NCBI RefSeq assembly: GCF_009557235.1
Contig: NZ_CP045650.1
Location: 150,001 to 182,000, forward strand
Source of the DNA: Acinetobacter wanghuae
Lineage (GTDB): Bacteria; Pseudomonadota; Gammaproteobacteria; Pseudomonadales; Moraxellaceae
DNA length: 32,000 nucleotides
Direction: 5' to 3'
The translations under genes and the position numbers were made by a program. Below the pieces are notes generated by a model. That model made no database searches. It saw only the letters and a list, made by a program, of their open reading frames with translations, and had not been told where the DNA came from. Shown piece by piece: positions 1-32,000 of the stretch; position 1 is the stretch's first letter, and each line of letters opens with the position of its first letter.

Positions 1-701
1 AAGCGGGTTCAGGCGGTACAGAAGCACAAGATTGGGCATCCATGCTGCTTCGTATGTATATGCGTTGGATTGAGCGTCATGGCTTTAAAGCAGAATTGAT
101 GGAAGAATCTGATGGTGATGTTGCTGGCATTAAATCTGCAACCATTCGTGTTGAAGGTGAATATGCCTATGGCTGGTTACGTACTGAATCAGGTGTACAC
201 CGTTTAGTCCGTAAATCACCATTTGACTCGGGTAACCGCCGTCATACCTCATTCTCAGCAGTGTTTGTATCGCCTGAAGTCGATGATAATATCGAAATTG
301 ATATTAATCCTGCGGATGTTCGTACCGATACTTATCGTGCATCAGGTGCAGGTGGTCAGCATATTAACAAAACTGACTCTGCGGTACGTTTAACGCATGC
401 GCCAACAGGTATTGTGGTAGCGTGTCAGAACCAACGTTCTCAACATGCCAACCGTGACCATGCGTGGAAACAGTTACGTGCAAAACTCTATGAATTAGAG
501 ATGCAAAAACGTAATGATGCAGCGCAAGCACTTGAAGATACCAAGTCTGATATTGGTTGGGGTAGTCAAATTCGTTCATACGTATTGGATGACTCACGTA
601 TTAAAGACTTACGTACCAGTGTTGAAAGCTCAAATACCGGTGCGGTACTTGACGGTGATTTAGATAAATTCATCGAAGCAAGTTTAAAACAAGGTCTATA
701 A
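1..701 (+). CDS. prfB: Peptide chain release factor 2, C-terminal about two thirds (5' end upstream of the window)
   Basis: Frame 3 is open from the window edge. The translation reads ...[19 protein letters not shown]...[11 protein letters not shown]...[16 protein letters not shown] (GGQ motif)...[24 protein letters not shown], which follows the E. coli RF2 pattern closely. Stop codon TAA at 699-701. Confidence 0.95.
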
Positions 702-711
702 ATAGACCTTT
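693..711 (+). terminator. Weak hairpin overlapping the prfB stop codon
   Basis: GGTCTA-taaa-TAGACC followed by only TTT. The stem is short and the U tract poor. Confidence 0.3.
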
Positions 712-766
712 CAACTCATGTTGTTGCAAAACTTATACGGTTTGAATTGCTATATATCTAAAATAA

Positions 767-782
767 TCGATATTAATATCGA
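767..782. promoter_or_regulatory. Perfect 16-bp palindrome TCGATATTAATATCGA, candidate operator upstream of the ArsR-family gene
   Basis: Exact inverted repeat about 60-65 bp upstream of the ArsR start. It sits just upstream of a TACAAT -10-like hexamer at 793-798. ArsR/SmtB repressors typically autoregulate through AT-rich inverted repeats. Confidence 0.35.
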
Positions 783-842
783 AAAAATACGATACAATGA
801 ATTCAAAGCTGATGTAAGTTTTGTTGCACTTAGTAATGTGAT

Positions 843-1148
843 GTGGCTATGGATCTCGATCTCATTTTTAAAGCCTTGGCAAATCCGACCCGTCGGCAAA
901 TTCTTGCATGGTTAAAAACACCAGAGCAGTTTTTGTCTGTGGAAGAGTGCGGTGATTTTCATCGTGGCGTATGTGCAGGTCAAATTGAAAAATTGGGTCA
1001 AGTCTCACAATCGACCATGTCGAATCATTTGTCTGTGTTACAACAAGCAGGATTAATCACTGCCAATAAACATGGACAATGGTCATATTTTTCCCGCAAC
1101 GAAACTTTAATTCAGCACTATATCGAATATTTGCAACAACACCTCTAA
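843..1148 (+). CDS. ArsR/SmtB-family winged-helix transcriptional regulator
   Basis: The 101-aa ORF reads IFKALANPTRRQILAWL...VSQSTMSNHLSVLQQAGLI..., the typical ArsR HTH signature. The start is GTG at 843 or ATG at 849. The gene lies 12-24 nt upstream of the reductase gene, so the two are probably an operon. Confidence 0.85.
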   Translation: MAMDLDLIFKALANPTRRQILAWLKTPEQFLSVEECGDFHRGVCAGQIEKLGQVSQSTMSNHLSVLQQAGLITANKHGQWSYFSRNETLIQHYIEYLQQHL

Positions 1149-1172
1149 ACTCAAAGAGGTGTGGAGTTTACG

Positions 1173-2240
1173 ATGGCTGAACTAAATACCCCTTTAAAAC
1201 TTGGTGCTTTAGCACTTAAAAATCGTGTCATTATGGCACCCCTCACACGTAGTCGTGCCACAGCTGAGCGTGTACCTACAGCCATCATGGCAGAATACTA
1301 TGCACAACGGGCAAGTTCAGGTCTGATCATTTCTGAAGCCACCGTTATTTCAGAAGAAGCCAATGGCTATCGCAATACACCGGGTTTATTTACCGATGCA
1401 CAAGTTGAAGGTTGGAAAACTGTCACTCAAGCCGTGCACGATAAAGGTGGTCTGATCGTTGCGCAGTTATGGCATGTCGGTCGTGTTTCCGACCCTGAAT
1501 TGTTAAATGGCGAGACACCTGTTTCTGCGAGTAATGTAAAACAAGCAGGACAAGTGAGTTTATTGCGTCCAAAGCGTGATTTTGTTGCTCCACGACCACT
1601 TGAAATTGAAGAAATTCAAAAGATTATAGAACAATTTAAACAAGCTGCCATTCGTGCGAAACAAGCCGGTTTTGATGGCGTGGAATTGCACGGTGCAAAT
1701 GGCTATTTAATTGACCAGTTCCTACAAACGAAAACCAATAAACGTACAGACATTTACGGTGGTTCAGTTGAAAACCGTGTACGTTTCTTACTTGAAGTGG
1801 TTGATCAACTGATTGAGGTTTGGGGTGCAGATCGTGTGGGTGTTCACCTTGCACCGCGTGGCGATGAACATGATATGGGTGACGATGATCCACGTGAAAC
1901 ATTTGGATATGCGATGGAGCAGTTGGGCAAGCGTCAAATTGCCTTTTTCTTCACGCGTGAATATTTAGCCGATGACAGCATCTCTGAATATCTAAAACAA
2001 CGTTCAGGTGGTGTGCCGTATATTGCCAATATGCGTTTAAGCCGTGAAGATGCAATTCAATTGCTCGAAACAGGCAAAGCAGATGCTGTAGCATTTGGTA
2101 AAGCATATATCGCCAATCCTGATTTATACGAACGCCTCATCCAAGATGCACCTTTAAATGAACTTAAATTTGAGAACATGATTGGGACAAATGTGCCTGA
2201 AGGATATATTGATTATCCGACCTTATCTGAAACAGTTTAA
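1173..2240 (+). CDS. nemA: Old-yellow-enzyme family NADH:flavin oxidoreductase (N-ethylmaleimide / alkene reductase-like)
   Basis: Strong collinear resemblance to E. coli NemA: NRVIMAPLTRSR, AEYYAQRASSGLIISEAT, QLWHVGR, GFDGVELHGANGYLIDQFL, NKRTDIYGGSVENRVRFLLEVV, AVAFGKAYIANPDL, EGYIDYPTL. The ORF track starts at GTG 1161. ATG 1173 has a better-placed GGAG (1163-1166). Confidence 0.9.
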   Translation: MAELNTPLKLGALALKNRVIMAPLTRSRATAERVPTAIMAEYYAQRASSGLIISEATVISEEANGYRNTPGLFTDAQVEGWKTVTQAVHDKGGLIVAQLWHVGRVSDPELLNGETPVSASNVKQAGQVSLLRPKRDFVAPRPLEIEEIQKIIEQFKQAAIRAKQAGFDGVELHGANGYLIDQFLQTKTNKRTDIYGGSVENRVRFLLEVVDQLIEVWGADRVGVHLAPRGDEHDMGDDDPRETFGYAMEQLGKRQIAFFFTREYLADDSISEYLKQRSGGVPYIANMRLSREDAIQLLETGKADAVAFGKAYIANPDLYERLIQDAPLNELKFENMIGTNVPEGYIDYPTLSETV

Positions 2241-2280
2241 ATTTTGCATTTGAGCTGAATCTTTAAATAACAGAGTCACA

Positions 2281-3624
2281 ATGATTAACATGTCGCTGTG
2301 GCTCTGTTATATTTTGCCGACTCAATCTATTTCGGTGTGTCATTTGGCTACTCCATTTTGGTATAACGCTGCTTTAACGCTTATTAAACCTTTATATCAA
2401 TCACGTATCCGTAAACGTGCGGAGAGTCCTGAGCAATTACAACAAGAACTGCTCGAGCGCTTTGGTCCATTTCAAACACCTAACAATAAAAATGCCATGT
2501 GGTTTCATGTGGTTTCAGTGGGTGAAACCAATGCAGCACAACCGTTAATCGAACATTATTTAAAATTGGGTCAGCCTGTTTTAGTGACCAATACCACCAA
2601 AACTGGGCAAGCTCGTGCTAAGTCCTTATTTTTAAAAGCACCGTATTTAGATCTATTCCAAGCGGTGTATTTACCTGCCGATCAAACCGCTTTAATTCAA
2701 GATTTTTATCAAAAGTATCAGCCCAAACTATTACTGCTGATGGAAACTGAGCTCTGGCCGAATTTGATTGATCAAGCCAAAAATTTTGCTGTGCCTTGTA
2801 TTTTGCTGAATGCACGATTGTCTGAAAAATCTGCAAAAGGCTATGGCAAAGTTAAGGGCTTAACCAAAGCGATGCTGACAGGTTTAAATCAACTTTTAGC
2901 GCAAGATACGGCCACGCAACAACGTTTTATTACACTTGGTATTAACGCGCAAAAAACGCAAGTGTTAGGAAATATCAAATTTGATATTACGGCACCGCAA
3001 AGCTTCGTGGAACGTGTAGCTTCATTAAAGCAAGAATGGGACTTACAAGGCCGACAAGTCATTTTATTGGCAAGTACTCATGCACCTGAGGAAAAGGATC
3101 TCTTAGCCGCATTGAAGCCGCATTTGCAAAAGAATCCAAAGCTGTTATGTATTGTCGTACCACGCCATCCTGAACGTTTTGATGAAGTTTTCGCAGCAGC
3201 GCAAGCTTTAGACTTAGATACACAACGTCGTAGTTTAGGGCAAAGTATTCAAACTGATACGCAAGTGTATTTAGCCGATTCGATGGGTGAAATGTGGCTT
3301 TGGTATGGTTTGAGTCAGGTGTGTTATGTCGGTGGTTCTTTAAATGAACCAGGTGGTGGACATAATATATTAGAACCGATTGCGCTCAATGTGCCGACCT
3401 TATTGGGCAAAAACTATTTTAACTTCCAAACCATCGTCGATGAGTTTGTTGCAGCCAATGCGGTTGAAGTCGTGACTGATGCCGATCAAGCAGTTCAGGT
3501 CATGATGGATGTGTTAGATAACCAGTCGAAAGCACAAGGGTTGAATGCGGCTGCACAGGTGATCATGCAGAAGAATCAAGGTTCACTGCAAAAGCATATT
3601 CAGGTGATTGATCAGTATCTTTAG
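2281..3624 (+). CDS. waaA: 3-deoxy-D-manno-octulosonic acid (Kdo) transferase
   Basis: Contains WFHVVSVGETNAAQPLI, LETELWPNLI, and a C-terminal GGSL..GGHNILEP motif typical of WaaA/KdtA. Alignment by eye to the E. coli N-terminus suggests the true start may be in-frame GTG 2335 or TTG 2344 rather than ATG 2281. Confidence 0.9.
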   Translation: MINMSLWLCYILPTQSISVCHLATPFWYNAALTLIKPLYQSRIRKRAESPEQLQQELLERFGPFQTPNNKNAMWFHVVSVGETNAAQPLIEHYLKLGQPVLVTNTTKTGQARAKSLFLKAPYLDLFQAVYLPADQTALIQDFYQKYQPKLLLLMETELWPNLIDQAKNFAVPCILLNARLSEKSAKGYGKVKGLTKAMLTGLNQLLAQDTATQQRFITLGINAQKTQVLGNIKFDITAPQSFVERVASLKQEWDLQGRQVILLASTHAPEEKDLLAALKPHLQKNPKLLCIVVPRHPERFDEVFAAAQALDLDTQRRSLGQSIQTDTQVYLADSMGEMWLWYGLSQVCYVGGSLNEPGGGHNILEPIALNVPTLLGKNYFNFQTIVDEFVAANAVEVVTDADQAVQVMMDVLDNQSKAQGLNAAAQVIMQKNQGSLQKHIQVIDQYL

Positions 3625-3879
3625 CCTATATGTTTGTACCCCAATATCCATATAGATATTGGCGGAGTCATTGCATTATTAAGCAGCTTTTTGAAGCTCC
3701 TATTTTACTTTTGTTTCGGCAAAAGTAACAAAACCATTTGTCATCCACAAAACTCGTGTAATAGCGTCTTTTATTTGTTTTGATCGCAAAAACATGAGTA
3801 TGCGAATAGAGTTCTGACTCAGACAGTTGTGGATGACCTTATCACGGATTCTATCTCGGGATAAATTGAGTAAATTGCT

Positions 3880-4593
3880 ATGAATATTGTCCTTTTAGAC
3901 CCTCGCCAAACCGAATCTGAGCTTTGGTCAATTAGCTCAAAACGTCAGCTTGAACATTTACGTCAGCATGTTGATGTACAAGTCGGGGATACCTTAAAAG
4001 TCGGTATTCGTGAAGGGAAGCGTTATCTAACTCAAATTGTTGAAATCACCGATCAAGTCATTCGTATTCAGTCCATCCAAGAAGAATCTGTGCCGAAAAA
4101 ACTTCCCGTGACTTTGATTGTGGCTTTACCCCGCCCCAAGGTTTTACGTCGTTTAATTATGGATGCCGTGACCATCGGCGTTGAAAAAATTATTTTACTG
4201 CATAGTTATCGCGTGGAGAAAAGCTATTGGCAAAGCCCATTTCTACAACAACTTGATCAATATATAACGCTCGGCTTGGAACAGGCAGGGGATACCATTG
4301 CACCTAAAATTGAGCTGTATAAACGCTTTAAACCTTTTGTTGAAGATGTCCTGCCAACATTGATTTCAGAAAATTATCCGGCTTATGTGGCGCATCCTTA
4401 TGTGGATGCCAAAATGCCATACGCGATTGAGCATGGTTGTAGTGTGATTATTGGTCCTGAGGGTGGGTTTATTCCATATGAGATTGATTTACTCATTAAA
4501 AACGGCTGCCAAGGGGTAAGCCTAGGCAACCGTATTCTTCGTACTGAAACTGCAATTTCTTATGTTTTAGGACGATTATTTAGCGCGAGCTGA
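3880..4593 (+). CDS. rsmE: 16S rRNA (uracil1498-N3)-methyltransferase
   Basis: 237 aa. An N-terminal PUA-like part is followed by a SPOUT C-terminus, IIGPEGGF...E.......G......LG.RILRTETA, as in RsmE. Confidence 0.88.
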   Translation: MNIVLLDPRQTESELWSISSKRQLEHLRQHVDVQVGDTLKVGIREGKRYLTQIVEITDQVIRIQSIQEESVPKKLPVTLIVALPRPKVLRRLIMDAVTIGVEKIILLHSYRVEKSYWQSPFLQQLDQYITLGLEQAGDTIAPKIELYKRFKPFVEDVLPTLISENYPAYVAHPYVDAKMPYAIEHGCSVIIGPEGGFIPYEIDLLIKNGCQGVSLGNRILRTETAISYVLGRLFSAS

Positions 4594-5553
4594 TTCTTGT
4601 GCTTGCTCGCCATGTTCACCACGATACACTTTCACTTCCTGTACAGGGTACGGAATCGAAATGTTATGTTCCGCAAAGGCTTGAATCACACCTTCTTGTA
4701 CCGTGCTAATTGAGCCAGAAGTCGTGATTTCAGTGGTATCCACCCACCACATTACTTTAAGGTTGATTGAGAAATCAGCCAAAGTAATGACATTTACGCT
4801 AAAGGCAGGCTGACTTAAAATCGACTGGTCTTTATCTAAAATTGCCAACACGATATTTTTGGCTTTTTGAATATCATCTTCATAACCAATACCCACCACG
4901 AATTCACAGCGACGACGTGTATAAGCTGTAATAACCGTTACAGGGCTGGTATAAACCGTCGCATTTGGAATCACGATACGTTTACCATCAGGTGAGCGTA
5001 AGAAGGTCGCACGAATTTGAATATCTTCAACCGTACCTTCCATGCCCGATACCACAATGTCATCGCCAATTTTGAACGGTTCACCGAGCAAAATCAGAAT
5101 ACCAGAGAGTAAGTTCTGGAAAATATCTTTAAACGCAAAACCGATTGCAACCGAACCAATCCCCAAGGCACTCATCAATTGCCCTGGTGTAAAGCCCGGA
5201 ATCGCAATGACCATGGCAATTAAAAAGCCAAGGAAAATAATCGCCGAACTACCGACACGATTTAAGACAAGTACTAAGTTTTGCTTGGTATAGCTACGTT
5301 CTGCAAATGCTTTACGCACAAAGAATTTGAAGAGTTTTGATAAGAAATAGAAGATGGTAAAGAACACCAACGCAATACAAATATACGGTAAGCGTTCCCA
5401 AAAACCATCAATAAATTTATCAACAGTCGAGTAAGCATCGTTATATTTTGCAGTGTGTTCGAGCACAGTTTGTGCCGTTTTTTCAGTCGCGTCATGCAAA
5501 AGCTGAGATGTGCCTTCAGTCACATCGCTTAAAGCATTCGATTGTTCAGCCAC
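4576..5553 (-). CDS. Mechanosensitive ion channel family protein (MscS-like)
   Basis: 325 aa with a GTG start. Transmembrane helices are followed by the MscS core GFAFKDIFQNLLSGILILLGEPFKIGDDIVV..GTVEDIQIRATFLRSPDGKRIVIPN. The 3' end overlaps rsmE by 18 nt in convergent orientation. Confidence 0.85.
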   Translation of the reverse strand: MAEQSNALSDVTEGTSQLLHDATEKTAQTVLEHTAKYNDAYSTVDKFIDGFWERLPYICIALVFFTIFYFLSKLFKFFVRKAFAERSYTKQNLVLVLNRVGSSAIIFLGFLIAMVIAIPGFTPGQLMSALGIGSVAIGFAFKDIFQNLLSGILILLGEPFKIGDDIVVSGMEGTVEDIQIRATFLRSPDGKRIVIPNATVYTSPVTVITAYTRRRCEFVVGIGYEDDIQKAKNIVLAILDKDQSILSQPAFSVNVITLADFSINLKVMWWVDTTEITTSGSISTVQEGVIQAFAEHNISIPYPVQEVKVYRGEHGEQAQESARAK

Positions 5554-5814
5554 GTAAGTTCCGAATGTAAAATTTTAGATATTTTGCCTGAAATTGTATA
5601 AAAAAATAAGCGTACTTCACATCCTTGTGCATTTCAGCAACACTTATCAGCATCTCGAGTGATAAAAAAACAAAATTGCTTAAATAATCTACGACGAAAG
5701 CATGATTGTTGCATTTGAAATAAGCAGTACATACTGCGATGATACAGATATAAAAAATCAAAAATGTAGCACGACCTTTCGAGATGAAAGGCGATAAGAT
5801 CAAGGAATCAGAAT

Positions 5815-7761
5815 ATGAAAGAGATCTATCCAGTACCCGCAGAATTTAAAAAAACAGCACGAACCAATGACGCTGAATATTTTGAACGTTATCAAAAATC
5901 CATCGATGACCCCGAAGCTTTTTGGGCGGAACAAGCTCAGCGTTTAGATTGGATAAAACCCTTTACCCAAGTTAAAAATAGCAACTTCAATAAAGACAAT
6001 TTTAAAATTGAATGGTTTGCCGATGGTCAGCTCAACTTAAGCGCCAACTGCTTAGATCGTCATTTAAAAGAACATCCTTATAAGCCTGCGATTATTTGGG
6101 AAGGGGATCATCCTTCGCGGCATAAAATTATTTCTTTTGCAGAATTACATGATGAAACCTGCCGTTTCGCCAATGTGCTAAAAAAATATGGCATTAGCAA
6201 AGGCGATCGTGTGGTGCTGTATATGCCAATGATCTCTGAAGCAGCCATTGCGATGCTCGCTTGTGCCCGGATTGGTGCAGTGCATTGTGTGGTGTTTGGT
6301 GGTTTCTCACCAGACTCACTGGCAAGTCGTATTGAAGATAGCCAAGCCAAAATGATCATTACTGCTGACTCAGGTATGCGGGGTGGTAAGCCGATTCCAC
6401 TCAAAGAAAATGTCGATGCCGCGTTAAAAATTTCAGGAACAGAATCCGTTGAACATGTAATTACAGTACATCGCACGGGTAATTCTATTGAAATGAAGCC
6501 AGACCGCGATTTGTGGTATCACACGGAAATTATGACCGTTACGGATGACTGTCCGCCTGAACCCATGAATGCTGAAGATCCATTATTTATTTTGTATACC
6601 TCAGGCTCAACAGGAAAACCCAAAGGGGTGTTGCATACTACAGGCGGCTATTTAACCTATGTGAATTCGACCTTCCGTGAAGTATTCGATATTAAGCAAG
6701 ACGATGTATTTTGGTGTACTGCTGATGTGGGTTGGATTACTGGGCATTCTTATGTGCTATATGGACCGCTTTCCAATGGTACAACCACGGTGATGTTTGA
6801 GGGCGTACCACAGTATCCAACTTGGGCGCGGACCGGACATATTGTCGATAAACATAATGTCACGATTTTATATACAGCACCGACTGCCATTCGCGCCATG
6901 ATGCGAGAAGGCGACGCCTTTGTGCGTGAAAGTGATCGGAGTAGTTTACGTCTACTCGGCTCAGTCGGTGAACCGATTAATCCAGAAGCATGGAACTGGT
7001 ATTACTCTGTGGTGGGCGAAAGTCGTTGTCCTGTAGTCGATACATGGTGGCAAACCGAGACAGGTGGCATTTTAATTAGCCCATTACCGGGTGCAACGGA
7101 TCTTAAACCGGGTTCAGCAACGCGTCCTTTCTTTGGCGTCCAACCTGCAATTGTGGATGCAGAAGGTAACGAACTTGAAGGTGCGGTTGAAGGGAATTTA
7201 ATTATTAAAGATTCTTGGCCGGGACAAATGCGCACGATTTGGGGTGATCCTGAACGTTTTATTGAAGCCTATTTCTCGACCTATCCGGGGATGTATTTCA
7301 CGGGTGATGGCGCGCGACGTGACAAAGATGGCTATTACTGGATTACCGGACGCGTCGATGATGTCTTGAATGTGTCGGGGCATCGTTTAGGAACGGCTGA
7401 AATTGAAAGTGCCTTAGTCGCCCATGAATCTGTTGCTGAAGCTGCGGTGATTGGTATGCCGCATGATATTAAAGGACAGGGCATTTGCGCCTTTGTGACC
7501 TTACAAGCAGGCGTAGAAAGCACCGACTTACTACGTCGTGAACTGATTCATTGGGTACGTAAAATTCTAGGACCGATTGCGACACCCGATGCTTTACATT
7601 GGGCACCAGCATTACCGAAAACCCGTTCAGGTAAAATCATGCGCCGTATTTTAAGAAAAATTGCAGCCAATGAACTCGATAGTTTAGGTGATACTTCAAC
7701 CCTCGCTGAACCGCAAGTGGTAGATGCCTTGATTGAGGAAGTCAAACGTAACAACAGTTAA
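5815..7761 (+). CDS. acs: Acetyl-CoA synthetase (AMP-forming)
   Basis: 648 aa. Contains [11 protein letters not shown] (AMP-binding motif), [46 protein letters not shown] and [12 protein letters not shown], a full-length match to the Acs pattern. Confidence 0.97.
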
Positions 7762-7784
7762 GATGCGGATTAATCCATATACTT

Positions 7785-7811
7785 ATACCGACTTTAGGGT
7801 CGGTATTTTTA
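7785..7811 (+). terminator. Rho-independent terminator of acs
   Basis: ATACCGAC-tttagg-GTCGGTAT hairpin followed by TTTTT, 24 nt after the acs stop. Confidence 0.6.
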
Positions 7812-7900
7812 TATGTGGAATAAGCTCAGCATGCTTTTGCATAAAGTAATGCAAAGTGATCTGTTAAGCTAAAAACCTGCTGAAAATGGGTTAAACAACA

Positions 7901-9082
7901 ATGAATGCACGATCACCACATTTAAAACACACTCCGATCGAGATTGCAGAACAATTAGCGGCACAGTTTGCCGAGACTGCGGCTGCGCGCGATAAACAAG
8001 GTGGTAATCCTAAGGCGGAGCGTGATCTCATTCGTGAAAGTGGGTTACTTGGTTTATCGATTCCGACTGAATATGGTGGTCAGGGCGCAGATTGGCAAAC
8101 CATTTTCAAAACCATTCAAACCATTGCGCGCGTAGATAGCTCACTTGCGCATGTCTATGGTTTTCATCATTTACTGATTGCCACCGTGCAACTGTTTTCA
8201 GAAGCAGAGCAATACGGCAAATGGTTTGAGCAAAGCGCGAAAGAAAATTTATTTTGGGGCAATACCTTAAACCCGCTAGATAAACGCACAACCGCGACGC
8301 AAATTTCGGAAACTGAATATATTTTCCATGGGGATAAAAGCTTTTGCTCAGGCTCGATGGATTCGGATATTTTGTTGTGTTCAGGGTTCAATCAAGATGG
8401 AAAATTATTGATTGGCGTGATTCCAACACAACGTGAAGGCGTCAGTTTCTTAGGCGATTGGAACAATATGGGACAACGCCAAACTGATAGCGGTACCAGT
8501 CATTTTGAACAGGTCAAAGTACTTAAAAATGAGTTATTACTGAATCCGGGTCCTTTAAGCACACCGTATTCAAGTTTACGTCCTTTGATTGCACAGCTGA
8601 TTTTTGTCCATATGTTCTTAGGGGTTGCAGAAGGTGCATTTGATGTTGCGAAACAAACGGTACAAAGCCAAAAAGCATGGTCAAAATCCTTGGCTGAAGA
8701 GGCAGTGAATGATCCCTTTACTCAAAAGCATTTTGCGGAGTTTTATGTGCAGCTTGAAAGTGTGCGCTTATTGGCGGATAAAGCCATTCACACTTTACAA
8801 AAAGCATGGCATGTTGGTGCAGATTTAACAGCTGAGCAACGCGGTGAAGTGTCTATTGCCATTGCAACAGCTAAAATTGCATCGACGAATACATCACTCT
8901 ACATTACGCAAAATATTTTCCAAGTCATGGGCGCGCGTGCAACCACGGCTAAACTTAATTTAGATCGTTTCTGGCGTAATGTTCGTACCCAAACGCTGCA
9001 TGATCCTGTGGATTATAAATATCAAGAAATTGGTGAATGGGTGCTGACAGGCAAAGTCCCTGATCCAAGTTTCTATTCTTAA
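7901..9082 (+). CDS. Acyl-CoA-dehydrogenase-fold flavin monooxygenase, SfnB/DszC-like (sulfur acquisition oxidoreductase family)
   Basis: 393 aa with ACAD-like architecture. The N-terminal helices read ...FAETAAARDKQGG.P.AERDLIRESGLLGLSIPTEYGG.G..., and the C-terminal helical domain reads FWRNVRTQTLHDPVDYK. It lacks typical acyl-CoA dehydrogenase context and is linked to the sfnG/msuE genes 2-4 kb away. Confidence 0.65.
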   Translation: MNARSPHLKHTPIEIAEQLAAQFAETAAARDKQGGNPKAERDLIRESGLLGLSIPTEYGGQGADWQTIFKTIQTIARVDSSLAHVYGFHHLLIATVQLFSEAEQYGKWFEQSAKENLFWGNTLNPLDKRTTATQISETEYIFHGDKSFCSGSMDSDILLCSGFNQDGKLLIGVIPTQREGVSFLGDWNNMGQRQTDSGTSHFEQVKVLKNELLLNPGPLSTPYSSLRPLIAQLIFVHMFLGVAEGAFDVAKQTVQSQKAWSKSLAEEAVNDPFTQKHFAEFYVQLESVRLLADKAIHTLQKAWHVGADLTAEQRGEVSIAIATAKIASTNTSLYITQNIFQVMGARATTAKLNLDRFWRNVRTQTLHDPVDYKYQEIGEWVLTGKVPDPSFYS

Positions 9083-9091
9083 TGAAGTCAT

Positions 9092-9119
9092 AAAATGCCC
9101 TCAACTGAGGGCTTTTTTA
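9092..9119. terminator. Bidirectional terminator between the SfnB-like gene and phrB
   Basis: AAAA-TGCCCTC-aact-GAGGGC-TTTTTT between convergent genes. Confidence 0.6.
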
Positions 9120-9126
9120 TTGCAGA

Positions 9127-10551
9127 TTATTTTGAATTGGCGGTTTTAAAGGTCTCAATAGCACGAGCCCGTGAGCTTTTTAAACCCACAATCGGTTTTG
9201 GATAATTGATTTTTAAATCAGGATTTTTCGCATAAGGCTCATGAATGCTTTTGGCATCAATATGTGCCAATTCAGGCAGCCATTTTTTGATGTATTCGCC
9301 ATTGGGGTCAAAGCGCTGTGACTGACTCACCGGATTGAAAATCCGAAAATAGGGAGCGGAATCCATACCAGTCGACGCACACCATTGCCAGCCGCCATTA
9401 TTCGCTGCTAAATCACCATCAATCAGATGTTGCATAAACCATGCTTCGCCGAGTCGCCAATCGATGAGTAAGTTCTTGGTCAGGAACATCGCTGTAATCA
9501 TACGCACGCGGTTGTGCATCCAACCTGTAGCCAGCAGTTGACGCATGCCTGCATCGACAATTGGAATGCCCGTCTGTCCTTGTTGCCAAGCTGCTAAGTC
9601 CTTAGGGGCATCGCGCCACTGAATATGCTTGGTGTTGTCCTTAAAAGGCTGATGTTTGGAGACTTTGGGGAAATCATGCAAGGTATGTTGATAAAACTCA
9701 CGCCATAATAATTCATCGAGCCACGTTTGTTGTCCAATATCATCGATTTGGAAGTAGCCATTGTGCTGCTCAAACAGAGCCTGAATACATTGGCGAATCG
9801 ATATCGCCCCTATGTTTAAATAGGGCGACATTTGGCTCGTACCATCTAGACTCGGAATATCTCGTTCAGCTTTGTAATATTCGAGCTGATCTTCAATAAA
9901 ATGTTGCAGTCGCTGTTGAATATCTGCATCTTCAACCGACCATATTTTTTGTAAGTTTTGAGATTGATAGCGCTTCGCAAAGGCATCAAGGTCAAATTCA
10001 AATGTCGAGATATCCAAATCAAGTGGAGCTTGTGCTTCAAGCTCAGGATACATCGAAGGCACATCCACAATTAAGCGTTCATAACACTTTTTCTTAAAAG
10101 CGCTAAAGACTTGATAAGGTTGATGACTGCCATTTCGAATACTGCCCAATGGAAAAAGCGTACGGTCTTCATAGCGTTCAAACGCAATTTCGTGCGCAGT
10201 TAAGGTTTCACTTACCGCTTGATCACGCTGTTGTTCATGAATCCCTATTTCAATATTGGCATGGACATGACGAACGTTGAATTGCTCACAAAGTGCCAAG
10301 AGGCGTTGTAGAATATCCTGCCACAATGCCTGTTCAAGAATGACGAGCGGAATATTCAACTGTTCAAGTTGGGCTTTAAGCAGGTTTAAACGTCTAAGAT
10401 AAAAATCAATTTTAACTGCTGCATCTTGATGAAGTCGCCATTGTTCAGGCGATAGAATGACGACAGCGAGACACTGTTGAGATTGGGCTGCATGCCATAG
10501 CGCAGTATGGTCATAAATACGCAGATCATTACGAAACCAAATCAGATGCAT
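9127..10551 (-). CDS. phrB: Deoxyribodipyrimidine photolyase (CPD photolyase)
   Basis: Contains HLIWFRNDLRIYDH, TSQMSPYLNIGAISIRQ, WLDELLWREFY, TGIPIVDAGMRQL..TGWMHNRVRMI and DGDLAANNGGWQW. The ORF track begins at TTG 10569. ATG 10551 (MHLIWFRNDLR) matches the usual photolyase N-terminus. Confidence 0.92.
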   Translation of the reverse strand: MHLIWFRNDLRIYDHTALWHAAQSQQCLAVVILSPEQWRLHQDAAVKIDFYLRRLNLLKAQLEQLNIPLVILEQALWQDILQRLLALCEQFNVRHVHANIEIGIHEQQRDQAVSETLTAHEIAFERYEDRTLFPLGSIRNGSHQPYQVFSAFKKKCYERLIVDVPSMYPELEAQAPLDLDISTFEFDLDAFAKRYQSQNLQKIWSVEDADIQQRLQHFIEDQLEYYKAERDIPSLDGTSQMSPYLNIGAISIRQCIQALFEQHNGYFQIDDIGQQTWLDELLWREFYQHTLHDFPKVSKHQPFKDNTKHIQWRDAPKDLAAWQQGQTGIPIVDAGMRQLLATGWMHNRVRMITAMFLTKNLLIDWRLGEAWFMQHLIDGDLAANNGGWQWCASTGMDSAPYFRIFNPVSQSQRFDPNGEYIKKWLPELAHIDAKSIHEPYAKNPDLKINYPKPIVGLKSSRARAIETFKTANSK

Positions 10552-10693
10552 AGTCGAGATTCTAAACAAGGCGGTATTTGCAATTGTAAGTGATGCAAGC
10601 CTTGTACATCGTATCGAAATTTAAACCAAGCATTTGCCTAGACCATCAAGCCTAGGCAATGTTCATTCTTATGCAGAACAAGCCCTCTAGCGT

Positions 10694-11314
10694 TTAACGC
10701 TGATGAATATTCTCTAAAGTATCTACTAGCGTTCGAGTGGTTTGATCGATTTCATAATTCACTTCATCACCGACTTTGGTATCTTTCCATGTTGTAAGAC
10801 GTAGTGTTTCAGGAATCAAGTCAATCGAAATTTCTTGTGTGCTACGATCGACACGGTTTACGGTCAAGCTACAGCCATTTAGACCGATAAAGCCTTTTAA
10901 GAAAAAGTATTTAATATTGCCATTTGGAATGATCAAATCAATATGAAAGGTTTCACCGCGACGTTCAAGCGTCTTGATGGTTGCTGTACCTTCAATATGT
11001 CCATATAAGTTATGCCCGCCATTTTCACTCCCAACTTTGGCAGAGCGTTCAACATTGACATCATCACCGACCTTAAGTGCTTTTAAGGTGGTAAGGGCAA
11101 GCGTCACATCGGAAATATCAAAATGGATTTGATTGCGCTCAGTATCAATCGTGGTAACAGTTAAGCAAACGCCATTAATCGCAACACTTGCACCAATAAA
11201 TACATCATTAAAAAAGTGATTGTGGTTGGATACGATAATAGTAATAAAGCCATCCGCTTTTTTGATCTCAACGACTTTTTCTAAGCCTTGAACAATACCT
11301 GTATACATCGACAT
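10694..11314 (-). CDS. ribE: Riboflavin synthase (alpha chain)
   Basis: Two lumazine-binding repeats, YTGIVQG...GASVAINGVCLTV and KGFIGLNGCSLTV, plus VNVERS.K, GGHNLYGH, LIPETLRLTT and EIDQTTRTLVDT, collinear with E. coli RibC/RibE. The start is probably ATG 11308 (MYTGIVQG), which has an AAGGAAA SD. Confidence 0.85.
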   Translation of the reverse strand: MSMYTGIVQGLEKVVEIKKADGFITIIVSNHNHFFNDVFIGASVAINGVCLTVTTIDTERNQIHFDISDVTLALTTLKALKVGDDVNVERSAKVGSENGGHNLYGHIEGTATIKTLERRGETFHIDLIIPNGNIKYFFLKGFIGLNGCSLTVNRVDRSTQEISIDLIPETLRLTTWKDTKVGDEVNYEIDQTTRTLVDTLENIHQR

Positions 11315-11375
11315 TTTCCTTATTTAGCTATGTTCGATTGTAGGCAGCATTCAACACGCTGACCACTGTATTTGC

Positions 11376-11409
11376 ATAAAAAAACCCTCAGGCCGAGCCC
11401 CGAGGGTTG
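11376..11409 (-). terminator. Rho-independent terminator after sfnG
   Basis: On the minus strand, AACCCTC-(13 nt)-GAGGGTT is followed by TTTTTTTAT, 37 nt downstream of the sfnG stop. Confidence 0.55.
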
Positions 11410-11445
11410 AAATAGATGACACATTATTATTGTTATTATTTGCGC

Positions 11446-12549
11446 TTAAGCTGATTTAGCCTGTAGCTGAAGTTGCTGCTCTGCCTCAAGTTCACGTACC
11501 AACGGCAAAACTTTTTCGCCAAAATATTCAACTTCTTCAATAAAGTGTAAGAAACCTGAAAGAATCAAATCCACACCAACTTTTTTAAGTTCCACAATAC
11601 GTTCTGCAATTTGCTGTGGTGTGCCAATAAGATTGGTACGGAAGCCATCATTGTATTGAACTAAATCTTCAAAGGTCGATTTTGCCCAGTTACCTTCACC
11701 TTCAACGGACGCCGCACCTGCTTCGCGTGTGGCATCACCGAAGGCATTGACTGCTTCCACATGCGCTTTATCGATGATTTCTTGTAGAACGGCTTGAGCT
11801 TCTTCTTCGGTATCACGCGCAATCACAAAGGCATTGACCCCAATCTTCACTTGATGATTGTTGGCTTTGGCTTTCTCGCGAATATCATCAATTTGTTTTT
11901 TCAGCTCTTCCGGGGTATTGCCATTGGTGAAGTACCAATCTGATACGCGAGATGCCATATCACGTGCAGCACGCGAACTGCCGCCTTGGAAAATCTCAAT
12001 ATGCGGTTTTTGCACCGGCTTTGGACTTAAGGTGTAATCCTTAAATTGGTAATATTTACCATCAAAACTAAAGTTATCTTGTGTCCAAACCCCTTTTAAA
12101 CTGCGAATAAATTCTTCAGAACGGGCATAACGCTCATCATGTTCCGGCCATTCTTCACCAATTGCATCGAATTCACCGCGGAACCAACCGCTGACCACAT
12201 TAATGGCAATACGTCCATTGCTTAAATGGTCAATGGTTGCCAATTGTTTTGCCGCAAGTGCTGGTTTCCAAGGACCTGGTAAAATTGCAGCAATAACTTT
12301 TAAACGTTCAGTTTTTGCCAAAATCCCATGACTAAAACTGACCGATTCATGTTGGTTTTCTGCGTTATAACCTGCGGTAAAGCGAATTTGAGTGAGGGCA
12401 TAGTCAAAACCTGCTTTTTCTGCGGTTTGTGCCAAACGGACATTGTAGTCATAGCTCCAATCGGTACGTTGCTCAATTTGACTTACCACCAAGCCACCGC
12501 TGACATTGGGTACCCAATACGCAAATACAATATTATTATCTTTTGACAT
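11446..12549 (-). CDS. sfnG: FMNH2-dependent dimethylsulfone monooxygenase (LLM-class, SfnG-like)
   Basis: 367 aa of the luciferase-like monooxygenase family. The N-terminus FAYWVPNVSGGLVVS..EQRTDW..DYN..LAQTAE.AGF.YAL is typical of SfnG. There is a strong SD (GGGAGAGGG). The gene lies 30 nt downstream of the FMN reductase gene. Confidence 0.8.
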   Translation of the reverse strand: MSKDNNIVFAYWVPNVSGGLVVSQIEQRTDWSYDYNVRLAQTAEKAGFDYALTQIRFTAGYNAENQHESVSFSHGILAKTERLKVIAAILPGPWKPALAAKQLATIDHLSNGRIAINVVSGWFRGEFDAIGEEWPEHDERYARSEEFIRSLKGVWTQDNFSFDGKYYQFKDYTLSPKPVQKPHIEIFQGGSSRAARDMASRVSDWYFTNGNTPEELKKQIDDIREKAKANNHQVKIGVNAFVIARDTEEEAQAVLQEIIDKAHVEAVNAFGDATREAGAASVEGEGNWAKSTFEDLVQYNDGFRTNLIGTPQQIAERIVELKKVGVDLILSGFLHFIEEVEYFGEKVLPLVRELEAEQQLQLQAKSA

Positions 12550-12579
12550 GAGATTGACCCTCTCCCTAAATCGTTCGAA

Positions 12580-13314
12580 TTAAGCTACATGCGTTTTTGG
12601 TAATTTCTTTTGATGAATGCGTGCTTCAGCAGCATCTAAACTTGGCACAGCCGCAGAGGGTAAAACCTCATCTTGTTCAATTTGTTTATTAATGCCTAAA
12701 TTTTGGCTGGCTTGGATGGTTTTTTCTTTGACCACTTCAGCGCGTTGACCTTTGGCAGGGGCCCACTCAAGAATCGGTAACGCACGTGCCACAGCCAAAG
12801 TAATACGGTCACGTAGCAATTCACTATGAATCGTATATTCAGGCGTGAAGTCTTTATCTGTTGCATACACACCAATTGGGAGTGTTTGGGCTTGGAAGAA
12901 GCTGAACAATGGACGAAGTTGATGTTCAAGCACTAAAGCATGACGTTCAGAACCGCCAGAAGCGGCAAGTAACACAGGCACATCAACTAAAGCTGTTTGT
13001 TCGACAAAATCGAAGAAGTGTTTAAATAAACCTGTAAATGATGCACGGTATACAGGTGTACCAACAATCAACGCGTCTGCAGCTTCAACAGCGGCTAAGT
13101 CATCTTGTACACGTTGTGGCAATTGATTACGGTAAATCGCACCACCTAATAACTGACCAATTTCGCTAAATTTAATGAAATGGACATTGATCGGTGTTGC
13201 TTCACCGAGTTCATCAACAATGGCTTGAACCAATGCTTCTGTTTTTGATGGATTGTTTAAACCGCCTGAAACAGCAACAATATTGAGGGGTTTTTGAAGA
13301 CTTGAGCTCGGCAT
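12580..13314 (-). CDS. msuE: NADH/NADPH-dependent FMN reductase (MsuE/SsuE-like) with an added C-terminal tail of about 50 aa
   Basis: Contains IVAVSGGLNNPSKTEAL...DALIVGTPVYRASFTGLFKHFFD, a flavodoxin-like FMN reductase signature. It sits in an operon position upstream of sfnG. Confidence 0.75.
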   Translation of the reverse strand: MPSSSLQKPLNIVAVSGGLNNPSKTEALVQAIVDELGEATPINVHFIKFSEIGQLLGGAIYRNQLPQRVQDDLAAVEAADALIVGTPVYRASFTGLFKHFFDFVEQTALVDVPVLLAASGGSERHALVLEHQLRPLFSFFQAQTLPIGVYATDKDFTPEYTIHSELLRDRITLAVARALPILEWAPAKGQRAEVVKEKTIQASQNLGINKQIEQDEVLPSAAVPSLDAAEARIHQKKLPKTHVA

Positions 13315-13677
13315 AACAGTAACCTAAAAAGAAAATGTATCAATTGCTGTTATTAATCCAAATTCAGCTTATGCCGTAAAATAAGGAAAAGCATAAAAGT
13401 TATCTATTTTTGATATATGACTAAATGAGTCGGATTTGAGCCTGATCATATTTGCTAATACTTTGAAAAATAGGTTTATATTGAAATGTGATAAGCTTTG
13501 CAAAAAACCAATAAGCCATATATGAAAAAGTGATTAGAATTAAATAATTATCGAAATACCTAAACGGTGTTTCTTTATGAAGACAAACTGAACATTAATT
13601 TAAAATTTGTTCACTGTTGCGTGTGCTAAAACTGATTTGTGTAGGTAGAATAGGGGCTACCGTGCACAAGATCTCTC

Positions 13678-14337
13678 ATGTTGCCTATGAATATTTTAAT
13701 CGTTGATGATCATCCCTTGTTTCGTCATGCCCTCATCCAAGCCGTTCGTTACAGCCTGCCACAAGCGCAAATTCATGAAACTGCTGCAGTTAATGAATTT
13801 TACGAACGTCTAGAAAAAGGCCCAGAGCCGGATCTTGTTCTACTTGATTTGAATTTACCCGGTGCTTCAGGTTTTTCAGCCTTGGTGCATGTACGCGCAC
13901 AATATCCATCATTACCGATTATTGTGGTTTCAGCGCATGAAGAAACCAGTATTATTCAGCGTTCAATTGCACATGGTGCGATGGGCTATATTCCAAAATC
14001 AGCCCATCCAAGTCATATTGGTGAAGCGATTCGTGAAGTGCTTGAAGGCGAAATTTGGTTACCACCAACCTTCCCAGCCAACATGAACTTTGATCCACGC
14101 GCAGCAGATGAAACGGCTTTGGCTGAACGCATTCAGTCACTGACACCGCAGCAGTTCCGGGTACTGATGATGGTGGCAGAAGGTTTATTGAATAAACAAA
14201 TTGCTTATGAATTAGAAGTGTCTGAAGCAACGATTAAAGCGCACGTTACTGCAATTTTCCGTAAGTTGGGTGTACAAAACCGCACGCAAGCGGTACTTGC
14301 GATTGGCGCTTTGAATATCGAAGAAAAGAAAATTTAA
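13678..14337 (+). CDS. crbR: LuxR/NarL-family two-component response regulator (CrbR/ErdR-like)
   Basis: REC domain (ILIVDDHPLFRHAL...LVLLDLNLPG...VSAHEE) plus a LuxR HTH (LTPQQFRVLMMVAEGLLNKQIAYELEVSEATIKAHVTAIFRKLGVQNRTQAV). The more likely start is ATG 13687. The CrbR assignment comes from its pairing with the CrbS-architecture kinase and the acs/actP context. Confidence 0.7.
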   Translation: MLPMNILIVDDHPLFRHALIQAVRYSLPQAQIHETAAVNEFYERLEKGPEPDLVLLDLNLPGASGFSALVHVRAQYPSLPIIVVSAHEETSIIQRSIAHGAMGYIPKSAHPSHIGEAIREVLEGEIWLPPTFPANMNFDPRAADETALAERIQSLTPQQFRVLMMVAEGLLNKQIAYELEVSEATIKAHVTAIFRKLGVQNRTQAVLAIGALNIEEKKI

Positions 14338-14360
14338 TTTATCAATCATCGTTAAGATGC

Positions 14361-14393
14361 AAAAAAGGAGCTTTTATGAAAGCTCCTTTTTTT
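14361..14393. terminator. Bidirectional terminator between crbR and the 255-aa ORF
   Basis: AAAAAA-GGAGCTTT-tatg-AAAGCTCC-TTTTTTT. Confidence 0.65.
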
Positions 14394-14436
14394 ATGCGAA
14401 TTTGATTGTGTTGTTACGACATGAATCCAAAATCGA

Positions 14437-15204
14437 TTAGGCAATATAATCTTGTTTAGGGGTTAAATCAGCACAGAACAAAGGATTTAAGGCGCATTGC
14501 AATTCATCAATTTGATCTTGTGAAACGTAGCCTTTATTTTTCAAAAACTCAGCAATTCGATCATCACGTAAGCTTAAGAAGGTCGCATCATATACGCCTA
14601 AATCAATAAATAACGCGGCAGTTTCCAAACTATTAAAACGGTCTAAATACACGTCATTTCCATACATCAAGAAAATATGATCCTCTTTAGATAATGGATC
14701 GACATTTAAACTTGTAGCCAAAGCATCGGGCGGGGTTTTAATAAATAGTAATTCTGAGAGTTCATCAAATTTCGTGGTGTCGAGTTGTAGTTCACCTGTT
14801 TTAACCAACCCGAGCCAAGCTTTAAACACCAAGACCGCACCACCGCGCAGTAACATACTCCAAATTTGATGACGTACAGCTTCAGATAAGTCTTGAGACT
14901 CAAGTGCTAATGCTTGAATAAGTTTTCCTTCTTGTTCGGCAATTCGCTCAAACAAACCGAGACCTTGCGGTTTATACGCATAGGGCTGAAAGACATCAAA
15001 ATGTAATTCCTCAAATACTTGTAAAGCTAAGGGTACAGCACTTTCATAAAGCACATCGAGCGCTTGGGTCTGAGTTTCATTGAGTTTACTGTGCTTAAAT
15101 AAAGCCTTCCAATCAATGATAGGCAACAGTGCATTGGCACCATATTGACGGTGGAATTGTTGGTTTTGATTCAGTTCTAGCGTGTTATTTTTATCAATAT
15201 TCAT
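14437..15204 (-). CDS. Hypothetical protein, 255 aa, no family recognised
   Basis: Clean ORF with ATG and an AGGA about 10 nt upstream. Its composition resembles the neighbours. It is flanked by its own terminator and a 420-bp upstream region. It appears acidic and largely helical, with no TM segment and no motif I can name. Confidence 0.6.
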   Translation of the reverse strand: MNIDKNNTLELNQNQQFHRQYGANALLPIIDWKALFKHSKLNETQTQALDVLYESAVPLALQVFEELHFDVFQPYAYKPQGLGLFERIAEQEGKLIQALALESQDLSEAVRHQIWSMLLRGGAVLVFKAWLGLVKTGELQLDTTKFDELSELLFIKTPPDALATSLNVDPLSKEDHIFLMYGNDVYLDRFNSLETAALFIDLGVYDATFLSLRDDRIAEFLKNKGYVSQDQIDELQCALNPLFCADLTPKQDYIA

Positions 15205-15564
15205 GACAAATCGTCCTGTGGAATCTGGTCAATCATCGAGCTGAATGTCAAAAAATAATTTTAAGAAATTCAGTTTAATCGATCATTTCATTGCTCTATA
15301 TTTAGAGCGAATAGGAAAAGAATTAAAGTCAGACTAAAGTTCTAATGATGGATTTTTATTATAAAAATATTTATAAATTAAATATTTACGAAGATGTAAC
15401 TAGGTGTGTGAGTGTCGATTTTAGAATTGACTATTTTTTGCCATAGCGAATTTAGAAATGAATATTTTGGTAAATCAAAAGCATGATTTATTGGGTGAAA
15501 ATGAACACTTTTGCATATCAGGCTTAAATTGATGCCAATGCTGAAATTTTTTGTCACATTAAAA

Positions 15565-15608
15565 TAAAAAGATGCCCATTTTGAATAACAAAACGGGCAT
15601 CTTTTTTA
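15565..15608. terminator. Terminator downstream of crbS (bidirectional shape)
   Basis: A 14-bp stem, AGATGCCCATTTTG-aataa-CAAAACGGGCATCT, with one mismatch. It is flanked by an A run and a T run, 17 nt after the crbS stop. Confidence 0.65.
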
Positions 15609-15624
15609 CTTCATTTTTTAAAGC

Positions 15625-18600
15625 TTAATCTGAAATTTTAAGTCCAGATAACCAAGATCTGAGCGATGCAGGTTTAAGCGGTTTTCTGAGTAAGACAATG
15701 TTGAGCTCTTTTAAGCGTTGCGGCAATTCTGGATCTGAATCGGCGGTAATGAGAGCAACAGGAATATTGTCCCCACGATGTTCCAAAATGAAATCTAAAC
15801 CTAGTTTGTTTTGGTTTAAATGTTGATCGACCAACCACACTTGAATGTTTTCTTGTTGCACCAAGAGGGCTGCCTGTTCAGGCTCAGTAGCTTTAAAGAC
15901 TTGATAGCCCCACTTAGTCAGTAAGGTCGACATGCCTTCCAAAATGGCTTCGTCATTATCCAAGCACAACACTTTAAAGGATTTTGATTTGAGCGGTGCA
16001 GCTTGAGTTGGCGCAGCCACAACTTTAGGAGCTGTAGTTAAAGGCACTTCAATCATAAAGCATGAGCCTTGACCTAAAGCTGAATAGACGTGCACAGGAT
16101 AATTCAGCATGCTGGTCATACGCTGCACAATGGCAAGACCAAGTCCTAAGCCTTGTTCACCCCAAGGTGAGGTATGTCCACAACGTTCAAATTCTTGGAA
16201 AAGTTTAATACGTTGTTCTTCTGCAATCCCCGGACCGGTATCCCAAACACCAATGCGAATATGATTCGGTTTGCTACTCGAACGCAGCACACCAACAACC
16301 ACTTTACCGCGAGCGGTATAACGCAGCGCATTACTGACGAAGTTCTGAATAATACGACGAATCCATTGCGGGTCGGTATCAATCCAGAACTGCGCATCAT
16401 GGACGCTAAATTGAATGCCACGCTGTGCGGCAATCGATTTAAATTGCAGTTCTAAATCGCTGAGTAAATCATGCAGTGGATAGGCTTGACGCTTTGGCTG
16501 AATGGTACCGCCTTCAAGTCGTGCAATATCGAGTAATGCCGACAACATACTTTCTGCACCATGCAAGGCACGATCAAGTTGCTGTAAGGTTTTACGATCT
16601 TCATCAGATTGTATGCTTTGTTCTAAAGCTGTACTGAATAAGCGTGCTGCATGCATCGGTTGCAATAAATCATGACTGGCAGCGGCAATAAAGCGACTTT
16701 TTGACATATTGGCTTTATCGGCTTGTTCACGTGCCAATTGCTGTTCAGATAGGGCATCGGCAAGCTGTTGGGTACGATCTTGCACGCGTCCTTCAAGTAA
16801 GGCTTCGTTTTCACGGAATGCAGTAATGTCGGCAAAAGTCGTTACAAAACCACCGCCTTCGATCGGATTGCCACGCATTTGAATCACGCGCCCATCTTTA
16901 CGAATGCGCTCAAACTCATGCGCACTGCCGACGCTCATCCAGTGCATACGCTTACGTACATGTTCTTCGACTGAACCGGGGCCACATTCACCACGTTCTG
17001 CGTTATAACGAATTAAGTCTGAAACTGGACAACCGACATAGACAATCTCTTTTGGATAATCAAATAATTTAAGATATTGATTATTCCATGCGACCAAACA
17101 CATATTTTCATCGATTACGCTCACCCCTTGGGTCATATGGTCAATCATGGTCATGATCAGGTTTTGATTGAAACGTTGCCATTGTGATGCTTGGTCAAGA
17201 ATATTTGCCACTTGACCGAGGGCTAAACCGTTGTTGACCATTGCTGTCGTCAAGAGGGTACGCGCTGAAGCAGCGCCAATCGTGCCTGCTAAATATTGTT
17301 CGGTAAAACGCCACCACATACCGTTGGCACTGCTGTTTTCATGCAATTCGACATTATTTTGAGTACAGAACTGTTGGAAAGCACGTGTAGTCGGTTCTTC
17401 ACCTGTAATCCGTTTAGCCAGCGTAATTAAGTCACCAACTTTCAAACGTGCCACATCTTGATGTGAATAATTTACTTCACTATTCAGGCTTTGCGATGGT
17501 AAAGGCTTGGTTTCATAGTAGAAGAAACTTTCCGCTTGAATTTGTTCTGCAATACTCGGACGGAAAATTCGCGACACCCAAATATAGAGCAAAATATTCA
17601 GACCCAACGCCCAGATCACGCCATGTGTCAGTGGATCTAGAGATTCGAAGCCGAGTAACCCTTCAGGACGTAACCAATTGATTCCAAAAGGACCATGCTC
17701 AATAAAGTTCTGACTAAAGGCTTGATAGGACTCCGGCAGGCTTCTTAACATGGTTGGGAGCAATAAGGTATATGCCCAAAGTGCAAAGCCTGTAAGCAGT
17801 CCTGCATAGACACCCTGTTTACTGCCACCGCGCCAATATAAACCGCCAATCAGGGCAGGGGAGAACTGTGCAACAGCACTAAATGCCAATAAACCAAATA
17901 CAGATAGTTGGTTGATATCATTAAAGAAAGTATAGAATAAGAAGCCAAGCAGCATCACACCCAAAATACAAATACGTCGGGTAAATTTGAGTACCAAAGG
18001 CAAGCGTTTATCATGGCGCGAAATGAAATTAAACCGCCATAAGGCAGGCATGATGAGGTCATTACTCAGCATAATGGACAGTGCAACTGACGATACCAGC
18101 AGCATGCCTGTAGACGCGGAGAAACCGCCTAAGAAGGCTAACAGTGTCAGCCAATCTTGGTTATAACTGAGCGGCAAAGACAGCACTGCTACATCCGGAA
18201 TAGCAAGATACTGCGGAGCTGCATGTAAAGCCCAACTTGCAATTGGAATAATCGCAATCGTGGTCAACAGCAAATACGCAGTAAACCAACGACGCGCACC
18301 ACGAATATGTTTTTCATCACGTAATTCAACCACAGCAACGTGAAATTGGCGTGGCAAACAGATAATCGCAAGTGCCGCGAGTAAAGTCTGTACCCAAAAA
18401 CTTTCTGGTACACCTAACAGTTGTACATCGCGGAAGGTCATACTCATGTCGCGGGTAATTTGTGGCAAATTTTCAGGTGCTTGGAAAATAAAGAAAGCCG
18501 CCACAGCAATCAGGGCGAAGAGTTTGACGAAGGACTCGAATGCGACCGCGAGCATCAAACCGCCATGCTGTTCAGTATTGGCAATTTGGCGTGTACCAAA

Positions 18601-19113
18601 AATCATTGCCAAAATGGCTAAGATCCCTGTCAGAACCAATACGCCATTGGTGGTATTGGTAATGCCTGCAGACGGTTCCAAAATGACCGCAGCACTCAAT
18701 GCAATTGCACGAAGTTGTAATGCCAAATACGGAATAATGGCGATCACGGCAAGAATGGTCACCAAAGATGCCAGTGTGCCACTTTTGCCATAACGTGCAG
18801 CCACAAAGTCCGCAATGGATGAAATCGCATGATGCTGACGTACACGTCCAAGCCGTCGCCAAATATCGTAACCGAGCGCCACAAATAGCAATGGACCTAA
18901 ATAGATCGGCAGGAAAATAATCCCTTCACGAACAGCCGCACCTGTTGCACCATAAAATGTCCACGAAGAACAATAGACACCTAAAGTTAAACTAAACAAT
19001 AGCATGCGTCCTCGGGTGCTAAGACGACTGGCGTGTTTCTCCCCGAAAAATGCACAAATAAAGAGTAATGCGATATAGAGGGCTAGAACCCCGATGATGA
19101 GCCAACTGTTCAT
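15625..19113 (-). CDS. crbS: Hybrid sensor histidine kinase with an N-terminal sodium:solute-symporter (SLC5/SSS) domain, STAC-like linker, PAS, HisKA/HATPase and C-terminal receiver (CrbS/MxtR architecture)
   Basis: 1162 aa. Residues 1-520 form about 13 TM helices of SSS type. Residues ~545-630 read ...FTEQYLAGTIGAASARTLL (STAC-like). Residues ~650-770 form the PAS domain. The H-box is FIAAASHDLLQP (H814), the N-box is NFVSNALRY, G1 is DTGPGI and G2 is GLGLGL. The REC domain spans 1047-1160 with D1096 and K1144-P. No Hpt domain is present. Confidence 0.85.
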   Translation of the reverse strand: MNSWLIIGVLALYIALLFICAFFGEKHASRLSTRGRMLLFSLTLGVYCSSWTFYGATGAAVREGIIFLPIYLGPLLFVALGYDIWRRLGRVRQHHAISSIADFVAARYGKSGTLASLVTILAVIAIIPYLALQLRAIALSAAVILEPSAGITNTTNGVLVLTGILAILAMIFGTRQIANTEQHGGLMLAVAFESFVKLFALIAVAAFFIFQAPENLPQITRDMSMTFRDVQLLGVPESFWVQTLLAALAIICLPRQFHVAVVELRDEKHIRGARRWFTAYLLLTTIAIIPIASWALHAAPQYLAIPDVAVLSLPLSYNQDWLTLLAFLGGFSASTGMLLVSSVALSIMLSNDLIMPALWRFNFISRHDKRLPLVLKFTRRICILGVMLLGFLFYTFFNDINQLSVFGLLAFSAVAQFSPALIGGLYWRGGSKQGVYAGLLTGFALWAYTLLLPTMLRSLPESYQAFSQNFIEHGPFGINWLRPEGLLGFESLDPLTHGVIWALGLNILLYIWVSRIFRPSIAEQIQAESFFYYETKPLPSQSLNSEVNYSHQDVARLKVGDLITLAKRITGEEPTTRAFQQFCTQNNVELHENSSANGMWWRFTEQYLAGTIGAASARTLLTTAMVNNGLALGQVANILDQASQWQRFNQNLIMTMIDHMTQGVSVIDENMCLVAWNNQYLKLFDYPKEIVYVGCPVSDLIRYNAERGECGPGSVEEHVRKRMHWMSVGSAHEFERIRKDGRVIQMRGNPIEGGGFVTTFADITAFRENEALLEGRVQDRTQQLADALSEQQLAREQADKANMSKSRFIAAASHDLLQPMHAARLFSTALEQSIQSDEDRKTLQQLDRALHGAESMLSALLDIARLEGGTIQPKRQAYPLHDLLSDLELQFKSIAAQRGIQFSVHDAQFWIDTDPQWIRRIIQNFVSNALRYTARGKVVVGVLRSSSKPNHIRIGVWDTGPGIAEEQRIKLFQEFERCGHTSPWGEQGLGLGLAIVQRMTSMLNYPVHVYSALGQGSCFMIEVPLTTAPKVVAAPTQAAPLKSKSFKVLCLDNDEAILEGMSTLLTKWGYQVFKATEPEQAALLVQQENIQVWLVDQHLNQNKLGLDFILEHRGDNIPVALITADSDPELPQRLKELNIVLLRKPLKPASLRSWLSGLKISD

Positions 19114-19295
19114 ATAGCCTGACGTGTACTGAGCAGAACACTATGATAACGCATGATGAAAGTGATCGCCTGAATTGATTATTTTTTAACGACCAAAGTC
19201 TAAATTACAAGCAATACAGAACCTTGTTAACGTAGCACAGTAATAATTCAAATTAAAAAATAGTCAGCCCATGGTCGGGCGATAGGAGTGTAATT

Positions 19296-19628
19296 ATGGA
19301 TGAGGCGAAGGTAGAACGCATTCTACAAAATCCCAAATTCAAAGCAATGGTCCAAAAAAAACGTAATTTAAGTTGGACGTTAACGATCATCATGTTGGTG
19401 GTCTATGTCGGATTTATGCTGTTAGTCGGTTATAACAAAGAATTTTTATTAAGTTCAGTCTCAGGTGGCGTGACCACATGGGGCATTCCCTTAGGTCTTG
19501 GCATTATTGTTTTATCGTTCGTGCTGTGCTGGGTGTATTCGTATATTGCCAATAATACATTGGATCAATTGAATGCCGAAGCCATCCGCGAAGTTGAAGC
19601 GATCGCTAAAGAAAAAGGAACACACTAA
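19296..19628 (+). CDS. yjcH: DUF485 inner-membrane protein (YjcH-like), partner of ActP
   Basis: 110 aa with two TM helices and AGGAG 7 nt before the ATG. Its stop lies 1 nt before the actP ATG, the conserved yjcH-actP arrangement. Confidence 0.85.
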
Positions 19629-19629
19629 G

Positions 19630-21345
19630 ATGAAAGGGAATTCTTTGAAAAATTTAGCTTTAGCAGCAATCGCACTGATGATGTCATCAGTGGCATTGGC
19701 AGGTCCAGACTTAGGTGCAGCAGAGCAGCAAGCGACCAATTGGCATGCCATTATCATGTTTGTCATCTTTGTCGGTGGTACCTTGTTTATTACTAAATGG
19801 GCAGCCAAGCAAACCACAAATACCAATGATTTCTATACCGCAGGTGGCGGTATTTCTGGCTTCCAAAATGGTTTAGCCATTGCCGGTGACTTTATGTCAG
19901 CAGCGTCATTTCTTGGTATTTCTGCAATGGTGTTCTTGTCGGGCTTTGATGGCTTGCTGTACTCACTCGGCTTTATGGTCGGTTGGCCGATTGTTTTATT
20001 CTTGGTTGCAGAACGTTTGCGTAACCTGGGTAAATTTAACTTATCGGATGTCGTTTCATTCCGCTTAGAAGAAAAACCCGTTCGTACTTTGGCCGCTATC
20101 AGTTCATTGGTTGTGGTGGCATTCTATTTAATCGCACAGATGGTTGGTGCGGGTCAGCTTATCAAACTGCTGTTCGGTTTAAATTATAATCTTGCTGTTG
20201 TGATTGTTGGTTTGCTGATGATGGCGTATGTCATGTTTGGCGGTATGTTGGCAACCACTTGGGTACAAATCATTAAAGCGGTGATGTTGCTCTCAGGTGC
20301 AACCTTCATGGCATTTATGGTGATGAAAGGCGTAGGCTTTAGCTTCACTAATATGTTTGAACAAGCGATTGGCATGTATTCAAGTGTACATAACATTAGC
20401 TTGATTGAAGCAACCAAAATCATGGGACCGGGTAGCTTAGCATCGAATCCAATTGATGCGATTTCACTGGGTCTAGCGTTGATGTTTGGTACAGCAGGCT
20501 TGCCACATATTTTGATGCGTTTCTTTACAGTAAAAGATGCCAAAGAAGCGCGTAAATCTGTGGTTGTTGCAACGGGTTTTATTGGTTACTTCTACCTACT
20601 TACCTTCATTATTGGTTTCGGTGCGATTCTATACGTTGCCAATAATCCACAGTTCCTTGATGTGGCTAAAATGGCGATTACCGGTAAGCTAGAATTAGTG
20701 GGCGGTAATAACATGGCTGCGGTTCACTTGGCAGATGCTGTCGGTGGCGACCTGTTCATGGGCTTTATTTCTGCGGTGGCATTCGCAACAATTCTTGCGG
20801 TTGTAGCAGGTTTAACCTTGTCAGGTGCGTCTGCAATTTCGCATGACTTATACGCGAACGTATTCAAAAAAGGTCAAACAACGCCTGAATCTGAATTGCG
20901 TATGTCAAAAATCGCAACACTTGGCTTGGCTATCTTTGCGATGGTATTGGGTATTTTGTTCGAGAAACAAAACGTAGCCTTCATGGTGGGTTTAGCATTC
21001 TCAGTTGCGGCATGTGCAAACTTCCCAGTACTGGTTTTATCCATGTATTGGAAAGGTTTAACGACACGTGGTGCAGTCGTGGGTGGCATCGTTGGCTTAG
21101 TAACTGCGGTGACGCTAATTGTATTGTCTAAAGCCGTTTGGGTCGACACTTTGGGTATCTCAGACAAAGCAATCAATCCATTTAATGGTCCTGCAATCTT
21201 TGCAATGCCGTTATCGTTCTTCTGCTGTTGGTTATTCTCTGTGACAGATAATTCTGCAAAGGCACAAGCAGAGCGTAAGGCATTTGATGCACAGTTTGTT
21301 CGTTCACAAACGGGTATTGGTATCTCAGGTGCTTCAGATCACTAA
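19630..21345 (+). CDS. actP: Cation/acetate symporter (SSS family)
   Basis: A 571-aa polytopic SSS protein with [29 protein letters not shown] and [14 protein letters not shown], as in ActP. The ORF track starts at 19573 inside yjcH. ATG 19630, with AAGGAA upstream, is the credible start. Confidence 0.92.
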
Positions 21346-21360
21346 GAGCAACTTTTATTA

Positions 21361-21386
21361 AAAAAGTCCCGAAAGGGGCTTTTTTA
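21361..21386 (+). terminator. Rho-independent terminator of yjcH-actP
   Basis: AAAAGTCCC-gaaa-GGGGCTTTT with one G-U pair, followed by a T run, 16 nt after the actP stop. Confidence 0.55.
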
Positions 21387-21437
21387 TTGTCTGATTCTTT
21401 TATCTAAGGATGGCGTTTAGATTAAATTTCAAGCAGG

Positions 21438-22205
21438 ATGAATACGCAGAATAATGAAAATATATTCATGATCCATTCTAAGGACAGTATGAAACAGACG
21501 ATTTTAAAAATGTGGCAAGATTTTAAAAATTTGCCTTCAGCATGGTTATTACTGATCCAATTTATATTATTGGTGTTGTCTGTATTGGCGTATGACAATG
21601 TGTCTTATCGTGCCGGAATATGGGTCATTGGCGTGTTATTGCTGTTGGTGGTCGCGAAAGTTATTCGGCAGACACCCGTGTTTACCATATTGGGATTAAG
21701 CTGCGTCGCAGGTGCGATCTTCTTTTCACTGTTAATTTTATTGGGTGTTCATCGTCCATGGGTGCATATCACGGCACATGCGTTTGAAGCTGCAGCTTAT
21801 TTTTCTGCCGCCTATGGTTTATTGCGTTATATGTTCCATGATCGCTATTTAACGAAAGATGAATTGTTTGCAGCTGGTGCGGTATTTACTTTGTTGGCTT
21901 GGGGCTTTGCCTTTTTATATAGTATTTGTCAGTTGATTTATCCAGCAAGTTTTTCGAGTCCCAATGGGCAGCCTTTACAAGCATGGTTTGATTTATTGTT
22001 TTTAAGCTTTAGCGTGCAATCTGCAACAGGATTATCAGATCTGATGCCCATCAGTCCATTCGCGCGCATGTTGGCAATGATTCAAATGTTTTTTGGCGTG
22101 ATGTATTTAGCAGTGATTGTCTCTCGGCTGATTGCGCTGCAATATATTCGTCATTTACCCGACAAAGCGCGTTTAACGCATAAGCACAAGCCACCTAAAG
22201 AATAA
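21438..22205 (+). CDS. Ion-channel family membrane protein (K+-channel-like pore domain, non-canonical filter ATGLSD)
   Basis: Multiple TM helices are followed by a pore-helix-like WFDLLFLSFSVQSATGLSD and a final TM helix. This aligns by eye to ...ALYFSVVTLTTVGYGD of K+ channels. Start is ambiguous: ATG at 21438, 21468 or 21489. Confidence 0.65.
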   Translation: MNTQNNENIFMIHSKDSMKQTILKMWQDFKNLPSAWLLLIQFILLVLSVLAYDNVSYRAGIWVIGVLLLLVVAKVIRQTPVFTILGLSCVAGAIFFSLLILLGVHRPWVHITAHAFEAAAYFSAAYGLLRYMFHDRYLTKDELFAAGAVFTLLAWGFAFLYSICQLIYPASFSSPNGQPLQAWFDLLFLSFSVQSATGLSDLMPISPFARMLAMIQMFFGVMYLAVIVSRLIALQYIRHLPDKARLTHKHKPPKE

Positions 22206-22224
22206 AAGAACTAACGACTACTGA

Positions 22225-22243
22225 TTAAGTTACAGTAACTTAA
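22225..22243. promoter_or_regulatory. Perfect 19-bp palindrome TTAAGTTAC-A-GTAACTTAA, candidate operator upstream of the BCCT gene
   Basis: 9-bp arms around one central base. A 1-nt loop cannot form an RNA hairpin, so a dimeric DNA-binding site is more likely. It lies 138 bp upstream of the BCCT start codon. Confidence 0.3.
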
Positions 22244-22380
22244 CTGCTTTATATTCTCGCTATGACTAAAATAACAACAGATTCAGTTTTTATACACTGA
22301 ACGTTCTGAGCATTTTCTATTTATTCATCATGATTTGATTCAGTTTGCTTATTTAACTTTTACAAAAAAATGGGGGATTT

Positions 22381-24351
22381 ATGCCTTCCAATAAATCATC
22401 TTGGTTTGCCAATATCAATCCAAATGTATTTATCAGTACTGTGGTGATCATTGCCATCTTTTTAGCTTTGGTGGTGTTTGCACCGAATTCATTCGAGCTA
22501 TTAACGCAGCACATGAACCAATGGATTACCCAATCCTTTAGCTGGTTCTATGTCTTATCCGTCGCGATTTTTTTAATTTTACTGATTTATATTGCGCTAT
22601 CAGACATGGGCAAAATTAAATTAGGACCTGATCATAGTCAACCCAAATATAGCAGTGCATCTTGGTTTGCTATGCTGTTTACCGCCGGTATGGGGATTGG
22701 TTTGATGTTCTTTGGTGTGGCTGAACCAGTCATGCACTATGTCACACCGCCCGTTGGTGAACCCGAAACCGTCCTTGCTGCGCAACAAGCGATGCGTGTC
22801 ACCTTCTTCCATTGGGGCTTACATGCATGGGCAATTTACACTTTAGTGGGTTTGTCTCTGGCTTATTTTGCCTATCGCCATCAATTGCCGTTAAAAATTC
22901 GCTCATCCTTATATCCTTTGATTGGTAAAAGAATTTATGGACCGATTGGCGATGGTGTCGATACTTTTGCCACGATTGGTACTGTCTTTGGTGTGGCAAC
23001 CACCTTGGGCTTTGGTGTGACACAAATCAACTCTGGTCTGAATTATTTGTTCGGAATTGAACAAAGTGCAAGTAACCAAGTGATTTTAATTATCGTGGTC
23101 AGTGCGATGGCAGCCACCTCGGTATTTTTTGGTTTAGATAAAGGCATTAAACGCTTGGCTGAATTGAATTTAGTCCTCGCACTGCTGTTATTGTTCTTTG
23201 TGTTTATTGCCGGTCCAAGTATCTATTTACTACAAACGACAATTCAAAATGCAGGTCAGTATCTGTCGAATTTGTTTAGCATGACCTTCAATTTGTATGC
23301 CTATCAGCCGAGTGGTTGGATTGGTGGCTGGACCATTATGTATTGGGCGTGGTGGATTTCTTGGTCGCCATTTGTTGGGATGTTTATTGCACGCGTCTCA
23401 GAAGGACGGAGTATCCGAGAGTTTATTGTGGGCGTGCTGTTGATTCCGACAGGCTTTACCCTCATTTGGATGGGCTTTATGGGCAATGCCGCATTGTTTA
23501 GCATTATGCATGAAGCCAATACCTCCTTATTAGATGCGGTACAACGTGATTCTTCGGTGGCTCTGTTCGAGTTTCTAAGTCATCTGCCTTTCAGTTCGGT
23601 GACCAGCATTATTGCAACCATATTGGTGATGCTCTTTTTCGTGACCTCTGCCGATTCAGGTGCGCTAGTCACAGATTATTTGACCGCAAAAACGGACAAT
23701 TCACCGACTTGGCAACGCCTGTTTTGGACAGTGTTGATGGCACTTTTGGCAATCATATTGTTATTGGTTGGTGGGCTTCAAGCGCTGCAATCAGCCACGA
23801 TCATGAGTGCCTTACCTTTTACCATTATTATGCTGTTTATTTGTTGGGGCTTAGTCAAAGCGCTGCATTTGGATGTTACCAAAATGCATGCCCTGCAAGC
23901 CGCACGCATTACGCCACGTGCAATTCAAAACCCACGGAGTTGGCAACAGCGTTTGGGGTTAATCATGCACTATTCACACACCGAACAAGAAGTGCAGGAT
24001 TATATTCAAACTACCGTAAACAATGCCTTTATGAGTTTTCGAAGTGAATTAAAAAGACGCAATTTACAGGTCAATATTAAAACTTTAGAAAATGGACTTC
24101 AGTTACGTGTGGATCATCAGGATGAAATTAATTTTATCTATCAGGTGAATAACACTCAAACGTTGAGTCCGCGTTTTATGGCAGATGCAGCTCCTGATGA
24201 AAGCCATTCTTATCAGGCAGAGGTCTTTTTAAGAGAGGGTGGACAAAATTATGATGTGATGGAGTGGACGCAAGAAGATCTATTACAAGATATTTTGGAT
24301 CAATATGAACGTCATCTTCATTTCTTAAGTTTAGTCCGTACACCTGAGTAA
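22381..24351 (+). CDS. BCCT-family transporter (betaine/carnitine/choline type) with a cytoplasmic C-terminal extension of about 150 aa
   Basis: 656 aa with a GGGGGA SD. Contains FAMLFTAGMGIGLMFFGVAEP and the tryptophan-rich WTIMYWAWWISWSPFVGMFIARVSEGRSIREF motif diagnostic of BCCT carriers. Confidence 0.9.
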   Translation: MPSNKSSWFANINPNVFISTVVIIAIFLALVVFAPNSFELLTQHMNQWITQSFSWFYVLSVAIFLILLIYIALSDMGKIKLGPDHSQPKYSSASWFAMLFTAGMGIGLMFFGVAEPVMHYVTPPVGEPETVLAAQQAMRVTFFHWGLHAWAIYTLVGLSLAYFAYRHQLPLKIRSSLYPLIGKRIYGPIGDGVDTFATIGTVFGVATTLGFGVTQINSGLNYLFGIEQSASNQVILIIVVSAMAATSVFFGLDKGIKRLAELNLVLALLLLFFVFIAGPSIYLLQTTIQNAGQYLSNLFSMTFNLYAYQPSGWIGGWTIMYWAWWISWSPFVGMFIARVSEGRSIREFIVGVLLIPTGFTLIWMGFMGNAALFSIMHEANTSLLDAVQRDSSVALFEFLSHLPFSSVTSIIATILVMLFFVTSADSGALVTDYLTAKTDNSPTWQRLFWTVLMALLAIILLLVGGLQALQSATIMSALPFTIIMLFICWGLVKALHLDVTKMHALQAARITPRAIQNPRSWQQRLGLIMHYSHTEQEVQDYIQTTVNNAFMSFRSELKRRNLQVNIKTLENGLQLRVDHQDEINFIYQVNNTQTLSPRFMADAAPDESHSYQAEVFLREGGQNYDVMEWTQEDLLQDILDQYERHLHFLSLVRTPE

Positions 24352-24365
24352 GCTAAAACAAACCT

Positions 24366-24396
24366 AAAAAAAGGACGCATAACGCGTCCTTTTTTG
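24366..24396. terminator. Bidirectional terminator between the BCCT gene and the porin gene
   Basis: AAAAAAA-GGACGC-ataac-GCGTCC-TTTTTT between convergent genes. Confidence 0.65.
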
Positions 24397-24418
24397 ATTC
24401 AGAATCTAATTTAAAAAA

Positions 24419-25303
24419 TTAGAAACGGAATTTAGCATTTAAGCCAACAGTTTGAGTATCAAGCTCTGAACCATTTTCAGCATTAGCATTTACGTAGCTT
24501 GCACCAACAGCAACAGCTGGAGTGATGAAGTAGTTTACGTTCGCACCCAAAGCTTTGTCTGGTGAACCAGCGTAGCTAGATTCTAAGTAAGAAACACCAA
24601 CGCTTAGTTTAGGGTTAAGGTAAAGAGTTGTACCTAGGTTGAAAGCAGTTGCTTCACCATAAACTAAACCAGATTCAAAACCGATTGACATGTTAGTGCC
24701 ATCGATACCACCAACGTATTTAGTACGTGCAGTGATTGCATCTTGATCGTCTGCAATTGTTTTAGATTCAAGCGCAGCTTTAGCAACACCGTTAGAAGCA
24801 ATGTTGAAAGCATCATAAGACACTTGGTCAGCAACGCTTGTGTAACCAACAGCAACTAAGAAGTTAGGAAGAACTAAAGCACCAAGTTCTAAAGCATAAC
24901 GGTCGCCATTGTCATCAGTTTCGCCAGCTTTGTTGTCAGTAATTGTGTGGTTGTAAGACGCGCTTGCATACACAGGTACAACTTTAGTTGGTACGTAAGC
25001 TTCACCTTTCACACCGAAAGTGTGGTTAGCAGTACGTGTACGGCCATCTTCTTCTTGACCATTTTCGCCGTAGCTATAAGCAGCAGAAACGTTCGATGCA
25101 TGGTTAAGGAAAGCAGCTTCATCTAAAGGACCTTTAGAAGAGTCAACATCGTTGAAGTAGTAAGTACCTTGAACAGCGCCTGTGAAGTCTTTGTCGTTAG
25201 CAGTGTTGTCGATGTGTTCTGCTTGACCTTGAACTTCGAATTGATACGCTTGAGCACCGGTCATCGCTAATAATAAAGCAGTGGCTAAACCAAGTTTTTT
25301 CAT
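24419..25303 (-). CDS. omp33: Outer-membrane beta-barrel porin, Omp33-36-like
   Basis: Signal peptide MKKLGLATALLLAMTGAQA|YQFEVQG, alternating beta-strand pattern, no Cys, and a C-terminal ...GLNAKFRF (terminal Phe). The N-terminus matches my recollection of A. baumannii Omp33-36. The ORF track start (TTG 25360) is too long; ATG 25303 (or 25315) fits the signal peptide. Confidence 0.75.
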   Translation of the reverse strand: MKKLGLATALLLAMTGAQAYQFEVQGQAEHIDNTANDKDFTGAVQGTYYFNDVDSSKGPLDEAAFLNHASNVSAAYSYGENGQEEDGRTRTANHTFGVKGEAYVPTKVVPVYASASYNHTITDNKAGETDDNGDRYALELGALVLPNFLVAVGYTSVADQVSYDAFNIASNGVAKAALESKTIADDQDAITARTKYVGGIDGTNMSIGFESGLVYGEATAFNLGTTLYLNPKLSVGVSYLESSYAGSPDKALGANVNYFITPAVAVGASYVNANAENGSELDTQTVGLNAKFRF

Positions 25304-25345
25304 GATAATTACCATTTTGATACAAGGGAGTTGAAACAAGTCACG

Positions 25346-25373
25346 ATTGTATTGTAACAATTTATGTTGTCAA
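25346..25373 (-). promoter_or_regulatory. Sigma70-type promoter for the porin gene
   Basis: On the minus strand, TTGACA (25373-25368), a 16-nt spacer, then TACAAT (25351-25346). The predicted TSS is about 36 nt upstream of ATG 25303. Confidence 0.5.
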
Positions 25374-25709
25374 TGGATGCAATTATGTTCTTTTCTTAAA
25401 CATTTTTGTCATATATTTTTTGTGTATTATTCTAGCAATGCCTTTTATTTTTCTTTCTTTTTTTTAAAAAATTGAAAATTAACAATATGTTGTATGTTCT
25501 ATGCTGTTGTTCAGAATAAATTTTAAGATGAAATTTGTTATCTTTCTTGCATATTACTTGAGCGGTTATTTACGAAAAAATGAATGCAATAGCAAATAAA
25601 TTTCATATTAAACAATTAGATAATTGGGTATTTAATTTTGATTAATAATTATTCAAGTGTTTGTTTAATTAATGATCAGTTGATTTATATTCATCCAAAA
25701 GATGTCTTT

Positions 25710-25731
25710 AACTGTGATTTTTGTCACATTT
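25710..25731. promoter_or_regulatory. CRP/Vfr-type binding site AACTGTGATTTTTGTCACATTT
   Basis: Perfect TGTGA-N6-TCACA core (25713-25717 / 25724-25728) with an AA / TTT flank. By my count it matches the E. coli CRP consensus AAATGTGATCTAGATCACATTT at 17 of 22 positions. Confidence 0.5.
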
Positions 25732-25764
25732 AATTTTAATAGTGTGATGTGGTATAAAACCAAG

Positions 25765-25910
25765 TGTTTTAATCGGCTTTACTTTTTAGGTGATCTTTAC
25801 CATAATTTCAATATCAACTTAGACATCACATATAGATTTCTAACTTGTACAAATCTCCACGATTTTGTTTTTATCAGCCCAACTTTCCCCAAGGTTGGGC
25901 TTTTTTTTAT
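25765..25910 (+). ncRNA. Candidate small RNA of about 145 nt (orphan promoter plus terminator)
   Basis: An extended -10 TGgTATAAA lies at 25750-25758, downstream of the CRP-like site. No ATG occurs between about 25765 and 25875. The candidate ends at a strong intrinsic terminator (25876-25910). No plus-strand gene lies upstream. Confidence 0.3.
25876..25910 (+). terminator. Strong plus-strand-only intrinsic terminator with no gene upstream
   Basis: AGCCCAACTTT-cccc-AAGGTTGGGCT (11 bp including one G-U pair) followed by 8 T. The reverse complement lacks a U tract. Confidence 0.7.
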
Positions 25911-26042
25911 TCAAAAAAAGACCCTAAATCATCTAAATGTTTACATGAGTTTAATTAAAGAACTAAACCTAAATTGAAAAATAAATCGCACCAAAATGAT
26001 GCATTAATTTTAAGGGGCTTCATCATTGTTTTTCATTCGGAT

Positions 26043-26081
26043 AAAAAAAATCCCAGTCTTCATAGAAAACTGGGATTTTTT
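26043..26081. terminator. Second orphan intrinsic terminator (bidirectional shape)
   Basis: AAAAAAAA-TCCCAGT-(11 nt)-ACTGGGA-TTTTTT. No annotated gene ends here on either strand. Confidence 0.65.
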
Positions 26082-26248
26082 CGCCAAAATTTGCGGGAAA
26101 ACTAAAATATCTGCTGAGGAATAAAGTAGCTCGCCCTAATGCGGTGCATTATGCACTTAATTGTTGCATGTGTAAATAGTCTGAAAATACTGTTTTATTC
26201 TTTTTTTAGCTTATTTTTTGGATTCTTTTATTATTTTCTAATAAGGCA
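26043..26248 (-). ncRNA. Candidate minus-strand non-coding transcript of about 200 nt
   Basis: On the minus strand, a consensus TTGACA lies at 26284-26279. It is followed after 17 nt by TTTATA, or after 19 nt by TATAAG, giving a predicted TSS near 26248. The transcript would run into the 26043-26081 terminator. The longest ATG ORF on that strand is 15 codons. Confidence 0.2.
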
Positions 26249-26437
26249 TTATGCTTATAAATTGAATCCGCGGTTCTTTGTCAAAATCAAAAAATATAAG
26301 TGACTGTTAAATTAAATAAATTTTTTAAAAAATATCTCTAAATGGTGAAACAGGACTTTATAGTTCAAGGGTGTTGTTTGTATAATGACCACTTCAATAT
26401 GAATATTCGTTTGAATAATCGAGGGCGTAAATAAAAC

Positions 26438-28147
26438 ATGCATTCATTACGCTCTGAACATATGAGTAAGCGCCTGTATTGGGCGATGTCGATTATTATC
26501 TTATGTTTGCTTTTAATCTGTATTCCTTTAATTGTCTCAAGTAGTCAAAAATTTCAGCACTCTGTTAAAACGTATAATGAAATTAAGGTGCTTGAGCATG
26601 TCGCAGACTTAGCCAATAAAATCTCTCGCGAACGCGCACCTGCCAATAAAATCATGTCTAGTTCCATTGAGGACTTTGAAAAACATCGTAAAGAATTAGC
26701 CGATTATCGACGTGGTGTCGATCAGCAACTCGAGCAGACACAGCTAATTCTAAAAAATGCTGGTTTTAATACGCTGAGTGCACAAATTTCTCATACGCTT
26801 ATCCCAACTTTAGCGCATGCGCGTCAAGACGTTGACGTGTATGCGGCACTGCCACGTACCGAGCGAAGTGCTGAGAAATTAGATCAATCCATTTTGTCTA
26901 TGTTTGAGGCGTGGCAGAGTAGTCGTCAGGTATTAAAAGGTGTGGTCATTGAGTCTGAAATACCGTCCACAAAACTCTCTAATTTTGTCTCGCAAATTTT
27001 ATTGTTATCGGATTTACGTGACCAAGCAGGGCGTGTTGCCTCAAATGTAATGGCGCATGTGACATTTGGCACAGTTCTGCCTGAAACAAATTTAACGCGC
27101 TCATTACAAACCCAACATCAGGTACTGTATTTATGGGATTTGATTGAAACCATTCAACCGATCCAAGATAAAACCCCTGAATTTATTCAACTGCACGATG
27201 AAATTAAGACGCAATTTATTGATCAAGGTTTACCTTTAGTATCAGGCTTAATTGAGGATAGTCTACAGCATCGTCCATATCGCTTAACGGGCACTCAGCT
27301 TACCGAAGCAATGGTGGATAAATTTGCCACAGTTATCGATTTACAGACGTATTTACTTGAATATAGTCATGATCTTGCCTATCAAGACGTACAGAAAAAT
27401 TTAAAAGATTTACTGTGGACTGTCATTATTTCGCTTATTTCTTTAACCATGGCGATTGTGACCATGTTTTCTGCACGACGCAGTTTGTTCTTACCCTTAA
27501 TTACAGCACGTGAAATGTTATTTGACTTGTCTGAGTCGACTGATCGAAATAAATCCGTAAATCCGCAAGGGGTGAGAGAAAATCCAGACAGTTTATTTGC
27601 AGCGATTCAAAAATTAGAGCATTCCTTACAACAACGTGATGCTTTGGAATTTCGTCTTAAAAATATCGCGCATTCGGATTCATTGACGGGGTTATCAAAC
27701 CGTTTTGCATTAGAAGAATATATTCGCTTTTTGGAAGGGCATCCTTCGAAGTTATCCAAAACCTGTTTAATGATGATTGATATTGATCACTTTAAACAAG
27801 TGAATGATCAGCATGGGCATATCATTGGCGATCATGTCATTCAATCTGTAGCCGATTGTTTGAAAAGCAACGTGCGTACCTCGGACATGATTGTGCGTTA
27901 TGGTGGAGATGAGTTCCTGATACTCATTGAAAATATTGATATGAACAATGCACTAACCATTGCGCATAAAATTCGTAAAGAGGTGAAGGCTGAAACGATT
28001 TTAGATGCAGATGGACAGCATATTCCGTTTTCAGTCAGTATTGGTGTTGCCATTGGTGCAGAGTCTTGGGTGCGTTTGTTTGAAGCTGCCGATGAAGGAT
28101 TGTTTAAGGCGAAGGCAAAAGGGCGGAATGCAGTCGCCGAGGGATAA
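26438..28147 (+). CDS. Membrane-anchored diguanylate cyclase (GGDEF) with a periplasmic sensor domain of about 290 aa
   Basis: 569 aa. One TM helix lies near residues 14-34 and another near 326-346. The C-terminal GGDEF domain reads DSLTGLSNR...IDIDHFKQVNDQHGH..GD...RTSDMIVRYGGDEFLIL, with the RxxD I-site 5 residues before GGDEF. TATAAT lies at 26381-26386. An alternative start is ATG 26462. Confidence 0.9.
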   Translation: MHSLRSEHMSKRLYWAMSIIILCLLLICIPLIVSSSQKFQHSVKTYNEIKVLEHVADLANKISRERAPANKIMSSSIEDFEKHRKELADYRRGVDQQLEQTQLILKNAGFNTLSAQISHTLIPTLAHARQDVDVYAALPRTERSAEKLDQSILSMFEAWQSSRQVLKGVVIESEIPSTKLSNFVSQILLLSDLRDQAGRVASNVMAHVTFGTVLPETNLTRSLQTQHQVLYLWDLIETIQPIQDKTPEFIQLHDEIKTQFIDQGLPLVSGLIEDSLQHRPYRLTGTQLTEAMVDKFATVIDLQTYLLEYSHDLAYQDVQKNLKDLLWTVIISLISLTMAIVTMFSARRSLFLPLITAREMLFDLSESTDRNKSVNPQGVRENPDSLFAAIQKLEHSLQQRDALEFRLKNIAHSDSLTGLSNRFALEEYIRFLEGHPSKLSKTCLMMIDIDHFKQVNDQHGHIIGDHVIQSVADCLKSNVRTSDMIVRYGGDEFLILIENIDMNNALTIAHKIRKEVKAETILDADGQHIPFSVSIGVAIGAESWVRLFEAADEGLFKAKAKGRNAVAEG

Positions 28148-28316
28148 TTGTTTTCAGTATTTAAAATATCTTTCTTATCATTTTGGAAAAATTAGTACTT
28201 TTAGCTGAAAAGAATTTGTCTAAGGGATAATTGTTTTCAGTATTTAAAATATCTTTCTTATCATTTTGGAAAAATTAGTACTTTTAGCTGAAAAGAATTT
28301 GTCTAAGGGATAATTG
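28140..28316. repeat. Perfect 83-bp tandem duplication (2.1 copies)
   Basis: Positions 28141-28223 are identical base for base to 28224-28306. An 11-bp boundary AGGGATAATTG occurs at 28140, 28223 and 28306. Copy 1 starts in the last codons of the cyclase gene. The last copy supplies the last 10 codons and the stop of the 420-aa ORF. Confidence 0.95.
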
Positions 28317-29546
28317 TAGGATATACCAACTTCCATTTGGCTCATCTCTAAGCTCAGGATAACCATTCTCTGTATTTGCATAATTTAAGCTTATGCTAAT
28401 ATTTGAAGATTGTTTAATATCGTCTTTAACATATTCGAGATAGCTAGAGATATTTGTACATGAAGGTGTTTGATCTTCGGATGAATCAATTCTGAAATTT
28501 AATAGCTTAATTTTCTGATAATCACTTTTAATTTCAGGAATAGCTTTTCCTTTATGCTTGCCAATATTGTGTAAAAGTATAGGAAACATTTTACCCCACT
28601 GTTGTTCTTTCCAAGCATTTAAAAAGATAAGTAAAGTGTGTTCAGGTAAGCCTTGCTCTATAGTTATTAGATTTTGACTTTGCCAATACTTTTCAGATTT
28701 GATGGGGCGTTTTTTCCATAAACTTATGCGCTTAGAGAGTTCTTGAGTCTTATTATATTTTTCTAAGGATTCTTTTATAGAAATCGATTCTATAGGTTGT
28801 TTATCGATTCTTTTTTCATCAGACCAATCAATTACACAGTCCAGCAACCACCAACATTTCGAAGCAACTTCTTTATTAGAAAAATTTAAATCACGACCAT
28901 GTAAAATTCCATTGCGATACGGAATTAAAATTTCTTCTTCTGTTGTTTTTTTCCTTGATGTGTTCATGATTAATTTCAGAAAAGGTAATCCTGTTTCATG
29001 CGATGTAATGCTGTCATAGAGTTCTAGGTCTGATTTTTCAGTAAAGAAGCCAACATGTTTTGAAATGTCGTTGACTAAGCCATCTATTAGCGCCAGTAAT
29101 AAAGGAATACATGAATGATAACGTTGTTCTAAATAATCTATTTTTAATAACTTAAGTAAGTCTAAGCGAGTCTTAAATTCAGGGCGAGAACTACATTTTG
29201 TAAGAATGAATTCAACCATTTTTTCATCAACATATTCTATGAGTAATTCTTTTGCTTCCTCATATTTATTCGTTGAACCTAAAGCCACTGATTGTTCTAA
29301 AACAGTCTGACTTAATCCACTGTAACAAATCCATCCATCTTTTGAGAAAAGCTCATTAAATTTATCAGGTAACGTTAAAATATGACTATCTTTTATCATC
29401 TGCATAACTTGATTGCGATGTTCTTTTAATTTTGGATTAATCGTATATATGAAAGGGATCTTTTCAAGAAAAGTATATCCTGTTTGTAATAATTGGCTAA
29501 AAGTTAAAAGTGGTCTAATTGACTCATTATCTGTAATTTTTGGCAT
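28284..29546 (-). CDS. Hypothetical 420-aa protein, AT-rich, with an R-N-x3-H-G motif (possible HEPN-domain RNase)
   Basis: Uninterrupted ORF with GGAG 5 nt before the ATG. Sampled lines have about 22-32% G+C. Residues 209-217 read PYRNGILHG (DNA 28896-28922), following predicted helices at about 125-200. No TM segment, no signal peptide, and no family recognisable by eye. Confidence 0.75.
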   Translation of the reverse strand: MPKITDNESIRPLLTFSQLLQTGYTFLEKIPFIYTINPKLKEHRNQVMQMIKDSHILTLPDKFNELFSKDGWICYSGLSQTVLEQSVALGSTNKYEEAKELLIEYVDEKMVEFILTKCSSRPEFKTRLDLLKLLKIDYLEQRYHSCIPLLLALIDGLVNDISKHVGFFTEKSDLELYDSITSHETGLPFLKLIMNTSRKKTTEEEILIPYRNGILHGRDLNFSNKEVASKCWWLLDCVIDWSDEKRIDKQPIESISIKESLEKYNKTQELSKRISLWKKRPIKSEKYWQSQNLITIEQGLPEHTLLIFLNAWKEQQWGKMFPILLHNIGKHKGKAIPEIKSDYQKIKLLNFRIDSSEDQTPSCTNISSYLEYVKDDIKQSSNISISLNYANTENGYPELRDEPNGSWYILQLSLRQILFS

Positions 29547-29555
29547 TTACTCTCC

Positions 29556-29587
29556 AAATAAAAAACGGTGAATGAATCACCGTTTTA
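29556..29587 (-). terminator. Rho-independent terminator downstream of uvrA, abutting the SD of the 420-aa ORF
   Basis: On the minus strand, ACGGTGA-ttcat-TCACCGT is followed by TTTTTATTT. GGAG-agtaa-ATG of the next ORF follows immediately. Confidence 0.6.
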
Positions 29588-29610
29588 GCATACTTATAAA
29601 GTGAATTAAA

Positions 29611-29677
29611 TCCTCCCTAACCCTCCTTTGATAAAGGAGGAAATTTCCCCTCTTTTATAAAGAGGGGTTAGGGGAGA
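29611..29677. repeat. REP-like composite palindrome (two inverted hairpin units of about 30 bp)
   Basis: Unit 1 is TCCTCCCTAA-CCTCCTTT-gat-AAAGGAGG-AAA. Unit 2, on the opposite strand, is CTCCCCTAA-CCCCTCTTT-ata-AAAGAGGGG-AAA. The local hairpins are at 29622-29640 and 29647-29667. The element starts 4 nt from the uvrA stop. Confidence 0.6.
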
Positions 29678-29680
29678 TTG

Positions 29681-32000
29681 TTATTTCAACAAAGGCTTCA
29701 AGAACTTCGCTGTATGTGAAACTTTCGATTTCGCCACATCTTCAGGTGTGCCTTCCGCAATAATCATACCGCCACCAGCACCACCTTCAGGACCTAAATC
29801 AATCACCCAATCGGCAGTCTTAATCACATCCAAGTTATGCTCAATCACGACAATGGTATTACCCTTGTTACGAAGCTCATGCAAAATATCAAGCAACTTG
29901 GCAATGTCATGGAAATGCAAACCTGTGGTCGGTTCATCCAAGACATAAATAGTTTTACCCGTATCGCGTTTAGCAAGTTCGCGTGCTAATTTGACACGTT
30001 GTGCTTCACCACCTGACAGTGTTGTTGCAGATTGACCGAGACGGATATAACCCAAACCAACTTGCATCAAGGTATCTAAACGACGGTGAATGACAGGAAT
30101 GGCATCGAAGAACTGAGTGGCATCTTCAACAGTCATTTCTAAAACATCAGAAATGTTCTTGCCTTTGTAATTCACTTCTAAGGTTTCACGGTTGTAACGT
30201 TTGCCATGACAGGCATCGCAAGGTACATACATATCGGGTAAGAAATGCATCGCGACTTTAATCATGCCATCGCCTTCGCAGGCTTCACAACGACCGCCTT
30301 TCACGTTAAATGAGAAACGACCTGCGGTATAACCACGACCTTTGGCTTCAGGTGTTTGTGAAAATAACTCGCGAATTGGAGTAAATAAACCCGTATATGT
30401 CGCAGGGTTTGAACGTGGTGTACGTCCAATTGGGCTTTGGTCAATATCGACAACTTTATCGAGATACTGTAAACCATCAATCGAATCGAACTTCTCTGCG
30501 GTAAGTGTGGTTGCACCATTCAACTGGGTTGCTGCCAAAGGCAATAAAGTACGGTTAATCAAGGTTGATTTACCTGAACCCGAAACCCCAGTAACACACG
30601 TCATAATGCCAAGTGGAATGGTTAAATCGACATTTTGTAAGTTATGCCCACACGCACCTAACAGCTTAATTTGTTCTTCAGGTTTAGGTGGTTTTACTCG
30701 TGTTTTCGGGACTTCAATTTTACGCTTACCTGTCAGGTATTGACCGGTCAGTGATTTTTCATTGGCAATGATTTCATCATACGTCCCTTCCGCAATGACA
30801 TAACCCCCATGCACACCTGCACCCGGACCAATATCAATAATATGGTCAGCCGCACGAATTGCATCTTCATCATGCTCAACGACAAGCACGGTATTGCCTA
30901 AGTCACGTAAGCGTACAAGCGTTTCAAGCAAGCGATCGTTATCACGTTGATGTAAACCAATCGATGGTTCATCCAGTACGTACATCACGCCCATTAAGCC
31001 CGCACCAATTTGCGAAGCCAAACGAATACGCTGTGCTTCACCGCCCGACAAGGTTTCCGCAGAACGCGATAAACTTAAATAATTCAAACCAACCGACACA
31101 AGGAAATGCAGACGTTCACGAATCTCTTTAAAGATTTTATCTGCGATTTCACCGCGTGCACCTTCAAGGTTGAGACCTTGATAATAGCTTTCGGCATCGC
31201 CAATCGACATTTTGGTAATTTGTGCGATGGTTTTGTCTAAAATTTTCACATTACGTGAGATTTCATTCAGACGTGAGCCATCGCAGGCATCACATGCCGC
31301 ATTCGATAAATACTGTGCAAGATCATCACGCACATAATTACTTTCAGTTTCACGGTAACGACGTTCTAAATGTGGCAACACACCTTCAAAAGCAATTACA
31401 CGATTATGACGACGACCGCGTTCATCGATATAACTTAAATCAATTTTTTCTTTACCTGTACCGTATAAAAATTTCTTTTTCACATCGGCATCAAGTTCGT
31501 TCCACGGGGTATCCAGTGAATAACCAAAATGTTCGGCAACTTTTTGGATCATACTGTAATAGTACGGGCGTTGACGATCCCAACCACGAATAGCGCCTTG
31601 GCTAATAGAAAACTCAGGACTTGGAATCAGTTTGTCTGCACTAAAGTGACTACGTGTACCTAAACCATCACAGACAGGGCATGCGCCAAATGGATTGTTA
31701 AATGAGAATAGACGGGGTTCAAGTTCACCCACCGCACGTTCACATTCAGGACATGAGTGTTTTGCAGAGAACACACGGTCGGGCTGTTCGTCATTCATCC
31801 ATGACAAAATGGCAATATCACTACCTAAACGTAGCGCTGTTTCAAAACTTTCAGCAATACGGTTACCAAGATCATCACGGACTTTAAAACGGTCAACCAC
31901 AACTTCAATGCTGTGTTTTTTCTTTTTATCGAGTTCAGGCGGTGGATCAATTTCCATGATTTCGCCATCAACACGGGCACGAACAAAACCTTGGCTTTGT
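29681..32000 (-). CDS. uvrA: Excinuclease ABC subunit A (N-terminal ~170 aa beyond the window edge)
   Basis: The frame is open to position 32000. The ATG at 31957 is internal: ...[37 protein letters not shown] matches mid-UvrA. Features include two ABC modules ([18 protein letters not shown] twice, YVLDEPS/YVLDEPT) and zinc-finger cysteines (CPECE..CPVCDG; [14 protein letters not shown]). Confidence 0.97.

What the first reader, a model, noticed from the sequence alone, without database searches (positions are those of the whole stretch)
28284..29546. Orphan AT-rich 420-aa ORF with a HEPN-type R-N-x3-H-G motif between a core cyclase gene and uvrA: candidate single-gene defence / abortive-infection module
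Seen in the sequence: the ORF is intact and has a good SD, but its composition stands out. Hand counts of three 60-nt lines inside it give 13, 18 and 19 G+C (about 22-32%). Sampled lines give 30/60 in uvrA and 19-33/60 in the cyclase gene. The protein is rich in K, I, L, N and E, and I recognise no family for it, unlike nearly every other gene in the window. Residues 205-240 read EEILIPYRNGILHGRDLNFSNKEVASKCWWLLDCVIDW, with R211-N212-x3-H216-G217 at the start of a predicted helix. That helix is preceded by predicted helices at about 125-200 (RLDLLKLLKIDYLEQRYHSCIPLLLALIDGLVNDI ... LELYDSITSHETGLPFLKLIM). Established knowledge: the Rx4-6H motif, often R-N-x-x-x-H-G, at the start of the last helix of a four-helix bundle is the catalytic signature of HEPN RNases. 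These occur in Abi proteins, RnlA/LsoA, Cas13, Csm6/Csx1 and HEPN-MNT toxins. Inference: the protein could be a HEPN effector fused to uncharacterised N-terminal (~120 aa) and C-terminal (~170 aa, helix-then-strand pattern) domains that might sense infection. No MNT-like or other small partner ORF lies on either side, and no integrase or transposase is present. That pattern fits a minimal island of about 1.4 kb dropped between two housekeeping genes.
Basis: partly seen in the sequence, partly recalled or inferred. Interest (0 to 1): 0.75.

Follow-up and report, generated by a model that had tools for sequence, protein, structure and literature searches.

The report
Candidate single-gene HEPN-like defence module
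This AT-rich 420-aa gene belongs to a large uncharacterised family (a helical domain with an invariant R-N-x3-H-G motif fused to an NTF2-like domain) that sits in a swappable slot between uvrA and a cyclase gene in Acinetobacter, travels as an integron cassette elsewhere, and is most likely a self-contained RNase-type anti-phage or toxin module, though this is unproven.

Summary
An intact 420-aa ORF lies at 28284-29546 on the minus strand, with GC 0.31 against 0.42 for its neighbours. Its R211-N212-x3-H216-G217 motif is invariant.

It is not an orphan. There are 786 clusters at 50% identity, in many bacterial phyla and some archaea, and no curated library (Pfam, NCBIfam, PADLOC, PHROGs, PDB) matches it.

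An AlphaFold model (pLDDT 88-90) shows a 290-residue helical domain plus a C-terminal NTF2-like domain. The HEPN reading is only partly supported:
- No Pfam HEPN family and no solved structure matches.
- The helical domain matches a phage protein labelled DUF4209 (Foldseek E 7.6e-6). DUF4209 is the C6orf70-type HEPN family.
- At 20% identity the conserved polar residues shrink to D/E155, R211, N/H212, H216 and K230.

The "dropped island" idea needs revising. The gene occupies the same uvrA-GGDEF junction in six Acinetobacter lineages and has diverged along with its hosts. The junction is nevertheless a hotspot: it is empty in some strains and holds a PADLOC defence candidate (PDC-S49) in a near-identical relative. 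Elsewhere the gene is a single VCR-flanked integron cassette, is prophage-borne, or sits beside Gabija, PARIS, SoFic or R-M genes, with no conserved partner.

Best reading: a single-gene sensor-effector defence or abortive-infection module. Confidence is about 0.5.

The parts
28284..29546 (-). 420-aa ORF, a member of an uncharacterised family of about 420-430 aa. The A. baylyi ADP1 orthologue is ACIAD3456.
   Evidence: GC is 0.309 against 0.423 for other window genes.
28677..29546 (-). N-terminal all-helical domain (residues 1-290). It resembles a DUF4209-labelled phage protein and is the candidate HEPN-type catalytic domain.
   Evidence: AF2 domain model has pLDDT 90.5 and pTM 0.82. Foldseek against BFVD hits A0A8S5MX66 at E 7.6e-6, TM 0.51/0.55. 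Foldseek against PDB finds nothing.
28896..28916 (-). Codons for R211-N212-G213-I214-L215-H216-G217, an Rx4H motif with a polar residue after the R.
   Evidence: Invariant in 91 sequences. R, G, H and G are kept at 20% identity and across subfamilies. In the model it forms a one-turn helix (211-215) before the long helix 225-247.
29082..29084 (-). Codon for D155, within I-D-G on helix 143-161. It is a conserved acidic residue and a candidate equivalent of the HEPN helix-2 acidic residue.
   Evidence: Invariant, D or E in distant homologues, and the IDG motif is shared across subfamilies. Its proximity to the motif in space was not verified.
28284..28649 (-). C-terminal NTF2-like domain (residues about 300-420, three helices then a curved sheet), plus the stop codon. 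It is the candidate sensor or ligand-binding domain.
   Evidence: Foldseek against PDB hits 2i9w, YchJ (9vxg), the PBP2a/PBP3 N-terminal domains, and ketosteroid isomerase/LEH, with probability up to 1.0 and E 8e-3 to 0.3. Weak MecA_N Pfam hits appear.
29550..29555 (-). Shine-Dalgarno sequence GGAGAG, 3 nt upstream of the ATG.
   Evidence: Read directly from the sequence.
29562..29586 (-). Intrinsic-terminator hairpin with a T-run, 16 nt upstream of the ATG. It is probably the uvrA terminator, so the ORF has no recognisable promoter of its own.
   Evidence: One search finds the terminator and no sigma-70-like site between uvrA and the ORF. A 31-bp match (93.5%) to the empty A. schindleri junction covers it.
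29609..29679 (-). Long imperfect palindrome immediately after the uvrA stop codon. It occurs once in the window.
   Evidence: The 146-nt stretch spanning it and the terminator folds at -52.3 kcal/mol, z = -6.6. It is single-copy, and an inverted 36-bp match exists in L081.
28155..29684 (.). Variable interval of the GGDEF-uvrA hotspot. This is everything that differs from the near-conspecific genome L093, which carries a PDC-S49-like cargo instead.
   Evidence: Homology to L093 covers 27901-28154 (94%) and 29685-29899 (97.7%) and nothing in between. L093 cargo is described.
28140..28317 (.). Perfect 83-bp tandem duplication (2.1 copies). It spans the GGDEF stop codon, the spacer and the last 11 codons of the ORF, and is bounded by the 12-mer AGGGATAATTGT.
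   Evidence: TRF reports 100% matches. The 12-mer is absent from the orthologous loci checked, and the spacer is about 50-53 bp in L081 and L086.
26438..28147 (+). Flanking core gene: a GGDEF diguanylate cyclase of 569 aa, convergent with the ORF.
   Evidence: with Pfam GGDEF on its orthologues.
29681..32000 (-). Flanking core gene: uvrA (3' part, running off the window end), co-directional with and upstream of the ORF.
   Evidence: with UvrA Pfam domains on its orthologues.

Best explanation
The ORF encodes a self-contained accessory sensor-effector protein that sits in a variable defence-type slot between uvrA and a GGDEF gene.

Proposed mechanism (inferred): the N-terminal helical domain is a divergent HEPN-type, DUF4209/C6orf70-like, metal-independent RNase. 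Its active site would be R211, N212 and H216, helped by D155 and K230, and is probably completed by dimerisation as in other HEPN enzymes. The C-terminal NTF2-like domain would act as the regulatory or sensing module, binding a small ligand or a phage protein and holding the nuclease off until infection. Activation would then cleave cellular RNA and abort the infection.

Shown here: the family, its architecture, the invariance of the motif, the gene's mobility, the hotspot, and the defence-rich neighbourhoods.

Inferred only: RNase activity, the sensing role of the NTF2-like domain, and the anti-phage phenotype.
For: Motif and active-site pattern:
- P-Y-R-N-G-I-L-H-G is invariant in 91 homologues.
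- At 20-23% identity, and in a second subfamily (hhalign E 8e-57), the conserved polar residues reduce to D/E155, R211, N/H212, H216 and K230.
- This matches the HEPN definition of R-polar-x3-H plus an acidic residue on the preceding helix, with an insert before the motif (PMC3710099).

Fold evidence:
- The confident helical-domain model (pLDDT 90.5) matches a phage 'DUF4209 domain-containing protein' over its whole length (E 7.6e-6, probability 1.0).
- UniProt labels an Acinetobacter orthologue DUF4209.
- DUF4209 is the C6orf70 HEPN family.
- The C-terminal domain is NTF2-like.

No partner: none is conserved across 76 non-Acinetobacter loci.

Hotspot: the same junction is empty in A. schindleri and in one A. 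pseudolwoffii genome. It carries PDC-S49-like KAP NTPases (E about 1e-23) in sp. NCu2D-2 and in a genome whose UvrA C-terminal region is 100% identical and whose GGDEF is 96% identical to the window's.

Contexts elsewhere:
- A single VCR-flanked cassette in the V. cholerae integron.
- Next to a type I R-M gene and a PIN gene on an Acidovorax plasmid.
- Immediate neighbours include GajA, AriA, SoFic, MADS genes, a type III REase and integrases.
- Four viral contigs with portal and terminase genes.

Composition: the gene is more AT-rich than its flanks in 77 of 84 loci.
Against: - No Pfam HEPN-clan family, NCBIfam, PADLOC or PHROG model matches any member, the family consensus or distant relatives.
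- Foldseek finds no solved HEPN structure, and a PDB profile search finds nothing relevant.
- In the model, 'helix 3' is only a single turn.
- No coordinates were available, so I could not check that D155 and K230 lie near R211 and H216.
- Defence association was scored without a matched background control.
- The gene has been stably inherited at one site in several Acinetobacter species, and a terminator lies just upstream, so its expression is uncertain.
- No phenotype data exist: ACIAD3456 appears in no paper in the searched library.
Confidence: 0.5

Rival explanations
1. It is a selfish toxin or addiction-type cassette, or a stress-response RNase, with no role against phages. An autoinhibited nuclease would stabilise the integron arrays, plasmids or hotspot it sits in, or would respond to stress.
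For: It is a single cassette among ParE/Phd and HigB/HTH cassettes in the V. cholerae integron and in a similar array in L089. It lies next to MazE-like, PIN and MqsA-like genes. It occurs on plasmids. The motif evidence is the same as for the main explanation.
Against: No antitoxin-like partner is conserved. The alternative cargo at the Acinetobacter site is a phage-defence candidate. Several neighbours are bona fide defence genes. The boundary between TA systems and abortive-infection systems is itself blurred.
Confidence: 0.17
2. It is not an RNA-cleaving toxin. The helical domain uses the R/H site for another reaction or for binding, for example degrading or binding a nucleotide signal as some HEPN-type ring nucleases do. 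With the NTF2-like pocket it would then act as a regulator, an anti-defence factor or a small-molecule enzyme.
For: No HEPN profile or solved HEPN structure matches. NTF2-like folds are typically ligand pockets or enzymes such as ketosteroid isomerase and limonene epoxide hydrolase. Within the main subfamily there are extra conserved residues, including H144, H164 and H183. Some members are prophage-borne.
Against: The extra histidines are not conserved in distant homologues. The residues that survive fit the HEPN catalytic pattern. The DUF4209 resemblance points the same way.
Confidence: 0.18
3. It is an Acinetobacter housekeeping or DNA-damage-response gene functionally tied to uvrA. It is co-directional with uvrA, immediately downstream of it, and probably transcribed by read-through.
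For: It lies downstream of uvrA on the same strand in all 8 Acinetobacter loci. No promoter of its own was detected, and only the uvrA terminator precedes it. Its divergence tracks that of the host.
Against: It was found in only 3 Acinetobacter species representatives in the genome scan, against roughly 120 named species. The site is empty or differently occupied in close relatives. Outside Acinetobacter it is never linked to uvrA. Its composition is strongly atypical and has not drifted towards the host's.
Confidence: 0.04

Closest known systems
DUF4209 / C6orf70 (ERMARD)-type HEPN family (Pfam PF13910; Anantharaman et al. 2013, PMC3710099)
   Same: Both have the R-N-x3-H-G type motif. One UniProt orthologue is labelled DUF4209. 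The best structural match of the helical domain is a DUF4209-labelled phage protein. The bacterial members of that family are described as occurring near R-M operons, as does the Acidovorax homologue.
   Different: The local Pfam PF13910 model does not hit any member. The described fusions are to TPR or WD40 repeats, not to an NTF2-like domain. The eukaryotic members carry a transmembrane segment.
Single-protein HEPN abortive-infection systems: DARNA/PD-T7-3, ApeA, AbiD/AbiF
   Same: Each is one polypeptide combining an Rx4H HEPN nuclease with a non-catalytic regulatory domain. They have no partner gene and are found in defence islands. DARNA is activated by a phage cue and cleaves tRNA (bioRxiv 10.64898/2026.02.22.705581).
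   Different: They share no detectable sequence relationship with this protein: PADLOC models for these systems do not hit it. In DARNA the HEPN domain is N-terminal (residues 1-159) and the C-terminal domain is Pds5-like and helical. Here the motif lies at residues 211-217 of a 290-residue helical domain, and the C-terminal domain is NTF2-like.
HEPN-MNT (HepT/MntA) and RnlA/RnlB toxin-antitoxin systems
   Same: They share the putative Rx4H RNase chemistry and occur among TA genes and mobile elements.
   Different: No MNT, RnlB or other partner is conserved next to the gene, and there is no profile match.
NTF2-like domains of YchJ/SEC-C-motif proteins and the PBP2a (MecA_N) N-terminal domain
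   Same: The C-terminal roughly 120 residues adopt this cone-shaped alpha+beta fold.
   Different: Sequence identity is only 5-19% and Foldseek E-values are borderline. No fusion of this fold to a HEPN-like domain was found in the literature searched.
Core-gene-flanked defence hotspots (as described for Pseudomonas and E. coli) and integron cassettes that encode defence systems
   Same: Alternative cargos, or nothing, sit between the same two conserved genes, and the breakpoints fall at the stop codons of those genes. The V. cholerae homologue is a VCR-bounded cassette.
   Different: I found no description of this particular uvrA-GGDEF slot in Acinetobacter. No recombinase or attachment site is present in the window.

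Membership tests
HEPN superfamily | Conserved Rx4-6H motif with a polar residue (N, D or H) immediately after the R | tested here: met
   R211-N212-x3-H216 is invariant in 91 sequences. It reads R-[N/H]-G-x-x-H-G in homologues at 20-23% identity and in a second subfamily. The definition comes from PMC3710099.
HEPN superfamily | Conserved acidic residue on helix 2, spatially close to the motif | tested here: inconclusive
   D/E155 (and D160 within the main subfamily) is conserved on helix 143-161. No model coordinates were available, so its proximity to R211 and H216 could not be checked.
HEPN superfamily | [quoted passage not shown] | tested here: inconclusive
HEPN superfamily | Profile match to a curated HEPN-clan family | tested here: not met
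   hmmscan against Pfam found nothing for the window protein, 30 members, 10 divergent members, the family consensus or 5 distant homologues. HHpred-type profile-profile searching against Pfam was not possible.
HEPN superfamily | Metal-independent endoribonuclease activity that depends on the R and H residues | not testable with these tools
   This needs biochemistry.
DUF4209 (PF13910, C6orf70-type HEPN) | Pfam model hit at or above the gathering score | tested here: not met
   No hit was found even at E <= 10. Precomputed Pfam annotations are empty for all listed homologues of the ORF.
DUF4209 (PF13910, C6orf70-type HEPN) | Fold similarity to a protein carrying the DUF4209 label | tested here: met
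   Foldseek against BFVD hits A0A8S5MX66 at E 7.6e-6, probability 1.00, TM 0.51/0.55 and 22% identity over 276 columns. UniProt gives the same label to orthologue P0007.
Known anti-phage defence systems (PADLOC-DB v2.0.0) | Match to a defence-system protein model | tested here: not met
   There were 0 families at E <= 10.
Candidate defence gene (guilt by association) | Recurrent location next to known defence genes, in variable hotspots and on mobile elements | tested here: met
   The alternative cargo at the same junction is PDC-S49-like. Among 140 immediate neighbours there are GajA, AriA, SoFic x4, MADS genes, a type III REase and several PDC families. Other contexts include a type I R-M gene, an integron cassette and prophage contigs. 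No matched background control was run.
Candidate defence gene (guilt by association) | Protection against phage when the gene is expressed | not testable with these tools
   This needs plaque assays. No publication mentions ACIAD3456.
HEPN-MNT / two-gene toxin-antitoxin systems | A conserved adjacent antitoxin gene | tested here: not met
   No partner is present in the window. No conserved neighbour cluster exists across 76 loci.
NTF2-like superfamily (C-terminal domain) | Alpha+beta cone fold: three helices followed by a curved antiparallel sheet | tested here: met
   The secondary structure is H301-313, H317-323, H332-343, E346-360, E363-374, E377-391, E405-409. Foldseek against PDB hits 2i9w, 9vxg, PBP2a/PBP3 and KSI/LEH with probability up to 1.0 and E 8e-3 to 0.3.
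Integron gene cassette (applies to the V. cholerae homologue, not the window copy) | A single ORF bounded by attC (VCR) sites within an array | tested here: met
   In L091 the gene (2382-3671) lies between repeats of about 130 nt at 2232-2363 and 3669-3800. These carry the TAACAAACG...GCCCCTTAGGCGGGCGTTA ends and recur at every cassette boundary.

The most novel reading that the evidence does not exclude
The family would be a previously unrecognised, widely distributed single-protein immune sensor-effector (at least 786 clusters at 50% identity, in many bacterial phyla, some archaea, prophages, plasmids and integrons). An NTF2-like pocket would sense an infection cue and release a DUF4209-type HEPN RNase. 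As a prokaryotic relative of the eukaryotic ERMARD/C6orf70 domain it could also serve as a tractable model for that unstudied branch. The uvrA-GGDEF junction would be a new defence hotspot in Acinetobacter.
Probability: 0.3. Interest if true: 0.7.

Novelty: new variant of a known kind. Interest (0 to 1): 0.55.

Why it matters
If the reading is right, this adds a new architecture (a DUF4209/HEPN-like nuclease fused to an NTF2-like sensor) to the set of single-gene abortive-infection systems. No current defence-finder model would detect it.

It would also identify a core-gene-flanked defence slot in Acinetobacter, a genus where phage therapy is being actively pursued.

The hypothesis is immediately testable. 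An orthologue, ACIAD3456, exists in the naturally transformable model strain A. baylyi ADP1, and nature has already provided empty-site and alternative-cargo strains for comparison.

If the reading is wrong, the family is still a large, conserved, mobile protein family with an invariant putative active site and no known function.

Tried and rejected
**Searches that found nothing**
- Pfam, NCBIfam, PADLOC and PHROGs with the window protein, 30 members, 10 divergent members, the family consensus and 5 distant homologues.
- PDB by sequence, with the single protein and with a profile. Only chance-level oligoribonuclease and YppE matches appeared in the linker region.
- Foldseek against PDB with the helical domain alone.
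- The phage genome collection by tblastn.
- The literature for ACIAD3456, for a HEPN+NTF2 architecture, and for an Acinetobacter uvrA hotspot.
- Rfam on the whole window.

**Tools and data not available**
- The supplement of the 2013 HEPN survey, which I hoped would supply reference alignments for hhalign, is not held in usable form.

**Leads that did not pay off**
- The last protein search, on the Acidovorax homologue, was meant to find Pfam-annotated intermediates. It returned a second unannotated subfamily instead.
- Short 'helical-domain-only' relatives turned out to be truncated fragments.

**Ideas rejected**
- A multi-histidine metal site: H144, H164 and H183 are not conserved in distant homologues.
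- Identity with DARNA/PD-T7-3: the architecture is different and there is no PADLOC hit.
- A recent insertion: the gene is syntenic and has co-diverged across the genus.
- A conserved partner gene.
Full report
**1. The observation**

The ORF is real. It runs 28284-29546 on the minus strand and encodes 420 aa from an ATG. A GGAGAG Shine-Dalgarno sequence lies 3 nt upstream.

Its composition stands out. GC is 0.309 and GC3 is 0.230, against 0.423 +/- 0.018 and 0.354 +/- 0.043 for the other 20 long ORFs in the window (profile). The protein is enriched in K, I, L and E and depleted in A, G and V. The quoted peptide and its numbering (R211, N212, H216, G217) are correct.

No partner ORF, integrase or transposase flanks the gene. 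Its neighbours are a GGDEF cyclase (26438-28147, +) and uvrA (from 29681, -).

**2. It is not an orphan, but it is uncharacterised**

The word-indexed search found 400 homologues. The exhaustive phmmer search found 786 cluster representatives at 50% identity with E <= 1e-3, of which 275 have E <= 1e-30. Nearly all are full-length proteins of 415-440 aa.

A scan of one genome per species found the gene in 227 of 185,579 species. These include Gammaproteobacteria, Betaproteobacteria, Bacteroidota, Firmicutes, Cyanobacteria, Planctomycetota and two archaeal MAGs. Only three of them are Acinetobacter species representatives, although roughly 120 Acinetobacter species are named.

Every source calls these proteins 'hypothetical', with one exception: a UniProt entry for an Acinetobacter orthologue is named 'DUF4209 domain-containing protein'. 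The A. baylyi ADP1 orthologue is ACIAD3456, and no paper in the searched library mentions it.

Pfam, NCBIfam, PADLOC, PHROGs and PDB sequence searches return nothing significant for the window protein, 30 members, divergent members, the family consensus or distant homologues.

**3. Architecture**

An AlphaFold2 model built on 91 sequences is confident (pLDDT 87.6). It shows an all-helical N-terminal region (residues 1-290), a linker helix, and a C-terminal alpha+beta domain (about residues 300-420).

Foldseek against PDB matches only the C-terminal domain. The hits are NTF2-like folds: the SEC-C-motif protein 2i9w, YchJ (9vxg), the N-terminal domains of PBP2a and PBP3, and ketosteroid isomerase and limonene epoxide hydrolase. 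Probabilities reach 1.0, with E between 8e-3 and 0.3. Weak MecA_N Pfam hits in several members agree with this.

The helical domain modelled on its own is even more confident (pLDDT 90.5, pTM 0.82).

**4. Is the helical domain a HEPN domain?**

*Evidence for:*
- P209, R211, G213, I214, H216 and G217 are invariant in 91 sequences, and N212 is nearly so.
- Adding five actinobacterial and betaproteobacterial plasmid homologues at 20-23% identity cuts the conserved polar positions to D/E155, R211, N/H212, H216 and K230. H144, H164 and H183 are lost.
- A second subfamily of about 100 clusters aligns over 405 columns by hhalign (probability 100%, E 8e-57). It keeps I-D-G, G-L, P-[YF]-R-[NH]-G-I-[LV]-H-G and V-A-A-K.
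- The reference survey defines HEPN by an Rx4-6H motif with a polar residue (N, D or H) after the R, a conserved acidic residue on helix 2, frequent inserts between helices 2 and 3, and the motif at the end of helix 3 (PMC3710099). The model can be read that way: H128-139, H143-161 carrying D155, an insert at 162-210, the motif turn at 211-215, then H225-247.
- Foldseek against BFVD gives one clearly significant match, a Siphoviridae protein annotated 'DUF4209 domain-containing'. The values are E 7.6e-6, probability 1.00, TM 0.51/0.55 and 22% identity over the whole 269-residue target. A second phage protein matches at TM 0.47/0.61.
- DUF4209 is the C6orf70-type HEPN family in the survey.

*Evidence against:*
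- No Pfam HEPN family, DUF4209 included, hits any member.
- Foldseek against PDB with the helical domain gives nothing (best E 1.7).
- The rmsd of the BFVD hit is high.
- I had no coordinates, so I could not verify that the conserved residues cluster in space.

My judgement is that a HEPN-type (DUF4209-like) active site is the best-supported reading, but it is not established.

**5. The junction is an old but variable slot, not a fresh insertion**

All eight Acinetobacter loci that carry the gene have it in the same place and orientation: uvrA, then the gene, then a convergent GGDEF gene. They include A. pseudolwoffii, a lineage labelled A. entericus by one source, A. baylyi (including strain ADP1), sp. 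ANC 4805 and A. vivianii.

Pairwise protein identities for the gene (55-79%) lie between those of GGDEF (43-72%) and UvrA (89-98.5%). They rank the pairs in broadly the same order, which indicates long co-divergence with the hosts.

Yet the site is polymorphic:
- A. schindleri has only 146 bp between the two core genes.
- A complete A. pseudolwoffii genome has about 390 bp and no such gene, while another strain of that species carries it.
- Acinetobacter sp. NCu2D-2 carries an unrelated 585-aa gene.
- A metagenome-assembled genome whose UvrA C-terminal 758 residues are 100% identical and whose GGDEF is 96% identical to the window's carries a 371-aa plus 155-aa pair instead.

Homology between the window and that genome stops at the two stop codons, leaving 28155-29684 as the swapped interval. 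The alternative cargos match the PADLOC phage-defence candidate PDC-S49, a KAP-family NTPase, at E about 1e-23, and PifA weakly.

The gene stays near 0.30-0.33 GC even where its flanking genes reach 0.46-0.52. Across 84 loci it is more AT-rich than its surroundings in 77.

**6. Contexts outside Acinetobacter**

No neighbour is conserved across 76 loci, so the gene functions as a single-gene unit.

- **Integron.** In V. cholerae the gene is one cassette, bracketed by VCR-type attC repeats that recur at every gene boundary, among ParE/Phd, glyoxalase and DUF2971 cassettes.
- **Other chromosomal and plasmid sites.** Other members lie by HigB/HTH, PIN, RVT_1, IS21 and MazE-like genes. The Acidovorax plasmid copy lies beside a type I restriction R subunit and a PIN protein.
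- **Pooled neighbours.** Among the 140 immediately adjacent genes, strong PADLOC hits include SoFic (4), GajA (1e-225), AriA (2), MADS components (2), a type III restriction enzyme and several PDC families. Pfam hits include phage integrases (4), Fic (4), Schlafen/AlbA_2 and AAA_21. No matched background was run, so this is qualitative.
- **Viral contigs.** Four IMG/VR contigs carry full-length relatives next to portal, terminase, integrase, Mu-transposase, TIR and methylase genes. The GenBank phage collection has none.

**7. Expression signals**

A 10-bp-stem intrinsic terminator (29586-29562, -) ends 16 nt before the ATG. The scan finds no sigma-70-like promoter between uvrA and the ORF.

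A 31-bp match (93.5%) to the empty A. schindleri junction covers this hairpin, so it is probably the ancestral uvrA terminator.

Expression is therefore likely to be low, coming from read-through or from a promoter the scan does not recognise. That would suit a potentially toxic protein, but this is inference.

**8. Mechanism proposed**

*Shown:* the two-domain architecture, the invariant R-N-x3-H-G motif plus D/E155 and K230, the single-gene mobility, and the residence in a hotspot.

*Inferred:* the helical domain is a HEPN-type metal-independent RNase, probably active as a dimer as other HEPN enzymes are. The NTF2-like domain is the sensor or regulator. Activation on infection leads to RNA cleavage and abortive infection.

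The nearest functional analogues are single-protein HEPN systems such as DARNA/PD-T7-3, ApeA and AbiD/AbiF. These are unrelated in sequence and have different architectures.

**9. Rivals**

- A selfish toxin or stabilisation cassette, or a stress RNase with no role against phages (about 0.17).
- A non-nuclease function of the R/H site together with the NTF2-like pocket, such as signal degradation, a regulator or an anti-defence factor (about 0.18).
- A uvrA-linked housekeeping role (about 0.04). The patchy distribution and the empty sites contradict this.

**10. Verdict**

The family is a new, unannotated variant of a known kind (single-gene HEPN-like candidate defence module), and a tractable orthologue exists in A. 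baylyi ADP1. Interest is 0.55.

Noticed in passing
window 28140-28317: A perfect 83-bp tandem duplication (2.1 copies, 100% identity) spans the GGDEF stop codon, the convergent-gene spacer and the last 11 codons of the ORF. It is bounded by three copies of AGGGATAATTGT, which suggests a recent slippage or unequal exchange between two 12-bp repeats. It lengthens the spacer from about 53 bp (as in L081 and L086) to 136 bp and leaves a second, orphaned copy of the ORF's 3' end.
   Followed up: partly
window 29609-29679 (minus strand): A long imperfect palindrome (CCCCTAACCCCTCTTTATAAAAGAGGGG...CCTCCTTTATCAAAGGAGGGTTAGGGAGG) lies directly after the uvrA stop codon. The 146-nt stretch spanning it and the terminator folds far better than shuffled sequence (z = -6.6). 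It occurs once in the window, and an inverted 36-bp match exists in the A. pseudolwoffii locus L081. Its function is unknown; it could be REP-like or part of a bidirectional terminator.
   Followed up: partly
L093 7767-9367; L095 7771-9528: The same uvrA-GGDEF junction in other Acinetobacter genomes carries KAP-family NTPase genes that match PADLOC candidate PDC-S49 (E about 1e-23). In L093 the gene appears as 371-aa and 155-aa ORFs, against a single 585-aa ORF in L095, so the L093 copy may be split or frameshifted.
   Followed up: partly
window 25361-26437: A roughly 1.1-kb very AT-rich stretch (GC 0.21-0.30) with no convincing ORF lies between the porin-like gene and the GGDEF gene. A gap of similar size is present at the same place in all related Acinetobacter loci. 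There is no Rfam match. It may be a long regulatory region for the cyclase.
   Followed up: no
L089 (ENA contig, 8001-9290 and flanks): This family member sits in a run of short same-strand genes (HigB/HTH, methyltransferase, PIN, FMN_bind_2, glyoxalase, DUF2971) that looks like another chromosomal integron array, followed by an RVT_1 reverse transcriptase. I did not check it for attC sites.
   Followed up: no
P0121 and P0125 (648 and 645 aa): Two family representatives carry an extra N-terminal region of about 220-270 residues with no Pfam match, and each matches the query in two stretches. They may be a longer architectural variant or a fusion with a second, partial copy.
   Followed up: no
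L004, L009, L088 (downstream of the family gene): Three unrelated genomes (Thiothrix, Thiolinea and a wastewater MAG) share the same convergent downstream block: a radical-SAM protein with an HMPTM zinc ribbon, a small protein, and an LGT-like protein. The radical-SAM protein gives weak pVip-like PADLOC hits. This probably reflects local synteny among related hosts and not a functional partnership.
   Followed up: no
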